This document shows, piece by piece, positions 1 through 64,000 of a DNA stretch of 64,000 nucleotides (position 1 is its first letter; every line of letters starts with the position of its first letter). This DNA comes from Candidatus Moraniibacteriota bacterium (GTDB taxonomy: Bacteria > Patescibacteriota > Minisyncoccia > Moranbacterales > UBA1568). The position numbers were made by a program, and so were the translations under genes. The stretch is taken from contig JAAXTX010000004.1 in the NCBI GenBank assembly GCA_013336285.1, positions 624 to 64,623 of the forward strand, given 5' to 3'. Below the pieces are notes generated by a model. It was not told the DNA's origin, made no database searches, and saw nothing but the letters and a program-made list of their open reading frames with translations.

Positions 1-765
1 TCATCATCCGTGCGGCTTTTTGCCTTCCCAATTCTCGAAGTTTCCAGTTTCCGCTTCCGTCATCGTCTACTAAGTCTCGAATATTTGAAAGGGCGATATT
101 GACAGCATTTTTTGTCATTCCGCCATGTCGCTCAACGGATTCCGAGAGCTCTTTTCTGGATAATCTATTTGGGTATTTAGCGTACAAAAGCAAAATAGCC
201 AAGTCTTTTGGGGATAACCCTTTGTGATTTATATACGTTCTGCCATCGATAGTTTCAAAAATCGGGTGCCTTTTTTCCATCAATGATTCAGTTAATGCCA
301 TTACATCTGCATTATCTGGTTGAGTCTGGTTAGAAAAGCGTAGCATCTCTGCTAGCAGCCATGAAATGATCGGCATAACAACGTCCGCATCCATCTTATT
401 TGGATCAAAGTCTTCTGAGTCATGCCTTGTTCCTCTGTTACTAACAATATCGTAAACAAAAGTACATGCTCGAGGCATTGTCAGTCTTAAGACATCGTCA
501 TAGGATGACCCGCTAAGTTGACATAACTCATTAACAATATTGTTAACCTTGAACTGTCTGCTTGGTGGTAGCGTGCCGCCAGTGTAGACTCTTATAGCCT
601 TGAGGAATGATTCAACAAATTTACTGCTCTTAGCTAGCGCACCTTCCCAGTCCTCCTGCTGAAACTTGGTTATTGCCTCAGTAAAGTGGTTTAACAAAGC
701 AGTTACATGAACTGGCGGAAAAACTTTTATTAGGATATCTTTCATTGCCTGAGTCTCTGTCATAC
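1..765 (-). CDS. Hypothetical protein, 5'-complete, 3' end runs off window (island paralog P0; C-terminal winged-helix-like segment)
   Basis: ATG at 763-765 on minus strand; my manual translation runs to the window edge without a stop. Low-GC. C-terminal segment ...LAILLLYAKYPNRLSRKELSESV...GNWKLRELG resembles a wHTH with a wing. No family recognised. Confidence 0.4.
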
Positions 766-771
766 AATTAT

Positions 772-1191
772 CTAGTTAAATATTTTCTGCCAGCTAGGAC
801 GAAGAGAATAGACCCCATTTTTTGACGAGGTAACCCAATCACTTTCTTTTGCCCTAATTGAATAGGCATCATTGTAACTCCCCAAAATTGATTTCATCTT
901 CCCCCAGTCTCTTTCAAGAGCGCTTCTGCTAACACCAACACTCAACTGGCCCTTCGTAGCATGAGCTAAGATAAGAGTAAACTTTTTTTGGCCGCTCATT
1001 CCTTTGCTATGATTCTTTATAAATGCCCTAAGGGGCGTAGAAAAATCAAGGTCCGCAATCTCAGTATTTTTTGCTGGGGTGGATACTCTGGCCTTAGGAA
1101 TATGCTTGTCGGGGACCGATAGGACACTTAGACACTCCTCGGTAAGAATTTGTATCTGTCTAAGGCGCTTAGCGATATTTACTTTGTCCAT
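772..1191 (-). CDS. Hypothetical small protein (island paralog P3)
   Basis: 139-aa ORF in track. 5-bp gap to neighbouring ORFs. Low GC. C-terminal ...TLILAHATKGQ...GVYSLRPSW motif shared with neighbours. Confidence 0.45.
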   Translation of the reverse strand: MDKVNIAKRLRQIQILTEECLSVLSVPDKHIPKARVSTPAKNTEIADLDFSTPLRAFIKNHSKGMSGQKKFTLILAHATKGQLSVGVSRSALERDWGKMKSILGSYNDAYSIRAKESDWVTSSKNGVYSLRPSWQKIFN

Positions 1192-1194
1192 AAG

Positions 1195-1632
1195 TTAGTT
1201 CTTGAGTTTGGCGACTTTCTGAAAGTGATTTTTCACAAATTCTTCTCCCGACGGAGTAAGAGACCAGGTTGTCTTCCCGTCTTTTTTTTCGCTTCCTTCA
1301 TGGATGTGTCCTTTACGAATGCTCATGTTAATTTTGTCGTTGATATTAATGGGAGGTCTTTCTTTTATGGCTTGAAAAGACCTCTCGATATTTGTTTTAT
1401 TAAAAGAAGCCATTCCCTCATGAACCTCAAGAAAGTATCCGATGGCTAGCGTTTTCTGGACATCGCCCTTTGGGTTACATTGGAGTAAGAACTCTTTCAC
1501 TGACATTTTCCGACTAAACGATGATCCTGCGGGGATTGCCTTTTCTTTGGTGATGTCGTTTGGAATACATTTCTCCAGTTTTTTTACGATAGAGAGAATT
1601 TCATCCAGTTTATCCTCAATGGACTTTTCCAT
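1195..1632 (-). CDS. Hypothetical small protein (island paralog P2)
   Basis: 145-aa ORF in track. Contiguous with flanking ORFs. C-terminal ...KTLAIGYFLEV...KTTWSLTPSGEEF wing-like motif. Confidence 0.45.
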   Translation of the reverse strand: MEKSIEDKLDEILSIVKKLEKCIPNDITKEKAIPAGSSFSRKMSVKEFLLQCNPKGDVQKTLAIGYFLEVHEGMASFNKTNIERSFQAIKERPPININDKINMSIRKGHIHEGSEKKDGKTTWSLTPSGEEFVKNHFQKVAKLKN

Positions 1633-1637
1633 AGCGA

Positions 1638-2039
1638 TTAGCTTTTATTCGAATTAGAGCGAGACTCCAGGGATTTTAGTATGTGATCTACTTCGTGAAC
1701 GGGTATTTCATAATTCCCCTTACCAGCCAATAGCCCTATCGCTTTTAATTTCTTTATTGTAGGGTCAACCGTTCCGGACTTCAGTCCAGTTTTAATCACG
1801 ACTTCCTTTCCGGTAATACTGCTTTCTTGCACGGCTCCTTGTCGCTGTAAAAGCTTTTTCACAAGGCCATACGCAAGAATCTTTTCGTCGGCCTTTAAGG
1901 AGACTTCCCTATGATAAACAAGTATGTGCTCGTCTCTCTGAACTGAAATCAGCGGCTTAAGCACAGCCACAACCCGCTCTTCATCAAAAGGGCCGCTGTC
2001 AGTGAAAAGTTCTTCAACTAAAGCCTTTTTAGATTCCAT
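1638..2039 (-). CDS. Hypothetical small protein (island paralog P1), first gene of minus-strand operon
   Basis: 133-aa ORF in track. ...KILAYGLVKKL...GKGNYEIPVH motif. Sits just downstream of a strong sigma70-like promoter. Confidence 0.45.
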   Translation of the reverse strand: MESKKALVEELFTDSGPFDEERVVAVLKPLISVQRDEHILVYHREVSLKADEKILAYGLVKKLLQRQGAVQESSITGKEVVIKTGLKSGTVDPTIKKLKAIGLLAGKGNYEIPVHEVDHILKSLESRSNSNKS

Positions 2040-2090
2040 ATAATGATATTATTAGTTATTTCGGCGGGGCAGGTTCCACGCGTTATCCTG

Positions 2091-2119
2091 AGTCTAGCAG
2101 GCAACGCTCATGATGTCAA
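2091..2119 (-). promoter_or_regulatory. Sigma70-like promoter (TTGACA-17-TAGACT read on minus strand) driving the 4-gene island operon
   Basis: Reverse complement of 2091-2119 reads TTGACA, then 17 nt, then TAGACT. This lies ~50 nt upstream of the ATG at 2039. Confidence 0.45.
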
Positions 2120-2490
2120 GTGAGATTACAAATTCGACTTGTTAATAGAGTAGAAATATAAGATATTGTTTATTATAAAGTAAAAAAAGTGTAAGTATTT
2201 CCAAATGTTTTTATGATAATCATCAGTATAAACAATATAATGCTTTATATAAAGGCAAAATTTGGCAAGTATATATACATAGTTTAATTATAATAGTATA
2301 CATAATTTATATAAATTCATTCCTTATATAAAGTATATTTATTCAAATAATAATATGATATAATAATTAGAAAATTCAGGTTGCTCAAAGGAGGTGTATT
2401 GGCTGCTAAAGTATATATTGCAAACGTGTCAATATACATTTAAGATTTAAGGAAGAAACATGAAAGCAAGAAAGATCTTAAATTCGTAGT

Positions 2491-3414
2491 ATGTCCCTTT
2501 TGCAGAAAATTCAATCTTTAGCTGTTGATTCAAGCTCAGACATTTCTGAATTGTTGAGGCACTGTAAAATTTTGGCTTTTAGGCTTGATAACAACGAGTT
2601 AAAAAAGTGGGTAGACCTTGAGTTGAATGGATATCTCAATGCTGATGAACTTCCGGAATATAGGATCGTTGACGTTTCGACAAGGGGCCATTTTTTTGGC
2701 TCATTTGGTCGTGAGCTAAAGAATGGGGAAATATCGTTGCATTGTATCGAAAAAGAACACCGAAAATATTTAGACAAGGCATATGCGATGCAGCCAATTT
2801 CTGCCTACCTAGCATTAGTAAGGTCGGCTACGGACGGGCAGAATTTTAAAGAATTTTGGCCTGCTGAGCTTGTTGCTATGTATCATGACAAGATGTATGA
2901 GGAGATGTCATGCCTTTCCGCATGGAAAGAAATACCATATTCCTCCCTGGTTGCGCTAATTGATGTAGTACGAAATCGGATTCTTAATTTTGCTCTCGAG
3001 ATTGAAGCCGAAGATTCGAGGGCTGGCGACGTTTCACTTAATGATCTCGGTAGCACATCTCTTACTCCGGAAAAAATTATGAACGTATTCCACAACACTA
3101 TTATCGGAAATGTTGGAAACCTGTCCGAGGGAGGGAGCGACTACTCTCAGAACGCGGCTGTTTATGTGACTGCTGGAGACTTCCAAGCTCTGCACGATCA
3201 ATTGGTTCAATTTGGAATTGAAGAGCAGGACATTCAGGCATTAAATATCGCCATTGAAGAGGACCGCGAGAGTGAAGATAAGGAATCGAGGGCTCTCGGA
3301 AAAAAAGTGAAAGCTTGGATAGCTAAAGTCACTAGCGGACTGAAGCCATTAGCTCAAAATATCTCCGCCGATTTGATAGTAAAAGCTATCCTTATGTATT
3401 ATGGAATTCAATAA
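2491..3414 (+). CDS. Hypothetical protein, possibly abortive-infection (Abi)-like N-terminal domain
   Basis: 307-aa ORF in track, in the low-GC island and divergent from the island operon. The N-terminal pattern LLRHCKILAFRLDNNELKKWVDLELNGY...PEYRIV reminds me of Abi-family N-termini. This is recollection only. Confidence 0.45.
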   Translation: MSLLQKIQSLAVDSSSDISELLRHCKILAFRLDNNELKKWVDLELNGYLNADELPEYRIVDVSTRGHFFGSFGRELKNGEISLHCIEKEHRKYLDKAYAMQPISAYLALVRSATDGQNFKEFWPAELVAMYHDKMYEEMSCLSAWKEIPYSSLVALIDVVRNRILNFALEIEAEDSRAGDVSLNDLGSTSLTPEKIMNVFHNTIIGNVGNLSEGGSDYSQNAAVYVTAGDFQALHDQLVQFGIEEQDIQALNIAIEEDRESEDKESRALGKKVKAWIAKVTSGLKPLAQNISADLIVKAILMYYGIQ

Positions 3415-3472
3415 GCGGTATTTTCCGCTGAGGTTCTTACCGCGTAAACTAGCCAGCTCAGGAAAGCATAAA

Positions 3473-3501
3473 CTCCCCCGCAGAGGGGAGTTTTTGCTTT
3501 T
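3473..3501 (+). terminator. Rho-independent terminator after the 2491..3414 gene
   Basis: Hairpin CTCCCC-CGCAGA-GGGGAG followed by TTTTTGCTTTT. Confidence 0.5.
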
Positions 3502-3513
3502 CCTGGGTAGATA

Positions 3514-4015
3514 GGGAGTCGAACGGGCAGGAACGAGTTGCGATCCGCCAGCTTGCGGAGAGCAAAACGAGTGTAGACGAATGCGAGCAAACGCAGCATT
3601 CGGCTCTGCCCTGGACAACGAGCGCTTTTAAGCGCGAGGACGAAACTCCTGTTACCCGCATCGTAGGTCGTTCGCTTCCTGTGTGTAGCGCCCTGGCTCC
3701 GCGTCGGAGTGCGGAGGACTCCCGTTACCCGAAATCATGAGCGGGAGTCGAACGGGCAGAAGCGATCCGCCGGCTGGCGGAGAGCGTCGATGAATGCGAC
3801 CGAGCAGGGAGCATTCAGCGCTGCCCTGGATAACGAGGTGTCAGTAGACACCGAGGACGAAACTCCCGTTACCCTCCCCCGTCAAATATTGGAGTCGAAC
3901 GGGCAGAAGCGAGTCTTCGAGTGTCGATGAATGCGACCGAAGAGGAAGCATTCAGCGCTGTCCTGGACAACGAAGCGCCAGCAGGCTCTGAGGACGAGAC
4001 TTCCGTTACCCGCTC
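3514..4015. repeat. Tandem array of three ~145-bp GC-rich repeat units, likely structured RNA or regulatory repeats
   Basis: Units begin at about 3514, 3742 and 3891. Shared blocks: GGAGTCGAACGGGCAG, GAATGCGA, AGCATTCAGCGCTGCCCTGGACAACGA and GAGGACGAAACTCCCGTTACCC. An internal hairpin differs in sequence but keeps pairing: GCGCTTTTAAGCGC in one unit, GGTGTCAGTAGACACC in another. Confidence 0.6.
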
Positions 4016-4083
4016 AAAAAGCAAAAAAGAGAATCTATTCGGACCCCCCCCTTTTTTTTGTTCTTGTAATTACGATAAAAAAA

Positions 4084-4116
4084 GCCCGCGCAATAGCTCG
4101 GGCTTTTCATTTTTTA
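4084..4116 (-). terminator. Rho-independent terminator downstream of the S21-like gene (also reads as a terminator on plus)
   Basis: Hairpin GCCCG-CGCAATAGCT-CGGGC flanked by T-runs on both strands. Confidence 0.5.
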
Positions 4117-4263
4117 CCGCTTCGGACCGTGTCCGAGGCGGCGTGCGCGCCGATATTTTCTCAGGGCGCGGCCTCGCTGCTTGTAAAGGCCTGCCTTTTT
4201 AAACGCGCGTTCACCGCGGCCTGTGATGACGCGCAGTTTTCGACATATGTAAACGTTCGGCAT
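4114..4263 (-). CDS. rpsU: Small basic protein, probably 30S ribosomal protein S21
   Basis: GGAGGTG RBS immediately before ATG at 4263. 49 aa: MPNVYI...ERAFKKAGLYKQRGRALRKYRRARR. Compares to S21 MPxVxV...RRFKRxxEKAG. The track ORF 4114..4323 has an unlikely upstream start. Confidence 0.45.
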   Translation of the reverse strand: MPNVYICRKLRVITGRGERAFKKAGLYKQRGRALRKYRRARRLGHGPKR

Positions 4264-4332
4264 GGTCCACCTCCGTTTGGATTGAAGAAGCCACTGATGA
4301 TGGTGTAGCATGACTTTCGTCAAAGAAGTATT

Positions 4333-4361
4333 GACAGTATCTTATAAGTATGCTATACTAT
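4333..4361 (+). promoter_or_regulatory. Sigma70-like promoter TTGACA-17-TATACT upstream of the 3D-domain gene
   Basis: ttgacagtatcttataagtatgctatact, ~70 nt upstream of the ATG at 4432. Confidence 0.5.
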
Positions 4362-4431
4362 ACCGTTGCGACTGAAAAAGATTCGGTCGTAACTCAAGTC
4401 CGGAGGCTTGAATAAAATGTATTCGTAAGAT

Positions 4432-5019
4432 ATGAGTGGTAAACGTTTGGCGTTTGTCGTGACATTGGTGTATATGTCGTGGACAAATGCCGTTTATGCC
4501 GTGGATGGGGTCGCCATTTCCGAATCTGCCGACAATATTGAGATTTCCGTTACCATGCCCCGGGCTCGGCAGGATTACCGTGATTTCCTAATGAGTTATC
4601 TTTTTGGCGCGATACCGAATGCGCGACTGGCCGATGCTCCTGAAAGTAAGACGGAACAAGAAGGGCCTGAGCAGCGGATCTTGGCCAGATGGAAGGATAA
4701 GCAGACGGACCGTTGGAAAGAGCTTCCAACTGAAAAGTTTGAAATAGTCGCTTCCGCTTATACCGCCTCATCGGACGAATGTGGAAAGGCCGATGGAAAA
4801 ACCGCATCGGGTTTGATGGTAACGGCAAACCGTACACTGGCTTGCCCCGCAAACTATCCGTTCGGGGCAAAAATCGCGATTGACGGATATGGTACGTTCA
4901 GATGCGAAGACCGTGGAGGTGCCATACGCGGGAATCGCTTTGATATCTATATGCTGACGAAGAAAGAAGCGTTCGCATTCGGTCGTCGGCGTCTTTTGGC
5001 CGAAGTTGTCGCCGATTAA
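4432..5019 (+). CDS. Secreted 3D-domain protein (MltA/YocH-like cell-wall binding domain)
   Basis: N-terminal signal peptide. C-terminal ASAYTASSDECGK...ACPANYPFG...GYG...CEDRGGAIRGNRFDIY matches the 3D domain pattern. Confidence 0.7.
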   Translation: MSGKRLAFVVTLVYMSWTNAVYAVDGVAISESADNIEISVTMPRARQDYRDFLMSYLFGAIPNARLADAPESKTEQEGPEQRILARWKDKQTDRWKELPTEKFEIVASAYTASSDECGKADGKTASGLMVTANRTLACPANYPFGAKIAIDGYGTFRCEDRGGAIRGNRFDIYMLTKKEAFAFGRRRLLAEVVAD

Positions 5020-5032
5020 TCTGGTAAAATAA

Positions 5033-5062
5033 GAAATACCCCGGATACGGGGTATTTTTTCG
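5033..5062. terminator. Bidirectional rho-independent terminator
   Basis: ACCCCG-GATA-CGGGGT with TTTTTT downstream on plus, and a T-run on the opposite strand. Confidence 0.5.
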
Positions 5063-5068
5063 TACTGC

Positions 5069-5839
5069 CTAGAAGTTCTTTCGCTGACGTTCGGGTATTT
5101 GTTCGGAAGATACCATCCTCCTCCAATTACGGAATTGCCAGAATAAGTCACGTACGCGAAGGTGATGAGAATGTCTGACTCGGAATTTCGGATCATGCAC
5201 GATCCGATAACCCATGCTGACAAAATGCCATGCCCAATCGGCATCTTCCCCTCCCCATCCGCCATTGATGTTCTCATCGAATGGGTATTTCGTCCACAAA
5301 TCCTTCCTGATCATAGCGTTGGTCGTACCGAGTATCCCATTTTCGGGACCGATAAGCAGATGTGCCAATCCCCCGATCCTGTACCGAATCGCTCCAACGG
5401 TATAACCGGCGATATTGTAGATAAGTTTGTCTGCGATAGTGCCGTCCGCGTGCGCGATCGGAAGAGCGAATACGCCTGCTACGTTATCATCCTCGAAATT
5501 TCTTAAGCCGTCGTCAAGAAAAGTGTTGGAAACGGGTATCGAATGGCCGTTCGTGAAAACGATGTATCGACCGATTGATTTCCCGGCGCCGAAGTTACAT
5601 GAAAATGGATGCGAAAACTTCCCTTCCGGAATCTCTGCTACGCGACAGCCCCGCGATTCGGCGATCCCGCATGTCCCATCGACCGAATGATCGTCTACGA
5701 TGAGTACCTCGAAATCTTTGAATGTCTGTCTTGCGTATGCATCCAATACCATTCGGAGGTACTTCTCCTCGTTTTTTGTCCGTATGACGACCGAAACGAG
5801 CGGCTTCGACCGATCTTTCCGTGAGAGAGAGGTCTTCAT
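5069..5839 (-). CDS. Family 2 glycosyltransferase
   Basis: VSVVIRTKNEEKYLRMVLDAYARQTFKDFEVLIVDDHSVDGT is a classic GT2 N-terminus with a DxD. Confidence 0.75.
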   Translation of the reverse strand: MKTSLSRKDRSKPLVSVVIRTKNEEKYLRMVLDAYARQTFKDFEVLIVDDHSVDGTCGIAESRGCRVAEIPEGKFSHPFSCNFGAGKSIGRYIVFTNGHSIPVSNTFLDDGLRNFEDDNVAGVFALPIAHADGTIADKLIYNIAGYTVGAIRYRIGGLAHLLIGPENGILGTTNAMIRKDLWTKYPFDENINGGWGGEDADWAWHFVSMGYRIVHDPKFRVRHSHHLRVRDLFWQFRNWRRMVSSEQIPERQRKNF

Positions 5840-5848
5840 GGTGGTATT

Positions 5849-6445
5849 TCAGTCTTTTTTACTCCGGTGAGCCCACCAGTCGTCGTTTTTGTCACCGAAC
5901 CACCATCTGTCTGATTCGGTAACTATGATCCTGTCCGCAAGCGCTTTCGCTTCGTCGGTAACGAGCCGTTTTAGGATATTTGGAATCCAGGTTTCCGCCC
6001 GCCCGTTTCCGGCGTCTCCCTGTTCCTTGAGTGTAAGTAGGAATTCGAGATTGTCGGCATCTTTGGAATATACGGATTCCTTACTCTTCCTTTCTTCATA
6101 TTCGTCGATCAGGCTCTTTACGTCATTTCCGAACGGAAGCTGTTTCGAAAGATCCGTATGCGCCTTCTCTTCATGACGTTCCGTATATTTCTGATGAACA
6201 TAATTCAGGTCCGATATACGGGATTCCGAAATGTCATGAAAAAGACACATCGTAACGACCTTGCCGACTTCCACGTCCCCAGCCATTTTAGCGAGACAAT
6301 ACCCGATATAGGCGGTGCGGTTGATGTGTTCTGCGACGCTTTGATCCCCGCTACCGAGAAACGCTGAAAAACTTCGCGGGGTTTTGGCAAGCATTCCCGT
6401 TTCAAAGAGGAAATCAACGATACCATCGGCTTCGTTTTCTTCCAT
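5849..6445 (-). CDS. HD-domain phosphohydrolase (YfbR-like)
   Basis: Start MEENEADG at 6445 avoids overlap with the tRNAs. Motif SVAEHINRTAYIGYCLA...LFHDISESRISD is an HD motif. The track ORF extends over the tRNA genes and is probably too long. Confidence 0.65.
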   Translation of the reverse strand: MEENEADGIVDFLFETGMLAKTPRSFSAFLGSGDQSVAEHINRTAYIGYCLAKMAGDVEVGKVVTMCLFHDISESRISDLNYVHQKYTERHEEKAHTDLSKQLPFGNDVKSLIDEYEERKSKESVYSKDADNLEFLLTLKEQGDAGNGRAETWIPNILKRLVTDEAKALADRIIVTESDRWWFGDKNDDWWAHRSKKD

Positions 6446-6475
6446 ATTGTTCGTCTTATGATCGATCTGACCGTT

Positions 6476-6562
6476 TGGTGCCGCAGGCGGGAGTCGAACC
6501 CGCATAGCTTTTAGGCTGGGAGATTTTAAGTCTCCTGTGTCTACCAGTTCCACCACCGCGGC
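6476..6562 (-). tRNA. tRNA-Leu (anticodon TAA), type II with long variable arm, CCA encoded
   Basis: Minus-strand cloverleaf: GCCGCGG acceptor, anticodon loop CUUAAAA, long variable arm, GGTTCGACTCC T-arm, ends CACCA. Confidence 0.8.
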
Positions 6563-6572
6563 ATATAATGTG

Positions 6573-6643
6573 AGGTCGCGCCCGGAATTGAACCGGGGTG
6601 AAGGGTTTTGCAGACCCGTGCCTAACCACTCGGCCACGCGACC
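6573..6643 (-). tRNA. tRNA-Cys (anticodon GCA), no encoded CCA
   Basis: GGTCGCG acceptor, D-arm GCCGAGTGGTTAGGC, anticodon loop CUGCAAA, T-arm GGTTCAATTCC. Confidence 0.8.
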
Positions 6644-6696
6644 AATCTCTTCTCGAAAGGCCTTTATAAAGTACCAAACCAAACAACCAGCGTCAA

Positions 6697-7320
6697 TCAA
6701 GCGATATGAACGTCATTTTCCTTTTCAAGCCTTGCTGTATTCAGGATGGCGGGAATACGCATGAAATCCATCTTGAGGGTATTTCTCATGCTGCCGTTAT
6801 ACAGGGCTGCGGCGGGATGATACAGCGGAACCAGGACGCGCGTACCTATGCTCGCGTACGTTTTTCGAAATGCTTTCCCGTGAACTTCCGATATTTTCTG
6901 ATCTGGTAGGTAATGATTCAATGCGTGTCGTCCGAGCGTGACGATAAGTAGCGGATCGATCAATGTGATCTGCTCACGAAGCCACTCCGCGCAATCGGAT
7001 ATTTCTGGCGGAAACGGATCACGATTTTCAGGAGGACGATATTTGACGATGTTGGTAATGTATATGTCTTCACGCCGCAAGCCGACGGATAGGAGCATCT
7101 CTTCGAGGAAGATTCCAGCCGCACCTACAAATGGTACTCCTTTGAGGTCTTCGTTTTTCCCCGGGGCCTCACCGATGAAAACGATTTCGGCCGAAGCGCT
7201 CCCGCTACCCGGAACCGCTTGGGTCGCTTCTTTTCGGAGAGAACATTGACACTGCGAGGCCATTCGCTCGTTCAATTCTCTCAGGAGCTCATCTTTCACA
7301 TTATGCACTGAATCGTTCAT
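6697..7320 (-). CDS. Uracil-DNA glycosylase, family 4
   Basis: IVFIGEAPGKNEDLKGVPFVGAAGIFL motif. Start chosen at MNDSVHN (7320) to avoid overlapping the upstream gene. Confidence 0.7.
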   Translation of the reverse strand: MNDSVHNVKDELLRELNERMASQCQCSLRKEATQAVPGSGSASAEIVFIGEAPGKNEDLKGVPFVGAAGIFLEEMLLSVGLRREDIYITNIVKYRPPENRDPFPPEISDCAEWLREQITLIDPLLIVTLGRHALNHYLPDQKISEVHGKAFRKTYASIGTRVLVPLYHPAAALYNGSMRNTLKMDFMRIPAILNTARLEKENDVHIA

Positions 7321-7351
7321 AAGTAGTGGATAACTGAAGATTTCGTTTCTA

Positions 7352-8317
7352 TCAGCGGACTTCCCAGCCGGTGGATGTTTCGAAAATCCGACCAGGTATC
7401 TCGAATCCGCTGGCGTATTTATGGCCTCCTCCTCCGAAGGATTTGGCAATTGCCGATACGTCGATGCCCTTATGGGGCTCGGTACGTAGACTTCCGCGGA
7501 CGAGATTCTCCCCTATTTGGTAAAAAAGAAGCGAAAATTTGGCATCCGGGACATGATTGAGAAGCTCCGAAGCGATATAGAGGTCCTCGGTAGAAGGGTT
7601 TCCAAGTTCTCGAATATCGTCTTCCGTGATCGCTGCATAGATCATGCCGTTATTCGGATTGATCTGCGCCCGGGATAAGGCCTTACCCCAAAGGTTAAGA
7701 GTTGAAATCTTATTGTTCGAGAAGACGGTCGATGTGATTTTCGAAAGTCTCGCGCCGCTCTGAATGAGATAGGACGCTGCGGCGAATGTTTGAGTCGTGG
7801 TGCATGAATGTTGAAGGTTTCCCGTGTCACCCAGTATTCCGAGCAGTAACGCGGTCGCCATGTTTTTGGAAAGCCGCTGTGCGTTATCTTTGAAAAATAG
7901 GTATACGAGTTCCGACGCGGAGGAGACGGAAGGGTCGATGACGATAATGTCGGCTTCAGGGTTTTCGATCGGATGATGGTCGATAAGTATTGTTACCGTA
8001 CGCTCCGATATCCTGTCCTTGACCCGATCTAATCCCCGGTTTATGCTGTCCGCGCCCAATACCGCGTCATACGCGGGGAAATCGATTTCATCCGGATGAA
8101 CGAAAACGACGCTTGGAAACAGATCTTTTGCGAAGTTGGGAACAGGGTCGAAACAAGCGATATCCGCCCGTTTCCCGAGTGATTCGATATGTTCCTGCAG
8201 CGCTATATTGGCGCCGACGGTATCGGCATCCGGTCTCGAGTGAGCGAATAATAAGACTCGGCTCGAATTTCGAATCACGAATCGGATATTCCTGAATTGC
8301 GCTTCGAATTCGTTCAT
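7352..8317 (-). CDS. DHH-family phosphoesterase (NrnA-like oligoribonuclease/pAp phosphatase)
   Basis: AHSRPDADTVGANIAL, IDHH and GGGGHKYASG (DHH/DHHA1 motifs). Confidence 0.7.
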   Translation of the reverse strand: MNEFEAQFRNIRFVIRNSSRVLLFAHSRPDADTVGANIALQEHIESLGKRADIACFDPVPNFAKDLFPSVVFVHPDEIDFPAYDAVLGADSINRGLDRVKDRISERTVTILIDHHPIENPEADIIVIDPSVSSASELVYLFFKDNAQRLSKNMATALLLGILGDTGNLQHSCTTTQTFAAASYLIQSGARLSKITSTVFSNNKISTLNLWGKALSRAQINPNNGMIYAAITEDDIRELGNPSTEDLYIASELLNHVPDAKFSLLFYQIGENLVRGSLRTEPHKGIDVSAIAKSFGGGGHKYASGFEIPGRIFETSTGWEVR

Positions 8318-8333
8318 ATTTATTCCGATCCCG

Positions 8334-8678
8334 TTATTCCGATTCCGCGTCGATGATTTTGAGGATCTTTTCTACGGTGTCCGCGCGACTTTCCGTCGGA
8401 TCATATTCGAATGATATTTTCGGCATCGGTTTCATCTGCAGTTTCCCGTGCAATTCATGCTGGATACGTTTTCTTTCGTAACGTAACGTTTTTAACACGT
8501 AGTTAAACTCGTTTTCCGGGAGAACGCTTATATATACACGAGAATTCCGAAGATCCGGGCTCGTGTCGACTTTGGAAATAGTCGCTAGGACGCCTGGCTT
8601 GAAATTCACTTCCCTTAGGAGGATTTCTCCGAGAAGTTCACGTATAAGACCGTTTATTTGCAGTATTCTGTGAGACAT
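8334..8678 (-). CDS. rbfA: Ribosome-binding factor A
   Basis: MSHRILQINGLIRELLGEIL...VLATISKVDTSPDLRNSRVYISV matches the RbfA pattern. Confidence 0.65.
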   Translation of the reverse strand: MSHRILQINGLIRELLGEILLREVNFKPGVLATISKVDTSPDLRNSRVYISVLPENEFNYVLKTLRYERKRIQHELHGKLQMKPMPKISFEYDPTESRADTVEKILKIIDAESE

Positions 8679-8763
8679 GATTATAGATATTTCCAAATCG
8701 TACTATTTTGAATCAAAAAACCCCTCTTGTCAATGAGGACTGCTTGAATGATTGCTATTACTG

Positions 8764-8835
8764 TGCCCCGACTAGGAATCGGACCTAGATCTCATCCTTA
8801 GGACGGATTCGCTCTATCCATTGAGCTATCGAGGC
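8764..8835 (-). tRNA. tRNA-Arg (anticodon CCT), no encoded CCA
   Basis: GCCTCGATAGCTCAATGGATAGAGC 5' half, anticodon loop GUCCUAA, T-arm AGGTCCGATTCCT. The acceptor stem has one G-U pair. Confidence 0.7.
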
Positions 8836-8953
8836 AGTCCGCCGTCAACGGTTGAATATTTTCGTACCGTATTTCTTTAACCCAAACCATCGGGTCGTTG
8901 TCATTATTCCCTGAATTCCCTGACCTTCTTCCGATATTACATTGATGTAACGG

Positions 8954-9026
8954 TGGACCTGAGGAGACTCGAACTCCTGACCTCCTCCATGCCATGGAGG
9001 CGCTCTACCAACTAAGCTACAGGCCC
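8954..9026 (-). tRNA. tRNA-Ala (anticodon GGC) with G3:U70
   Basis: GGGCCTGTAGCTTAGTTGGTAGAGC, anticodon loop AUGGCAU, T-arm GGAGTTCGAGTCTCC, G3:U70 identity pair present. Confidence 0.8.
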
Positions 9027-9165
9027 TACTGCCTTCAAATAGTACCGATATTCACGAATGAAGTCAAACATTGTAAATCATTATTATGACATATACCTGT
9101 ATTATGTCAATTGTTTATTTACGGTATTTGTTTTTGGATTTGTTCATTTACTATATTCGTATTTT

Positions 9166-9690
9166 GTTCTACGTGAAACATTTTCATATGTCCTAGTATT
9201 CAGCAGTTATTTGCACGTTGCAAATACGGATCTGAATTTGTTTTCAATCATTGATTGGTCTACGTATTAGTTGTTCTACGTGGAACATAGAAAATATATA
9301 TAAAGAAATGAAAAGACTGAAGTAATGAAATATGTTTCACATGGAACATGATATTTGTTGATTCATGTCTAATATACATCCAACGCAAAATATGTCTAAA
9401 AATTGTAATTCGAATCTCAAATTGATCGTTCCGCAGAAAGAAGCTATATGTTTCACGTGGAACAACTAATCTAATTGATGATTTAAAATGAATTAATGTT
9501 ATTACGTGGAACAACTAATTCAATTACGAGAAACGAAAGTGTTTCACGTGGAACAAAAAATACATTACTGAGGAGTGGCTGAACAATCGTACGAGTATGA
9601 ATTGATTAAATACATGATTTGCACATTGAGGCTCCTAAATAGCGAAAGCATTAATAATCAAGGAAAAACGATAAGTGTTCTACGTGGAAC
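9166..9690. repeat. Seven spaced copies of a 14-bp palindromic motif GTTyyACGTGGAAC in an AT-rich intergenic region
   Basis: Copies start at 9166, 9273, 9334, 9450, 9499, 9541 and 9677. Core CACGTG. The region lies between tRNA-Ala (minus) and the 9811 gene. Confidence 0.55.
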
Positions 9691-9810
9691 AAATTAAACT
9701 TGACATTAGATGTGAATTGTATCATAATGCAAATAGAAATAGAATTTCAATGCCGTAAGATGCAGAAGAATATACAATAAAACAACAACCACAAGGATAC
9801 TTGGCAATAT

Positions 9811-10857
9811 GTGGAAATTAGTGATATAATGAAAAAAAAGAAAGTGATAACAAATATGGAACAGAAAAAAGTTCATCGGTCTGTTCTCGGATTATCGAGG
9901 AAATTAGCGTTTCTTATATGTGGCTTGCTCTTCGGGAGCAGTGCCTTTTTTGTTTTCGCATTGGATGAAAAGGCTAATGCAAACATAGTCGAGGACTCGG
10001 ATCAGGACGGTCTCACGAATGCAGAGGAGCAACTATACGGGACAGATGCGACAAATCCAGATACGGACGGCGACGGATATACTGACGGTGTGGAAGTCCG
10101 AAGCGGATACAATCCCATGAAGAAGGCGCCCGGGGATAAGATTACAACCGATTCAGCACAGACCGCGACCGAGGATGGCCGGCAGGTGGGAGAGAATCTG
10201 ACACAGCAAATGTCTTCAAAAATTGCCGGCATCGTTCAAAATGCCGAAGTCAAGGACGACGGCACCGCATCCGTTTCGCTGGACGAACTGAATAGTCTTT
10301 CAGAAGAAATTGCGGCAGGAGGGCAAGATAACATCGTCCTTCCTGACGTTGATGTGTCTACCATAAAGACCAAAAAAGAATCATATACGAAATTGTCCGA
10401 CAAGGACAGAAAGGAAAAGGTGAAGGAAGATATCACGGAGTATATGACCGTGATAGCATACATATTCGCAAACAATTCGCCACAGACGGTGAAGACTACG
10501 AACGATCTGCAGTCGGTATCGGATACGGTAGTGAAAAACGCGACTTCAGCGCTCACCGTTGGAAACCTGTCCCAAATAGATGCGCTCGCGGAAAATGGTA
10601 ACAAGATCCTGGAACAGGTTAAGGATGTCGAAGTGCCCGAGACGATGTTGGATACGCACGTGAAGGCGCTCAAGCTCGCGATGTATGCATCGGAACTTCA
10701 TGATAAGGCTCCTGCCACGACAGACGAAGATCCCATTCAGTCGATCAAGACCTTGTCATATACACAAGGTTTGCTGAACGTAGCAAGTAGTTTTGCGATC
10801 GATGTACAAAAGAAGCTGGCTGATGAAGGCATTTCGGAAATTCCAATAGAGTTCTAG
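9811..10857 (+). CDS. Secreted or membrane-anchored protein with DxDxDG calcium-binding (thrombospondin type-3-like) repeats
   Basis: Hydrophobic N-terminal anchor, then DSDQDGLTNAEEQLYGTDATNPDTDGDGYTDGVEV. Start may be an internal M (MKKKK at 9829 or MEQKK at 9856). Confidence 0.55.
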   Translation: MEISDIMKKKKVITNMEQKKVHRSVLGLSRKLAFLICGLLFGSSAFFVFALDEKANANIVEDSDQDGLTNAEEQLYGTDATNPDTDGDGYTDGVEVRSGYNPMKKAPGDKITTDSAQTATEDGRQVGENLTQQMSSKIAGIVQNAEVKDDGTASVSLDELNSLSEEIAAGGQDNIVLPDVDVSTIKTKKESYTKLSDKDRKEKVKEDITEYMTVIAYIFANNSPQTVKTTNDLQSVSDTVVKNATSALTVGNLSQIDALAENGNKILEQVKDVEVPETMLDTHVKALKLAMYASELHDKAPATTDEDPIQSIKTLSYTQGLLNVASSFAIDVQKKLADEGISEIPIEF

Positions 10858-10867
10858 TCGTATACCT

Positions 10868-11869
10868 ATGAAAAACGGAATTATTGTTCGCATAATCGCG
10901 GGCGTGATAATCTCTTCATCTACGCTTATATTGACGGCTCCGCCAGCCCGGGCGGATTATTGGGGGATGGCGATCGCGGCAACGATACTTAATCAATCTT
11001 TGACGAAGATTCAAAAGCAGATAGAGGGGATAATGCTGGCCGTCCTAAAAACGACGGCGATTTCCGTGATTCAGTCGAATGTAAACAGCATGATCGGCGG
11101 ATCAAATGCAAGCGACACGAAAATTATTACGGATTGGCAAAAATATCTGTATGATGATCCCACTACGACGACAAAGACGTACATGACCAGTTATCTGACG
11201 AGTGCGACTGGTGGAAGATCCACGGGAAATTACAGTAGCGATTGGAGTACGTATCTTCAATCTTCGGCTAAGTCGAATCTCATAACCGGTTCCGATGCGA
11301 CCATGCTGACGAGCAATATGGATGAAATAGTGTCCAATCCCAAGTCGTCGCTTGATAGTGGAAATCTTCTCGCGTACGACGCATATTGGAGTAATCCGAT
11401 GAATAATCCTTACGGGTTTACCATGATTGCCCAGAATCAGGAGCAGTATAAGCTCTCCCAGGAGCAACAGAAGCAATATGTGAAGTCGATTTCACACGGA
11501 TATGACAGCGTCGAGAAGAACGGAAAGGTTATTCTCCCCGGAAGCACCGTAGGCCAGATCGTCGCTGATTCGCAAAATATCGGGAATAACGTCATAGCTT
11601 CCTCTCAAAGCCCCTACGAACTTGCCAGCGGAGTCGTTCTTTCCATAGTGAACAAGGCTGTCACGAAAATGATTCAAAGCGGCGTTGGATCCATTCAGGC
11701 AAACCTGCAACGCGAGGTGAACAGCGTTACAAATAGCATAAGCTCCCAGGTCGGAACGATTTCAAGGACATCGGGTACCCTGTCAAAATACACGACCGAA
11801 GTCAGGCAGCAGTCGGGTACGACGGCGAACACGGCTGCAAACGCCGCAACGGCTATTCCTGTGAAATAG
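10868..11869 (+). CDS. Secreted S/T/N/Q-rich hypothetical protein
   Basis: Signal-peptide-like N-terminus (IIAGVIISSSTLILTAPPARA). No recognised domain. Co-directional with the 9811 gene and followed by a terminator. Confidence 0.5.
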   Translation: MKNGIIVRIIAGVIISSSTLILTAPPARADYWGMAIAATILNQSLTKIQKQIEGIMLAVLKTTAISVIQSNVNSMIGGSNASDTKIITDWQKYLYDDPTTTTKTYMTSYLTSATGGRSTGNYSSDWSTYLQSSAKSNLITGSDATMLTSNMDEIVSNPKSSLDSGNLLAYDAYWSNPMNNPYGFTMIAQNQEQYKLSQEQQKQYVKSISHGYDSVEKNGKVILPGSTVGQIVADSQNIGNNVIASSQSPYELASGVVLSIVNKAVTKMIQSGVGSIQANLQREVNSVTNSISSQVGTISRTSGTLSKYTTEVRQQSGTTANTAANAATAIPVK

Positions 11870-11895
11870 TTGCGGAAATCGAGATAAAAACTAAA

Positions 11896-11921
11896 ACACC
11901 CGGGATATCCGGGTGTTTTTG
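11896..11921 (+). terminator. Rho-independent terminator
   Basis: ACACCCGG-GATAT-CCGGGTGT followed by TTTT. Confidence 0.5.
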
Positions 11922-12026
11922 ATGTGAATATGATATTGAAATGAATCCATCCATCGCGCAAACCGATCGGAAAAAGGGGTGATATCATTATGCCGAGAAT
12001 CTTACGATACATGGTCAATCGCTCGG

Positions 12027-12100
12027 TGGGCGACACAAGATTCGAACTTGTGACCTCCACAATGTCAATGTGGCGCTCTAACCAACTGAGCTAGCCGCCC
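12027..12100 (-). tRNA. tRNA-Val (anticodon GAC)
   Basis: GGGCGGCTAGCTCAGTTGGTTAGAGC, anticodon loop UUGACAU, T-arm ACAAGTTCGAATCTTGT, ends ACC. Confidence 0.8.
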
Positions 12101-12164
12101 AACGAACGATTGAATTCCCTGTTTTGCTAACCCTCTATCGCCTGAAGCTTTCAGCGGTCTGCGA

Positions 12165-13055
12165 TCATGCCTGTCCGGTACCCGGTATTTCCCTTTGTAT
12201 CATCTTTTCATCTTCTTGTGAAGTCTCAATGTCGATCGAAGGTTTCGGCTGTGAGGCGATGTATTTGAAAAGCTTGAGCCAGGCAGACTTGTTTACCGCG
12301 TTCAAATATGAAAATGCGGCTACGATAAGGAAAGAAATTGCGGATATTTTCATTACGGAGAAGGGAAACAGGGTCAGGATCGGGTCAATAACCGACGCCA
12401 GGACCGATGATAGTGTCAAATTGACAAGGATGGAAACCATACCGAATATCAGACTGGATGATATCCGCTTGCGGAAAAGTCCGTATCCTAGATCGATACC
12501 GGTACGTAACGAAACGTTCGAGAGAATAATGTGAAAACTCGAATACGTTTTTGAGTAGAATAACTGTGTCAGTGTGAAGATGTAGATCGCCGCTCCGAAG
12601 ATGAGAAGTATCACGGAGACAGGACTCTCACGACCCGAAAGAAAATATGGGTAAGTGAGCAGGATACCGAGAATTAGCCCAGTAAGCAAGAATCCCGCTT
12701 CGAGTAGAAATATTCTTCGGACAGCTCCCGAAGCCTTCATCGTAGTAGCGACTAAACCCAATCTCTTGTCCGCCAGACTAACGACAAGACCGCACCCTGA
12801 CAGAATCGACAATATTGAAATAGGAACAAGCGCGAGAGCGAAGCCGGGATTTCCTTGAAACCAACGCAGAACCGAATCATGGTATATCTCCAACGGCATT
12901 CCATTCTGGAAAAGTGATACGAAATCAGTTCCGAATACCGCGGAAATCAACCCGAACAGGACCGCCGTCCGATTTCTCGGCACTTCCATGCCGGCCTCCA
13001 GAAAATATCCGAGGAATGTATACCATTCGCCATGTGATTTCCTGCTATTGAGCAT
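12165..13055 (-). CDS. Polytopic integral membrane protein, function unknown
   Basis: Multiple hydrophobic helices. Start chosen at [11 protein letters not shown] (13055) to avoid a ~200-nt overlap with ftsH. Confidence 0.45.
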   Translation of the reverse strand: MLNSRKSHGEWYTFLGYFLEAGMEVPRNRTAVLFGLISAVFGTDFVSLFQNGMPLEIYHDSVLRWFQGNPGFALALVPISILSILSGCGLVVSLADKRLGLVATTMKASGAVRRIFLLEAGFLLTGLILGILLTYPYFLSGRESPVSVILLIFGAAIYIFTLTQLFYSKTYSSFHIILSNVSLRTGIDLGYGLFRKRISSSLIFGMVSILVNLTLSSVLASVIDPILTLFPFSVMKISAISFLIVAAFSYLNAVNKSAWLKLFKYIASQPKPSIDIETSQEDEKMIQREIPGTGQA

Positions 13056-14940
13056 TGCTCTCCGAAGTGACGTCGGAATCGATCTTATCGACATGCTGCG
13101 CGACGGCAGCGGTATCGGTTGAGATCTTTCCTGAAATGATAGCGTCGAAGTCGTCCTTTTCGATCGTTTCTTTTTCGAGTAACGTGTTAGCGATTCGGTC
13201 GAGAATAGCGCGCTTCTCCGTGATGATTTCAGTAGCCTTCCTTTCAGCTTCAGCCACGAGGCTGGCAACTTCGACGTCTATCATCTTCGCGGTATCGTCC
13301 GAATAGTTTCTTTCCTCGTGTAGCTCTTTTCCGAGGAAAATAAGCTCCTCCTTGTTTCCAAACGTACGTGCACCGAGCTTGCTCATTCCATAACGGGTCA
13401 CCATGCTGCGAGCCATGCTGGTCGCACGCTCCAAATCACTGGAGGGACCGGTGGTGGTATCGTTGAAAATCATTCTTTCAGCTGAAAAGCCACCCAGCAG
13501 CGTGGCCAGTTCGGAACGAAAATAATTGGAAGAGTGCAGGGTCTTGTCTTCGGTCGGCACGGCGAGAGTGTAACCGCCGGCATGACCCCGTGCGATGATC
13601 GAAACCTTGTGAACCGGATCGGCATCAGGAAGACTGGCTGCGACCAATGCGTGGCCGGCCTCGTGATAGGCGATTATTTTCTTTTCCTGTTCATTGATGA
13701 CACGGCTTCTCCGTTCGGGCCCGAGAATGACCTTTTCAATGGACTCAGCGAACTCGTTCATACCGATGGTTTTCTTTTCGCGACGGGTGGCGAGAATCGC
13801 TCCCTCGTTCACGAGATTCGCGAGATCGGCGCCTGAAAACCCAGGCGTGCGTTCCGCGAGACGACGTACGTTGACGTCCTTGGCAAGCGGTTTTCCCTTG
13901 AGATGAATCTTGAGTATGGCTTCCCGATCGTTGATATCGGGGAGATCCATCGTGACACGTCGATCGAAACGGCCCGGTCTCAACAACGCTGGATCAAGTA
14001 CGTCAGGGCGGTTCGTCGCCGCGATGACGATGACATTGGTATCGGTTTCGAATCCGTCCATCTCGACAAGAATCTGGTTCAGTGTCTGCTCCCGTTCGTC
14101 ATGGCCACCTCCGAGTCCGGCACCGCGGTGCCGTCCGACCGCATCGATTTCGTCTATAAATACGATTGCCGGTGCGTTCTTTTTCGCCTGCTTGAATAAA
14201 TCACGCACCCGACTCGCACCGACACCGACGAACATCTCGACGAACTCCGATCCCGAGATGTTGAAGAACGGCACGCCCGCTTCGCCGGCTACGGCCTTCG
14301 CGATAAGCGTCTTTCCGGTTCCGGGAGACCCGAGAAGAAGGACGCCTTTAGGAATTTTTGCTCCCATCGCGAGAAATTTCTTGGGATGCTTAAGGAAATC
14401 GACGATTTCCTTAAGCTCCTCCTTGGCTTCCTTGGACCCGGCGACATCGGAAAAAGTGACCGACTTCTTCTTGTTTCGGGGATCGAGCATTCTCGCGCGG
14501 GAAAGACCGAAATTCATAGCCTGTGAGTTTCCGCGTTGAGCCTGTTTCAACATAAACCAGACGAAGCCACCGACAAAAAGGAGCGGGATGAGGAAAGGAA
14601 GCAGCGCGGCAGCCCAGAACGATGCCCCGGATTCTTTCTTGATGTCGATTATGACCGCGGAGAGCTTTTCCTGATCGACGCCGTAGTTTTTTAGGGTTTC
14701 CGTAAGGGAAGACTCCGCTTCCTTGAGCGATTCAGCCTTTTTCCCGTCTGCAAGATCGATAGCAAGGTCATTTGCAGAGACTTCGATCTTGCTTACGTGC
14801 CCCGCATTGATTTCGGTTACCAGAGCGGAAAGTGAGAGTTGCTCCGGCTTTGGCGACTGCTCCTGATAGAGGAGGAGTATGCCGGAAACGACGAGAAAAA
14901 AGACTACTATCGTCGCTATATTTTTCATCAGTTTGTCCAT
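13045..14940 (-). CDS. ftsH: ATP-dependent zinc metalloprotease FtsH
   Basis: N-terminal TM, Walker A GSPGTGKT, zinc site HEAGHA. Confidence 0.9.
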
Positions 14941-14949
14941 AATTCAGTA

Positions 14950-15894
14950 TCATTGCTTATTCCGTATCATGGTTACTCTATCACCTCTCGCCTCGATTTT
15001 CAACCATAAGGAGGAGTAGGTTCGAACCTTGCTTTTATAGCTCGATATAAGCTTTTCGGCTTCACGTATGAGAGCCGCAGTCGGATATTTTTTAACTCCA
15101 AGGACGATGCGGTAAAGTCTCCGAATTTCAGCTGTCCTGTCAGGCGGTGTCAGGCAGAGATACTCGTTCCGCGAAAATGACAAACCTCCCGGAGTGATGC
15201 ATGTCTGAAGTCCGTGAAAATCGGCGACTTTCTTTTCGAAATGCTCATCCAGAAGACGAGCGGTTCTTGCAAGCGTTTTCCGTACCCCTTTGCGATAGTC
15301 GCGATCCAGAAGGGGAATGAGCTCATGTCTTATACGGTTGCGGAGAATAGTCGTGTCATCATTTGTCTTATCGGTCCGATAGGTGAGTTTTTCAGATCGA
15401 AGAAACTCGAGGATGTCCTTTTTTGAGATCTCCAAGAATGGACGGATAATAGCGCCGTGTCTCGGTCGCATAGCCGCGAGGCCGTAAGGTCCGGTTCCGC
15501 GAAGGAGGCGAATGAGAACGGTTTCGGCCTGATCGTCTTCGGTGTGTGCAGTGACTATGTGATCGAAAGTCTCTATCCGGAGAATTTTTTCGAAGTATCG
15601 ATAGCGAATATCGCGCAGCTCTTCCTCATTCCGTCCCTGTACGATTTTTGGGCGGAAAACGTAACAGGGAACGTCATACTGATCACAAAGGATGCGGACG
15701 AATGATTCGTCGCCATCAGACTCTTCCCCACGGATTCGGTAGTTTACGTGAATAACTCCTATCCGAAGACGAAGTTTATCGCGGAGCGAGAGAAAAACAT
15801 GCAGCAGCGCTACGCTGTCAGGACCTCCCGAACAGGCGATCAAAAAAGAACCAGACTCCGAAAAAAGCCCGTTTCTGCTATCGTAACCGCGCAC
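14950..15894 (-). CDS. tilS: tRNA(Ile)-lysidine synthetase
   Basis: PP-loop SGGPDS. Probable GTG start at 15894, giving ~20 aa before SGGPDS as in characterised TilS. The longer ATG-initiated ORF would overlap gmk by ~100 nt. Confidence 0.7.
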   Translation of the reverse strand: MRGYDSRNGLFSESGSFLIACSGGPDSVALLHVFLSLRDKLRLRIGVIHVNYRIRGEESDGDESFVRILCDQYDVPCYVFRPKIVQGRNEEELRDIRYRYFEKILRIETFDHIVTAHTEDDQAETVLIRLLRGTGPYGLAAMRPRHGAIIRPFLEISKKDILEFLRSEKLTYRTDKTNDDTTILRNRIRHELIPLLDRDYRKGVRKTLARTARLLDEHFEKKVADFHGLQTCITPGGLSFSRNEYLCLTPPDRTAEIRRLYRIVLGVKKYPTAALIREAEKLISSYKSKVRTYSSLWLKIEARGDRVTMIRNKQ

Positions 15895-15940
15895 GCGCTT
15901 TATCAGGGCTCGTCCGAATCCTGATAATGGGACGTACGAC

Positions 15941-16537
15941 CTAGCGACCCTTGAGGGTTCCGAGACGTTCCCTGATGTAGGCTTCCGCTTGGTCGACGGC
16001 TTCCGAGAGCTTCCCGTCCCGATTTTCGATGACGTAGTCATAATATGGTTTCTCTTTCTCGATTTCCTCCCGTGCGTTATCGAGACGGCGTTCAAGCTCT
16101 TTTTCCGACATGTCGGGATTCCTGATTCGAAGTCGGTTAGCGAGAATTTCCAGGGATTCCGGCGCAATAAAAATCGTATCCGCACCGAATTGTTCCTTAA
16201 AGAATTTCGTACCTACGATGTCAGTGTTCGCTATGATGACGTTGCCGGATTCGAGATCGCGCGCCAATTCAGGCCGATAGGTCCCATAGTATGTATCACG
16301 GTTCGAAATGTACGAGTATTCGGGTATATTGCCGTTTTTCAATTCTTCTTCAAAGCGTTCCTTGGCGAAGAAAAAATAGTCTACACCCTCCAGTTCCCCG
16401 TCACGTGGAGCCCGAGTCGTAGCCGTTATGAGTCTTCTTGCGGGAAGTCTCTCCAATAATGCTTTCGTAATGGTGCTTTCCCCGCTTCCGCTGGGTCCGC
16501 TGATGACAACTATGTGTCCGGTTCCGTTATTATTCAT
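15941..16537 (-). CDS. gmk: Guanylate kinase
   Basis: GPSGSGESTI P-loop, typical Gmk length. Confidence 0.85.
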   Translation of the reverse strand: MNNNGTGHIVVISGPSGSGESTITKALLERLPARRLITATTRAPRDGELEGVDYFFFAKERFEEELKNGNIPEYSYISNRDTYYGTYRPELARDLESGNVIIANTDIVGTKFFKEQFGADTIFIAPESLEILANRLRIRNPDMSEKELERRLDNAREEIEKEKPYYDYVIENRDGKLSEAVDQAEAYIRERLGTLKGR

Positions 16538-16609
16538 ACGGTTTTCGATGTGTTTCGGAAGTGAATGACCAGATAAGAAAAGTCCCGCACAAGGCGGGAC
16601 TCGGGGAGG

Positions 16610-17782
16610 TTATTCCGATTTCTTCTCCTCACCCTTTCCTTCGGCAGTCTTCTTTTTCTTGCCGGCGTCCTTGACCGGAAGAAGGCCCATGCGATGAGCC
16701 TGTTGCTCGATCGAAAGGATTTTCCAGTCATACGTCTCGCCAGTCCGGAAGATGTCTTCCATCTTCTGCCGCGGGTAAACGTCTTGGAACTCCGAGACGT
16801 GGGCAAGACCGTGGATATCGTCGTCGAGATATACGAACGCCCCGAAATGGTTGATCTTATCCACTTTGCCAGAAACGATCTGACCGACCTGATAACGCTC
16901 GAGTACGGCAGTCCACGGGTCTTTCTGGAGCGCTTTCATGGACAGAGAGATGCGCGTATCCTCGATGCCGATGATCTTCGCTTTCACATGATCGCCGGTT
17001 TTTACGATTTCTCGCGGATTGTCGATGAGCTGCCAAGCCAATTCCGAGATATGGACGAGTCCCTCGAGCTTCTGACCGGCCTTTTTACCGTTCGGATCGA
17101 TCGGGGCATCAAATTTGACGAACGCTCCAAAATCGACGACGCCGGATACTTCTCCCTCGATCATTTCTCCGGGTCGAAGTCTTCCGATAAGTTCGCGATC
17201 GCGTTCACTCTGCGCCGCTTTTTCGCTGACAATGAGCTTTTCGTTCTCACGGTCAATGTCGAGAATCCGTATACTGATCGTTTCTCCGATCAGGGAGCGA
17301 AGCATATCGAGAATCTTGTTCTTGTCACCGTCTTCAACGCGCGGATAGTGCTCGTTGGCGAGTTGAGAGACCGGAAGAAAGCCCATAATTCCGTTGAGTT
17401 CTACCATGAGTCCGCCTTTGTTGGCGTCCTGTACCTTCGTTTCTATGACGGATTTTCCTTCGAGTTTGTCAAAAAGATCCTCCCAGGCCTTCTCGTAGGA
17501 GGCTTCACGGATGGATATCTCTATATCACCGTCCTCGTTTTCGAAACTGACGAGTGTCCCGATCACTTCTTCTCCTACATGAAGCTTGGCACCTCCGGAG
17601 AGGCCGCTTTTCATTTCCTTGCCCAAAACGACACCGGTCCCGAGCGGGCCGAGGTCTACCAATGCCTGATTTGAGGCCACATGAATGACGGTTCCCGTCA
17701 CTGCGTCGCCGACGGAGGGAATCTCTACGGAATCCTCCTCAATTAGGTTTTCCAATACGGTCGAATCGCTTGCTTTTGACAT
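16610..17782 (-). CDS. rpsA: 30S ribosomal protein S1
   Basis: Repeated S1 domains (GEVSGVVDFGAFVKF, GKVDKINHFGAFVYL). Confidence 0.85.
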   Translation of the reverse strand: MSKASDSTVLENLIEEDSVEIPSVGDAVTGTVIHVASNQALVDLGPLGTGVVLGKEMKSGLSGGAKLHVGEEVIGTLVSFENEDGDIEISIREASYEKAWEDLFDKLEGKSVIETKVQDANKGGLMVELNGIMGFLPVSQLANEHYPRVEDGDKNKILDMLRSLIGETISIRILDIDRENEKLIVSEKAAQSERDRELIGRLRPGEMIEGEVSGVVDFGAFVKFDAPIDPNGKKAGQKLEGLVHISELAWQLIDNPREIVKTGDHVKAKIIGIEDTRISLSMKALQKDPWTAVLERYQVGQIVSGKVDKINHFGAFVYLDDDIHGLAHVSEFQDVYPRQKMEDIFRTGETYDWKILSIEQQAHRMGLLPVKDAGKKKKTAEGKGEEKKSE

Positions 17783-17911
17783 AGGTCTTTATCATGGGCC
17801 GGTGCGCGTCCGTCCCATTGAATGATTATCGCGCAAAATTAACCGGAAGAACTCCGAATAATCGGTAGAAGGATGATACCCGGTAATTCGCACTTTGGCA
17901 AGGGCTGGCGC

Positions 17912-17941
17912 TTGGCAGGGCAGTGGAATACGTGCTAGACT
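17912..17941 (+). promoter_or_regulatory. Possible promoter TTGGCA-18-TAGACT upstream of 17983
   Basis: cttggcagggcagtggaatacgtgctagact. The 18-nt spacer makes this weaker. Confidence 0.3.
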
Positions 17942-17982
17942 GAAGTTCGCCGAGGTGGTTCGGTCTTCTTTTTATAGATTCT

Positions 17983-18642
17983 ATGAACATACAGTATTAC
18001 GGTGATTTTTGCTTCAAACTGACCACAAAGCCGGCTGGGAGAGCTACGGAAGAAGTCGTAGTGTGGACGGATCTTCCAGAAAAGAGCACCGGTATTCGTT
18101 CCCCTTTTGGACATGCCGATGTCGTTCTATTGTCGTACTTGAATCCGACGGATGATGTTCTCTCGGGACTTAAGGATGAGCCGGAAATCCTGTATACCCC
18201 GGGAGAATATTCCGTAAAGGGCGTGACTATCCTTGGATATCCGAGTTTCCGGGATGGCGTGGGAGGCGTGGAAAAAGGTCAGAATACGGTATTCGTTTTT
18301 GATTCCGAGGAGATGCGTTTCGTATATCTCGGCGGGATAGGCCATCCGCCTGACGACGGGTTGATTGAAAAAATAGGAGATGTAGACGTATTATTCATAC
18401 CTATCGGTGGTGAAGGAATCATTTCACAGAAAAAGGCGGATGAAATAATACGAGATATAGAACCCAAGATAGTCATCCCGATGCATTATCAAATGGAAGG
18501 GACGACTATACAGGCTGAAACGCCGGAGTCTTTTTGTAGGGAGACCGGGCGCAATTTTAATGACGAACTCGGAAAGCTTAATTTCAAAAAGAAGGACTTG
18601 GACGGGAAAAGCATGGAAGTGACGTTCCTAAAGAGAACCTGA
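17983..18642 (+). CDS. Metallo-beta-lactamase-fold hydrolase (UlaG/Lactamase_B_3-like)
   Basis: VDVLFIPIGGEG...IVIPMHY pattern of MBL-fold metal hydrolases. Confidence 0.6.
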   Translation: MNIQYYGDFCFKLTTKPAGRATEEVVVWTDLPEKSTGIRSPFGHADVVLLSYLNPTDDVLSGLKDEPEILYTPGEYSVKGVTILGYPSFRDGVGGVEKGQNTVFVFDSEEMRFVYLGGIGHPPDDGLIEKIGDVDVLFIPIGGEGIISQKKADEIIRDIEPKIVIPMHYQMEGTTIQAETPESFCRETGRNFNDELGKLNFKKKDLDGKSMEVTFLKRT

Positions 18643-18647
18643 CTCAT

Positions 18648-18923
18648 ATGATGGCGTACATAGAGAAAAAAATCGAGGAAATTCGAAATAAACCGGAACC
18701 TATAAGGGTGATATATGTCTGGGGCATGGTGGCGGCAGTCATGGTTCTTGTCGTCTTCGTTTGGATATTTACGCTCCGCGAGAACCTTGCAACCGCCGTT
18801 CCGTCTGCCGGCACCGATGTGATCCAGGACGCTGTCCGACAGGATGATACGCGGAGTCAGGTGGAAAAGCCTTCGTTACAGGAATCATTCGGTGCGGAGG
18901 GCGCTACAGGAACTTCCAGGTAA
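18648..18923 (+). CDS. Small membrane-anchored hypothetical protein
   Basis: One TM helix (VIYVWGMVAAVMVLVVFVWIF). 91 aa. Confidence 0.35.
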   Translation: MMAYIEKKIEEIRNKPEPIRVIYVWGMVAAVMVLVVFVWIFTLRENLATAVPSAGTDVIQDAVRQDDTRSQVEKPSLQESFGAEGATGTSR

Positions 18924-18965
18924 TCGGTGAGTCGGAAACGGGTGGGGGGGGGTGATGCATAAATA

Positions 18966-27006: not shown

Positions 27007-29148
27007 ATGCAGGAAGCAAAAAGCTGGTCGCTCCAACTGGGCGGTCGGGAATTGCGCGTATCGACAGGACTCCTCGCGGGGCAGGCGAATGGCGCAGTGA
27101 CGGTCAGATACGGAGAGACGGTGGTGTTGGCGACCGCGGTCATGTCCAAGCACGCCGGGCAGTCGCGGGGGTATTTCCCGCTGATGGTCGACTATGAAGA
27201 GCGGTATTATGCGGCGGGCAAAATCAAAGGATCGCGCTTCATCAAGCGTGAGGGGCGTCCGTCGGACGACGCCATCCTTTCAGGTCGTGCGGTAGACCGC
27301 ACGGTCCGTCCGTTGTTTGACAGCCGAATGCGAAGCGAGATACAGGTCGTAGCGACCGTGCTTTCTTTCGACGGCGAGAACGATCCGGATCTCGTGGCCA
27401 TTATCGCCGCATCCGCGGCGCTTTCCATTTCCGATATACCGTGGAACGGCCCGGTCGGCGCCGTGCGTGTCGGACGGATCAGCGGTGGAGATTTTATCCT
27501 GAATCCGACAACCGAAGAGCGGGAGAGCAAGGAAAACGTGCTCGATCTGATGATTTCCGGTACGAAGGACAAGATCAATATGATCGAGGCCGGTGCGAAC
27601 GAGATTCCCGAAGCGGAAATGGCTGAAGCCTTCAAGTTCGGGTTCGAGAGTGTCCAAAAGATCGCGGGATTCATAGGGGAAATCACGAAGGAGATCGGCA
27701 GAAAGAAGTCCGAGGCTATTGTCCTTGCGGGACCTGAAGGTTTTGATGAGGACCTGAAGTCGTTTCTCCGTAAGGAAGGCCTCGCGGAGGCGCTGTTCTC
27801 TCTCGTAAAAAAGGAAGACAAGGAGGCACAGCTTGACGAGATCGGAAAGAAGATGAAGACATATATCGCCGATAAGTATCCGGAATCGGCCGCGGGCCTC
27901 GGAGAAATATCGTCATTAGTGATGGATGAGGTTTCCGATGAGATCCTTCACGAGAAGATACTTAAGGAGAATATCCGACCGGACGGACGGAAACTCGACG
28001 AGATTCGGACGATCACATCGCATATCGGCGTGTTGCCAAGAACTCACGGAACGGGACTTTTCACCCGCGGCGAGACCCAGGCCCTGACCGTGACGACGTT
28101 GGGCGCTCCCGGTGATCAGATGATCGTCGACACGATGGAAGTGGACATGAAGAAGAGGTACATGCACTTCTATAACTTTCCGCCATACTCTGTAGGGGAG
28201 GTGCGGCCGATGCGCGGTCCGGGACGTCGCGAAATAGGACATGGCGCACTGGCGGAGAAGGCGCTCCTTCCGGTACTGCCGCCGTACGAGGAATTCCCGT
28301 ATACGATGCTGCTTGTTTCAGAAGTGCTCTCGTCGAACGGATCCTCGTCCATGGCGTCGACATGCGGTTCCACCCTTTCCCTTATGGATGCAGGCGTACC
28401 GATCCGCAAACCGGTCGCCGGTATAGCGATGGGAATTATCGAGGGCGACGGTGAATACCGCGTGCTTTCGGATATCCAGGGTCTCGAAGATCATTTCGGG
28501 GACATGGATTTCAAGGTAGCTGGAACAGCGGACGGTATCACGGCAATGCAGATGGACGTGAAAATCGACGGTCTTGCGCCTGAGACGCTCGCGGAAGCCT
28601 TGAAGCAGGCCAAGGAAAGCAGACTTTTCATTCTTGGAAAAATGCTCGAGACGATCGCCGAGCCGAGAAAGGAAATGTCCCCGTATGCACCGCGTATCAT
28701 CACGCTTCGCATCAATCCAGACAAGATCCGCGACGTCATCGGTCCGGGCGGCAAGATGATCAATAGGATCATCGACGAGACAGGTGTCTCGATCGATATC
28801 GAGGATGACGGTTCGGTATTCATCACCTCGACCGATGAGACAAGCGCTAAGACGGCGGTGGAATGGATCAATAACCTTACCCGCGAGGTAAAGGCCGGAG
28901 AACTCTTTCAGGGAAGGATCACGAGACTCATGAATTTCGGCGCCTTCGCCGAAGTCCTGCCGAACCAGGAGGGTCTGATCCATATTTCCGAACTTGCGGA
29001 CTATCGCGTGGAAAAGGTTGAAGACATCGTTAAGGTCGGCGATATCGTCCCGGTCGTCGTCAAGGAAATCGACAGCCAGGGAAGGATCAACCTTTCCCGG
29101 AAAGCCGCACTGCAAAGACTTGAAGAGGATGGGACGAAGACGGAATAG
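27007..29148 (+). CDS. pnp: Polyribonucleotide nucleotidyltransferase (PNPase)
   Basis: Two RNase PH domains, KH and S1 at the C-terminus. ATG at 27007 has a GGGAG RBS; the track start at 26965 lacks one. Confidence 0.9.
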   Translation: MQEAKSWSLQLGGRELRVSTGLLAGQANGAVTVRYGETVVLATAVMSKHAGQSRGYFPLMVDYEERYYAAGKIKGSRFIKREGRPSDDAILSGRAVDRTVRPLFDSRMRSEIQVVATVLSFDGENDPDLVAIIAASAALSISDIPWNGPVGAVRVGRISGGDFILNPTTEERESKENVLDLMISGTKDKINMIEAGANEIPEAEMAEAFKFGFESVQKIAGFIGEITKEIGRKKSEAIVLAGPEGFDEDLKSFLRKEGLAEALFSLVKKEDKEAQLDEIGKKMKTYIADKYPESAAGLGEISSLVMDEVSDEILHEKILKENIRPDGRKLDEIRTITSHIGVLPRTHGTGLFTRGETQALTVTTLGAPGDQMIVDTMEVDMKKRYMHFYNFPPYSVGEVRPMRGPGRREIGHGALAEKALLPVLPPYEEFPYTMLLVSEVLSSNGSSSMASTCGSTLSLMDAGVPIRKPVAGIAMGIIEGDGEYRVLSDIQGLEDHFGDMDFKVAGTADGITAMQMDVKIDGLAPETLAEALKQAKESRLFILGKMLETIAEPRKEMSPYAPRIITLRINPDKIRDVIGPGGKMINRIIDETGVSIDIEDDGSVFITSTDETSAKTAVEWINNLTREVKAGELFQGRITRLMNFGAFAEVLPNQEGLIHISELADYRVEKVEDIVKVGDIVPVVVKEIDSQGRINLSRKAALQRLEEDGTKTE

Positions 29149-29226
29149 TCGGAAAGTGAATGGAACGAAACCGCCCCGAATTCGATCGGGGCGTTTTCTT
29201 TATTACATGTACGTAGGTATGCTACA

Positions 29227-30474
29227 ATGCGGACATCAGCGGTAAGCTCCAATAAGCAGCAGAGTATGTTTTTCGGAAACAGGAAGAAGGAACAGATTAT
29301 CGATACTTCTTCGAATGCCGAGCTCTATCAGGGGATACGGGTCATGCAAGACGACCTTGATGAACTTTCCGGTAAACCTCCTGCCGTCGCATCGGTATCG
29401 TCCGCGGAATCCGCGCCGCATACCGGAGCATCGTCCGGAAGTCCTTTTTTAAGTGATCAGTATCTTGCACAGACAGCAACGAAGAACGAAACCCGGGACG
29501 GGCTTCAGGACGGGATCGAAATACAAGAACCGAGCCCGTCGGTCAAGTCGGCGGAAAACATCGATCGACAGTCCGGAGCTCCTATCGCGGAAGTGTTTTC
29601 CGGGCTGAAGAATTTTGTTTCCAATATCGGATCAAACCAGGATACGGTGGAAGAAGAATCCGAACACGAAACCGTTCAGGAGGTGAATGGGTCCGGACAG
29701 GATCCGGTCGCGAGCGGAAAGTCATGGATACTGCTTGCTTCCGCGTTGGCGTTGATAGCGCTTGTAGCGGGGGCGGCGGCATATGTATTCATCTTCAGCA
29801 GAACCGGAGGGAACGAAAATCAGACTCCCGTCGTCGGACCGAATCAGGCGGATACGGAACAATCCGCCCAGTCGATACAGTCAACGGAATCGGAAACTAT
29901 ACCGTTCACGCAGGGAATGCCGAATTATCTTTCCATAGACATCGAATCCGAAGCGTCGACGCCGGAAGGTATCTTGAAGCTTCTATCGGACACGGATGCT
30001 TCTGTCATGAAGGCGAAGCCTTCATTTCCGGTGGAATTCATCATTCGGGATGCCAATAACAACCCGGTCGCCTTCGCCCGCTTCGCCTATCTGCTCGGGC
30101 TGAAAATACCTCTGGAGACACTGACGTCGCTTGATGAGGGCTTCTCATTGTTTTTCGTATTCGATGGAAATGCCGCACGAAGAGTCGTGGTAATTGACGT
30201 GAGACAGGGTAAGGATGTGTCCAAAGATATGAAGGATGGGGAGACATCTCTCGTTTCCTGGTTCGGTACCATGTTATATCCGACCGCCGTTTCGATCTCT
30301 TCGGGAACTTCCTTTCAGTCAGGTTCGTATGGAAAGCTTACTACCAGGTTCATCAATATCGACAGCGCGGACGATACGTCGTTCGATTACGCGATAATGG
30401 ACGATGCTTTGGTCATCGGGACAAGTAAGGACGCGTTCCGCTCGGTACTCGGAACGATCGTCGGTTCCAAATGA
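29227..30474 (+). CDS. Membrane-anchored hypothetical protein (disordered cytoplasmic N-region, one TM, extracytoplasmic domain)
   Basis: 415-aa ORF. TM WILLASALALIALVAGAAAYVFIF. No family recognised. Confidence 0.45.
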   Translation: MRTSAVSSNKQQSMFFGNRKKEQIIDTSSNAELYQGIRVMQDDLDELSGKPPAVASVSSAESAPHTGASSGSPFLSDQYLAQTATKNETRDGLQDGIEIQEPSPSVKSAENIDRQSGAPIAEVFSGLKNFVSNIGSNQDTVEEESEHETVQEVNGSGQDPVASGKSWILLASALALIALVAGAAAYVFIFSRTGGNENQTPVVGPNQADTEQSAQSIQSTESETIPFTQGMPNYLSIDIESEASTPEGILKLLSDTDASVMKAKPSFPVEFIIRDANNNPVAFARFAYLLGLKIPLETLTSLDEGFSLFFVFDGNAARRVVVIDVRQGKDVSKDMKDGETSLVSWFGTMLYPTAVSISSGTSFQSGSYGKLTTRFINIDSADDTSFDYAIMDDALVIGTSKDAFRSVLGTIVGSK

Positions 30475-31034
30475 TGCGATCCGAATGCTTTCGGAAAGCC
30501 AAATAAATAAAGTCAGCGACTATTTTTTTTGAGACAAATTTGATATTTGTCTGCAGTGGGCTTACGAGGGAAATTAATTGCTTTCAGTAAGGGAAAATGA
30601 TGACTGATGATTGACCCGGACCGAAAAAACTGATATACTTGCTCTGTAGTGAACTTTAAGAACTTGAAGTTGAGGAGAACGGGGAAAGAATTTTCAGTCA
30701 CAATACCCCCTGATTGTGACTGATGATTCTTTCACTGTTCAAGCGTCGAAGTGAATCTGCTTCGGCCGCCCCGATCTGACCGGGGACCAAAAACAAAAAC
30801 AAACCGACGTCGAAAAAATAATATATTCGACGGAAGTAAAACAAAGAGAAAAAAAGAAAAACAGTTCTTTCTACAAAAGGTCAAAATGACCAGAGAATGG
30901 TGAAAGCATCGCGGAAAGAGTCAGATAAACGCGAAAAAAAAGTTGAAAGCATGTCGACAAACTACATGCGGCTGAAATGGATTATTATCGTCTTCTCACC
31001 CGGGACGAAATAACCTCGTCACATGTTGGGACAT

Positions 31035-31177
31035 GCAGTCGGGCGCTCAGCCCAGTCAAATATTATTTATATCGGACTATAGGGCCTTGAGCGCCCGGCA
31101 CCAACACCGCAAATTTGGTGCCGGGCAGACGGGATATAAATGCCTTGAAAGGGCGTTTTTTTGTTGCTAAAATGAAG
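31035..31177 (+). other. Three consecutive stable hairpins ending in a U-tract (possible 3' end of a structured ncRNA or a complex terminator)
   Basis: Inverted repeat CGGGCGCTCAGCCC..GGGCCTTGAGCGCCCG. Then CCCGGCACCA..TGGTGCCGGG (10-bp perfect). Then GCCTT-GAA-AGGGC followed by GTTTTTTT. Confidence 0.3.
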
Positions 31178-31191
31178 AAAATGAAATCATT

Positions 31192-31590
31192 ATGCGGATA
31201 TTGCGAAGGTTTCATCTAAATAATCCTCTGGGGAACAGGGGCGAGGATATTGCCGCAAGGTATCTTAGGGGCAAGGGGTTTTCAATACTCGAGCGAAATT
31301 ATCGAAACAATAAAGGACGTGCCTTCGGTGAGATCGATATCGTGGCAAGGGATCGGGATGAATTGGTATTCGTGGAGGTGAAGGCTCGAACCGGGACGAT
31401 GGATAGCGGAATTCATGCTGAAGAGGCAATCACGGCCGAGAAACTCCGGCGTCTATCGAGAATAGCCGAAGTATATGTACGGGAAAGGAATGTCGGTGAC
31501 GGTCCATATCGATTTGATGCCATATCGGTGCTGATCCGTAAGGATGGCAAGGAACCGGAGATCAGACACCTTCAAAGCATATTTCTCTAG
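31192..31590 (+). CDS. YraN-family (UPF0102) endonuclease-like protein
   Basis: GEDIAARYL...GEIDIVARD..LVFVEVKAR matches the YraN pattern. Confidence 0.6.
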   Translation: MRILRRFHLNNPLGNRGEDIAARYLRGKGFSILERNYRNNKGRAFGEIDIVARDRDELVFVEVKARTGTMDSGIHAEEAITAEKLRRLSRIAEVYVRERNVGDGPYRFDAISVLIRKDGKEPEIRHLQSIFL

Positions 31591-31652
31591 ACGGGGTGGA
31601 TTTTTTCCAATATACTGTGCGAAGAAGGGACTAATCCATTGACTTCAAGCGT

Positions 31653-32009
31653 ATGTCCATCAACGATGCCCTTAAGGAAGAACTGACAACGAAACTGCAG
31701 ACAGCCAAAGCCAGACTCGAGGGTGAGTTGTCGCGTTTCGCAAGGCCTACCGAAGTTCCGGGAGAGTATGAGACGCGATTCGAAGATATCGGAACGGACA
31801 TGGATGACAATGCCACGGAAGTCGAACAGTATGCGGACAATGTCGCTCTCGAGGATAACCTTGAAAACCAGCTTGCAGGGGTGACAGAGGCACTTGAGCG
31901 CATGGAGGCAGGGACGTATGGGATCTGCAGCGTGTGCGGAAAGGATATCGAGGAGGGGCGACTTCGTGCGTATCTTTCCGCGACCGAATGTATGGAACAT
32001 GCCAAATAG
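31653..32009 (+). CDS. DksA/TraR-family C4 zinc-finger protein
   Basis: GTYGICSVCGKDIEEGRLRAYLSATECMEHAK C-terminal CxxC...C zinc finger. Confidence 0.6.
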   Translation: MSINDALKEELTTKLQTAKARLEGELSRFARPTEVPGEYETRFEDIGTDMDDNATEVEQYADNVALEDNLENQLAGVTEALERMEAGTYGICSVCGKDIEEGRLRAYLSATECMEHAK

Positions 32010-32418
32010 CGTCGTAAAATCGAATTCAAAGGTTCCCGATGTTCTTTTCATCGGGGCCTTTTTCGTAATCGACCAAATAAGCAAAAGCCTGTATATGTTC
32101 TCGGATCGTTTCGTGTGCAACGTATTCGGGCCTTGGGGTTTGGAAATCAATGGAAATATGATCGTACCTGCGACGATCGTTTTCCTAGTCATATTGATAT
32201 TCCTATTGGGTCGCGAATCGGACGTCCTGATGCGCGTTCCGTTGTCGCTTTTTATCGCGGGTGGTCTGGCAAATCTTTCAGATAGGGTTTTCTACGGATG
32301 TGTGCGGGACTTCGCCTTGGTTCAATGGTTTCCGGCTTTCAATATGGCTGATATTGTACTGACGACCGGGGTGATTCTTATGTCGATTTCCCTTTTTAAG
32401 ATAAAGAGGCCTGAATAG
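31999..32418 (+). CDS. lspA: Lipoprotein signal peptidase II
   Basis: FPAFNMADIVLTTGVILM (FNxAD motif), four TM helices. ATG overlaps the DksA stop by 11 nt. Confidence 0.6.
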   Translation: MPNSVVKSNSKVPDVLFIGAFFVIDQISKSLYMFSDRFVCNVFGPWGLEINGNMIVPATIVFLVILIFLLGRESDVLMRVPLSLFIAGGLANLSDRVFYGCVRDFALVQWFPAFNMADIVLTTGVILMSISLFKIKRPE

Positions 32419-32452
32419 GCCTCAAGTTTCGTGTCTCAGGATCTCTATGAAT

Positions 32453-33607
32453 TCAGGAACGCAGAGCGTCGTAAATCGTTTTGACTACGGACGGATCCAT
32501 GACGGAAGGTAAAAGTCTTTCCCGGGTCGGAACGACAACGGAAGCTATGGCTTCGGCCGCGGCCAGCTTTACGCCCATCAGGTTGGCGCTGATCGAGTAT
32601 GCGGACTGTTTCAATCGCGAATCAAGAAGTGCGCGGAATATACCCGGAAATACGAGCGCGTTATTGATCTGGTTGGGGTAGTCCGACCGACCGGTTCCCA
32701 CTATGAAAGCCCCCGCTTTCTTGGCTGATTCCGGAAGAATTTCCGGGTCCGGATTTGCCATCGCGAAAATGATCGGACGATCCGCCATGCTTCGGATATG
32801 GTCTTCGCTCAGTATATCCCGAACCGAAACGCCGATGAAAGCGTCAGCGCCACGAAGCGCGTCATCGAGGCTGCCGGACAGACGCCGTGGATTTGTCATT
32901 TCAGCGACGTCCAGCTTATAGGGATTGAGATCGGTCCTCGAAGATTCGACGATTCCTTTGCTGTCGGCAAGAATTATGTCACCGACGCCGCGATAGTTCA
33001 GAAGTCGCGCTATGGCGATACCTGCGGCGCCGGCACCGTTGATGACGACCGACATCTCCTCCAAGGGGGTTTTCCGGAGTTTTGCCGCATTCGTGAGGCC
33101 TGCCAATACGACGATAGCCGTACCGTCCTGGTCATCATGGAATACCGGGATCGTAAGCTCCTTTTCGAGCCTGTCAAGAATCTCGAAACATCGGGGCGCG
33201 GCGATATCCTCGAGATTGATTCCCCCGAACGTCGGTTCGATCTGCTTGCAGAAACGTATGATTTCCTCGGTGTCCTGAGTATCGATACAGAGCGGAACGG
33301 CGTCGATATCGGCCATCTTCTTGAATATCATCGATTTCCCCTCCATAACGGGGAGTCCTGCTGTCGGACCGATATTTCCGAGTCCGAGAATGGCACTTCC
33401 GTCCGTCACTATAGCGACCGTATTGCTCCTGTTCGTAAGGATTTGGGCCGTTTCCGGTTCATTTGCGATAACTCTGCATATCTCGGCGACGCCGGGTGTA
33501 TATGCGAGAGAAAGGTGTTCGGCTGTGTCGAGAGGGGTCTTCGGAATCACTTCGATTTTCCCTCTTTTTGCCTGGTGATAGCGGATTACCGGGCTTTCTT
33601 CGTTCAT
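32453..33607 (-). CDS. NAD(P)-dependent malic enzyme
   Basis: LSLAYTPGVAE, VVINGAGAAGIAIARLL and ANPDPEI are typical malic-enzyme motifs. Confidence 0.8.
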   Translation of the reverse strand: MNEESPVIRYHQAKRGKIEVIPKTPLDTAEHLSLAYTPGVAEICRVIANEPETAQILTNRSNTVAIVTDGSAILGLGNIGPTAGLPVMEGKSMIFKKMADIDAVPLCIDTQDTEEIIRFCKQIEPTFGGINLEDIAAPRCFEILDRLEKELTIPVFHDDQDGTAIVVLAGLTNAAKLRKTPLEEMSVVINGAGAAGIAIARLLNYRGVGDIILADSKGIVESSRTDLNPYKLDVAEMTNPRRLSGSLDDALRGADAFIGVSVRDILSEDHIRSMADRPIIFAMANPDPEILPESAKKAGAFIVGTGRSDYPNQINNALVFPGIFRALLDSRLKQSAYSISANLMGVKLAAAEAIASVVVPTRERLLPSVMDPSVVKTIYDALRS

Positions 33608-33725
33608 ACGGTCGAATTATCGGGTTTTACAGTCTTTCCATAATACCTTAAACTATCCTTCTGCGGAACGATGAACCCTTCCTCGGCTCCGGAAGACACG
33701 CTATAGTACGGTATAATGATGATGA

Positions 33726-35261
33726 ATGTTTTCGCGTATGCCGGCAAGAATATATTCCGTCGCGACGGTCGGGCTCGACGGGATCTCCGTTGAAGTGGAA
33801 GTCGACGTCCTATCTCAGGGACTCCATCATTTCACATTGGTCGGACTTCCGGATGCGTCCGTAAAGGAATCTCGTGACCGGGTGAGTTCGGCTATCAAAA
33901 ATAGCGGTTTCAAACCGCCTCATCAGAACGGTCGGATCACCGCCAATCTCGCTCCGGCTGATCTTCCAAAACAGAGCCCAGCTTTTGATTTGCCGCTGGC
34001 TCTCGGATACTTGCTTGCCACCAAACAACTGGATTTCGATCACAAGGACAAATTATTTCTTGGCGAGCTGGCGCTTGATGGCGTGGTGCGGCGCATAAAC
34101 GGAGTATTGCCAGCCGCGTCATTTGCGGCAGAGACTGGAGTTACGGAACTGTACGTTCCAGCGGAAAATGCTCGTGAAGCTGCTCTTATTTCCGGGGTGA
34201 CGGTATATCCGGTGAAGCATCTTTTCGCGCTTGTGAAACATTTGTCCGGCCAAGAGCGTATTCAGGCGCAGGAGCGTGAAGAATTCAACGTGTCACAGGA
34301 GACGGTGTACGATCTCGATATGGCGGAAATCCGAGGGCAGGAACATGCGAAGCGCGCGCTTGAGATCGCGGCCGCCGGCGGTCATAATACGATCCTCGTC
34401 GGTCCTCCGGGATCGGGGAAAACGTTGCTTGCACGGGCTTTACCGTCCATTCTGCCGGCTCTTTCACTTTCGGAAAGTTTGGAAGTGACAAAGATCTTCT
34501 CGGTATCGGGGAAATTACCTACGGATACGCCGCTTTTCCGACTTCGACCGTTCCGGACGCCTCATCATAGTGCCTCTGCCGTCTCGCTGGTCGGCGGAGG
34601 AACGGTGCCGAAACCGGGAGAAGTGAGCCTCGCTCATCGCGGAGTATTGTTTCTTGATGAATTCGCTGAGTTCCCTAAGGCAGTGTTGGAAAATCTTCGT
34701 CAGCCGCTTGAGGACGGATTCGTTACCGTGTCGCGGGTCAAGGGAGCGAGTCGGTTTCCCGCCAGATTTTCCCTGGTAGCGGCGATGAATCCGTGTCCAT
34801 GCGGCTATGCGGGCGATCCGGAGCGGATGTGTTCGTGTTCGCCGTTTCAGGTGCTGCGGTACCGAGAAAAAATATCCGGACCGATTCTTGATCGTATAGA
34901 TCTCCAGGTCTCGGTTCCGCGTCTCAAGGTTGAAAAGCTTGAGGATTCGCGACAAGGTGAATCGAGCGCCGATATACGGATTCGCGTCGAACGGGCCCGC
35001 TCAATACAGGAGCAGCGCTTCGTGGGATCGGCGTTTCGTACCAACAGTGAAATGGGACCCGAGGCGATACGTCTTTATTGTCCTCTTGATGATGAATCCA
35101 AAAAATTGCTTCGTGGCGCGGTGGAAAATCTTCGTTTGTCCGCCCGAAGTTATCACCGTATCTTGAAGGTGGCACGTACCATCGCCGATCTTTCCGGAGA
35201 AAAGGATATCCTTCGAACGCATATAGCCGAGGCCCTACAGTATCGGTTCAAGAGCGAATGA
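33726..35261 (+). CDS. YifB/ComM family Mg-chelatase-like AAA+ ATPase
   Basis: N-terminal Lon-like domain, GPPGSGKT Walker A, C-terminal ChlI-like region. Confidence 0.85.
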   Translation: MFSRMPARIYSVATVGLDGISVEVEVDVLSQGLHHFTLVGLPDASVKESRDRVSSAIKNSGFKPPHQNGRITANLAPADLPKQSPAFDLPLALGYLLATKQLDFDHKDKLFLGELALDGVVRRINGVLPAASFAAETGVTELYVPAENAREAALISGVTVYPVKHLFALVKHLSGQERIQAQEREEFNVSQETVYDLDMAEIRGQEHAKRALEIAAAGGHNTILVGPPGSGKTLLARALPSILPALSLSESLEVTKIFSVSGKLPTDTPLFRLRPFRTPHHSASAVSLVGGGTVPKPGEVSLAHRGVLFLDEFAEFPKAVLENLRQPLEDGFVTVSRVKGASRFPARFSLVAAMNPCPCGYAGDPERMCSCSPFQVLRYREKISGPILDRIDLQVSVPRLKVEKLEDSRQGESSADIRIRVERARSIQEQRFVGSAFRTNSEMGPEAIRLYCPLDDESKKLLRGAVENLRLSARSYHRILKVARTIADLSGEKDILRTHIAEALQYRFKSE

Positions 35262-36250
35262 CGCAAAAGTGCGCTGAGTCATGTGATGTAAAGGGTGACA
35301 TGGGACGAAAACGGAAAAAAATCTTCATAGCGGTCGTATTCGGAAGCGCCGCTGTCGTCTTCTTTTTTCTCTTTATAAGGAATAGTCGTAGAATCTACGA
35401 TACGACCGTTCCCAAATCGGTGACAATGATCGTGGAAGGGTTTCCCTACAGACTTTCTTCGATTACGGCGAAAACGGTCGGTGAATTGATCGATACTGTG
35501 GGAGAGGACATATCGGTAGATGATCTCATATTTCCGTCCCGGGAGGTGCCGCTGTCATCGGGTATGATTATCTCGGTTAACCGCCTGAAGAAGGTCTCCG
35601 TGAAGGCAGACGGTGAGACCAGGGAGACGTACACGACCGCGCGAACGGTAGAAGAGGCACTCTACGATTCCGGCATATCCGTCCGGGAAGAGGATTTGAT
35701 CGCGCCTAATCGGTCCACGCTTCTTTCGCGATCTGGAAAAATCGTCGTGACGCGGGTTGAAATCCGGGAGGAAAAGACGGATAAGAAGCTATTATACGAT
35801 ACGAAAACGAAGGAGGATGACAGTCTGAGCTGGCGAAAAAAGACGGTCGAACAGAAAGGCGAGAACGGTGTCCGCACATACCGATATCGTGTAAGTTATC
35901 ATGATGGCAAGGAAGTGAATCGGAAATTGCTCGGAAGCGAAATCACCAAGGATCCCGTGACGGAAATCGTCGTACAGGGGACCTTTGTCAAGGTCGGCAA
36001 AGGGTCGAACGGCATGGGAACCTGGTATTCCTATACTGGCAAGCTTGCCGCGGCGAGCCTCTCCCTTCCATTGGGGAGTTATGCCCGAGTTACGAACACC
36101 GCGACCGGAAAGTCGGTGATCGTCGTCATCAACGATCGGGGACCGTACGGAAAGGGTCGGATCATAGATCTCGACAAGGTGGCTTTCGAGAAGATAGCGT
36201 CCATCGGCGCCGGAGTGATCGAGGTGAAGGTGGAGCCGGTCCTGAATTGA
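35258..36250 (+). CDS. G5-domain / RlpA-like double-psi beta-barrel protein (YabE/RlpA-like)
   Basis: N-terminal TM, central DUF348/G5-like region. C-terminal WYSYTGKLAAASLSLPLGSYARVTNTATGKSVIVVINDRGPYGKGRIIDL matches the DPBB pattern. Confidence 0.6.
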   Translation: MTQKCAESCDVKGDMGRKRKKIFIAVVFGSAAVVFFFLFIRNSRRIYDTTVPKSVTMIVEGFPYRLSSITAKTVGELIDTVGEDISVDDLIFPSREVPLSSGMIISVNRLKKVSVKADGETRETYTTARTVEEALYDSGISVREEDLIAPNRSTLLSRSGKIVVTRVEIREEKTDKKLLYDTKTKEDDSLSWRKKTVEQKGENGVRTYRYRVSYHDGKEVNRKLLGSEITKDPVTEIVVQGTFVKVGKGSNGMGTWYSYTGKLAAASLSLPLGSYARVTNTATGKSVIVVINDRGPYGKGRIIDLDKVAFEKIASIGAGVIEVKVEPVLN

Positions 36251-36294
36251 GAGTGATACAATGTATGTAAACGTCGATCGGTGAAACAGAACCT

Positions 36295-37116
36295 ATGGAT
36301 CATGTCAAAGCGAAAAAATCATTGGGACAGAATTTCCTTCAGGACGTCAACGTCGTGGAGGGAGTATTGGATATCGGGAACATCGGTTCCGGAGATCCCG
36401 TGTTCGAAATCGGTCCCGGCACGGGAGCGCTTACCGGGCCACTTCTTTCCCGCGGCGCCAAAGTGAAAGCGATCGAGCTTGATCACGATCTTGCCGAACG
36501 TCTCAGTGAGACGTTTCGTGATTCATCCGATATCGAACTGATAGAAGGGAACATCCTGGATATGGATATGGACGGTTTTCTCCTACGGACAGGATTGGCG
36601 GACCACGGTTATAAGGTTATAGCGAATATACCGTATTACATCACCGCACCGATCATACGAAAGCTGCTTTCCCTCTCGATACGACCGGAACGGATCGTAC
36701 TCATGGTGCAAGAAGAGGTCGCGGATCGTTTGGCGGCTCCGCCGGGAAAGATGAGTCTGATTTCGCTCATGGCACAGTTCTATGCCACCGTGACGAAAGA
36801 GCTGGATGTACCGAAATCGGCATTCGTACCGGCGCCAAAGGTGGATAGCGCAGTGGTGAAGCTTGTTCCGAAACGCGTATTCTCAAAGGAAGGGGACAGA
36901 AATCTCTTCCGTATCGCCAGAGCCGGGTTTTCCGCCCGTCGGAAGACGCTCGCAAACAATCTTTCGTCCAGTCTTCATTTCCCAAGAAAGAATATCGAGT
37001 CCATGCTTTCAAGCCTGGGACTTGACATCCGCGTTCGTGCTCAGGAACTTTCGGTCGACGATTGGCTGGCGCTTTCGGAGGTTATCGAAAAGTTCGGTAT
37101 GACGTATGAAAAGTGA
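36295..37116 (+). CDS. rsmA: 16S rRNA (adenine1518/1519-N6)-dimethyltransferase
   Basis: KKSLGQNFLQD N-terminus and SAM-binding EIGPGTGALT. Confidence 0.85.
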   Translation: MDHVKAKKSLGQNFLQDVNVVEGVLDIGNIGSGDPVFEIGPGTGALTGPLLSRGAKVKAIELDHDLAERLSETFRDSSDIELIEGNILDMDMDGFLLRTGLADHGYKVIANIPYYITAPIIRKLLSLSIRPERIVLMVQEEVADRLAAPPGKMSLISLMAQFYATVTKELDVPKSAFVPAPKVDSAVVKLVPKRVFSKEGDRNLFRIARAGFSARRKTLANNLSSSLHFPRKNIESMLSSLGLDIRVRAQELSVDDWLALSEVIEKFGMTYEK

Positions 37117-37206
37117 CGTGGGTTGGCCGTTTGATCGTAAGACGGAATGAGATACATAAAACCGGTCTTCAGACCGGTTTTCATTTCAGATCGAAACAGG
37201 GACACT

Positions 37207-38883
37207 TCAGGTCAGCAATACTATCGTAGCGATAAGGCCATATACCGTTATGATGAGCATATTCCAAGCCGGAAGGGCGCGGAAAGTTTCCCGTTTGTTC
37301 TGTTTCCTGCCGGCACGTGCCACGGAAAGGAAGGAAAGCGTTCCAAACAGGATGGAAGGGATCGCGAGTTTCGGTTCGTGGAGAACGATGGGGCTCGCGA
37401 CATAGCAGAGGAATAGCGCGGTGCCGATGACGGCCCGAGCCTTTTCGGTTCCGAGAATGACGGGAACGGTGAAGACTCCGTCCTTCCGATCCCCCTCGAT
37501 ATCCTTGAAGTCTTTCAGGGGAATCGTTACCGCATAGGCTATCGCGAGAAAGGCGAGGATGGTGGCGGGGACGGGTGATATGTCCGAGGATTGGGAAACG
37601 GCTGAGAATCCGGCGAGAATCACCGACATACCTGCTGCCGCGGAAAGTACGGTGGCGATGATCGGAAAACGTTTGAGCCGGAACGGCGGGGAAGAATATA
37701 GGAACGCGATCGCCTGATATGTGAGAATGAGGAGCATCGCCTTCATGCTTACGATACCGGCGAACAGGATTGAAGCCGCGAAGAATAGGATGCCGATTTC
37801 GCGATATAAAGTGGCGGAAATCGTCCGAGCTGGAAGCGGGCGATCCCGATTGGTTTTCTCATCTATACGTCGATCGGCGATGTCATTGAATACGACCGAG
37901 GCGAGCCAGGCGCTTTCCACCGCTCCGGCGAGAAGTAATACGCCAAGGGTCTCGAAAAAATCAAACCTTAGCCTTGCTCCGGCATATAGGGCGGCCAGTC
38001 CGCCGCCGAGGAGCAGAAGGCCGCCATGCCAGAAAATCTGTGGCCATCGTACGTTCCGGATAAGGGCAAGGAATGTTTTTTTTGAGACTCTATACAGGAA
38101 GACGCCGACTGTCACGGAGACGAGAAGCGCATAGATGATGCTCATCCGGATGCCGAGTGCGGTACGGGGGTCTGCCATTTCATGTCCGAGAAAACTTTTT
38201 GGAGAAAGAGTAAATCCTGCGACATTGAGCTCGGTGACGCCGAGAATCCCCTGGCTAGGGGCGAGCGCCACGATGGCGACATAGGAAGGGAACGTGCCGA
38301 GAATGAAAAAAACGGCATAGGAAAGAAGGGAAACGCCGAGGGCCTTTGTCGCTTTGCGTGAGCGAAACCATGCGTACAATCCGAGACCGACCGACATTAT
38401 GGCGACTTCGGCGCGGGCACCGTACGTCATGCCGATATCCGGCGTATCGCCGAAGAAATGAAAGAAACGGGATATGAGGCCGTATAACCCGTCGAGTTCG
38501 TAAAAACTCCAAAACATCCGGTCGCCGAAGATGATCTTATCGACGATCGGCGGGGTCAAGACGACGAGGAATCCGAAGAGGATAAGATTGACCGCACGCT
38601 GCCATGACGTGGCTCCGGCAATTCTGGCAATCGGGAGAAAGAGAAGGAAGGCAAACAGAAAAAAAAGAAACGTATGTGAAAAACCGAAAAAAAGGAACGC
38701 GAGTCCCTCCGTTCTGAATCCGCTTACGCCGCTCTCGACCAGGAGGCGGATGACTATGAGTGCGGTGAAAGACAACGAAAACGAGCCAAGTGAGAACGGG
38801 GCGGATTCGATAGTCTCGACCGCGTCGGACATTATCCGCCTTATGTTGCGAAAGAGCGAGGTCACGGCCGATATCTTTTTCAT
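37207..38883 (-). CDS. Large polytopic membrane protein with C-terminal UbiA-family prenyltransferase domain
   Basis: C-terminal half has NDIADRRIDEKTNRDRPLP (NDxxDxxxD). The N-terminal ~280 aa is an unrelated multi-TM domain. Confidence 0.5.
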   Translation of the reverse strand: MKKISAVTSLFRNIRRIMSDAVETIESAPFSLGSFSLSFTALIVIRLLVESGVSGFRTEGLAFLFFGFSHTFLFFLFAFLLFLPIARIAGATSWQRAVNLILFGFLVVLTPPIVDKIIFGDRMFWSFYELDGLYGLISRFFHFFGDTPDIGMTYGARAEVAIMSVGLGLYAWFRSRKATKALGVSLLSYAVFFILGTFPSYVAIVALAPSQGILGVTELNVAGFTLSPKSFLGHEMADPRTALGIRMSIIYALLVSVTVGVFLYRVSKKTFLALIRNVRWPQIFWHGGLLLLGGGLAALYAGARLRFDFFETLGVLLLAGAVESAWLASVVFNDIADRRIDEKTNRDRPLPARTISATLYREIGILFFAASILFAGIVSMKAMLLILTYQAIAFLYSSPPFRLKRFPIIATVLSAAAGMSVILAGFSAVSQSSDISPVPATILAFLAIAYAVTIPLKDFKDIEGDRKDGVFTVPVILGTEKARAVIGTALFLCYVASPIVLHEPKLAIPSILFGTLSFLSVARAGRKQNKRETFRALPAWNMLIITVYGLIATIVLLT

Positions 38884-39072
38884 ATTGGTATGCTATAGGT
38901 TGCAATACCATTATAGACCAATTTTTCGCTATTGAAGAGCCTTTTTGTCTCCGTATACTCTCGGGGGATAGATCATGCGGCATGATTGGAAAAACTGCCT
39001 ACCGGATATATACTGAAAAAAGAGGGTCAAATTAAGATCGTGGTGGCCTGGTTGGCATACTAACGCATTAGA

Positions 39073-39705
39073 TTGGAATATATGTCTTTTCTTCTTCCGA
39101 AAGGATCCGATTTTTTTCGACTGTTCGGGCAGTTACAAGGGGATGTCGAACGGATGAGCGCTCTTTTTTCGGATTTCGTGAAAGAGTTCGACGATTTCGA
39201 CGGATATGTCGAAAAAGCCCACGAAATCGAGATGAGTGCCGACAAGACGGCGCATCAGATCGTCGGAGAACTGAACCGATCGTTTATTACTCCGTTCGAC
39301 CGTGAGGACATCCATCATCTCGCGTATGAGATGGACGAGATCGTCGATCTCATCGAAGACATAGTGCGGAATGTCCAATTATACCACTTCGAGGCGAGAG
39401 TGGAGTCGATGCGTGAGTTCGCTGATTGCTTCGTGAAGGCAACGGGTCATTTGGGAAAAATGACGGAACAATTGAAGCATCTGAAGCACACGCCGGAATT
39501 CCTGAAGGAGAAGATCGCGATCCACGAGATAGAGGATCGCGCCGATCTGTTGTTCGAGAACGCTATCGACAAATTGTTCAGTGAAGGGGGTGATCCCATA
39601 TTGGTGATAAAGACCAAGGACATCCTCGAGGAGATGGAAAACGTCGTCGACAAGTATCAACATGTCGGAAATATGATTGAAAGCATCGTCATCAAGATGT
39701 GCTAG
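39073..39705 (+). CDS. DUF47-family (PhoU-like) protein, partner of the PiT transporter
   Basis: All-helical and acidic. Classic DUF47-PiT gene pair with a 7-nt overlap. Confidence 0.6.
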   Translation: MEYMSFLLPKGSDFFRLFGQLQGDVERMSALFSDFVKEFDDFDGYVEKAHEIEMSADKTAHQIVGELNRSFITPFDREDIHHLAYEMDEIVDLIEDIVRNVQLYHFEARVESMREFADCFVKATGHLGKMTEQLKHLKHTPEFLKEKIAIHEIEDRADLLFENAIDKLFSEGGDPILVIKTKDILEEMENVVDKYQHVGNMIESIVIKMC

Positions 39706-40763
39706 TTTCGACGACGACCCACTCGGAAACGCAGGACAGTGTTTTTCAACAGGCTTTAAATATGGATACGCAGCTTCTTTTTGTCATTTTGATAATCGTC
39801 ACGGCTCTCCTGTTCGATTTCACGAACGGCGCCCATGATGCGGCTAATTCCGTCGCAACGATCGTTTCGACCAAAGTACTTTCCTTGGGTCAGGCGCTCG
39901 TATTCGCCGCCTTTTTCAATTTCATCGCGTTCGTCGTATTCGGGAACGAGGTAGCCAAGACGGTCGGAAGCGGTTTGGTGGATGTGAACCGCGTGACACC
40001 GGAGGTCATCTTCGCGGGACTTCTGGGGGCGATCGTCTGGAACCTGTTGACGCTCTATCTCGCGTTGCCGACGAGTTCTTCACACGCACTTATCGGCGGG
40101 TATGCCGGTGCGGCCGTAGCCAGGGTCGGTTTCGGGGTCATTATCACTGCCGGCTGGATAAAGACAGTCATCTTCATCTTCATCGCGCCTTTGTTGGGGT
40201 TCGCGCTCTCATACGTATTTCTTATCCTCATTTCCTGGGTCATATACCTGATGAAGTTCAAGCCCGGGTCGGTCACCTCCTGGTCAAGGCATGCCCAGCT
40301 CATATCTGCCGGATTGTACAGTCTGGGTCATGGGAGCAATGACGCGCAGAAGACCATCGGTATCATTACGGGGCTCCTGTTCTCGGTCGGATACATCAAG
40401 ACATTTTCCATCCCGTTCTGGGTCGTTATGGCCGCCCATACCGCTATGGCCCTGGGTACGCTCTACGGTGGGAAACGGATTATCAAGACGATGGGTCAGA
40501 AAATATTCAAGCTCCGTCCCCTCGACGGGGTCTGTGCCGAAACCGCAAGCGCAATCAGTATCTTTCTGGCGACTTCCATGGGAGTTCCCGTAAGCACCAC
40601 GCATGTGATAACGGGGGCTATTTCCGGAGTCGGTGCCGCGCAGAGGTTCGCATCCGTAAAGTGGGGTGTGGCGTTGCGTATCATTTGGGCATGGTTTTTT
40701 ACGATTCCGGCTGCGGCAATCATAGCTTTTGTCCTTTTTTCGGTCGGATCGAGGTTGTTCTGA
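39699..40763 (+). CDS. Inorganic phosphate transporter, PiT family
   Basis: NGAHDAANSVATIVST signature, repeated in the C-terminal half (GSNDAQKTIG). Confidence 0.8.
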   Translation: MLVSTTTHSETQDSVFQQALNMDTQLLFVILIIVTALLFDFTNGAHDAANSVATIVSTKVLSLGQALVFAAFFNFIAFVVFGNEVAKTVGSGLVDVNRVTPEVIFAGLLGAIVWNLLTLYLALPTSSSHALIGGYAGAAVARVGFGVIITAGWIKTVIFIFIAPLLGFALSYVFLILISWVIYLMKFKPGSVTSWSRHAQLISAGLYSLGHGSNDAQKTIGIITGLLFSVGYIKTFSIPFWVVMAAHTAMALGTLYGGKRIIKTMGQKIFKLRPLDGVCAETASAISIFLATSMGVPVSTTHVITGAISGVGAAQRFASVKWGVALRIIWAWFFTIPAAAIIAFVLFSVGSRLF

Positions 40764-40849
40764 TCCGGATTCGGGATCTTTCCCCGTTTGCCCCGCGGCG
40801 ATTCCCTGATATACTGTAGGTGTGGAATAAATCCGAATAACCGAACCTT

Positions 40850-41395
40850 ATGTTAATAGCATTGATAGTGATCGTCGTGATCGGACTTTGGTCTGTGCTC
40901 GTCTATAATCGGCTCGTCACGGTCAAGAACCGCACCGACGAGTCATGGAGCGATATAGATGTGCAACTCAAACGCCGGTATGACCTCATACCGAATCTAG
41001 TAAGTACGGTAAAGGGGTATGCGGCGCACGAGAGCGGCGTTTTCGAAAAGGTTACCGAGGCTCGGACGCGTGCGATGTCGGCAGGGGGCACTCAGGACAA
41101 GATAGAAGCGGAGAACGCGTTGACCGGCACGCTCAAGAGCCTGTTCGCTGTTGCCGAGAATTATCCGGATCTCAAGGCGAACCAGAACTTTCTTGAACTT
41201 CAACGCGAATTGTCCGATACGGAGAACAAGATCCAGTCCGCTCGACGTTTTTACAATGCGAATGTTCGCGACTTCAATACCCAGATCGAGGTGTTTCCGA
41301 CCAACATCGTCGCTCCGATGCTCGGATTTTCGAAGCGTGAATTCTTCGAACTCGAGGACGAGGCAGCGAAAAAACCGGTCGAAGTGTCGTTCTAA
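40850..41395 (+). CDS. LemA-family protein
   Basis: N-terminal TM, then YNRLVTVKNRTDESWSDIDVQLKRRYDLIPNLV. Confidence 0.75.
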   Translation: MLIALIVIVVIGLWSVLVYNRLVTVKNRTDESWSDIDVQLKRRYDLIPNLVSTVKGYAAHESGVFEKVTEARTRAMSAGGTQDKIEAENALTGTLKSLFAVAENYPDLKANQNFLELQRELSDTENKIQSARRFYNANVRDFNTQIEVFPTNIVAPMLGFSKREFFELEDEAAKKPVEVSF

Positions 41396-41492
41396 ACTGG
41401 ACCGTCGCTGGAAAACCCGTTCATTTTCGGGTATAAAGGAGAGGCGTGATATCGCCTCTCCTTTTACGTAAGGACACACAAGTCAATATAAT

Positions 41493-42386
41493 ATGCCTTC
41501 AATCTATACCAGTTACGACCGGAACAGTCGGCTTACGTGGGTGTACATGACGACCTTTCTCGTACTCGTCATCGCGGTCGGGTACGTATTCGCATCCGCA
41601 CTCGATTCGCCCGGAATTTTGCCTTTCGCAGTCGTTTTTTCCGTTCTCATGAGCTTTGCGTCATATTGGTGGAGCGACAAGATAGTGTTATCGATGAGCG
41701 GTGCACGGCCGATCGGACCAGAAGACAACCGTGAGCTGTTTCGCATAGTGGAGAACCTTTCCATAACGGCAGGGCTTCCCATGCCGCGGATTTACGTCAT
41801 AGAGGATACGGCCATGAATGCCTTTGCGACCGGCCGAGATCCCGAACACGGGGTCATCTGTTTCACGACCGGACTCCTGAGTAGGCTCGACAAGACCGAG
41901 ATCGAAGGGGTAGCGGCACATGAACTTTCCCATATCGGAAACCGTGACACGCTTATCTCAACGATCGTGGTCGTTCTGGTCGGTTTCATCGCGCTCTTGG
42001 CCGATTGGTTTCGGAATACCCTCTGGTTCGGCCGTCGTCGCGGCGATGACAGTGAAGGAGGCCAGCTTCAGATGATATTCTTTTTGCTCGCGATAGTACT
42101 CTCCATTCTCGCACCGATCGCGGCTACGCTTATGCAGCTTGCCATCTCGCGAAAACGAGAATTCGTCGCGGACGCGTCCGGCGTACTCCTGACCAGGTAT
42201 CCAGAAGGCCTTGCTTCGGCGCTACGAAAAATTTCATCCGACATCGAACCGCTGGAGGCGGCGAACCGCGCCACGGCACATCTGTATATCGCCAATCCCT
42301 TCAAGGGGGGGAGGGGAGCAAAACTGTTTATGACCCATCCACCCATCGAGGAACGTATCGCGGCGCTTCTCCCGAACGGTCATTGA
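41493..42386 (+). CDS. htpX: M48 zinc metalloprotease
   Basis: HELSHIGNRD (HExxH), four TM segments. Adjacent to LemA as commonly seen. Confidence 0.8.
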   Translation: MPSIYTSYDRNSRLTWVYMTTFLVLVIAVGYVFASALDSPGILPFAVVFSVLMSFASYWWSDKIVLSMSGARPIGPEDNRELFRIVENLSITAGLPMPRIYVIEDTAMNAFATGRDPEHGVICFTTGLLSRLDKTEIEGVAAHELSHIGNRDTLISTIVVVLVGFIALLADWFRNTLWFGRRRGDDSEGGQLQMIFFLLAIVLSILAPIAATLMQLAISRKREFVADASGVLLTRYPEGLASALRKISSDIEPLEAANRATAHLYIANPFKGGRGAKLFMTHPPIEERIAALLPNGH

Positions 42387-42859
42387 CCATCGTTCCGATC
42401 GATATAGATATGCCGAACTACCAGGAATTCCTCAGGATGGCGCGGGAACGACGGGCGAAGGGTGGCGTCAAAACGGGAGACGTCGTTTTTACCCGTCATG
42501 CGGAGTTCAAGATGAAACAGTACGGACTCTCGACGCAGCGGGTCCGGACGGTCATTCGAAATCCGAAACGTCGTGAGGAAGGAGTCGCGAAGGATACCAT
42601 CGCCGTGATGCAACCCGGATCGGTGAGGCGGAAGGAAGGGAAAGAAACATGGAATCAGGAGATCTGGGTGATGTTTCAGACGGTCAAGAGAAGGCGTGTA
42701 ACGGTCAAAAGCCGCGGTCCGGAAATATCGGCTTCCGGCAATATCAGGGTCATAAGCGCATGGAGGTATCCGGGAATAAGTCCGCAAGGAAACCCTATCC
42801 CGGAGGAAATTTTGCGAGAAATCGAGGAAGGGAGTATTCTGGAGATGGATATAATCTGA
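42383..42859 (+). CDS. Hypothetical protein
   Basis: 158-aa ORF overlapping the htpX stop by 4 nt. No recognised motifs. Confidence 0.4.
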   Translation: MTIVPIDIDMPNYQEFLRMARERRAKGGVKTGDVVFTRHAEFKMKQYGLSTQRVRTVIRNPKRREEGVAKDTIAVMQPGSVRRKEGKETWNQEIWVMFQTVKRRRVTVKSRGPEISASGNIRVISAWRYPGISPQGNPIPEEILREIEEGSILEMDII

Positions 42860-42872
42860 TAAACATACGTAT

Positions 42873-43256
42873 ATGTCGGAAGAAATCAAGCAGACGGAGA
42901 CAACGGAGGCTCCGAAGGCGGCTCCGGTGGCACCCAAGGCGGACTCGTCGGATGTCGAGCAGAACAAGGTCATGGCGATCGTGGGATATATCGTGCCGAT
43001 TCTTTTCTTCGTTCCGATGTTGGCCGAGAAGAAGAGTCCGTTCGGTATGTACCATGCCAAGCAGCAGTTGAACCTGCTTCTCGCGGGTATCGCGGTCAAC
43101 GTAGTCGGGACGATCATTCCGATACTCGGATGGTTCATCATTTTGCCGCTCGGTTCGATCGCCCTCATCGTCCTTATGATCATGGGTGTCATCAACGCGT
43201 CGAAGGGCGAGTTGAAGCAGCTTCCTGTCATCGGAGGAATTCAGATCATCAAGTAG
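42873..43256 (+). CDS. DUF4870-like small membrane protein
   Basis: KVMAIVGYIVPILFFVPMLAEKKSPFGMYHAKQQLNLLL resembles DUF4870. Confidence 0.45.
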   Translation: MSEEIKQTETTEAPKAAPVAPKADSSDVEQNKVMAIVGYIVPILFFVPMLAEKKSPFGMYHAKQQLNLLLAGIAVNVVGTIIPILGWFIILPLGSIALIVLMIMGVINASKGELKQLPVIGGIQIIK

Positions 43257-43645
43257 CGTTTCGAATATTTCGGTAAGTAAGCCGCCCCGGTCTTCCGGGG
43301 CGGCTTTACGCTTCCCGTAGTCCGTACGGATCAAGGCCGCGTGCTTTTACGAAGCACCGTCCTGCCTAAGTGATATGAAGGTACGGAACGCGGATCATGG
43401 TAATCAGGGTAGACTTGCATGATACTCGGATACGTACCGACAAGGGTATCAAAGTCTGGTTCCTTGTACCGACGACGACGGGCAGGATATGTTCCCCAGT
43501 TTCGGTTCGTCGATTGTCCCTTTACAGATATAGAACCACGTGGTAGTCTCCGGCTTCGAGAAATTATGTATCTTCACAATCCGGTGTATCGGTGGGCGGA
43601 AGGAAACGAACGTCGCCATACATCTACAATTAAAAAAGGGAAACC

Positions 43646-44134
43646 ATGAACGATCAGAATCAGAAGGCGACCGAGGATATGACGGATGGAACCGTCCCGC
43701 TTACGGACGGACACGCGGTCCATGTACCGCATCCGCGGATCGAGGAACGGAAAATGTCCGGTCCTCATCTTACCACTGACGAGCACGTCGGTTTCAACGG
43801 CCGATTGGCGGTAATCATTACGAACATAGTGAGTACGATGTGGTGCGCGTACGTCTTCGCCGCACTCGCGCTCATCAGTCTGCCGACGGCAATACACGGA
43901 GGTACGGCCACGCTTGTCTCATGGATAGCGCAGACGTTCCTTCAATTGGTTCTGCTGTCCGTGATCATGGTCGGGCAGAAAGTATCGGCGGCGGCATCCG
44001 ACAAGCAGGCGAGACAGACGTTTCGGGATACCGAGGCAATTCTCGACATGCAGGACGATATGCGTCGTTTGATCGAGGTCAATAACGAATTGACCGAGGA
44101 AATTCATCGCATGGTCGTGAAAAGAGAGAAGTGA
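43646..44134 (+). CDS. DUF1003-like membrane protein
   Basis: Two TM helices followed by a coiled C-terminal region. Pattern is reminiscent of DUF1003. Confidence 0.4.
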   Translation: MNDQNQKATEDMTDGTVPLTDGHAVHVPHPRIEERKMSGPHLTTDEHVGFNGRLAVIITNIVSTMWCAYVFAALALISLPTAIHGGTATLVSWIAQTFLQLVLLSVIMVGQKVSAAASDKQARQTFRDTEAILDMQDDMRRLIEVNNELTEEIHRMVVKREK

Positions 44135-44604
44135 TGCCGCGGATTCAAGCGGGACCACCGCGACCGATCGCAAGGCGACATGTATTCGCGTGGAAAATAT
44201 TTCCTTGAAGGGAACAGGATGAGATAGAAAATCGGAATATTTCATGAATGAAAAGAAAACGCGCCGTATAAGACGGACCATGATGCGTACTGAAACGTCC
44301 GACGAGATCCGCTGTCGCCATCAAGGCCGGCGGATTTTTATTCTCGAAATATCGCCGCAAATCAAGCGGCACATGCATGATTCGAATCAAGGTCGGAATC
44401 GGCGATATGCGGACGGATCCTCCGATATAAGATCGTTGCCTATCGGATTTGTCATCACGGACATACGGAAGTCGGTTCGACGGCGGAACGATACCGCGCA
44501 TATTCCGGGGCATGGTTCGTAGCGTTTTCATCTTTTTTACAAGCGGCGCTATAATGAAGTCGGGAATCATACGGGAACATGAAAATGATCATAATATCAA
44601 CTCT

Positions 44605-46035
44605 ATGAAAAACACGAAAATCGTGGCGACCATCGGCCCCTCTTCCGAATCCAAGGAGAAACTTCGTGCGCTTGCCGTGGCGGGAATGGATGTCGTCCGG
44701 CTCAACTTCTCGCACAATGAGCATGCCTGGCACCGCGACGTGATCAACCGTGTCCGCGAGGTGTCGGAAGAGCTCGGTCAGCCGATCGGGATACTTGCCG
44801 ATATGCAAGGACCCCGCATCCGTATCGGGAACGACACCGAGATTTCCATAACGCAAGGCGAGACGGTCCGCGTGAGCGACATATCCCGAAAGGAGACGCT
44901 CACAGTGTCGGAGATGCAGACGATCTTCCTCGATATAGCGGGAATCTCCGATCCGCTCGAAGCCGGACATCAGATACTGATCGAGGACGGTACGAAACGG
45001 CTTTCCGTCACCGGTCGCGAGGAAGGCGCCGCGATCGCGAAGGTCGAAACCGCCGGTGTCATCAAGCCGCGAAAAGGCGTGAATCTTCCGGATTCCGTTC
45101 TGGATCTCCCGATCCTTTCCGATAAGGATAGGAAGGACCTCGCCTTCGTCCTCAAGGAAGGAGTCGATTTCGTGGGGCTTTCCTTCGTGGGTTCCGCGGC
45201 GGATATCGAAAGCGCACGGGAAGCGATGCGGGCCGAACTTCCTGAAGGCGCAAGATTGCCGGATATCATCTCGAAGATCGAGCGAAAGGAGGCTATCAGG
45301 AATCTCGATGAGATAATCAGGGTGACGGACGCGGTCATGGTCGCCCGCGGGGATCTCGGTATCGAAATGCCGGAATCCGAAGTCACGCTACTGCAGAAGG
45401 ATATCATCCGAAGAAGCCTGTTGGGACTTCGTCCGGTCATCGTAGCTACCCAGATGATGAAGACGATGACCGATACCCCGGTACCGACCAGGGCGGAAGT
45501 GAGCGACGTGACGAACGCGGTCGTGGACCACGCCGACGCCGTGATGCTTTCCGAGGAGTCCGCTATGGGTAAGTTTCCGGTGGAAACCGTCTCGATGATG
45601 CAGGAAATCATGTCAAAAACGGAGGAGTCGCCTTTCGACGACGTATACGATGCGCTCGACCTCTATGTCCATTCCGAGTACGCCGCGCTCATACGGAGCG
45701 TGTACGAGCTTGCCAAGAGCTTCAAGACCAAGGCTATCCTGTTGCTCTCGATGAGCGGCTATACCGCGAGACTCGCCTCCCATTTCCGGCCTGCCACGGG
45801 CATATTTACCGCAACGAACGATCGAAGGACGTACAACCAGCTCGCTTTGGTCTGGGGGGTCAGACCGTATCTTTTCGAGGGGGACAAGAATCTTGATTCC
45901 TATATCGACAAGATGGTGGATCAGGCGAAGGAGAGCGGCGAACTTCTCACCGGGGACCAGACGGTCGTCTTTCTCGGCCGCGTTCCCGGGGAGCGCGATA
46001 TGATGCGTCTTGTCGGAATCCGGGAAATACGGTAG
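44605..46035 (+). CDS. pyk: Pyruvate kinase
   Basis: MKNTKIVATIGPSSESKEKLRALAVAGMDVVRLNFSHNEHAWH. Start at the internal ATG 44605; the upstream 52 codons of the track ORF have no PK homology. Confidence 0.85.
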   Translation: MKNTKIVATIGPSSESKEKLRALAVAGMDVVRLNFSHNEHAWHRDVINRVREVSEELGQPIGILADMQGPRIRIGNDTEISITQGETVRVSDISRKETLTVSEMQTIFLDIAGISDPLEAGHQILIEDGTKRLSVTGREEGAAIAKVETAGVIKPRKGVNLPDSVLDLPILSDKDRKDLAFVLKEGVDFVGLSFVGSAADIESAREAMRAELPEGARLPDIISKIERKEAIRNLDEIIRVTDAVMVARGDLGIEMPESEVTLLQKDIIRRSLLGLRPVIVATQMMKTMTDTPVPTRAEVSDVTNAVVDHADAVMLSEESAMGKFPVETVSMMQEIMSKTEESPFDDVYDALDLYVHSEYAALIRSVYELAKSFKTKAILLLSMSGYTARLASHFRPATGIFTATNDRRTYNQLALVWGVRPYLFEGDKNLDSYIDKMVDQAKESGELLTGDQTVVFLGRVPGERDMMRLVGIREIR

Positions 46036-46186
46036 GCTTTATTCCTGGGGAGCGTGAAGCTTCGCAGAGCTTCAAAAAGCTGCGAAAGTTCCTTTTAGCT
46101 TCTAGAACAGGAGAAGGGAAGGCTTTGAAATTGGAAATGCCCCCGTTTCCTGTTTATTGTTCATTGTTCGCTGATATCTGATATTT

Positions 46187-46300
46187 GGAGAGGTGGCCGA
46201 GTGGTTGAAGGCGCGCGCTTGGAAAGCGCGTTAGGGGCAACTCTACGCAGGTTCGCCCGGGCATTCGCCGGGCGCCCCGCGTATGCGGGGCGAATCCTCC
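46187..46300 (+). pseudogene. Partial duplicate of tRNA-Ser (5' 69 nt identical) with a 36-nt GC-rich double-hairpin insertion in the T-loop and no 3' acceptor strand
   Basis: 46187-46255 is identical to 46342-46410. CCCGGGCATTCGCCGGGCGCCCCGCGTATGCGGGGC is inserted between GGTTCG and AATCC. The downstream sequence does not complete the cloverleaf. Confidence 0.5.
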
Positions 46301-46341
46301 GATATGTTTTCAAAATAGAAGATGATATAGTTGGCAATTAC

Positions 46342-46426
46342 GGAGAGGTGGCCGAGTGGTTGAAGGCGCGCGCTTGGAAAGCGCGTTAGGGGCAACTCTA
46401 CGCAGGTTCGAATCCTGTCCTCTCCG
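46342..46426 (+). tRNA. tRNA-Ser (anticodon GGA), type II, no encoded CCA
   Basis: GGAGAGG acceptor pairs perfectly with CCTCTCC. Anticodon loop UUGGAAA. Long variable arm. T-arm GCAGGTTCGAATCCTGT. Confidence 0.8.
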
Positions 46427-46466
46427 CAGCTCGCTTGTTTTATCGAGTAACCCGAACGCTTTTATA

Positions 46467-47141
46467 ATGCTCAAAATCAAACCACGTCTTAGTGGTTTGA
46501 TTTTTGTGACTATTATGACTAATCCCCAAGACTGGAGAATTGAAGATCATTTTACAGGGATAGAAATTTCTCAGATATTGCCTATTTCTGAGAGATTTAA
46601 TTCAATGCTCGCGAGAGTGAAGAATCGAGAATCACTTGTTTCGAGTATGGAGAATATTTTTGGCATTGTATTTATGGCTCGAGAACTTGAGTGCCATTTT
46701 GAAATTTTTCAACGTCTTCATTCTTCAATTACTCCTTGTAGCTTTAGTCCAATAAGGTCTTCAGAAGAACAAAAAACTATTGAAAAAATGAGGTTTGAAG
46801 CTTTTGCTTACATAAACACTTTAGGGAGATTATATTACTGGATTTCTAAAAGGGGATTGAGCAATGCGCCAAAGATTATTGAAATAGTAGAAGCGTTTAG
46901 GCACAAATACACGGCTCATAGAAGTTCTGATAAGACCAAAAACGAGACAGATTATGAAAAGGAAGTCCATCACTATGTGATTCTTGGAAACCTTTTTAGG
47001 GATAATCAACTAGTGCTACAGATTCAGAAAACACAGGGCAGTATAGTGGAATTTAACCTTACTAAAGACCATGATGTTATCATGAATGAGTTTATAGAGG
47101 TATTTTCAAAATTTTTAGAAGATTTGAAAAGCCCGACCTGA
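46467..47141 (+). CDS. Low-GC hypothetical protein with an Rx5H (HEPN-like) motif; candidate acquired defence or Abi-type gene
   Basis: GC visibly lower than flanks and immediately 3' of tRNA-Ser. The RHKYTAH segment fits the HEPN Rx4-6H pattern. Confidence 0.4.
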   Translation: MLKIKPRLSGLIFVTIMTNPQDWRIEDHFTGIEISQILPISERFNSMLARVKNRESLVSSMENIFGIVFMARELECHFEIFQRLHSSITPCSFSPIRSSEEQKTIEKMRFEAFAYINTLGRLYYWISKRGLSNAPKIIEIVEAFRHKYTAHRSSDKTKNETDYEKEVHHYVILGNLFRDNQLVLQIQKTQGSIVEFNLTKDHDVIMNEFIEVFSKFLEDLKSPT

Positions 47142-47260
47142 ACACTCTAATTTACTATATTCTAAGTATCCTCAAAGAACCCCTCAACATCCCCACACTT
47201 CAAGATTCCAGACCGAGATAGCTCGCAGCGGAAAACGAAAGAGTCCCTGAGGGGATTTTT

Positions 47261-47692
47261 TTGTTCATATTCAAACCGATGTATACTAGAATACATAATC
47301 CGCGGCAAAATCCTATGCAAAACGATGCCAAGAAAATATTCCTGAATACGGTCGGTTGGGGATTCGTGCTCTGGCTCGTCGGCTATGTGCTGGGTATCGT
47401 TTTCTTCGCCCTTGTACCGAAAGACCAGATCGGATACTTCGTTATGCCGCTCGGTGTGGCGTTTACTTTATGGGTGCTGTGGAAGAAGATAGAGCGGGAG
47501 GAACTCATGTGCTATTTCGGACTGGGCATTATCTGGACTGTCATGGCGATCGTTTTGGACTATCTTTTCAATGTGAAATTGTTTCACCTGACCGATTACT
47601 ACAAGCAGGATGTGTATCTGTACTACGTCCTAACCTTTATCTTGCCAGTTGCCTTCGGGTGGTATAGGTTCAAGGTGAAGAAAGGGAAGTAG
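47261..47692 (+). CDS. Small integral membrane protein (four TM helices)
   Basis: 143-aa ORF with hydrophobic helices. No family recognised. Confidence 0.45.
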   Translation: MFIFKPMYTRIHNPRQNPMQNDAKKIFLNTVGWGFVLWLVGYVLGIVFFALVPKDQIGYFVMPLGVAFTLWVLWKKIEREELMCYFGLGIIWTVMAIVLDYLFNVKLFHLTDYYKQDVYLYYVLTFILPVAFGWYRFKVKKGK

Positions 47693-47824
47693 GGGAGATT
47701 ATATGGTACTCGTCATTGGTCATCCCGGGCTAGACCCGGGATCCAGAGCATAGATTCCGGCTCAAAGTCTGGAATGACAGGAAAAAAGAATTTCAACAGG
47801 TTTAAACCATTCATTTGTACGAAT

Positions 47825-48133
47825 ATGTCCACGTTTTGCCACGCGTGCGGGATGCCGCTAACGAAGAAAGAGGATTTCGCGGGAGCGAACGAACAGATGG
47901 ATTTCTGTCTGCACTGTGCCGATGGGGACGGGAACGTACATTCGTGTGAGGCGATCTTCGAGGGAGGCGTACAGTTTTTCATAGGGGCGATGGGTGCGGA
48001 TCGCGCACTCGCGGAGCGCGTGACACGCAAGAATATGAAGGGCCTGCCGCATTGGCTGGGGAATGAGAGTGACTGTCTTCAGGGTGAGGAGGCGACCGAT
48101 GACGAATTTGCGAAGGTGCTGGGGAAGTTGTGA
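47825..48133 (+). CDS. Zinc-ribbon domain hypothetical protein
   Basis: CHACGMPL...CLHCADGDGNVHSC gives two CxxC pairs. Chosen over the antisense ORF 47713..48030. Confidence 0.4.
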   Translation: MSTFCHACGMPLTKKEDFAGANEQMDFCLHCADGDGNVHSCEAIFEGGVQFFIGAMGADRALAERVTRKNMKGLPHWLGNESDCLQGEEATDDEFAKVLGKL

Positions 48134-48143
48134 TAACCAGCTA

Positions 48144-48420
48144 TGGAATCCTATAAGCTCCTCGTCTTTGTGCCGCCAACGCACGCGAACGCGGTACTGG
48201 AAGCGATGGGGAGGGCAGGTGCCGGCAGGTCGGGTAACTGTTCGTTCAGCTTGCGTCGGACCAGTCGATTTCTCCCAGATGAAGGGTCGTAATCCCCCGA
48301 TCGGCGAGGAAGGAATGCTGTAGGAAGTCGATAAAGAACGGATAGAGGTCCTTTGTGACGAGGAGATGGTCGGACGTGGTCATCGCCGCGATGAAGTCCG
48401 TCCATCCGTGACAGGATATC
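48144..48420 (+). pseudogene. Frameshifted remnant of a small CutA/Nif3-cap-like protein gene
   Basis: Frame 1 reads MESYKLLVFVPPTHANAVLEAMGRAGAGRSGNCSFSL..PDEGS and then stops. The family continuation (NPPIGEEGML...EVDKERIEVLCDEEMV; VIAAMKSVHP) is in the other two frames, implying at least two frameshifts. Confidence 0.4.
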
Positions 48421-48457
48421 GCCTACGACGCGTATCCATTGGAAGAGAGATAGGCAA

Positions 48458-49033
48458 TTGACAGTCGCGACAATATCGGTAAGACTGACTCATCAGTTAT
48501 TTTCCAGAAATGAAAAGAAAGAGGAGGTCGCGATGGGGGAACTTACGGTCCATGTCGGCTTCGTGCGCACGAGCACGAAGGGTGCGTTTTCCGAAAAGAA
48601 AAAGGATACGGTAGCAGCCGTGGTCCAGTCCCTTCGAAGGTGGTTCGACGGGAAAAATGGCTTCGATACGGAAAGTCTTTTTCCTAAGAGGATAGGCCTA
48701 AAAGATCCGTTCGGATACGCTGTCACGTGTGATGGGAGAGAGTGTTTCAGACTGTCGTTCGACGGGGAGGAACCGTTCAGGATACGTGAGGAGGACGGTT
48801 GCTTCGAAGCGAAATTCCGGATTGACGGGGTGTTGCCGGAACAGCCTGAACTTCGAGAAACCGCCCTTGAAAATCTTTTCGGATTCCTGTCGTTCGGGAG
48901 GCGCTCCACGAACCCGCGGTTCTATTTTTCGGAACTACGCGTGAACGGGATATTTATCAGGGTGCCGGACAGGTTGGATGCGTCGATCGACCAAGTACGG
49001 GTATTATTCATGGAAGCCGCCCTCAAAGAATGA
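48458..49033 (+). CDS. Hypothetical protein
   Basis: 191-aa ORF. Likely start MGELTVHV at 48533. Followed by a strong terminator. Confidence 0.4.
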   Translation: MTVATISVRLTHQLFSRNEKKEEVAMGELTVHVGFVRTSTKGAFSEKKKDTVAAVVQSLRRWFDGKNGFDTESLFPKRIGLKDPFGYAVTCDGRECFRLSFDGEEPFRIREEDGCFEAKFRIDGVLPEQPELRETALENLFGFLSFGRRSTNPRFYFSELRVNGIFIRVPDRLDASIDQVRVLFMEAALKE

Positions 49034-49048
49034 GGGCGGCATTTTTTC
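49016..49048 (+). terminator. Rho-independent terminator
   Basis: GCCGCCCTCA-AAGAA-TGAGGGCGGC followed by ATTTTTTCT. Confidence 0.6.
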
Positions 49049-49164
49049 TCGTCGCGATCGGGAGTGGTCGTGACGGATGAACGGATGTTTGACAGTGTTT
49101 CGGAAATGCGACAGTCTTGAAACCGCATTCCTTAACATGATCAGAATAAGGTGAAGGAGTTATC

Positions 49165-49968
49165 GTGAAGAAAATCAAAATAAAACGAGGGAGTCGGTTT
49201 CCGAATCTTAATGTTCTGTATGAGTTCGGCTTGGAGGCGGGAGAACTCATGGGCCGTTTCAAAGGATTGTCCCAGTGGGACATGCAAGAGGGTGGGATAC
49301 CGGTTCCGATTGTCGATCAGGCTATTGGTCATCTTGTCATCGGACGGATGAAAGAGGAATACCCGCACATTTCCGTGATCTCATCGCGGGAGAAACGGAT
49401 GGTGTCAGGATCGGAGTTTACCGTGCTGTTCGATCTCGAGGGAAAAAAATCGTCCGATCACACGACGTTTTCTCTCGCGGTCGTAAGGGAGGGGGCGCCG
49501 ACGGTCGCGATCATATATAATCCCTTCAGCCGGGCATTGTGGATGGCGCGGAAGGGTCATGGTTGCCGTATGAACGGACGTCTTGTGAGGGTGTCCGACA
49601 GGGAAACGTTCGAAGACGCAAGATTCTATTCGACATGGCTTACGGGAGACGAGTTTCTCATGCAGCTGGATGCTTCTTCGACGCTATCCGTTCGTGAACG
49701 GTTTCCAGGATTGCCTGCGGTCTATCAGGGTGGTCTGCTGGCATCCGGCGTATACGAATGTGTCGCGTATCCGTCAAGCGGGTCATGCAAGGCCGCAGTC
49801 ACGCAATTGATAGTCGAGGAAGCCGGAGGAACGTTTTCCGATCTTCATGGAGAGAGCATCGTTCATCCGTGTCGTGAGGATGGGCGACATGACGGTGTTG
49901 GTTTTCTTGCCACCAACGGGGTGTTGCACGACGCGTTCGTGAAGCATTTTGCGACCCTGCTCCTGTGA
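49165..49968 (+). CDS. Inositol-monophosphatase-family paralog with degenerate metal-binding motifs
   Basis: Overall colinear with the 53967 paralog. DPxDGT is replaced by DLEGKK and the WDxAAG region is degenerate. Confidence 0.5.
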   Translation: MKKIKIKRGSRFPNLNVLYEFGLEAGELMGRFKGLSQWDMQEGGIPVPIVDQAIGHLVIGRMKEEYPHISVISSREKRMVSGSEFTVLFDLEGKKSSDHTTFSLAVVREGAPTVAIIYNPFSRALWMARKGHGCRMNGRLVRVSDRETFEDARFYSTWLTGDEFLMQLDASSTLSVRERFPGLPAVYQGGLLASGVYECVAYPSSGSCKAAVTQLIVEEAGGTFSDLHGESIVHPCREDGRHDGVGFLATNGVLHDAFVKHFATLLL

Positions 49969-50125
49969 ACGGTTTGTATCGGTTCAGTCCGGCGGAAACA
50001 ATTTCCGTCGGCTTTTTTATTCCCGACCTCCGCGACCATACCGTGTCATCGCGAAGAAATAATAAAAAGGCTTCAAGTAAGGGTATATTGTCAAGCTTTG
50101 TATATCTGAAGAGCGGTTACGAGCA

Positions 50126-50154
50126 TTGACATAAGCGTAAAGATGTGCTAACAT
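50126..50154 (+). promoter_or_regulatory. Sigma70-like promoter TTGACA-17-TAACAT
   Basis: ttgacataagcgtaaagatgtgctaacat, ~100 nt upstream of the 50256 ATG. Confidence 0.5.
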
Positions 50155-50255
50155 GTCAGGTCGAACCGAATCGTTCGAATGGTTTATTTAATAACGATTA
50201 TATCAACCATCCTTGAACGCTTCACGGCGCAAAAGGAGATATCCCAGGAGGAAGC

Positions 50256-50930
50256 ATGGTACATGGAAGCGGAAGAAAGGTGGAGTTGATAACGCTCCAA
50301 TTTGTAGGTTCGAACGAAAGTATCGTACCGAAGTTCGCACGGCGTCTGCCGGACGAAACATGGCATGAAATGTCCGATCGCAGGGATCGGTCGGGCACCG
50401 GCATTCGGCTGATCGAGCCTGTAGAAGAGGCTTCCCCGGAACTCCTCTTGGAGGATCTCAGAACCGCACGGTTCGAGATGGTCGATGCTGAGTGTCAGCG
50501 CCGGATCAATAAGGCGGATTCGAAGAAACCGTTTTATATGGTGCGGTTCATGTTCGCCCGCAGGGGGAGTGTGGCAATCACGCGATCCTTCAAGGGGATA
50601 AGGTATCCGCTTGAGCGGAGTCTGAAGAGGCTGTGCGAAAACTCATTGTGGCGGATATTCGCCCATGAGAACCCGTTATTCGTGAACGACCGGGAAGTTC
50701 CCGAAAAACGTTCCATCAGCATCAATCTCGGGACGCGGGTCCCCTTAGTGATTGATGGAAAACCCGTGCTGCGGCGAAAAAAGGACGGACAGGGTCGCCC
50801 GGTCGGCGCACCGGCCCACATCGACACCAATCGTTTCGTCAGGATGACGAAAGATTGCGTGCTCAGGGTAATCGACCTGACGCCGGAAGAAAATCCCGTC
50901 GTCGTTGAAGCCGAAGCTGAAATGGCTTAA
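50256..50930 (+). CDS. Hypothetical protein
   Basis: 224-aa ORF with its own promoter and terminator. No recognised motifs. Confidence 0.45.
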   Translation: MVHGSGRKVELITLQFVGSNESIVPKFARRLPDETWHEMSDRRDRSGTGIRLIEPVEEASPELLLEDLRTARFEMVDAECQRRINKADSKKPFYMVRFMFARRGSVAITRSFKGIRYPLERSLKRLCENSLWRIFAHENPLFVNDREVPEKRSISINLGTRVPLVIDGKPVLRRKKDGQGRPVGAPAHIDTNRFVRMTKDCVLRVIDLTPEENPVVVEAEAEMA

Positions 50931-50954
50931 ACGGGGTACTGATGAATGGTATAG

Positions 50955-50989
50955 ACCGGTGCAATGTATTGCGCACCGGTCTTTTTTTA
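50955..50989 (+). terminator. Rho-independent terminator
   Basis: GACCGGTGC, loop, GCACCGGTC, then TTTTTTT. Confidence 0.6.
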
Positions 50990-51077
50990 CGTCGCAACAC
51001 TGAACTTGTATGTAAACAATTACGCGAATATAACGTATAACGGTTATACCATAGTTCCATTCAGGAAAAAATGAGAT

Positions 51078-51455
51078 ATGAAAATGCCACCATTATCGCA
51101 GGAAGAGGAGCGCGTCATCGCGCACAAGGGAACGGAAGCATCGTTTTCGGGGAAGTTCTATGATCATCATGAATCGGGTATATACCGTTGTCGCAGGTGT
51201 GGCGTCGAATTGTACCGGTCTTCGGACAAATTCGATTCGGGACGCGGTTGGCCGAGTTTTGACGACGAGATATCCGGCGCCGTGACTCGTGTACCCGACG
51301 TGGACGGTAGCCGTACGGAGATTACCTGTTCCGCGTGCGGAGCCCATCTGGGCCATATCTTCTTGGGCGAAGGTATGACTACGAAAGACATACGTCACTG
51401 CGTCAATTCCCTTTCGCTTGATTTTTCAAAGGAATACAAAAAAAATGAGAGATAA
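51078..51455 (+). CDS. msrB: Peptide methionine sulfoxide reductase MsrB
   Basis: CRRCGVEL...CSACGAHLGHIF with GWPSF. Confidence 0.85.
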   Translation: MKMPPLSQEEERVIAHKGTEASFSGKFYDHHESGIYRCRRCGVELYRSSDKFDSGRGWPSFDDEISGAVTRVPDVDGSRTEITCSACGAHLGHIFLGEGMTTKDIRHCVNSLSLDFSKEYKKNER

Positions 51456-51463
51456 GTCTGCAA

Positions 51464-51988
51464 ATGCACTCAATTTCAATCGATATGATCGAAAACGGAA
51501 CGGAAAAGGCGTATTTCGCCGGGGGTTGCTTTTGGGGAGTCGAGTATTGGCTCCGCAGGTTTGATAGTGTTCTGTCGGTCCAATCCGGATACATGGGAGG
51601 CACGCTTGAAAACCCGTCTTACGGAGAAGTAAGTACCGGGACGACCGGACATGCCGAAACGGTAGAAGTCGTTTTTTATCCGAAACGTCTTTCATATCGT
51701 GACCTTGCAAAACGTTTTTTCGAGATCCATGATCCGACCGTACTCAATCGACAGGGTCCGGATACGGGGGAGCAGTATCGCTCCGTCATTTTCTATACAA
51801 CAAAGGAACAGAAGCATACGATCGAGGAACTGATCGGAATATTGCGCGACCGAGGTTATAAAGTCGTGACGAAAGTCGTACCGGCCGGGAATTTTTATCC
51901 GGCGGAGGACTATCATCAGGACTATTATGAAAAGTCCGGCGGTACACCGTATTGTCACACACCGGTTCGTAGATTTTCCGAAGAATGA
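51464..51988 (+). CDS. msrA: Peptide methionine sulfoxide reductase MsrA
   Basis: AYFAGGCFWGVE active-site motif. Confidence 0.85.
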   Translation: MHSISIDMIENGTEKAYFAGGCFWGVEYWLRRFDSVLSVQSGYMGGTLENPSYGEVSTGTTGHAETVEVVFYPKRLSYRDLAKRFFEIHDPTVLNRQGPDTGEQYRSVIFYTTKEQKHTIEELIGILRDRGYKVVTKVVPAGNFYPAEDYHQDYYEKSGGTPYCHTPVRRFSEE

Positions 51989-52108
51989 GCCAATTTCTAA
52001 TGCCATTTGTATTTGAGGAGGTAATAATTCCAACATGATATGACTTATAGGTTACCATTGACTTAAAATGAATCAGGTGTAGAATACGCAGGACCGTAAC
52101 GGATTCTT

Positions 52109-53884
52109 ATGACCCTGCATGATTCCAATAAGACAATCGCGGAGAATATCCGGAAATATCGTGAATTGAAAGGGTTTTCACAGGGGGATTTGGCTGCGAC
52201 ACTTCACGTTGATCGATCGTATGTGAGTACGCTGGAAAGCGGGACGAGGAATCCGTCCGTTCGAACACTCGACAAGGTTGCCAAGTCACTCGGCACGAGT
52301 CTCGTTTCCCTTGTAGAAACGCCGAGGTTTGAGCATAAGGGAATATCCGATGCTATCCCGTACGTATCCGGGCTTATCGAAATGAAGCGGAAAGAGTGGT
52401 CCGGCAAGGAGTGGTATCATCAGCGCTTCGACGGGTCGCCGTACCTTATTCATATGATCGGGGAAGCGGAAATCGTAACGAGACGCGATAAGAAATACGG
52501 ACTTTCATTCAATCGGCATTTCTGTTTCTTTGAAGACGGGAAGGCGGATTGGTATATCGATGTCGCGGAAATCGATCGGATATCGGCTGAGATCCTGAAA
52601 TTGTCGCATCGTCACGGCGATATAAGTAAGCGACTGATAGAGGAGTATCGTCCGTTCGAATCGGCATTTTACGAGAATTGCGAACGGATCCGAGCGACGA
52701 ATCTACACTCCCTTTCGAATCGCGATCTTATCTTGCTTCACGACGAGTATTTGCAGACGATACTGACACGGAACAGTTCGAGTTCGATGATAGACGGGTT
52801 CGCGCTCGGTACCGATCGAATGCTTGAGGAACGGATCAAACATACCTACGAATCGTGCCCGGACGCGTCCGGAACCCTCAGTTTTTCCGAAACGTTTTCC
52901 ATCCTGACGACCCCGGATCACTCTTCGTTTATCCGCGAAGCGGAACTCGGATTATTCCGATTAATACTTGCGCTTCGGAAACGAGGCGATGACCGCCGAA
53001 AACTGATTCGAGAATATCGTGACCGATATTTCTGGATCCGGAACAACTATATTGATTCAAACGAACTTTCCGTCGCGTATTTCGAGGAGGAAGTCGCGCG
53101 GATTGATTCCTCCGGACTGGATATAGAAGCCGAAATAGCGCGTATCGAAAACCTTCCCGCGGAAAACCGAAAAATGAAGAATGCTTTGTTGGTAAAGCTC
53201 GGACTCGACGAAGCGACGCGCGCGCTTCTTTCCATTACCGAGGACTTCACCGCGTGGCAGGATGATCGCAAAAAGGCGACGATGTATACCGCCTATTATT
53301 GTACGCTCATGCTTGACGAGATAGCTCGGCGTGTCGGTCTTTCTGCCGATCTGCTCAAATATATGTCTCCGAGGGAGGTTTCCCGAATATTTCTGGATAC
53401 TCCGACGATTGACGTATTGGAGAAACGCCGTACCCACAGTGTGGCATATTGGGATGAGGACGGTCATGAAATCTTGTCCGGCGACACGGTCACTGAACTT
53501 CATAAAGAACTTCAGGGAAACAAAGATATGGAGGATGTGAAGGATTTTCGCGGATTGACTGCCTCGCTCGGGTCGGCACAGGGAAGGGTCAGGATTATCC
53601 GGAGCGTGAAGGAGATAGGCCGCGTGAAGCAGGGTGATGTGCTGGTTGCGGTGATGACCCGGCCGGACTATGTGCCTGCCATGCGGATCGCCGTCGCGAT
53701 CGTGACCGACGAGGGCGGTATTACTTCGCATGCCGCCATCGTGGCACGTGAGCTGAAGATCCCGTGTGTCATCGGGACCAAGATAGCGACCAGGATACTT
53801 CGTGACGGCGATCTCGTACAGGTGAACGCGAATCACGGAGTCGTACGGATACTGGAACGCGCGCCGATTACGAAGACGGAGTAA
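52109..53884 (+). CDS. Fusion protein: N-terminal XRE-family HTH, central unknown ~400-aa region, C-terminal PEP-utilising-enzyme mobile (phosphohistidine swivel) domain
   Basis: HTH LKGFSQGDLAATLHVDRSYVSTLESGTRNPSVRTLDKVAKSL. C-terminal GDVLVAVMTRPDY..AIVTDEGGITSHAAIVARELKIPCVIGT matches the swivel-domain signature with the catalytic His. Confidence 0.6.
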   Translation: MTLHDSNKTIAENIRKYRELKGFSQGDLAATLHVDRSYVSTLESGTRNPSVRTLDKVAKSLGTSLVSLVETPRFEHKGISDAIPYVSGLIEMKRKEWSGKEWYHQRFDGSPYLIHMIGEAEIVTRRDKKYGLSFNRHFCFFEDGKADWYIDVAEIDRISAEILKLSHRHGDISKRLIEEYRPFESAFYENCERIRATNLHSLSNRDLILLHDEYLQTILTRNSSSSMIDGFALGTDRMLEERIKHTYESCPDASGTLSFSETFSILTTPDHSSFIREAELGLFRLILALRKRGDDRRKLIREYRDRYFWIRNNYIDSNELSVAYFEEEVARIDSSGLDIEAEIARIENLPAENRKMKNALLVKLGLDEATRALLSITEDFTAWQDDRKKATMYTAYYCTLMLDEIARRVGLSADLLKYMSPREVSRIFLDTPTIDVLEKRRTHSVAYWDEDGHEILSGDTVTELHKELQGNKDMEDVKDFRGLTASLGSAQGRVRIIRSVKEIGRVKQGDVLVAVMTRPDYVPAMRIAVAIVTDEGGITSHAAIVARELKIPCVIGTKIATRILRDGDLVQVNANHGVVRILERAPITKTE

Positions 53885-53966
53885 GAAGAATCATTGACAG
53901 AACGATTAGGATTTGTCATTATTTTTTCACGTTCTTTTAACACTTCAACAGACAAGGAGAAATGCC

Positions 53967-54758
53967 GTGAAAAACAAAGCTTTTCCCGATATCGATTTTT
54001 TGGTTCGGCTGGCCATGGAGTCCGGAAATATCATGCTCAAGCTGCAGGGTTTTCCGGAAGAGAAAAAAAAGGATGGGACACCGGTGACGATAGCCGATGT
54101 GGCGATAAACGAACTGGTCATCCGTCGCATCAAGAAGTCATATCCGCACGTATCCGTCATCGCGGAGGAAGGGAGCAGGCTTTCGGGATCGGAATATTGG
54201 GCCTTTTGCGATCCGGTCGACGGAACGGATTCGTTTTGCAAAGGGCGAAACCTCTCAGTTTTCTCTCTTGCGATCGTGCGTGACGGAAAACCACTTTCCG
54301 CTGTCATTTATAACCCGTTTACGGGGCAGATGTGGACCGCTCAGAAAGGTCTCGGCTGTTTCCTGAACGGGAGACGGATACGGGTATCGGATCGCGCGAT
54401 ATTTCAGAAGTCCAGCTTTTACGTAATGTGGTGGAAGGGAAAGGACTTCCTCAAGGGCTACAGCAAGGAACTGGAGCGTAACGGGGCCAGCACGTTGACC
54501 GAAGGCTCCGTAGTGTATCCCGGCGGATTGGTTGCCGCCGGATCGTTCGAAGGAACGATCTTTCCCGGAAGCAATTCCTGGGAGGCGGCGACCATGGAAC
54601 TTATCGTGACCGAGGCAGGGGGGACATTTACCGATTTGTACGGTATGGAGATAAGGTATCCTTGCGAAGTGACCGGAGTCTGTAACGGATTCGGACATAT
54701 CGCCAGCAATACGGTCCTTCATTCGCGGTTGGTGGATTCGGTCCTTCCTTATCTGTAG
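53967..54758 (+). CDS. Inositol monophosphatase family protein
   Basis: FCDPVDGTDSF (DPxDGT) and WEAATMELIVTEAGG (WDxAAG-like). GTG start with an AAGGAG RBS. The upstream ATG gives a 2-codon ORF. Confidence 0.7.
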   Translation: MKNKAFPDIDFLVRLAMESGNIMLKLQGFPEEKKKDGTPVTIADVAINELVIRRIKKSYPHVSVIAEEGSRLSGSEYWAFCDPVDGTDSFCKGRNLSVFSLAIVRDGKPLSAVIYNPFTGQMWTAQKGLGCFLNGRRIRVSDRAIFQKSSFYVMWWKGKDFLKGYSKELERNGASTLTEGSVVYPGGLVAAGSFEGTIFPGSNSWEAATMELIVTEAGGTFTDLYGMEIRYPCEVTGVCNGFGHIASNTVLHSRLVDSVLPYL

Positions 54759-54819
54759 ACAGTTAACGGTCCGGCGGAGTATCATTTCCGCCGGACTTCT
54801 TTTTATCTATACTGTCGGT

Positions 54820-55815
54820 ATGGACTTACTGCACGCGTTTGAAAACGGCCGTGTCGACGTGATTTCCGGTCTGCCCGACAGGGTCGTCGAGACGATCCTT
54901 TCGAGACTGTTCTTTTTCGAAGACCGGATTTTCAAGGTATATAAGTGGCGTAACGGATCGATCGGCGATTTCACGGATCCGGAGTTCAGGTCGGAGTTTT
55001 TTCGGGACGATTTTACATGGAACGTTTCCATGTCGCCGGATACCTATGTCAGACTCGGATTCGTCGCCAAAAGAGGCGGCAGGTATTACGAGGTTCACGA
55101 ATCGGAAGCGGAAGACTTTTTCATCGAGATGAATAGGATAAACCAGGACGAAATACTGTTCGAACTCCTGAAGTGCGGAAAGATTTCGGAGAAGGACCTC
55201 AGGGCGACGGTCGTCACGATGTTCGACAGGCTCGGAGCGTTGACCGAGTCGGTCCGTGACTTGTTTCCGGATATCTTCTCGATCCCGCTCCCGGAACTTC
55301 ACCTGATGGATATGCAGTCGACGAGGGAATGGATCCGTATGACCGATGATTTCCCGTTTCACGAGGAAGCCGGAATCGTATCGCTTACACTGGAAAGATT
55401 TATCGCAAGCCACCGTCCGTTCAGGGAGTTCGAAACAAAACGGTATTGCGCATCCATAGACAATCATGCGGGGAACATAGTATTCAGTCGGGGGGAGACG
55501 AAATTCATAGACTCCATGCCGCCGATGCGTATCTGGCGCGCGCAGACGCCGCTCTACATATTGAGTCGTCCGGCAACCGATGTGGAGGTGCTTATAGGAA
55601 AGGAACTTTCGGACGCGATGTACGAGGAGTATTCCAGCATGACGGGTGTCGAAACAGATCCGTTGGAGAGGTCGTATTGCCAGGCCGTTTCCGCCCTTAT
55701 CATGGCGCCGTATATGCATAGTCTGCATGAAAAAGAATTGTCGAGAAAGTATCTCGATTTCGCGAAGGAAAAGATATCGGAGCTCGATGATCGCGTCTCA
55801 TTCCCTTTGCTATGA
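54820..55815 (+). CDS. Hypothetical protein, possibly protein-kinase-like/phosphotransferase fold
   Basis: Segment SIDNHAGNIVF resembles the HxDxxxxN catalytic loop of APH/kinase-like enzymes. Weak. Confidence 0.4.
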   Translation: MDLLHAFENGRVDVISGLPDRVVETILSRLFFFEDRIFKVYKWRNGSIGDFTDPEFRSEFFRDDFTWNVSMSPDTYVRLGFVAKRGGRYYEVHESEAEDFFIEMNRINQDEILFELLKCGKISEKDLRATVVTMFDRLGALTESVRDLFPDIFSIPLPELHLMDMQSTREWIRMTDDFPFHEEAGIVSLTLERFIASHRPFREFETKRYCASIDNHAGNIVFSRGETKFIDSMPPMRIWRAQTPLYILSRPATDVEVLIGKELSDAMYEEYSSMTGVETDPLERSYCQAVSALIMAPYMHSLHEKELSRKYLDFAKEKISELDDRVSFPLL

Positions 55816-56543
55816 CTAAACGCAATCGTAGCATCGTGATTTTCGTTCTCGCAATTATCCTGATCGCGTTCGTTTCACGGTACGTCCCGCATCGGAACAT
55901 TGACGGCGACTCGTCTCCGGACGGTTCGGGTCAGAACGTGTCGGACGTCGTCGAAAGTCCCGCTCCCCATTCCGATGTATCGGGAACGGAACCGGCGGCA
56001 ATATCCTCGCCGATCGCCCAGACGGATCCGAATGCGGACGGTTTCGTCCCGCCGCTCGTACGTGCGGGAGAGCGGGTCACGAAGAAACCGTTCGGAATAT
56101 TCGTTGCCAAGGCTACATCACCCGTGCGGCCGGAACGATTTTCCGGATATCATACCGGGACCGATTTCGAAACTTTTCCGGTAGAAACGGATGTGGAGGT
56201 TTCGGTTTCCGCGGTATGTTCCGGTAAACTTCTATCGAAACGTATAGCGAGCGGGTACGGCGGTGTCGCGGTTCAATCGTGCATCCATAACGGAACATCC
56301 GTTACGATTGTCTACGGCCACCTGCGTCTTTCAAGCATCGCCGTTTCCGTAGGGGGCATGATTTCGGCGGGAGACCCGATCGGAACTCTCGGGAAGGGGT
56401 ATTCCACGGAGACTGACGGCGAGCGGGGTCATCTGCATCTCGGCATTCATAAAGGCGACGGATCGGACATACGCGGATACGTGTCCTCAAAGGCGGAGTT
56501 GACCGGCTGGATTGACCCGTGTATGCTCGTATGCCATTCTTAA
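55812..56543 (+). CDS. M23-family peptidase, membrane-anchored
   Basis: N-terminal TM. YHTGTDFE, GYGGVAVQ and HLHLGIHKG are M23/LytM motifs. Confidence 0.7.
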   Translation: MTKRNRSIVIFVLAIILIAFVSRYVPHRNIDGDSSPDGSGQNVSDVVESPAPHSDVSGTEPAAISSPIAQTDPNADGFVPPLVRAGERVTKKPFGIFVAKATSPVRPERFSGYHTGTDFETFPVETDVEVSVSAVCSGKLLSKRIASGYGGVAVQSCIHNGTSVTIVYGHLRLSSIAVSVGGMISAGDPIGTLGKGYSTETDGERGHLHLGIHKGDGSDIRGYVSSKAELTGWIDPCMLVCHS

Positions 56544-56567
56544 GGCGTAATCGTTCCCATTTCCATC

Positions 56568-64000: not shown

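What the first reader, a model, noticed from the sequence alone, without database searches (positions are those of the whole stretch)
1..3420. Low-GC island: tandem array of four diverged small paralogs sharing a wHTH-like C-terminus, plus a divergent possibly Abi-like gene
GC is clearly lower than the core (by eye). Four consecutive minus-strand genes (1-765 partial, 772-1191, 1195-1632, 1638-2039) are separated by only 3-5 bp and driven by a consensus TTGACA-17-TAGACT promoter. They are mutually divergent but share a C-terminal pattern (LAIL/LAIG/LAYG ... basic helix ... GxW/YxLxP/E wing) suggestive of a winged helix.
Tandem diversified paralogs with a constant DNA-binding-like module are reminiscent of defence or anti-defence arrays, or of mobile-element regulators.
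The divergent 307-aa protein (2491-3414) has an N-terminal pattern I associate with abortive-infection proteins. This is recollection and low confidence.
The 450-bp intergenic region is ~25% GC and carries three TTATATAAA motifs.
Basis: partly seen in the sequence, partly recalled or inferred. Interest (0 to 1): 0.65.

Follow-up and report, generated by a model that had tools for sequence, protein, structure and literature searches.

The report
Unannotated HEPN-like/winged-helix cassette beside AbiTii
A horizontally acquired, low-GC patch in a Candidatus Moranbacteria genome carries a known-type abortive-infection gene (AbiTii) next to a four-gene operon that is a conserved, self-promoted cassette found in more than 100 bacterial species, absent from the four protein-family libraries searched, and most plausibly a new toxin-antitoxin-like or anti-phage module built from a HEPN-like protein and small winged-helix partners.

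Summary
The sequence facts hold: a low-GC island, four tightly packed minus-strand genes behind a TTGACA-17-TAGACT promoter, a 26% GC intergenic region with three TTATATAAA motifs, and a divergent 307-aa gene.

The "four diverged paralogs" reading is only partly right. All four genes end in a winged-helix-type domain. This is shown by structure prediction for A and B, by profile for D, and for C only through weak B-C homology. They are not recent duplicates. They belong to separate protein families that recur as a cassette in at least 127 species across about 11 phyla: a ~260-aa protein (A) preceded by 1-4 small proteins drawn from four interchangeable families (B, C, D, and Cp, which this window lacks). 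The cassette carries its own strong promoter.

A has an N-terminal HEPN-like helical domain with an invariant, non-canonical NRGxRHD motif, followed by a wHTH. None of A-D reaches threshold in Pfam, NCBIfam, PADLOC or PHROGs. AbiTii is not linked to the cassette in any other locus.

Best reading (about 0.45): an autoregulated HEPN-based toxin-antitoxin or abortive-infection-like module. Its function is inferred, not shown.

Next to the island lie three tandem copies of a covarying structured RNA that is absent from Rfam.

The parts
1..763 (-). Gene A (254 of 259 codons lie in the window). The N-terminal ~165 aa form a HEPN-like helical domain with invariant N109-R110-G111-x-R113-H114-D115, plus K48, E51, K55, R93, D125 and R142. 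The C-terminal part (aa 166-259) is a wHTH. Predicted effector of the cassette.
   Evidence: Translation. 52 homologues at 41-88% identity. Invariant columns. AlphaFold pLDDT 90. Foldseek: HEPN proteins 2hsb/1ufb/1o3u at TMt 0.56-0.66 and prob 0.96-0.99, and MarR/PadR/AspA for the C-terminus. Pfam HEPN below threshold in 9 of 49 members.
772..1191 (-). Gene B (139 aa): N-terminal helix (aa 3-23), disordered linker (27-42), C-terminal winged-helix domain (50-139). This family sits immediately upstream of A in 62 related loci.
   Evidence: AlphaFold pLDDT >90 for residues 50-139. Foldseek hits are only WH domains: FOXN1, Rpa2-WH, MCM-WH, DpnI, MukBEF. A B-A fusion ORF occurs in L084.
1195..1632 (-). 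Gene C (145 aa): N-terminal helix, a linker, then a C-terminal domain remotely similar to the B winged-helix domain.
   Evidence: Family of 18 members in related cassettes. hhalign B vs C gives E=3e-4 over 85 columns. No structure was predicted for C.
1638..2039 (-). Gene D (133 aa): first gene of the operon, with a C-terminal ArsR/MarR-like wHTH.
   Evidence: 81 relatives among 1.84 billion representative proteins. The family profile hits ArsR/MarR/HlyU/PagR wHTH proteins in PDB sequences. Weak Pfam HrcA_DNA-bdg hit, E=0.0024. D-Cp fusion proteins occur in L010 and L013.
2091..2119 (-). Promoter of the D-C-B-A operon: TTGACA, 17 nt, TAGACT, with TG before the -10.
   Evidence: The same kind of promoter (TTGACW-N16-18-TANNNT) lies just upstream of 32 of 76 related cassettes and in 0 of 78 control regions.
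2040..2490 (.). Divergent AT-rich intergenic region (GC 0.264) with TT(T)ATATAAA motifs at 2244-2253, 2306-2315 and 2324-2332. These may be operator or promoter elements for the AbiTii gene.
   Evidence: Function not tested.
2491..3414 (+). Gene E (307 aa): AbiTii domain (aa 2-177) plus a conserved ~130-aa C-terminal region. A stand-alone abortive-infection-family gene and an independent neighbour of the cassette.
   Evidence: Pfam PF18864 E=4e-40. PADLOC AbiTii 7e-40. C-terminus matches phrog_16090 at 2.7e-5. Full-length homologues on 76 plasmids. Absent from all other cassette loci.
3463..3500 (+). Hairpin plus T-run terminator after the AbiTii gene. It marks the right-hand edge of the low-GC block.
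   Evidence: (inverted repeat I1).

Best explanation
Positions 1-3420 are the visible part of a horizontally acquired island. The island continues past the left edge of the window. It holds two independent units.

Unit 1 is the operon D-C-B-A. It is one instance of a widespread, self-contained cassette that none of the four protein-family libraries searched describes. It has a strong sigma-70-type promoter, then 1-4 small 'N-terminal helix, linker, winged-helix' proteins drawn from four interchangeable families (D, C, Cp, B), then a ~260-aa protein A. A joins a HEPN-like domain carrying an invariant polar cluster (NRGxRHD and others) to a C-terminal wHTH.

The most likely mechanism is inferred, not shown. 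A would be a latent HEPN-type ribonuclease toxin or effector. The small winged-helix proteins would assemble with it, probably through their N-terminal helices and WH domains, and hold it inactive. They would also repress the cassette promoter. Loss or displacement of the partners, for example during phage infection or loss of the element, would free A to cleave RNA and arrest growth. That makes it a toxin-antitoxin-like or abortive-infection-like module.

Unit 2 is a stand-alone AbiTii-domain gene of a family common on plasmids. Together the two units form a small defence-type islet next to a small-RNA gene array.
For: Shown:
- Foreign composition of all five genes.
- The cassette is conserved. 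Relatives of A occur in at least 127 of 185,579 species genomes across about 11 phyla, always preceded on the same strand by B, C, D or Cp family genes. Counts: Cp-B-A 26, Cp-Cp-B-A 21, and D-C-B-A in the window and L044.
- No conserved gene lies outside the cassette. Neighbourhoods range from integrase, relaxase or transposase to pure housekeeping.
- Own promoter: 32 of 76 cassettes against 0 of 78 controls. TATTCA/TGAATA repeats bracket the -10 in a subset.
- Natural fusions B-A (L084) and D-Cp (L010, L013) indicate that the products work together.
- A and the B winged-helix domain co-vary: r=0.51, with mean pairwise identity 44.8% and 44.5%.
- HEPN-like domain in A: Foldseek hits 2hsb, 1ufb and 1o3u. 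Pfam HEPN is the commonest sub-threshold hit, 9 of 49 members, and aligns colinearly. Eleven charged or polar residues are invariant.
- Winged-helix folds.
- The only recurring neighbour classes are R-M methyltransferases and recombinases or transposases.

Precedent from the literature:
- In retron type IX, a WH protein wraps a HEPN nuclease that also lacks the canonical Rx4-6H motif and blocks its active site until phage infection (bioRxiv 10.64898/2026.07.14.738597).
- wHTH-HEPN fusion effectors (CnuE) occur in CoCoNuT systems (PMC11090510).
- HEPN is the main Abi/TA RNase fold (PMC3710099).
Against: - The canonical HEPN Rx4-6H motif is absent; the spacing is R-x3-H.
- All HEPN evidence is below curated thresholds: Foldseek E 0.2-0.6, Pfam E >= 0.006.
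- Helical bundles match each other easily, so the domain could be a non-catalytic sensor or dimerisation module.
- There are no hits in PADLOC or PHROGs.
- Defence-gene enrichment around the cassette is modest. Most neighbours are unrelated or housekeeping genes.
- A toxin that carries its own DNA-binding domain, with up to four DNA-binding partners, is unusual for TA systems.
- Nothing here tests toxicity, complex formation or phage resistance.
Confidence: 0.45

Rival explanations
1. A non-toxic DNA-binding complex. The four proteins would be transcription regulators or nucleoid- or partition-type factors of a mobile element. The HEPN-like domain of A would act only as a dimerisation or ligand-sensing module, as in MtlR-type inactive HEPN domains. 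The cassette would control or silence DNA rather than kill the cell.
For: - All four products have winged-helix domains.
- Strong self-promoter with operator-like repeats.
- No canonical Rx4-6H motif.
- Some loci lie beside integrases, a relaxase or serine recombinases.
- AspA, a centromere-binding wHTH protein, is among the Foldseek hits.
Against: - Many cassettes sit alone among housekeeping genes in small CPR genomes, with no other element genes to regulate.
- Eleven invariant charged or polar residues cluster in the sequence around the NRGxRHD loop. That looks like an active or ligand-binding site rather than a plain interface.
- No ParA-type or replication gene co-occurs.
Confidence: 0.3
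2. The AbiTii gene and the D-C-B-A operon form one five-gene defence system, divergently transcribed from the shared AT-rich region.
For: They are adjacent, divergently oriented, share the low GC, and share a 450-bp control region with repeated TTATATAAA motifs.
Against: - No AbiTii homologue lies within +/-8 kb of the cassette in about 83 other loci.
- Full-length AbiTii homologues occur on 76 plasmids without the cassette.
- The cassette has its own conserved promoter.
Confidence: 0.05
3. One reading: the four genes are a tandem array of recently duplicated, rapidly diversifying paralogs with a constant wHTH module.
For: - A shared wing and helix pattern is visible by eye and confirmed at fold level.
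- Weak B-C profile similarity.
- B, C and Cp share an N-terminal helix motif.
Against: - Each gene has closer orthologues in other phyla than any paralog within the array.
- Pairwise and most profile comparisons are non-significant.
- A has an additional 165-aa domain.
- The B winged-helix domain evolves no faster than A.
Confidence: 0.05

Closest known systems
Retron type IX (Retron-Kva2) HEPN + WH effector pair
   Same: A HEPN nuclease that lacks the canonical Rx4-6H motif is paired with a separate winged-helix protein. The WH protein wraps the HEPN and occludes its active site until phage infection. It works by abortive infection (bioRxiv 10.64898/2026.07.14.738597).
   Different: There is no reverse transcriptase or msr/msd ncRNA in the window or among recurring neighbours. 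Here there are 1-4 small WH proteins of other families, and the HEPN-like protein carries its own wHTH. No sequence similarity was detected.
CoCoNuT CnuE (wHTH-HEPN fusion effectors of McrBC-related systems)
   Same: A single polypeptide combines a wHTH and a HEPN domain. Coiled-coil segments are proposed to mediate assembly, and some copies have shortened HEPN motifs (PMC11090510).
   Different: The domain order is reversed: HEPN-like at the N-terminus, wHTH at the C-terminus. No CnuH helicase or McrBC GTPase genes accompany the cassette, and the proteins are much smaller.
HEPN-MNT and other HEPN-based type II/VII toxin-antitoxin modules
   Same: A compact, horizontally mobile operon in which the HEPN-fold protein is the last gene and small partner genes lie upstream. 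The best structural matches of A's N-domain (2hsb, 1ufb, 1o3u) are small stand-alone HEPN-domain proteins; from memory, not checked here, these belong to the MNT-associated HEPN class.
   Different: There is no nucleotidyltransferase partner. The partners are winged-helix proteins and there are up to four of them. The Rx4HxY motif is absent. Toxicity is untested.
Lactococcal AbiT (AbiTi + AbiTii) and the AbiTii-domain proteins of Anantharaman et al. 2013
   Same: Gene E has a full AbiTii domain (PF18864, E=4e-40).
   Different: No AbiTi partner gene is present. The C-terminal 130 aa match no HEPN model, whereas described non-lactococcal homologues carry c2405 or Ymh HEPN domains (PMC3710099). 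E resembles a stand-alone ~305-aa plasmid-borne subfamily.

Membership tests
AbiTii-domain proteins (Pfam PF18864) | Match to the AbiTii N-terminal domain above the curated threshold | tested here: met
   Gene E scores 138.5 bits against a cut-off of 27.6, E=4e-40, residues 2-177. PADLOC AbiTii 7.4e-40.
Lactococcal two-gene AbiT system | An adjacent co-transcribed AbiTi partner gene | tested here: not met
   No co-oriented ORF flanks gene E. Upstream is the 450-bp AT-rich intergenic region and downstream is a terminator. PADLOC matched nothing but AbiTii among the five island genes.
Lactococcal two-gene AbiT system | Abortive-infection phenotype against phage | not testable with these tools
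   Needs infection assays.
HEPN superfamily (gene A, N-terminal domain) | All-alpha up-and-down helical bundle similar to solved HEPN domains | tested here: met
   The model has pLDDT 90. Foldseek hits 2hsb, 1ufb and 1o3u at prob 0.96-0.99 and TM (target-normalised) 0.56-0.66, but with E 0.2-0.6.
HEPN superfamily (gene A, N-terminal domain) | Conserved Rx4-6H motif before the last core helix | tested here: not met
   The invariant motif is N-R-G-x-R-H-D, with R-x3-H spacing, in the loop between helices 90-108 and 121-145. The archaeal homologue has NNRDSVH. Non-canonical HEPN sites are known (retron IX preprint).
HEPN superfamily (gene A, N-terminal domain) | Sequence match to a curated HEPN model above threshold | tested here: not met
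   PF05168 matches only below threshold: 9 of 49 members, best E=0.006, 12-15 bits against a cut-off of 22.
HEPN superfamily (gene A, N-terminal domain) | Metal-independent RNase activity | not testable with these tools
   Needs biochemistry.
Winged helix-turn-helix fold (C-termini of A, B, C, D) | H1-(beta)-H2-H3-beta-hairpin wing topology similar to solved wHTH domains | tested here: met
   Met for A (aa 166-259) and B (aa 50-139) by models and Foldseek. D is supported by profile hits to ArsR/MarR proteins at E 0.02-0.5. C is supported only indirectly, through B~C hhalign E=3e-4, and is therefore inconclusive.
   BLASTP E >= 0.05 for all pairs. hhalign supports only B~C, weakly; the rest have E >= 0.002 and probability below 14%.
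Type II toxin-antitoxin module | Small autoregulated operon with DNA-binding partner(s) upstream of the toxin gene | tested here: inconclusive
   The gene order, tight spacing, own promoter and operator-like repeats fit. Autoregulation and toxicity are untested.
Known anti-phage systems (PADLOC-DB v2.0.0) | Any component matching a defence-system HMM | tested here: not met
   No PADLOC hit for A, B, C or D at E <= 1. Also no significant Pfam hit and no NCBIfam or PHROG hit.
Retron type IX / CoCoNuT | Associated reverse transcriptase plus ncRNA, or a CnuH helicase plus McrBC | tested here: not met
   No such genes lie next to the cassette in the window, and none recur among the neighbours of about 80 loci.

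The most novel reading that the evidence does not exclude
The cassette is a new multi-component anti-phage (abortive-infection) system. Interchangeable small winged-helix proteins (D, C, Cp, B) would form a hetero-oligomeric clamp on a non-canonical HEPN ribonuclease (A) and act as swappable sensors of phage cues. This would explain the combinatorial make-up of the cassette across about 11 phyla, including the tiny genomes of CPR bacteria, where few defence systems are known.
Probability: 0.3. Interest if true: 0.7.

Novelty: new variant of a known kind. Interest (0 to 1): 0.55.

Why it matters
If the inferred mechanism holds, this would be a HEPN-based conflict system that none of the libraries searched here describes. 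It has a modular architecture: one conserved effector plus a changeable set of winged-helix partners. It is spread by horizontal transfer through soil and groundwater bacteria, including Patescibacteria (CPR), whose immune repertoire is poorly known.

It would add a second example of winged-helix proteins gating a non-canonical HEPN nuclease, alongside the recently described retron type IX. It would also give four new protein families a function.

Even if it is only a regulator complex, five unannotated families (A, B, C, D, Cp) can now be defined as one genetic unit. The adjacent covarying RNA, triplicated here and embedded in tRNA arrays elsewhere, is a separate candidate for a new RNA family.

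Tried and rejected
- Pairwise BLASTP and MAFFT of A-D gave no significant similarity.
- The first hhalign runs gave false A~B and D~Cp hits caused by fused ORFs in the alignments. They were removed after cleaning.
- Pfam, NCBIfam, PHROGs and PADLOC scans of A-D found nothing above threshold. The Cp family also has no Pfam family.
- B- and C-family profiles against PDB sequences gave no usable hit.
- The search for homologous proteins with B alone found only 2 proteins. It was repeated with a profile.
- Searches for A in IMG/VR, INPHARED phages and BFVD found no relatives, which rejects a phage or anti-defence origin.
- Attempts to obtain the contig to the left of the window returned only 1-2.6-kb Logan contigs. 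The left island boundary, any integrase and any att site therefore remain unseen.
- AbiTii as part of the cassette was rejected.
- A hammerhead or other known ribozyme reading of the 3510-4016 repeats was considered and dropped. The junction sequences do not fit, and Rfam gave no hit at E <= 1.
- A tRNA T-arm reading of the GGAGTCGAAC motif was rejected by inspection.


Full report
**Source and layout.** Gene A is 100% identical to a protein on a 70,188-bp contig of a Candidatus Moranbacteria (CPR/Patescibacteria) MAG. The window starts 5 codons before the stop of gene A. The full 259-aa protein was recovered from a 2.6-kb Logan contig, L001.

On the minus strand lie:
- D, 1638-2039, 133 aa
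- C, 1195-1632, 145 aa
- B, 772-1191, 139 aa
- A, 1-763

The gaps between them are 5, 3 and 8 nt. On the plus strand lies E, 2491-3414, 307 aa, followed by a hairpin terminator at 3463-3500.

**Checking the observation.**
- Composition. Genes A-E have GC 0.40-0.43 and GC3 0.40-0.44. The 45 long ORFs in the rest of the window have GC 0.511 +/- 0.035 and GC3 0.584 +/- 0.064. Codon-usage distance to the core pool is 0.24-0.31 for the island genes and 0.153 +/- 0.036 for core genes. The block is compositionally foreign.
- Promoter. TTGACA-17-TAGACT, with TG before the -10, lies at 2119..2091 on the minus strand.
- Intergenic region. Positions 2040-2490 have GC 0.264. The only TTATATAAA copies in the 64 kb are at 2244-2253, 2306-2315 and 2324-2332, two of them inside TTTATATAAA palindromes. 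A local shuffle expects 0.12 hits against 5 strand-wise hits observed.
- Gene E. It is an AbiTii-domain protein: Pfam PF18864 E=4e-40, PADLOC AbiTii 7e-40.

**Are the four genes paralogs?**
- Pairwise BLASTP among A-D is non-significant.
- I built family alignments from related loci and removed fused ORFs that had produced artefactual hits. After that, hhalign supports only a weak B~C relation over the whole C-terminal domain: E=3e-4, probability 38%, 85 columns. Every other pair is non-significant.
- At fold level the shared module is real:
  - A residues 166-259 form a wHTH (model pLDDT 90; Foldseek hits MarR, PadR, AspA and forkhead).
  - B has an N-terminal helix (3-23), a disordered linker (27-42) and a confident winged-helix domain (50-139). 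That domain hits only WH domains such as FOXN1, Rpa2-WH, MCM-WH and DpnI.
  - The D-family profile hits a run of ArsR/MarR/HlyU/PagR wHTH proteins at E 0.02-0.5.
  - C was not modelled and rests on its similarity to B.

So "shares a winged-helix C-terminus" is supported, and "diverged paralogs" is not.

**What the operon really is.**
- A has 52 homologues at 41-88% identity, none with a Pfam domain.
- A pattern scan of one genome per species found at least 127 relatives among 185,579 species. All of the best 80 are MAGs. They come from Patescibacteria, Acidobacteriota, Pseudomonadota, Nitrospirota, Gemmatimonadota, Verrucomicrobiota, Planctomycetota, Chloroflexota, Omnitrophota, Bdellovibrionota and others.
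- In these loci A is always preceded on the same strand by 1-4 small genes from four families, which I defined by iterated HMM searches:
  - B, ~140 aa, directly upstream of A in 62 loci
  - Cp, ~115 aa, a compact winged helix, the commonest family, absent from this window
  - C, ~148 aa
  - D, ~133 aa
- Architectures include Cp-B-A (26), Cp-Cp-B-A (21), Cp-Cp-A (8), C-Cp-B-A (5) and D-C-B-A (the window and L044).
- Nothing outside the cassette is conserved.
- Neighbourhoods vary. Some have a serine recombinase, tyrosine integrases with a relaxase, or an ISL3 insertion inside the cassette. Others are plain housekeeping genes such as RecJ, RNase H, TIM, PGK, L28 and S15.
- Among 136 nearest neighbours, the only recurring classes are DNA methyltransferases or R-M components (about 7-9) and integrases, recombinases or transposases (about 8).
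- The cassette brings its own promoter. TTGACW-N16-18-TANNNT lies just upstream in 32 of 76 loci and in 0 of 78 control regions. A subset of Cp-first cassettes has TATTCA/TGAATA repeats bracketing the -10, which look like operators.
- Natural fusions exist: B-A in one 388-aa ORF (L084), and D-Cp in 232-242-aa proteins (L010, L013).
- Across 57 loci the B winged-helix domain is as conserved as A (44.5% and 44.8% mean identity, r=0.51). The B N-terminal helix and linker are highly variable (17%).
- No relative of A occurs in IMG/VR, in GenBank phages, or as a full-length fold in BFVD.
- One distant homologue of the N-domain lies on a Natronomonas plasmid, with the motif YDIRNNRDSVH.

**The effector candidate.**
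- A's N-terminal ~165 aa form a helical bundle. Its best PDB matches are HEPN-domain proteins: 2hsb, 1ufb and 1o3u, at probability 0.96-0.99, target-normalised TM 0.56-0.66 and E 0.2-0.6.
- Independently, Pfam HEPN (PF05168) is the most frequent sub-threshold hit in the family: 9 of 49 members, best E=0.006. It maps colinearly to residues ~26-91, which correspond to profile positions 12-77 of 117.
- The family has invariant K48, E51, K55, R93, N109, R110, G111, R113, H114, D115, D125 and R142.
- The NRGxRHD loop sits between helices 90-108 and 121-145. From memory, that is roughly where HEPN domains carry Rx4-6H, but I did not check this against a template, and the spacing here is R-x3-H.
- Membership in HEPN is therefore probable at fold level but fails the motif criterion and the curated-threshold criterion.
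- Non-canonical HEPN active sites are documented. The retron-IX HEPN lacks Rx4-6H yet is an RNase (bioRxiv 10.64898/2026.07.14.738597), and one CnuE HEPN domain has a shortened RxH motif (PMC11090510).

**Mechanism (inferred).** The gene order, tight coupling, own promoter, operator-like repeats, fusions, patchy cross-phylum distribution and foreign composition fit a selfish or defensive module. In it, A would be a latent RNase and the small winged-helix proteins would both repress the operon and hold A inactive. The closest worked example is retron type IX, where a WH protein wraps the HEPN and blocks its active site until a phage nuclease destroys the msDNA. No RT or ncRNA accompanies this cassette, so the trigger would have to be different. 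I put this reading at about 0.45.

The main rival, at about 0.3, is a non-toxic DNA-binding or regulatory complex with an inactive HEPN-like module. The single-system reading (AbiTii plus operon) is rejected on co-occurrence. The recent-paralog reading is rejected on the evidence above.

**Gene E.** The AbiTii domain was defined by Anantharaman et al. 2013 (PMC3710099). It is usually fused to C-terminal c2405 or Ymh HEPN domains outside Lactococcus. E's C-terminal 130 aa hit no HEPN model, only phrog_16090. Full-length homologues at 29-34% identity occur on 76 plasmids as stand-alone genes. In one E. coli IncFII plasmid the gene lies beside an AAA ATPase plus helicase pair. No AbiTi partner is present. 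E is a new member of a known kind.

**Island limits.** To the right, GC jumps to 0.55 at 3421. The next features are three tandem RNA-like repeats (3510-4016) and a short minus-strand ORF at 4114-4263 that looks like ribosomal protein S21 (by eye, with no Pfam match), with a terminator-like hairpin nearby that I read by eye. To the left, the 327 bp beyond A's stop in L001 are still AT-rich and end in a promoter and SD-like sequence. The island therefore continues beyond the window. Its boundary and any integrase could not be retrieved.

**Novelty and scores.** The AbiTii gene is ordinary. The cassette matches no model in Pfam, NCBIfam, PHROGs or PADLOC, and I found no paper describing it in three full-text searches. 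I classify it as a new variant of a known kind: HEPN-based conflict modules gated by partner proteins. Interest is 0.55. It is a well-supported new genetic unit with a plausible but untested function.

Noticed in passing
window 3510-4016 (+): copies at 3510-3662, 3739-3879 and 3886-4016; partial 3' end at 3717-3731: Three tandem copies of a ~135-150-nt structured RNA-like element (5' GGGAGUCGAACGGGCAG ... CUGCCCUGGAYAACGAG-hairpin-GAGGACGAAACUCCCGUUACCC 3') lie directly right of the island. The element is GC-rich (0.56-0.64), so it is not part of the island. Rfam 15 gave no match at these copies in the window (E <= 1) or at the related copies in four contigs (gathering threshold). A covariance model built from the three copies finds 9 more full-length copies in metagenome contigs (E 1e-9 to 3e-16; two are probably the same sequence). 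In the four contigs I checked, the copy is single and lies in or beside tRNA gene arrays on the tRNA strand. Twenty of 37 pairs show compensatory changes, and 90.8% of cells are paired against about 40% in slid controls. It is a candidate new RNA family; function unknown.
   Followed up: partly
window 46342-47141: A second low-GC ORF (about 46467-47141, GC 0.374, GC3 0.344, the most atypical codon usage among the core ORFs) lies directly downstream of tRNA-Ser(GGA) at 46342-46427. It has no Pfam hit and contains an RHKYTAH (R-x5-H) motif that could be HEPN-like. It may be another small tRNA-adjacent defence islet.
   Followed up: partly
window 9000-9810: An ~800-bp stretch with very low GC (0.325 for 9001-10000) and no convincing ORF lies just after tRNA-Ala (8952-9026) and tRNA-Arg (8763-8835). 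It precedes a 348-aa secreted-looking protein with bacterial TSP3 repeats at 9811-10857.
   Followed up: no
L004, L016, L017, L018, L025, L038 and others: promoter regions of Cp-first cassettes: TATTCA(CTTATTCA) in the -35/-10 spacer and TGAATA repeats between the -10 and the start codon are conserved across cassettes from different phyla. Mean count is 0.47 hexamers per 135 nt upstream against 0.02-0.10 in controls. This is a likely operator for one of the winged-helix proteins. The D-first cassette of the window lacks it.
   Followed up: partly
L006 2615-3568: In one related locus an ISL3-family transposase is inserted between the B-family gene and gene A of the cassette. This presumably uncouples A from its operon.
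   Followed up: no
L091 (Natronomonas pharaonis plasmid PL131, record 1751-2623): A 290-aa haloarchaeal plasmid protein shares the N-terminal domain of A (25% identity, motif YDIRNNRDSVH) but has a different C-terminus. Several small genes, one of them a MarR-like HTH, lie about 2-4 kb upstream on the same strand, separated from it by a 299-aa gene on the opposite strand. This hints at an archaeal version of the module.
   Followed up: partly
L213 (E. coli IncFII plasmid NZ_CP019904.1, record 24877-30224): The plasmid-borne full-length homologue of the AbiTii gene sits immediately downstream of an AAA-family ATPase plus ATP-dependent helicase pair, which may be a Gabija-like defence pair. This fits a defence-island setting for this AbiTii subfamily.
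   Followed up: no

Follow-up and report, generated by a model that had tools for sequence, protein, structure and literature searches.

Genes for tRNAs and tmRNA serve as attachment (att) sites for integrases, with an identity block that extends from the T-loop to the 3′ end of the gene; once integrated, the island carries a displaced 3′ fragment at its far end. Other recombination sites act as folded DNA. Integron attC sites and the attP(+) site of CTX phage are imperfect palindromes of 60–150 nt, all in one orientation and arrayed beside a primary site; their structure is kept through sequence change and their stem mimics a duplex target. Sites of the attC type conserve shape, not internal sequence. 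At the RNA level, tRNA-like and minihelix RNAs that tRNA enzymes process, such as mascRNA, the Y RNA YrlA and viral tRNA-like structures, have a terminal helix that reproduces acceptor/T-stem sequence, and small RNAs such as 3′ETS-leuZ originate from spacers of tRNA operons. Head-to-tail noncoding repeats beside defence genes are familiar from CRISPR, TIGR and type III antitoxin (ToxI) arrays. CRISPR arrays alternate repeats of 25–40 nt with unique spacers. TIGR arrays combine edge and loop repeats of 8–12 nt with 9-nt spacers, next to a Tas gene with a Nop domain (PMC12045711).

The locus described here lies in a stretch of 64,000 nt (the window) from a Moranbacteria genome of the candidate phyla radiation (CPR). 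Beside a defence island, its + strand carries three homologous units, referred to as B type (see the table for all coordinates). The exact block GGAGTCGAACGGGCAG occurs at 3515, 3744 and 3891; with up to three mismatches four matches are found for 0.47 expected, the fourth lying within a tRNA T-arm. A second block, GAGGACGAAACTCCCGTTACCC, recurs at 3636, 3853 and 3990 with up to two mismatches (0 expected). These matches and the alignment confirm the three units that the first-pass annotation had placed at about 3514, 3742 and 3891, and the repeat search recovers all the conserved blocks that it quoted. Its description of a tandem array of ~145-bp units is right as to homologous repeats, not as to strict tandem order, the units being 144, 132 and 122 nt long with start-to-start spacings of 229 and 147 nt. 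Mean column identity in the alignment of the three window units is 79%, with indels of 7–19 nt, and between-unit spacers range from 10 to 55 nt. The ~70 extra nt between units 1 and 2 (3660–3731) are a 5′-truncated copy of a different, related element, the A type. Tandem Repeats Finder reports no array over the units because of the indels and this interposed fragment.

Table. Features of the array and its surroundings in the window
Feature	Position	Strand	Details and basis
AbiTii abortive-infection gene	2491–3414		Inside island (window 1 to about 3450); Pfam and PADLOC match
Right junction of upstream island	3449–3462	+	Alignment with L044 and L036; tRNA-cluster synteny
Terminator-like hairpin	3463–3500	+	AAAGCATAAACTCCCC / GGGGAGTTTTTGCTTT; inverted repeat, terminator scan, alignment
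Unit 1	3505–3659	+	B type, 'beta' subtype, long P3; covariance-model match 123.9 bits; fold z-score −2.5
Unit 1, 5′ arm	3505–3524	+	GGGTAG-ATA-GGGAGTCGAAC; core next
Unit 1, 3′ arm	3645–3659	+	ACTCCTGTTACCCGC
A-type fragment	3671–3731	+	5′-truncated, 3′ half only; ends GGAGGACTCCCGTTACCCG; 96.7% identical to complete A-type unit of L020
Unit 2	3741–3874	+	B type, 'alpha' subtype; covariance-model match 165.1 bits; MFE −61.8 kcal/mol, z-score −4.6
Unit 2, helix P1	3742–3750 with 3858–3868	+	
Unit 2, helix P2	3754–3759 with 3821–3826	+	
Unit 2, helix P3	3766–3771 with 3776–3781	+	
Unit 2, helix P4	3791–3797 with 3811–3817	+	
Unit 2, helix P5	3837–3842 with 3847–3852	+	
Unit 3	3890–4013	+	B type, 'alpha' subtype, P3 a short stub; covariance-model match 129 bits (filters off)
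Degenerate trailer and hairpin copy	4014–4065	+	CAAAAGGAAGCAAAAGAGGATCCATTCGGGTCCTCTTTTGCTT; comparison with L042 and L044; inverted repeat
Bidirectional terminator hairpin	4080–4107	.	Inverted repeat; weak terminator-type Rfam matches
3D-domain protein gene	4432–5019		Downstream of array

The arrangement recalls CRISPR, TIGR and ToxI arrays in that noncoding repeats stand head to tail beside a defence gene (AbiTii) in a CPR genome; unlike in those systems, the units of this family run to 120–180 nt and hold no spacers, and arrays also occur in relatives without any defence gene. The array is not CRISPR, as had been stated at the outset: units of 122–144 nt are contiguous and no repeat-spacer periodicity exists. 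A TIGR array is rejected likewise, there being neither the periodicity nor a Nop-domain neighbour, and a functional link to AbiTii (antitoxin-like repeats) is dismissed because arrays are present in relatives devoid of AbiTii.

Known families do not account for the units. At gathering thresholds, Rfam 15 yields six tRNAs only over the whole window; at E ≤ 10, it gives nothing over the units between 3350 and 4150, with weak terminator-type matches only, at 4015–4150. The covariance search of Rfam proposed by the first-pass annotation thus leaves the units unmatched by any family even at this relaxed threshold. ARAGORN calls no tRNA or tmRNA in the array region (3400–4100). A tRNA gene or pseudogene is ruled out, since neither program finds a cloverleaf there; the tRNA content of the units is limited to the last 13–18 nt, once direct and once inverted. 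Resemblances to 5S rRNA or tmRNA (CGAAC, GGAUUCGA) are rejected, neither Rfam nor ARAGORN lending them support. A protein-coding role is rejected as well: indels that are not multiples of three break the frames, no protein family is matched, and a six-frame translation query retrieves a single protein, a gene-caller fusion over the homologous array of locus L037. The short ORFs across the array are artefacts, as suspected from the sequence. Public annotations of these genomes contain spurious ORFs and fused gene calls over the units. With no prior description in Rfam or the searchable literature, this folded noncoding element of ~130 bases is uncatalogued. The three window units are best read as B-type members of a family of small structured noncoding genes of ~105–180 nt.

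Eleven aligned units share a consensus fold, a three-way junction: P1 closes it, P2 forms a long arm that bears the hairpins P3 and P4, and P5 is the short arm. Standard pairs occupy 94.6% of the cells versus 82.2% in shuffles, the covariation score is 0.396 versus 0.169, and changes on both sides occur at 20 of the 36 pairs, a number reached by none of 500 shuffles. Sliding the partners by 1–3 columns reduces pairing to 34–42% and double changes to 2–4 pairs. This 11-unit alignment was fitted to the covariance model; an independent MAFFT/RNAalifold alignment of seven units returns the same helices with 13 covarying pairs. The + strand is the more stable in all 11 units (alifold energy −37.3 versus −29.9 kcal/mol for the other strand), 15 G·U pairs are seen versus 8 A·C pairs, and the most divergent copy keeps its core helices by means of five G·U and no A·C pairs. 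Covariation extends to P1, which differs between loci with tRNA-Gly and tRNA-Gln (see below), and to hairpins of the A type (GGAAGC/GCUUCC versus GGAUGC/GCAUCC). Helix P5 is bounded by N-G-A … G-A-N′, with G·A/A·G mismatches, and N and N′ covary from C–G to G–C. Over these units, the three-way-junction fold shows itself to be strand-specific and, to judge from the compensatory changes, selectively maintained; a conserved fold on one strand with such changes is what structured noncoding RNAs in general display.

Hardly any variation is seen in the junction strands UCGAAC, UGGACAA and GRCGAAA, and the hairpins next to them are modular: P3 varies in length, L020 and L044 have an additional hairpin after GAAC (J1/2), and P5 is minimal in L037. 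Modular insertions and deletions of hairpins next to invariant junctions are typical of structured RNAs. Two hairpins had been put forward as evidence of compensatory change. The first, GCGCTTTTAAGCGC versus GGTGTCAGTAGACACC, corresponds to helix P5 and is a case of true covariation, with double changes in all six pairs across the 11 homologues. The second, CCGCCAGCTTGCGG versus CCGCCGGCTGGCGG, does not qualify: its two substitutions are not compensatory to one another but give the stem one more pair. The broader claim, that of a functional RNA structure as opposed to a decaying duplication, stands in so far as the element is conserved, structured and noncoding, given the covariation and the copies in other genomes; the folded molecule may be RNA or single-stranded DNA.

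A three-helix junction in tandem copies brings to mind self-cleaving ribozymes, with a hammerhead-like junction that would cut a multi-unit transcript into monomers. P1 ends with GUC or UUC, the junction follows, and the 3′ strand enters P1 as CGAAA-A/C; thus GAGUC|GAAC and GACGAAAC resemble a hammerhead cleavage triplet and its GAAA strand, in the company of conserved purine-rich strands and of G·A/A·G mismatches beside the short helix P5, as in hammerheads. Membership in this class is nevertheless rejected. The strand between helices I and II is UGGACAAYGA and not CUGANGA, extra residues stand between the putative cleavage C and helix I (GAAC separates C17 from the helix) and between P5 and GAA, and at E ≤ 10 the units are unmatched by the hammerhead, twister, pistol and hatchet models, as by all other ribozyme models. 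Moreover, UCGAAC may owe its conservation to inheritance, since it corresponds to the T-loop of the tRNA in reverse complement. Self-cleavage is therefore disfavoured and appears highly improbable.

The first-pass annotation had also suggested a search for further copies in relatives. Eleven exist in eight related loci of Moranbacteria-like CPR genomes (designated by L numbers), and the covariation holds once they are aligned. A junction-pattern scan of a genome collection retrieves one real locus, L020, from a Moraniibacteriota MAG, together with 25 chance matches in protein-coding sequence (LDNDCDG..EDET motif); the scan of metagenome contigs retrieves four real loci (L033 to L036) and one chance match. 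Additional loci were reached via homologues of the 3D-domain protein, which in the window is identical to a protein of a 'Candidatus Moranbacteria' MAG, and L037 via the six-frame query. The covariance model, built from seven units, recognizes the window units and gives strong matches in L020, L033, L036 (two), L044 (two) and L037 (three), with weaker relatives in L039, L040, L042 and L057. The sample is small, with about 14 B units from about six genomes, all MAGs or metagenome contigs.

Coding flanks of the window are 64–77% identical at the DNA level to those of L020, L033 and L036, whereas units of the same genomes are 77–97% identical and tRNAs 97–99%. Window copies are closer to copies of other genomes than to each other: unit 2 is 95% identical to the first B unit of L036 (L036_B1) and unit 3 is 93% identical to that of L044 (L044_B1), against only 85% between units 2 and 3. 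The three window copies hence look like distinct lineages shared among genomes, not recent local duplicates undergoing decay. Non-functional debris would be another origin for the array, in the form of attR leftovers and local duplications from repeated integration of islands at tRNA-Gly, slowly decaying. An integration hot spot littered with truncated unit fragments would suit this origin, as would the degenerate trailing hairpin and unit 3, the closing helix of which is weakened (GGAGU/ACUUC, with one G·U pair) and which by itself folds no better than shuffled sequence (z-score −0.6). Debris should not, however, be more conserved than the flanking genes, show compensatory changes in 20 pairs, consist of paralogues older than the genomes compared, or present the same core at a different tRNA with matching new arms. 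Decay is accordingly disfavoured too, with very little likelihood left to it.

The main new result is that the ends of the units are copied from the 3′ end of a tRNA and that the units reside behind tRNA genes. In six of the eight related loci (nine of the 11 further copies), units stand just behind a tRNA gene, in the same orientation as the tRNA and head to tail. Where upstream sequence is present, five distinct loci have tRNA-Gly(GCC) in this position and one (L037) has tRNA-Gln; the L057 contig ends before any tRNA. Arrays start 15–55 nt past the tRNA, at about 43–55 nt in Gly-type loci, just beyond the tRNA terminator hairpin. In Gly-type units, the 3′ arm (G)ACTCCCGTTACCCGC(T) repeats the tRNA in direct orientation from T-loop to discriminator, and the tRNA's trailer, CAAAAG and a hairpin, often comes after it. 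Their 5′ arm, GGGTAACGGGAGTCGAAC, corresponds exactly to the reverse complement of positions 53–70 (18 nt) of the tRNA. In L037, three B units stand behind tRNA-Gln(UUG). Their 5′ arms, (G)TTGGGGAGGAGGGATTCGAAC, are the exact reverse complement of the tRNA-Gln 3′ end over 21–22 nt and their 3′ arms carry AATCCCTCC, also from tRNA-Gln, with a core that is 84–90% identical to that of window units 1 and 2. A different tRNA thus goes with different arms around the same core; on this comparison, the unit ends are templated from the adjacent tRNA. The T stem of tRNA-Gln has a G·U pair, and the arm is complementary to its 3′ strand, not identical to its 5′ strand; therefore, the arm is an inverted copy and not a 'minihelix' copy.

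A scan of all 120 tRNA predictions in the loci collected, duplicate loci included, finds inverted copies of at least 11 nt within 400 nt downstream for tRNA-Gly(GCC) (13 entries) and tRNA-Gln only, and for no other tRNA type; the tRNA-Gly entries of L045, L046, L049, L050, L052 and L053 lack such a copy of at least 11 nt. Gly arms are common to at least three further cores, namely A, C and a 70-nt 'mini-B', the arm of A-type units being only 12 nt long. The resemblance to tRNA-like RNAs is visible in the terminal helix, which reproduces acceptor/T-stem sequence and precedes the tRNA's own trailer, and that to RNAs of tRNA-operon spacers in the location within or after a tRNA operon. Unlike tRNA-like RNAs, the units mimic neither T-loop, D-arm nor anticodon arm and do not keep the first two acceptor pairs.

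Arms complementary to a tRNA could also be guides. An antisense or guide RNA would pair its 5′ arm of 18–22 nt with the (pre-)tRNA or the tRNA gene and offer its core as a protein scaffold; a long perfect duplex could destroy or process read-through tRNA transcripts, or the arm could steer a nuclease or recombinase to the tRNA gene, the landing site of the islands. Several guide RNAs have this layout of a 5′ match followed by a conserved structured scaffold. Perfect complementarity to tRNA-Gln over 21–22 nt is kept in two divergent B subtypes of which the own 3′ arm has only 9 nt, the minimum-energy fold of a tRNA and unit co-transcript pairs the tRNA 3′ half with the 5′ arm of the first unit over 19–22 bp, and the target is the place where islands insert. 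On the other hand, pairing with the unit's own 3′ arm ties up the 5′ arm in P1 at the Gly loci, all units of an array carry the same arm, the A-type arm is short, and the arrays have no linked gene for a nuclease or recombinase. In a mature tRNA, the segment to be targeted is hidden in the acceptor and T stems. A guide function is thus improbable.

The tRNA link goes together with an integration history. Defence islands at this locus encode AbiTii in the window, DRT2 in L040 and SocA/DUF4238 in L051. In L040, an insert of 1950 bp encoding the DRT2 reverse transcriptase lies between the two copies of a 60-nt direct repeat, 97% identical and equal to an A-type unit's 3′ half; the unit is complete on the proximal (left) side and 5′-truncated on the distal (right) side. 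Integration into the 3′ portion of a gene for a structured RNA classically leaves this pattern, with the target's 3′ part on both sides of the island and the target restored proximally, as in att sites of the tRNA type. A group II intron beside the L040 array is rejected because the reverse transcriptase is DRT2 and intron RNA domains are missing. The A-type fragment of the window is of the same kind as that flanking the DRT2 insert, and has the same internal start point as the L040 repeat. In L051, the SocA/DUF4238 island lies at the tRNA-Gly end, with none there in the sister contigs L049 and L050. All truncated units are 3′ halves. Units are thus used as island junctions, and in part the data establish that they act as attachment sites for integrative defence islands, as tRNA genes do. 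This role accounts for the truncated copies, for the reshuffling of units from genome to genome and for the position of the island next to the window array. The parallel with tRNA/tmRNA att sites rests on 3′ arms that equal the T-loop-to-3′-end segment, on islands at the tRNA end or the unit 3′ half with a duplicated 3′ fragment, and on a compact structured target; unlike such sites, the units are not tRNAs, carry the tRNA end in inverted orientation as well, and enclose a three-way-junction core foreign to tRNAs.

The surroundings in the window fit this picture. In relatives, the gene order is rluD, rplS (L19), tRNA-Leu/Val/Phe/Met/Gly(GCC), the 3D-domain gene, and then tRNA-Leu(UAA) and tRNA-Cys on the opposite strand. 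The window keeps the downstream half of this order; upstream of the array lies the AbiTii-bearing island, which has its left end before base 1. Similarity to the tRNA-Gly(GCC) trailer of relatives resumes at ~3449–3460 (..CCAGCTCAGGAAAGC versus ..CCCGCTCAAAAAAGC). Because it resumes inside the trailer, the island probably sits at the 3′ end of a tRNA-Gly located upstream of base 1. The hairpin between this junction and unit 1 is orthologous to that found in L044 and L036 between tRNA-Gly and the first unit. The trailer and hairpin copy after unit 3 also follows units in relatives, and is broken here by a C8T8 run (4046–4061); the bidirectional hairpin beyond it closes both the array region and a convergent small ORF (4114–4263, − strand). 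The neighbouring ORF described as an 'S21-like' gene has no detectable protein homologue and is not on record.

Such behaviour raises the possibility that the units work as DNA, as folded single-stranded recombination sites akin to attC or to attP(+) of CTX phage, which they resemble as imperfect palindromes of one orientation arrayed beside a primary site, in a structure kept through sequence change and in a stem that mimics the duplex target. The paired arms of the top strand would form a duplex copy of the tRNA att core, which a tyrosine recombinase acting in trans would join to the real tRNA 3′ end; every insertion would remake the core at its 3′ end, so that cassettes and islands would pile up one-way behind the tRNA. 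This is the strongest rival of an RNA reading. It explains the tRNA-matched arms, the multiple cores, the turnover and the missing promoters more naturally, and yet it is rather doubtful. In its favour, each arm exactly copies the att-type segment (T-loop to 3′ end) of the local tRNA and differs where the tRNA differs, and several unrelated cores (A, B, C and the mini type) carry the same arms. Arrays are unidirectional, variable in close relatives and absent in some; the truncated units and the DRT2 insert between repeats of a unit's 3′ half would follow, as would the defence islands at the same site and the want of an internal promoter, and strand-specific folding suits one DNA strand as well as RNA. 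Conversely, the junction sequences of the B core are kept from subtype to subtype and at Gly as well as Gln loci, beside covarying stems, which is not the habit of attC-type sites, and the folded stem of L037 would have only 9 bp. No integrase gene is seen in the loci examined, an integrase Pfam domain being found neither among the called genes of the protein-look-up loci nor, within the first 9 kb of the window, among the tested ORFs, and no Rfam family matches at E ≤ 10. Copies are missing from the collections of mobile elements: viral contigs give chance matches or none with four patterns and no match with the covariance model, and blastn against phage and plasmid collections finds no copies.

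Membership among integron attC sites proper is rejected. The arms GGGTAACGGGAG / CTCCCGTTACCC lack the R″/R′ and L boxes (RYYYAAC … GTTRRRY), as GTTACCC does not fit GTTRRRY. An integron with intI, attI and ORF cassettes is likewise rejected: no integrase domain occurs in the tested genes and ORFs, the between-unit spacers are 10–55 nt, and most units have no gene cassettes between them.

The favoured reading, with a probability of roughly 0.4, is that the units are small structured RNA genes added to tRNA operons and doubling as integration sites. It is preferred because of the invariant junctions beside covarying stems, the modular hairpins, the preference for the + strand and the att behaviour of tRNA type. 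Units are stacked head to tail behind the last tRNA of an operon, tRNA-Gly(GCC) or, in one genome, tRNA-Gln(UUG), and P1 is formed by the 5′ arm, reverse complement of the tRNA 3′ end from T-loop to acceptor strand, and the 3′ arm, its direct copy. Transcription of the units as RNA would come from read-through of the tRNA operon or, in the window, from an upstream gene of the island. The tRNA-derived helix and tail may let tRNA-maturation enzymes excise and stabilize the RNA, and the conserved junction may bind a protein or a ligand. The organism uses canonical promoters, such as TTGACA-17-TATACT at 4331–4359 before the 3D-domain gene and another before the tRNA operon of L044; no sigma-70-type promoter is found inside the arrays, and each unit is preceded by a long, strong terminator hairpin with a U-tract. 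Therefore, any expression must rely on read-through.

Several observations weigh against small RNA genes. Copy number, order and type differ in close relatives: the array is B then A in L033, A then B in L020, one C unit in L042, B, A, B and a C fragment in L044, and B, A fragment, B, B in the window, with no units at the locus in L049. Such turnover is unusual for a housekeeping RNA and more like that of mobile cassettes. The L037 5′ arm matches the tRNA over its 21–22 nt and the unit's own 3′ arm over only 9 nt, so the closing helix does not account for the full 5′ arm. Mimicry of tRNA-Gly is incomplete, its first two acceptor pairs being missing. Finally, the excess of G·U over A·C pairs is only a modest bias, the sample of units is small, and transcription would depend on read-through.

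It is tempting, although unlikely to be right, to unite these traits in a CPR counterpart of the integron, a recombination system anchored at tRNAs whose cassettes match their target and in which a conserved three-way-junction scaffold would have arms templated from the local tRNA. As folded DNA or as RNA, the arms would present or recognize the tRNA 3′ end, and so mark a landing pad at which small cassettes, together with the AbiTii, DRT2 and SocA/DUF4238 islands, would be captured and exchanged.

If the units act as RNA, as favoured here, they would form a new class of structured RNA in the candidate phyla radiation, which has received little study. No description was found in the searchable literature of a closing helix that is copied in both directions from the neighbouring tRNA and swapped behind another tRNA. 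If they act as DNA, they would be hairpin-based sites at tRNA genes that capture defence islands. In both cases, the covariance model together with the defined arms and island junctions provides a testable handle on how defence genes are gained and shuffled in tiny symbiont genomes.

The tRNA-Gly 3′ end is a recurrent hot spot for defence islands in this lineage of Moranbacteria-like CPR bacteria, from which the related loci L049, L050 and L051 come. Comparison of L051 (about positions 1-4800) with L049 and L050 reveals one and the same 3D-domain protein with or without an island; in L051, the tRNA-Gly 3′ end is occupied by an island of SocA_Panacea, DUF4238 and small ORFs. The AbiTii island of the window, upstream of the array of folded noncoding B units, appears to have the 3′ end of tRNA-Gly(GCC) as its integration site. 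The island's left boundary is outside the window, as is any integrase, and three of its ORFs have no match in Pfam or PADLOC.

The DRT2 reverse transcriptase of L040 resides in a 1950-bp insert bounded by 60-nt direct repeats that correspond to the 3′ half of an A-type unit, an element related to the B units. Neither an integrase nor a group II intron RNA is present inside this insert. About 450 nt of noncoding DNA precede the reverse transcriptase and may be the place of its ncRNA.

Features of the window and of related loci
Feature	Location	Strand	Remarks
Genomic island	window 1-3460		in place of the L19/tRNA cluster found in relatives
Three island ORFs	window 772-1191, 1195-1632, 1638-2039	-	
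AbiTii abortive-infection gene	window 2491-3414		part of the island
Hairpin TCCGCCAGCTGGCGGA	window 3766-3781; L040 2085-2112; also L020, L036, L037		
C8T8 homopolymer run	window 4046-4061		interrupts hairpin GAGGATCYATTCGGGTCCTC
Arg/Lys-rich ORF, 49 aa (MPNVYICRKLRV...)	window 4114-4263	-	good ribosome-binding site
Near-consensus sigma-70 promoter	window 4331-4359		extended -10 (TTGACA-17-TATACT); upstream of 3D-domain gene
DRT2-type defence reverse transcriptase	L040 2166-4056, identical in L041		E = 8e-134
Divergent B-like element	L045 250-355		behind tRNA-Gly

Palindromic hairpin TCCGCCAGCTGGCGGA, with CAGCTG at its centre, constitutes P3 in the long arm of the B units and recurs as an apical insertion in an A-type unit; this sharing suggests a portable mini-hairpin or a putative protein-binding site. 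In the divergent element of L045, the closing helix CCGAACGG/CCGUUCGG does not come from the tRNA 3′ end; either this copy has decayed or the element breaks the rule that unit arms match the neighbouring tRNA. Two gene calls in L037 run across tRNA-Gln and the three B units (9609-10263): a 131-aa ORF and, with its N-terminal end, a 587-aa ‘PEP-utilizers’ protein. Both are artefacts of annotation that have entered public protein sets.

Hairpin GAGGATCYATTCGGGTCCTC is intact in L042 and L044 and broken in the window by the C8T8 run, which could reflect either a genuine mutation or a fault of sequencing or assembly in the MAG. The DNA sequence of the small ORF beside the array is conserved in the same two loci. 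Its ‘S21-like’ label in the first-pass annotation is tentative. The 49-aa product has no homologue among 5.8 billion proteins, and a 69-aa version starting at TTG (4114-4323) has no Pfam hit. The promoter of the 3D-domain gene is kept in L044, and this conservation of a near-consensus sigma-70 element indicates that canonical promoters are in use in this CPR lineage.

Follow-up and report, generated by a model that had tools for sequence, protein, structure and literature searches.

The 64-kb window analyzed here (the whole stretch of DNA under analysis, 64,000 nucleotides) contains an AT-rich intergenic region in which an initial annotation had listed seven spaced copies of a short palindrome. 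We asked what kind of site this palindrome is, which protein might read it, and whether related genomes carry it at the same place.

The intergenic region and its repeats

The region had been described as AT-rich and as bounded by minus-strand tRNA-Ala/tRNA-Arg genes on the left and by a secreted-protein gene at 9811 on the right. We found that both descriptions are accurate: the GC content is 28-34% compared to approximately 50% for the window, and the gene starts at 9811 or 9829. The region, its boundaries, and its predicted promoters are as follows.

8763..8835, minus strand: tRNA-Arg(CCU), the next gene in the tRNA-Ala/tRNA-Arg/rbfA unit
8952..9026, minus strand: tRNA-Ala(GGC), left boundary of the region
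9027..9810, no strand: AT-rich intergenic region with the parS array, flanked by divergent promoters; GC 0.28-0.34
9039..9067, minus strand: second, proximal promoter-like site before tRNA-Ala, TTGACT-17-TACTAT
9083..9110, minus strand: sigma-70-like promoter of the tRNA-Ala/tRNA-Arg/rbfA unit, TTGACA-16-TGcATAAT
9700..9728, plus strand: sigma-70-like promoter of the TSP3 gene, TTGACA-17-CATAAT
9811..10857, plus strand: secreted or membrane-anchored protein with bacterial TSP3 repeats, right boundary

A Pfam search of 50 ORFs indicates that the window is ordinary chromosome, encoding rbfA, a DHH/NrnA-like phosphoesterase, UDG, ftsH, tilS, and gmk as well as an S1 protein, gyrA, PNPase, ksgA, pyruvate kinase, and ddl. 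None of these 50 ORFs was identified as parA, parB, dnaA, dnaN, rep, cas, or a Nop-domain gene, and the earlier remark that dnaA and dnaN are absent nearby holds throughout the window. The neighbors without family annotation (10868-11869 and 12165-13268) are secreted or membrane proteins and not DNA binders, and the TSP3-repeat protein gene is a neighbor of the array that plays no part in its mechanism. An Rfam scan of the window returned six tRNAs and no other RNA family.

Elsewhere in the window, positions 2000-5000 form a low-GC patch (0.34) with an AbiTii abortive-infection gene (2491-3414) and several family-less ORFs. This patch lies just beyond tRNA-Cys/tRNA-Leu, a junction at which relatives carry other DNA of approximately 2 kb or 8 kb (L063 2805-4907 compared with L002 4821-12727), and it looks like a variable island or an integration hot spot by tRNA genes. 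Furthermore, a 591-aa protein (52109-53884, plus strand) joins an N-terminal Cro/C1-type HTH to a C-terminal PEP-utilising-enzyme mobile (phosphohistidine) domain; this combination is unusual and hints at a regulator under phosphotransfer control. Two adjoining genes at 25119-26516 (plus strand) encode NYN-domain proteins (predicted RNases) of 168 and 259 aa.

All seven listed positions (9166, 9273, 9334, 9450, 9499, 9541, and 9677) carry the repeat, as judged from the sequence of 8700-10100 and from a pattern search. The repeat is one base longer on each side than had been reported and forms a 16-bp palindrome, TGTTNCACGTGNAACA. Its copies are listed here.

9165..9180, no strand: parS copy 1, TGTTCTACGTGAAACA, 1 mismatch to TGTTNCACGTGNAACA
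9272..9287, no strand: parS copy 2, TGTTCTACGTGGAACA, 1 mismatch to TGTTNCACGTGNAACA
9333..9348, no strand: parS copy 3, TGTTTCACATGGAACA, 1 mismatch, at the center (CACATG)
9449..9464, no strand: parS copy 4, TGTTTCACGTGGAACA, perfect; reverse complement of the B. subtilis site TGTTCCACGTGAAACA
9498..9513, no strand: decayed copy, GTTATTACGTGGAACA, with an intact right half-site only (GTTCCAC on the minus strand)
9540..9555, no strand: parS copy 6, TGTTTCACGTGGAACA, perfect
9676..9691, no strand: parS copy 7, TGTTCTACGTGGAACA, 1 mismatch; 8 bp upstream of the -35 of the TSP3-gene promoter

The chromosomal parS consensus is TGTTNCACGTGAAACA (PMC7022226). Judged by its sequence, the repeated palindrome is canonical chromosomal parS, the binding site of ParB/Spo0J. 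Six sites depart from the 16-bp consensus by no more than one base: copies 4 and 6 (9449 and 9540) match B. subtilis parS exactly (they read TGTTCCACGTGAAACA on the minus strand), while each of the other four full copies is one base off. One reading in the initial annotation was an array of operators for a dimeric regulator. In form these are indeed sites for a dimeric DNA-binding protein, but they are canonical parS and not an anonymous operator.

Within the window, TGTTNCACGTGNAACA is matched at no more than one mismatch six times, and all six matches fall within 527 bp (9165-9691), while the chance expectation from 100 dinucleotide shuffles of the window is 0.00. Allowing three mismatches gave no further match outside the array in the 64 kb. 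A scatter of the motif at similar density, which had been named as a sign of a generic repeat, was not seen, the motif being confined to this locus both in the window and in the related loci. The start-to-start distances between copies are 107, 61, 116, 49, 42, and 136 bp, in agreement with the range of 42-136 bp given previously. The shared polarity described for the flanks is real as well, the GTGGAACA half lying on the right in six of the seven copies, but it is not conserved in relatives. Both the decayed copy at 9498 and copy 4 are followed downstream by GGAACAACTAAT, which indicates a local duplication of 49 bp.

Arrays at related loci

Relatives were gathered via the DHH/NrnA-like neighbor protein, by a search of representative genomes and then by comparing a DHH alignment with metagenome contigs. 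The representative genomes yielded two Candidatus Moranbacteria MAGs whose DHH protein is 67-68% identical, and the contig scan yielded 16 further loci. The window is chromosomal DNA of a relative of Candidatus Moranbacteria, which belong to Parcubacteria within Patescibacteria/CPR. In the closer clade (59-68% protein identity), we found a parS array before tRNA-Ala in every locus whose sequence reaches far enough upstream; L063, which stops 227 bp short of the tRNA-Ala gene on that side, was left out as uninformative for the array. Five independent relatives share the position of the array between a secreted-protein gene and tRNA-Ala/tRNA-Arg/rbfA. The gene order in this clade runs tRNA-Val ... 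secreted-protein genes, AT-rich gap, tRNA-Ala, tRNA-Arg, rbfA, DHH, UDG, tRNA-Cys, tRNA-Leu, and the AT-rich gaps of the relatives are of a similar kind, at 758-1033 bp. The arrays compare as follows.

Window array: 6 parS and 1 decayed copy, spaced 42-136 bp
L001 array: 9 parS, spaced 60-69 bp
L002 / L061 array: only 4 parS, imperfect; one lineage, with identical sequence here
L062 array: 7 parS, all perfect
L064 array: 6 parS
L075 array: 14 parS

Pooling the six arrays gave 46 parS sites. Between 41 and 46 of these agree at each of positions 1-4, 6-11, and 13-16, and the only variable positions are 5 and 12 (Y/R), which are the two N of the generalised pattern. Across these sites the flanks hold no information beyond A/T richness, and the parS-masked spacers could not be aligned between genomes by blastn. 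We found no second conserved motif in the six parS-masked intergenic regions, whose shared k-mers are promoter hexamers and AT-rich words. Since the site is kept while the spacers are unalignable, our data indicate that selection within the gap acts on the 16-bp site and, apart from the promoters, on nothing more; this pattern of purifying selection on the site but not on its surroundings extends over five further lineages. The dominant site variant of two relatives (L001 and L062) is nearly the M. xanthus parS consensus, TGTTCCACGTGGAACG (PMC3899335).

The number and arrangement of sites differ from genome to genome. Spacing is irregular across genomes, at 33-229 bp, and several arrays contain duplicated units: one of 157 bp present twice at 97% identity in L062, one of 122 bp present 2.1 times at 85% identity in L001, two-site units of about 102-105 bp in L075, and the 49-bp unit of the window. 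The dominant half-site combination differs genome by genome, and half-site polarity in relatives is symmetric, the same, or opposite. Because polarity varies across genomes, we attribute the shared polarity seen in the window to local duplication history and not to function. The arrays evolve by tandem duplication and decay of site-plus-spacer units, which accounts for both the shared polarity within a genome and the range of 4-14 copies between genomes.

The promoters, in contrast to copy number and site distances, are fixed. A TTGACA/TATAAT-like pair lies at the place matching the distal tRNA promoter in all relatives, the GTTTGAC...TATCAT element at the proximal tRNA-Ala promoter is kept in relatives, and the hexamers and spacing of the TSP3 promoter, as read from the sequence, are identical in L001. 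As an observation in its own right, two tandem sigma-70-like promoters before tRNA-Ala (window 9039-9110, minus strand) are kept in L001, L002, L062, L064, and L075. The last parS also keeps a nearly constant distance of 98-138 bp from the tRNA across relatives, although the remainder of the gap is not alignable.

More distant relatives, with DHH proteins 42-50% identical, have neither the tRNA synteny nor a parS array near the DHH gene, so the array is specific to one clade. One of these distant relatives, L073, carries a single near-perfect parS (TGTTCCACGGGAAACA, 3100-3115) downstream of DHH, on a 3.2-kb contig that ends 90 bp away; its closest kin (L074 and others) are without parS in the equivalent region, so this site may have arisen by chance or may border an array that has moved.

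The search for ParB and alternative readings of the array

Neither ParB nor ParA was found in the 64-kb window by Pfam across 50 ORFs. A phmmer search with B. subtilis Spo0J against ORFs of at least 50-60 aa gave no match at E<=10 in the window, and the same search found no ParB in any of 76 loci; for L001-L004 and L061-L076, Pfam and phmmer gave neither ParB nor ParA. The Spo0J probe agrees with PDB 6sdk at E=3e-121. The window thus holds no parAB within 9 kb of the array to its one side or 54 kb to its other, and the DNA beyond the tRNA cluster of L063 adds only L19 and an RluD-like gene. Since parB is absent from the window and from the related loci, we infer the binding protein. The action of ParB on sites far from its own gene, or on DNA that does not encode ParB, is well documented; phi29, for example, has five parS sites that serve the host Spo0J (PMC2731898). 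We consider it unlikely that the clade lacks a canonical ParB and that some other protein recognizes the sites in its stead.

Clustered parS sites were also seen on viral contigs. One IMG/VR contig of approximately 12 kb (L020) is a phi29-like podovirus with a protein-primed PolB, a Gp16 packaging ATPase, a connector, and a Phi29-type capsid protein; it has 3-5 canonical parS at each genome end (98-229 and 11890-11948) and is without a ParB gene. Three other IMG/VR contigs of approximately 12 kb (L011, L012, and L034) carry parS at both ends in the same layout. In all, 56 IMG/VR contigs have at least two perfect parS 40-70 bp apart, in pairs or arrays of 2-8 sites, with ParB undetected in the stretch examined. 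Phages of the L020 type extend the borrowing of host Spo0J by phi29 (PMC2731898) to uncultured relatives, with more sites.

We considered whether the palindromes could instead be operators through which a dimeric transcription factor regulates the divergent promoters of the tRNA operon and the TSP3 gene. These sigma-70-like promoters directly flank the array, with its last site 8 bp before the TSP3 -35 and its first site approximately 55 bp upstream of the distal tRNA -35. In P. aeruginosa, intergenic parS sites repress adjacent genes (PMC7022226), so that ParB itself could plausibly influence transcription here as a side effect. A dedicated regulator nevertheless seems improbable, since the sites match parS base for base, including which two positions vary, and since copy number (4-14) and site distances vary freely among relatives in which the promoters stay fixed. 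Furthermore, there is no regulator gene adjacent to the array, its neighbors being secreted or membrane proteins, tRNAs, and rbfA.

That the AT-rich region is, or contains, oriC, with repeats that bind an initiator as an origin or iteron cluster, is quite improbable. At 0.78 kb, the region is AT-rich and unusually long for a compact genome, the AT skew flips sign inside the gap in all six genomes, and the cumulative GC skew of the window is flat at 2-18 kb and rises after 18 kb. We examined GC and AT skew profiles at 2 kb, 1 kb, and 200 bp, within the six arrays, and along the related loci. The change in AT-skew sign tracks the two divergent transcription units, and the flat stretch reflects a gene block transcribed against the prevailing direction and not a switch. 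Indeed, GC skew, which had been put forward as a check for an origin, does not point to one here: in each of the six genomes, spacer GC skew keeps a single sign from one end of the array to the other, and in relatives the sign is unchanged for approximately 10 kb beyond it. A candidate skew turning point at the left of the window was also discarded, as relatives keep one polarity for approximately 10 kb further.

The sequence content of the region argues against an origin as well. The suggestion of an iteron or DnaA-box-like cluster did not hold up: DnaA boxes (TTATCCACA-like) at no more than two mismatches number 0 in 9030-9810 compared to 3.6 expected, a scan at no more than one mismatch found no box cluster anywhere in the window, and dnaA, dnaN, and rep are all missing from its ORFs. 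No conserved motif is shared besides parS and the promoter hexamers. An oriC would be marked by a box cluster, an unwinding element, dnaA/dnaN, and a GC-skew switch, and we did not find this set at the locus; iterons are direct repeats of 17-22 bp beside a rep initiator gene, whereas the repeats here are irregularly spaced palindromes in a housekeeping context.

With respect to strand organization, nearly all genes from 18 kb onward (17983-64000) lie on the plus strand, and GC skew there is strongly positive, the few minus-strand genes included. The ftsH-tilS-gmk-S1 block (12165-17782, minus strand) runs against the prevailing direction with flat skew, likewise in L001, and may be an old inversion of housekeeping genes.

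A mobile-element remnant, that is, a phage or plasmid centromere that borrows the host ParB and was inserted beside the tRNA genes, is extremely improbable. tRNA genes are common integration sites, and the 56 IMG/VR contigs with close parS pairs or arrays and undetected ParB, together with one phi29-like phage, agree with such an origin. Against it, the array lies within housekeeping synteny (S1, gmk, tilS, ftsH ... tRNA-Val ... array ... tRNA-Ala, tRNA-Arg, rbfA, DHH, UDG), this synteny holds across lineages whose proteins are only 59-68% identical, and no integrase, phage, or plasmid gene is adjacent to the array.

Finally, a generic genomic repeat or RNA-guide array (a REP or MITE-like element, CRISPR, or TIGR) deserves practically no weight: unique spacers do separate the copies of a short palindromic repeat here and TIGR arrays do occur in CPR bacteria (PMC12045711), but there are no copies outside the locus, the irregular parS spacing of 33-229 bp contrasts with strictly periodic CRISPR and with 36-nt TIGR units (PMC12045711), a tandem-repeat finder reported no periodic array for the motif copies of the window, the window contains no cas or Nop-domain tas gene, adjacent or otherwise, and the array has no Rfam match.

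A putative centromere and its relation to known partition sites

Taken together, the region is very probably a chromosomal centromere, with six full parS sites and one half-decayed copy gathered in a single intergenic region and with ParB as its presumed ligand. Its most likely function is that of a multi-site loading platform for ParB clamps. At parS, ParB undergoes a CTP-dependent closure into a clamp that slides onto the flanking DNA. We propose that a ParB whose gene lies elsewhere in the genome would bind each palindrome as a dimer via its helix-turn-helix domains, and that binding would trigger closure of the clamp, which would slide away and leave the site free for the next dimer. Because each site would be freed in this way, seven close sites would constitute a high-flux platform that raises the loading rate and the local amount of ParB. 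The loaded ParB would seed one dense partition complex, and ParA and/or SMC condensin would act on this complex to organise and separate sister chromosomes. Strong divergent promoters, of the tRNA operon and of the surface-protein operon, bound the array; as a matter of speculation, these promoters might be modulated by ParB occupancy or might limit ParB spreading.

Chromosomal parS sites lie mostly in the origin-proximal 20% of the chromosome (PMC7022226). We tentatively suggest, as a possibility that we do not favor strongly, that this Moranbacteria clade has a single plasmid-style regional centromere, in which all parS sit in one promoter-bounded gap, unlinked from parAB and off the skew switch, with a fast turnover among 4-14 copies. 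If so, no cis-acting element for chromosome maintenance would have been defined in CPR/Patescibacteria before this array, and it would offer a handle for ParB-fusion labelling or for stabilising vectors in hosts that are barely tractable.

CPR chromosomes are roughly 1 Mb in size. To our knowledge, almost nothing is known about chromosome replication and segregation in these ultrasmall, host-dependent bacteria, and we found no report of ParB or parS in CPR/Patescibacteria in the literature searched, the coverage of which was incomplete. The parS array is of a well-understood type that had not previously been described from CPR. A conserved, dense array of canonical parS argues for standard ParB-based machinery in at least this Moranbacteria clade. 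Furthermore, the array marks the expected place of partition-complex assembly and thereby provides a landmark for use in ChIP and imaging and in the search for the origin region of closed genomes, while the natural series of 4-14 sites bears on how site number affects ParB loading. As the first cis-acting segregation landmark in a CPR lineage the array is useful, although it will not surprise a specialist.

In B. subtilis, parS sites are dispersed and lie largely inside genes. The palindrome of its Spo0J-parS system is identical to the one described here over all 16 bp, with two exact copies in the window and the same two variable positions. B. subtilis has 10 sites, 8 of which are in the origin domain (PMC7022226 Table 1), whereas all detectable sites of the window lie within 527 bp of intergenic DNA. 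A closer parallel in density is M. xanthus, in which 22 parS occupy approximately 3 kb located 4 kb upstream of parA (PMC3899335). That cluster is likewise a dense chromosomal group of canonical parS, at approximately 1 per 139 bp compared to 1 per 59-100 bp here, but it lies next to parAB and approximately 35 kb from oriC, and ParB binding to it was shown in vitro. The arrays described here have no par genes nearby, contain 4-14 sites, are flanked by strong divergent promoters, and are known from sequence alone.

The sopC/parSF site of the F plasmid consists of 12 repeats of a 16-bp site with 27-bp spacers (PMC8357417). It resembles the array in that many ParB-family palindromes, built by tandem duplication, make up one partition site in approximately 0.5 kb. 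However, sopC is strictly periodic (43 bp), has a plasmid-specific sequence, and adjoins sopAB, while the array is irregular, follows the chromosomal consensus, and lies on a chromosome away from par genes. The marks of a plasmid-type tandem centromere (periodicity, its own parAB adjacent, and an element-specific sequence) are accordingly absent from it. The parS sites of the phi29 family (PMC2731898) are similar in being clustered and canonical, with no ParB of their own nearby and with ParB made elsewhere. They differ in that they are located on a phage and serve spore entrapment, whereas the array is an ancestral chromosomal feature in conserved synteny. Compared with these systems, the dense chromosomal parS array is denser than in the best-known model chromosomes, yet it has a precedent in M. 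xanthus; what is distinctive here is the CPR lineage, the lack of par linkage over 9 kb and 54 kb, the promoter-bounded gap, and the birth-and-death turnover of sites among close relatives.

Follow-up and report, generated by a model that had tools for sequence, protein, structure and literature searches.

Probable remnant of a GIY-YIG cassette at a tRNA-Ser(GGA) gene in a Candidatus Moranbacteria genome

The tRNA-Ser(GGA) locus and the gene behind it

The window, as we term the whole 64-kb stretch of DNA analysed here from a member of Candidatus Moranbacteria (CPR), carries two copies of a tRNA-Ser(GGA) sequence, 155 nt apart (Table 1). Only the second was called as a tRNA gene, by ARAGORN and Rfam alike; its end lies at 46427 rather than at 46426 as in the initial annotation, and its counterparts in the relatives L002, L003, L004, L006 and L008 (L numbers denote loci) match it at 100% identity. 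The first copy, correctly recognized earlier as an exact duplicate of the first 69 nt, is a 100% identical direct repeat and scores 25.5 bits in Rfam at a loose threshold, against a gathering score of 29 for tRNA. It is interrupted within its T-loop by a 36-nt insert, CCCGGGCATTCGCCGGGCGCCCCGCGTATGCGGGGC, which occurs once in the window (0 copies being expected by chance) and forms two GC hairpins, as had been proposed: in the first (46255-46273), positions 46255-46260 pair with 46268-46273 around the loop GCATTCG, and in the second (46274-46291), 46274-46280 pair with 46285-46291 around the loop GTAT. The tRNA copy then resumes with GAATCCT, overlooked at first, which completes the T-loop and covers most of the 3' strand of the T-stem. 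Past 46298 the copy diverges, and the 3' acceptor strand is absent, as noted initially; the intact gene starts 86 nt past the end of the fragment. The window contains no second hairpin module and no other partial tRNA duplicates, and a sigma-70 promoter scan returned no site upstream of either tRNA copy.

Table 1. Features at and around the tRNA-Ser(GGA) gene, in window coordinates.
Feature	Position	Strand	Basis or remark
~1.7-kb high-identity tract	46003..47700	.	Sliding identity, pairwise alignment
5' tRNA-Ser(GGA) fragment, nt 1-69, ending in T-loop TTCG	46187..46255	+	Exact repeat of 46342-46410
Double GC hairpin, two 18-nt modules, in T-loop	46256..46291	+	Unique in window; recurs elsewhere
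GAATCCT, resumed tRNA copy	46292..46298	+	Read from the sequence
GIY-YIG cassette remnant	46299..46341	+	MAFFT against intact cassettes of L004, L082, L118
Intact tRNA-Ser(GGA)	46342..46427	+	ARAGORN and Rfam, 60.5 bits
Variable segment, 36% GC, from tRNA to conserved membrane-protein gene	46428..47314	.	Other cargo in relatives
Perfect 13-bp AT-rich hairpin with A/T-run flanks	46473..46504	.	Repeat finder; resembles terminator-type sRNA model, minus strand
Low-GC (35%) gene, 208 aa, uncharacterised family, invariant H61, R129, H135 (FRxKxTAHRS), HEPN-like	46515..47141	+	

Several explanations of this arrangement were discarded. An assembly artefact is ruled out by the presence of the scar in at least five independent assemblies, L001, L003, L130 and L131 carrying the same one. 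Rfam at E<=10 over 46100-46560 yielded only the tRNA and a terminator-like match, which removes an intron or ribozyme; a group I or archaeal bulge-helix-bulge tRNA intron is rejected by the 36-nt length of the insert, the missing 3' acceptor strand behind it and the bacterial host, and a split or trans-spliced tRNA by the bacterial host, the intact copy 86 nt downstream and the absence of a 3' half. The insert, initially set beside bacterial tRNA introns, is not an intron; it is a conserved, covarying double hairpin that goes with the cassette family described below at all of its sites.

The gene immediately 3' of the tRNA has a GC content of 34.8%, compared with 57% in pyk and 50% over the complete window, so that the low GC first remarked upon is borne out. 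Its coordinates changed: rather than at 46467, which gave 224 aa, the ORF almost certainly starts at ATG 46515 and encodes 208 aa, because a terminator-like hairpin (46473-46504) falls within the ORF as first drawn and because homologues start at the equivalent of MTNPQDW. That hairpin is probably, to judge from its structure, a bidirectional terminator closing the tRNA transcript. The motif RHKYTAH, initially read as a fit to Rx4-6H, held up in an alignment of 42 family members, in which R129 and H135 (R-x5-H) as well as H61 are invariant. As to the HEPN/Abi families named initially, seven of the 42 members weakly match HEPN_AbiU2 (PF18734), centred on R-x5-H and all below the cut-off (best E 0.0025; residues 141-170 of P0130 align with profile positions 118-147 at 16 bits, the cut-off being 26.8), but the window protein itself has no match to this profile. 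Nor did it match anything in PADLOC, anything consistent in NCBIfam or any structure in a Foldseek search of the PDB, and the genes neighbouring family members P0003 and P0004 include no conserved partner gene and no tRNA. The protein thus resembles AbiU2-type HEPN proteins (Pfam PF18734) in its invariant R-x5-H, its small and mostly helical build and its foreign-looking DNA, and differs from them in that its family's matches lie below the cut-off, that PADLOC and Foldseek lend no support, that its structure model has a three-stranded sheet and that no partner gene was seen. Its product is probably a toxin or defence RNase of the HEPN type.

The low-GC gene is foreign, acquired separately into a variable spot. 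At the segment 3' of the tRNA, the 3.5 kb present in L002 encode a TrmB-like regulator and two dehydrogenases besides a GIY-YIG protein; a GIY-YIG gene also occupies this position in L004, L008 and L043, and the sequence in L001, L006, L082 and L118 is unrelated. Across the ~1.7-kb tract listed in Table 1 the window is 95-100% identical to L003 and L130, except for one 100-nt block at 84%, whereas the flanking genes of L003 and L130 are 65-87% identical to those of the window and the lineage otherwise stands at ~77%. Judged by this contrast in identity, the tract is a segment of recent recombination or transfer, and the low-GC gene would have arrived or been exchanged on it, not via the duplicated tRNA segment.

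A GIY-YIG cassette in relatives and its deletion in the window

Comparison with relatives, gathered via the neighbouring pyk gene, revealed that the locus is polymorphic, with empty, scar and full-cassette states. In L002, L006 and L008 the site is empty: a single tRNA-Ser follows the same upstream flank, which aligns with the flank upstream of the fragment in the window. The fragment therefore occupies the ancestral position of the tRNA, with the ancestral upstream region in front of it. The scar of the window is also present in L001 and L003, and L004 has the fragment, the hairpins, an intact 87-aa ORF and then the tRNA. The full cassette thus opens with a 5' tRNA fragment that has a GC double hairpin set into one loop and runs on for a few bases of tRNA sequence; a GIY-YIG ORF and the intact tRNA follow. 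A GIY-YIG ORF lies at the homologous position in L004, L082, L043, L110 and L115; these ORFs encode stand-alone proteins of 83-87 aa in which the domain occupies residues 1-71. Against Pfam GIY-YIG (PF01541), the L004 and L043 ORFs gave E values of 3e-17 and 3.5e-18, and the ORFs of the L004, L082 and L118 cassettes are matched at 3e-17.

The 43-nt spacer that separates GAATCCT from the intact tRNA in the window matches both ends of the cassette around one ~245-nt gap that spans the ORF (MAFFT alignment with L004, L082 and L118), retaining the 5' UTR and the first ORF bases (ATGTTTT) on one side and, on the other, the final ~20 nt ahead of the tRNA. The two tRNA copies are 395 nt apart where the cassette, itself roughly 395 bp, is intact. 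No GIY-YIG coding potential was detected by tblastn anywhere in the window, which lacks such an ORF because it was deleted; the copy in the window is therefore a relic and not a gene-bearing member of the GIY-YIG cassettes.

The window and L001 share the scar module at 98.8% identity, although their flanks do not align and pyk is 77% identical. The 69-nt fragment is 100% identical to the intact gene in the window, L001, L003, L004, L082 and L118, whereas the ORFs of Ser-GGA cassettes whose fragment equals the intact gene diverge by 14-22%, a combination that would need gene conversion or selection. Pairwise identities among L004, L082 and L118 are 95-100% in the hairpin region but only 77-86% in the cassette interior. 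Fragments are decayed or unlike the intact tRNA in L043 and L115, and in L115 the fragment, the stub behind the hairpins and the intact tRNA represent three different alleles; the match of this stub to another tRNA allele indicates that the stub travels with the cassette. In every case, the tRNA copy stops a few bases past the hairpins.

The initial annotation had interpreted the partial copy as the remnant of an attachment-site duplication, left by an integrative element that delivered the gene 3' of the tRNA. Under such a scheme the fragment would be an attL/attR remnant of an integrase-mediated island that brought in the low-GC, toxin-like gene and has since lost its integrase, and there is something to be said for it: a tRNA fragment beside an intact tRNA gene is what integrated elements usually leave (PMC9897764), low GC and variation between relatives mark the segment 3' of the tRNA, and a Phage_integrase gene adjoins the cassette at one locus elsewhere (L145). 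The tRNA scars and hotspots of integrase islands (PMC9897764, citing Williams 2002) likewise place a partial copy beside an intact tRNA and vary in content among relatives, but there the 3' part of the tRNA is repeated and the repeats bracket kilobases of island DNA that include the integrase, whereas in the window the 5' part is repeated, upstream of and close to the intact gene, with a structured insert in the T-loop and no integrase among the nearby ORFs scanned. No tRNA-segment repeat occurs beyond the low-GC gene (45900-47600) or elsewhere in the window, the DNA between the copies aligns to the GIY-YIG cassette rather than to island DNA, and L004 and L043 have the same architecture with the low-GC gene absent. 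Presence/absence polymorphism at a tRNA, for its part, is common to other kinds of mobile DNA. ORFs between ~42.9 and ~53.9 kb were listed and ten of them scanned against Pfam, none of which contained an integrase or other recombinase domain; they encode pyruvate kinase, a membrane protein, Zn_ribbon_2, inositol monophosphatase or HTH plus PEP-utilizer domains, or had no match. (MsrA and MsrB, recognized by eye only, are also among the ORFs of this region.) We consider an integrase-mediated island highly improbable. What stands of the original proposal is that the partial tRNA is a scar left by a tRNA-gene-targeting mobile element; what does not is that the scar is an integrase att site or that the element delivered the 3' gene, since the element sat between the tRNA copies as a cassette, now internally deleted.

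Recurrence of the architecture and the role of the hairpins

Beyond the pyk locus, where D-loop versions also occur, the same architecture recurs at other tRNA genes and in distant taxa. A metagenome scan returned 51 matches to the hairpin motif, and genomes and metagenomes combined contain the hairpin module in 19 distinct tRNA-fragment contexts. Among the metagenome matches, the order fragment, hairpins, GIY-YIG gene and tRNA occurs at tRNA-Ser GGA, CGA and GCT, and tRNA-Pro genes have versions that lack the ORF. Searching by the GIY-YIG protein instead of the hairpin brought up loci of the same plan at tRNA-Asp, Ser-TGA, Ser-CGA, Arg and Trp, with the hairpins in the D-loop or the anticodon loop, in Uhrbacteria, other Patescibacteria and Smithella-like genomes. 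Overall, the architecture extends to tRNA-Ser (four anticodons), Pro, Asp, Arg and Trp, in Patescibacteria and Smithella. The GIY-YIG proteins of these two groups are 60-70% identical, which points to horizontal movement. A viral origin was considered and rejected: the hairpin motif has 0 matches in IMG/VR, and the only phage matches to the GIY-YIG protein are five weak ones. Full-text literature searches yielded no account of GIY-YIG cassettes in bacteria accompanied by a partly duplicated tRNA or by hairpins in a T-loop.

The hairpins differ in loop between variants (in L145 the T-arm is intact and the hairpins lie elsewhere), but their pairing is retained: across 15 variants, 96.4% of cells pair, compensatory changes are present at six pairs, and none of 500 shuffles attains the observed values. 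By this covariation, the hairpins are under constraint. One might suppose that they represent an independent palindromic element, similar to REPs or MITEs, that inserts into single-stranded hairpin loops, in which case the fragment would be a tandem duplication, its link to the GIY-YIG gene indirect, and the hairpins would owe their survival in the fragment solely to its being dead. Hairpin 1, flanked by TTCG...CGAA, indeed also forms the centre of a ~105-nt multi-copy repeat, with up to five copies on one 69-kb contig; hairpins reside, one or two at a time, in the D, anticodon or T loop, and some lie in 3' tRNA fragments or in tandem units that contain no GIY-YIG gene; and the flanks TT[CG]...[CG]AA resemble a 2-nt target duplication at the palindrome TTCGAA. 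However, D-loop variants have no such duplication (TT^CG^AA fits the T-loop and anticodon-loop variants, and was rejected as a rule for this reason), and the module is present as a single copy in the 64-kb window. Moreover, every examined locus with a GIY-YIG gene directly upstream of a tRNA, including those found through the protein, has a hairpin-interrupted 5' fragment, a constancy that makes chance occupation of a neutral site an unlikely source, and the invariable end of the tRNA copy a few bases past the hairpins ties the two features together. We therefore regard an independent hairpin element as unlikely.

The same conservation could be taken to mean that fragment and hairpins form a functional RNA, either a processed small RNA or a cis-regulatory tRNA leader, that selection has kept since the loss of the nuclease gene. 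The perfect identity of the fragments to their intact genes and the 95-100% conservation of the hairpins beside a diverging ORF would suit such a role, as would the G.T (G.U) wobble pairs among hairpin variants, which fit RNA better than DNA, and the persistence of ORF-less versions at tRNA-Ser and tRNA-Pro in several lineages. Yet the fragments of L043 and L115 are decayed or mismatched, the fold of the complete fragment is not unusually stable (z = -1.68), no Rfam family matches the fragment with its hairpins, and gene conversion explains the identity of the direct repeats equally well, leaving a functional RNA only a slim chance.

Cumulatively, the best explanation of the locus, to which we assign a probability of about three in four, is that 46187-46341 is the decayed remnant of a tRNA-gene cassette found in Patescibacteria and some other bacteria, and that the low-GC gene was acquired separately. 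Sequence comparisons directly show the architecture and its variable presence among relatives, the loss of an internal segment and the GIY-YIG nature of the ORF that went with it, the covariation of the stems and the recurrence at many tRNA genes and in distant taxa; how the cassette moves is a more conditional matter. It would spread in the manner of a free-standing homing-endonuclease gene: the predicted nuclease would break a tRNA gene, and homologous recombination would repair the break from a cassette-bearing allele, with the tRNA sequence itself supplying the homology. Spread of this kind, driven by recombination through tRNA homology, would explain the mosaic fragments, such as the three alleles of L115, as well as the tandem versions. 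The fragment may be retained because no upstream region other than the one it carries could serve for transcription of the downstream tRNA, and the hairpins, closed by a tRNA arm stem, may be a cis element of the cassette that serves as a recognition or immunity structure for the nuclease or as a 5' structure of its mRNA. In the lineage of the window, ~245 nt with the predicted nuclease ORF were deleted, leaving the fragment, the hairpins and both cassette ends, and the direct effect of this relic is probably limited to carrying the upstream transcription region of tRNA-Ser(GGA).

A simple scheme in which disruption of the target confers immunity cannot work, because the cassette allele keeps an intact tRNA and all naive subsequences are present in it, and a protein of ~85 aa that has no DNA-binding domain has no obvious route to sequence specificity. 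The idea that the hairpins serve to break a T-loop target of the nuclease was dropped, L145 having an intact T-arm and its hairpins elsewhere. More tentatively, and with the odds against it, the ~85-aa GIY-YIG protein and the covarying hairpin junction on a tRNA arm might constitute an undescribed class of mobile element that invades loops under the guidance of structure, supplies or regenerates the tRNA and moves derivatives in trans; the ORF-less module of the window and the single-hairpin, MITE-like repeats might then be its non-autonomous derivatives.

Comparison with known systems

Many bacterial genomes encode small stand-alone GIY-YIG proteins (UPF0213/COG2827), which are, to our knowledge, functionally uncharacterised and have no assigned role. 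The locus ties one clade of them, with at least 188 members, to a fixed tRNA-gene architecture, which suggests the hypothesis that they are selfish, tRNA-resident predicted nucleases, and it offers a testable substrate, namely tRNA-gene DNA together with a hairpin junction. For annotation, it accounts for a class of 5' tRNA fragments distinct from integrase scars and for a conserved 36-nt structured module that tRNA finders overlook. In CPR bacteria, not culturable on their own, it points to kilobase tracts and tRNA-linked cargo having been exchanged recently between lineages that are ~23% diverged. The nearest solved structures to the cassette proteins are those of stand-alone UPF0213 proteins (1ZG2, BH0048; 1YWL, EF2693; E 6e-6), which have the same size and single-domain build and whose PDB entries name them only as 'hypothetical'. 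Our literature search found no link between UPF0213/COG2827 proteins and tRNA-gene fragments or hairpin modules.

By contrast, Seg and I-TevI proteins are of ~200 aa or more, with a separate DNA-binding domain that provides site specificity, whereas the cassette proteins have 83-87 aa and no such domain, and profiles of phage homing endonucleases match them only weakly. Within this group, SegB of phages T4 and T6 is the closest known system. SegB of T4 is a GIY-YIG homing endonuclease encoded inside a tRNA cluster that recognizes the T-arm motif GGTTCRANTCC and cleaves inside tRNA genes; it drives inheritance and tandem amplification that depend on recombination (PMC2330249; PMC13096335). The cassette differs from it in being chromosomal in bacteria rather than phage-borne (0 viral matches), in having two constant components, a 5' tRNA fragment and a conserved covarying double hairpin, that the SegB descriptions consulted do not mention, and, for the copy in the window, in having no nuclease gene. 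The likenesses are nevertheless extensive. In both, a GIY-YIG gene lies among tRNA genes and is polymorphic in presence between related genomes, so that residence in tRNA genes with polymorphic occupancy of syntenic loci gives the cassette a SegB-like feature; GGTTCRANTCC is the very motif that is interrupted in the window, where the 3' acceptor region past it is absent from the fragment; the repeat units of SegB contain a full tRNA, as the cassette-bearing loci do; and the spread and tandem amplification of SegB need homologous recombination, as we propose for the cassette.

The tRNA-Ser fragment and its counterparts in related genomes

As the initial annotation had stated, the window holds an exact 69-nt partial copy of tRNA-Ser(GGA), a perfect direct repeat (100% identity) of which only the second copy belongs to a complete tRNA. 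The first copy ends with the T-loop bases TTCG and runs into a 36-nt insert, present once in the window, where the two GC hairpins described earlier in the T-loop do pair. After the insert come 7 nt of the tRNA copy again (GAATCCT) and then divergence; reading the sequence directly, we found no 3' acceptor strand, in agreement with the earlier description. No promoter-like sequence was present in the 43-nt spacer, and a scan gave none upstream of either tRNA copy.

Coordinates of features in the window and in comparison loci (L-numbers)
Feature	Sequence	Position	Remark
First tRNA copy	window	46187-46255	69-nt repeat
Repeat within second copy	window	46342-46410	69-nt repeat
Complete tRNA-Ser(GGA)	window	46342-46427	
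Insert	window	46256-46291	
Hairpin 1	window	46255-46273	46255-46260 pairs with 46268-46273; loop GCATTCG
Hairpin 2	window	46274-46291	46274-46280 pairs with 46285-46291; loop GTAT
Spacer	window	46299-46341	
Scar module	window	46185-46427	
Terminator-like hairpin	window	46473-46504	
Low-GC ORF, most likely start	window	46515-47141	
Low-GC ORF	L003	7912-8538	
High-identity tract	window	46003-47700	
High-identity tract	L003	7400-9100	
Second-type GIY-YIG gene	L002	8736-9050	
Second-type GIY-YIG gene	L004	8345-8691	
Second-type GIY-YIG gene	L008	8680-9018	
Second-type GIY-YIG gene	L043	3730-4043	
'Intact' tRNA-Ser	L001	8804-8891	G at position 14
tRNA-Ser(GGA) and 3' fragment	L060	7677-7826	
tRNA-Ser(GGA) and 3' fragment	L066	7623-7773	
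Region with Phage_integrase gene end	L145	1-352	

For comparison, the adjacent upstream pyruvate kinase gene (pyk; protein identity up to 84%) was used to collect 80 loci among GTDB species genomes, almost all of Candidatus Moranbacteria or other Patescibacteria, and in most of them a tRNA-Ser comes after pyk. A comparison of the locus in related genomes, as proposed in the initial annotation, showed it to be polymorphic, with three states among the closest relatives (pyk nucleotide identity about 75-77%): a single tRNA-Ser(GGA) and nothing more (L002, L006, L008); fragment, hairpins and short spacer, as in the window (L001, L003, also L130 and L131); and fragment and hairpins followed by 283 extra bases and then the intact tRNA (L004). 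The upstream flank of the L001 and L004 fragments aligns with the upstream flank of the lone tRNA gene of L002 and L008, as does the downstream flank of the L004 intact tRNA with their downstream flank, and the extra DNA thus sits inside the ancestral tRNA locus.

Two further observations concern these loci. In L001, position 14 of the 'intact' tRNA-Ser is G rather than A (CCGGGTGG vs CCGAGTGG), while the truncated copy keeps the A; A14 is generally regarded as universally conserved in tRNA, and the change could be a sequencing error or mark a damaged gene. In the more distant Moranbacteria L060 and L066, tRNA-Ser(GGA) is followed by TTTGAAACTGAG... and a 3' tRNA fragment, which in L060 is of the L066-type allele, unlike its own intact gene; this looks like replacement of an entire tRNA gene.

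The 283 extra bases of L004 encode an intact 87-aa protein (MYYVYILRS...; Pfam GIY-YIG PF01541, E 3e-17). The same plan recurs at a different gene, tRNA-Ser(CGA), in L043 (pyk 57% identical): a 5' fragment, a 36-nt T-loop double hairpin whose stems show compensatory changes, the stub GAATCCCAC, an 86-aa GIY-YIG ORF (E 3.5e-18) and an intact tRNA. When the window and L001 were aligned (MAFFT) with the L004, L082 and L118 cassettes, the window spacer matched both cassette ends, keeping the 5' UTR, the opening bases of the ORF (ATGTTTT) and the final ~20 nt ahead of the tRNA, with the ORF replaced by one gap of about 245 nt; GIY-YIG coding potential was found nowhere in the window. Taken together, these comparisons identify the window feature as a cassette relic, with a family of cassettes behind it. 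The locus had been read as an attachment-site remnant of a tRNA-targeting integrative element that delivered the low-GC gene 3' of the tRNA. From that reading a mobile-element scar, a foreign gene and a HEPN-like motif stand; the kind of element does not, because the spacer aligns with the ends of a GIY-YIG cassette, nor does delivery of the gene by the duplicated segment, because no 69-nt repeat bracketing that gene was found.

Fragment and intact gene are perfectly identical over 69 nt in all Ser-GGA loci compared, despite diverged ORFs in L004, L082 and L118, a pattern suggestive of either selection or gene conversion between the two repeat copies. Once the ORF was lost, the fragment was probably retained because it keeps the ancestral upstream region.

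Structure and distribution of the cassette family

Across 15 distinct hairpin variants, standard pairs occupied 96.4% of cells and 6 of the 13 hairpin pairs had changed on both sides; none of 500 shuffles reached the observed pairing values, and pairing fell to 37-46% when partners were slid. Hairpin 2 lay outside the search pattern, and the two positions left free in the hairpin 1 pattern pair in nearly every match. The hairpin region is 95-100% identical among L004, L082 and L118, versus 77-86% for the cassette interior, and the loops GCATTCG and GNAT are conserved. By these sequence criteria, the cassette hairpins are a constrained structure; it matched no Rfam family. The initial annotation had set the insertion against tRNA introns as unusual for a T-loop, a view replaced here by that of a covarying double hairpin recurring in GIY-YIG cassettes.

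On a set of metagenome contigs (L085, L086, L089, L090, L093, L096-L098, L101-L104, L106, L108, L109, L111, L113, L114, L117, L119, L124, L127), hairpin 1 also occurs alone (TTCG-CCCCGGCATTCGCGGGG-CGAA), centrally placed in a MITE-like repeat some 105 nt long with inverted ends ATACCAAAT...ATTTCGGTAT; one 69-kb contig has at least five copies.

Scanning metagenomes with the hairpin-1 motif yielded 51 matches (48 stretches), roughly half of these matches being tRNA fragments that carry the double hairpin; IMG/VR yielded none. Where the sequence continues, fragments of tRNA-Ser GGA, CGA and GCT lead into an 83-87 aa GIY-YIG ORF and then an intact tRNA; tRNA-Pro(TGG) and one Ser(CGA) locus have a short, ORF-less version like that of the window. 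To counter ascertainment through the hairpin, we added a protein-first search, which found 188 homologues (E<=1e-5, named 'GIY-YIG nuclease family protein') at 60-70% identity in Moranbacteria, Uhrbacteria, other Patescibacteria and Smithella. Each context examined from this search comprised a 5' tRNA fragment interrupted by hairpin sequence, the ORF and an intact tRNA: the hairpins lie in the D-loop of tRNA-Asp (L140, Uhrbacteria), in the anticodon loop of tRNA-Ser(TGA) (L136 and L148, Smithella-like, adjoining serS) and of tRNA-Ser(CGA) (L143), and in both loops of tRNA-Arg(TCT) (L145, Patescibacteria), and tRNA-Trp has a single hairpin (L147, after rpmG, the gene for ribosomal protein L33). 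D-loop versions occur at the pyk locus itself (L023, L028), and some loci (L105, L100, L095, L148) contain tandem units or hairpin-bearing 3' tRNA fragments downstream of the intact gene.

In L136 and L148, the cassette directly follows the seryl-tRNA synthetase gene, and a hairpin joined to a 3' tRNA fragment (CGAATCC...CCGCCA) lies behind both tRNA-Ser(TGA) and the next tRNA-Ser(GCT). In L145, the tRNA fragment lies between the GIY-YIG ORF of the tRNA-Arg cassette and a tyrosine-recombinase (Phage_integrase) gene whose end is some 250 nt upstream of that ORF; a stretch of about 20 nt on the upstream side of the tRNA is duplicated as well. This arrangement may be coincidental or may reflect a composite element.

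Recombination and the low-GC gene

L115 combines three different alleles: its fragment has acceptor GGAGAAG and T-stem GGAGG, its post-hairpin stub is CCCAC (the L043-type T-stem), and its intact tRNA has GGAAAGG and GAGAG/CTCTC. The D-arm of the L043 fragment has decayed. Such mosaicism is what recurrent recombination among diverged tRNA alleles should produce. The scar module is 98.8% identical between the window and L001, with flanks unalignable and pyk 77% identical. Compared with L003, identity is 95-100% over about 1.7 kb (one 100-nt block 84%) and 67-84% in pyk and 65-87% beyond the far side. This jump in identity marks what, on these comparisons, is a sharply bounded tract of recent recombination or transfer, shared with the L003/L130 lineage across about 23% divergence and carrying the scar, the tRNA, the low-GC gene and a membrane-protein gene.

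The downstream ORF has 34.8% GC, against 57% in neighbouring pyk, bearing out the low GC reported for a gene at 46467-47141. The start in that annotation probably does not hold: within those limits lies an AT-rich hairpin with 13 perfect base pairs that, bordered by runs of A and of T, looks like a bidirectional terminator, and homologues begin at the equivalent of MTNPQDW, so that the start is most likely 46515. The segment varies in content among relatives, with 3.5 kb of other genes in L002. In L002, L004, L008 and L043, the intact tRNA is immediately followed by a GIY-YIG gene of a second type (about 77 aa, Pfam E 7.8e-13). Ahead of this gene come TTCG and a 6-bp hairpin, with stem covariation from locus to locus (CTACGC/GCGTAG vs GTTCGC/GCGAAC), and then the conserved CTACGGCGTGAC.

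The low-GC protein has 172 representative homologues in a full HMMER scan, 45 of them with E<=1e-10; the closest full-length one (54% identity) is on a low-GC contig without a tRNA. H61, R129 and H135 are invariant in a 42-member alignment, and the RHKYTAH motif noted earlier proved to be the family core, FRxKxTAHRS, which contains the latter two. HEPN_AbiU2 matched seven family members below threshold, centred on this motif. The window protein had no match in Pfam, PADLOC, NCBIfam or PHROGs, and its confident AF2 model (pLDDT 93) had none in the PDB by Foldseek; HEPN membership of the family is plausible but unproven. Between the window and L003, 10 codons of the gene differ, 8 nonsynonymously, and residue 60, adjoining H61, is Cys in the window and Tyr in at least 90% of the family, which suggests relaxed or diversifying selection.

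Comparison with SegB

The nearest studied system is phage SegB, a free-standing GIY-YIG homing endonuclease within a tRNA cluster, whose 27-bp site has the T-arm motif GGTTCRANTCC as its conserved core, which cuts many tRNA genes internally, leaving 2-nt 3' overhangs, and which causes its region to be inherited at nearly 100% (PMC2330249). A second source describes recombination-dependent tandem amplification with full tRNA plus segB as the unit (PMC13096335). By analogy, the cassette nuclease would break tRNA genes, and repair from a cassette-bearing allele, with tRNA sequence as the homology, would copy the cassette in. Simple homing does not fit in three respects: the cassette-occupied allele still holds an intact target; the protein, whose best matches in the PDB are UPF0213 proteins of a single domain, lacks a DNA-binding domain; and hairpin position varies, with the T-arm intact in L145. 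A structure-specific nuclease with loops or junctions in extruded tRNA-gene DNA as its substrates would, we speculate, resolve these misfits. No prior description of this family was found in the searchable literature, where it appears to be undescribed, and it is best filed among free-standing GIY-YIG elements associated with tRNA genes.
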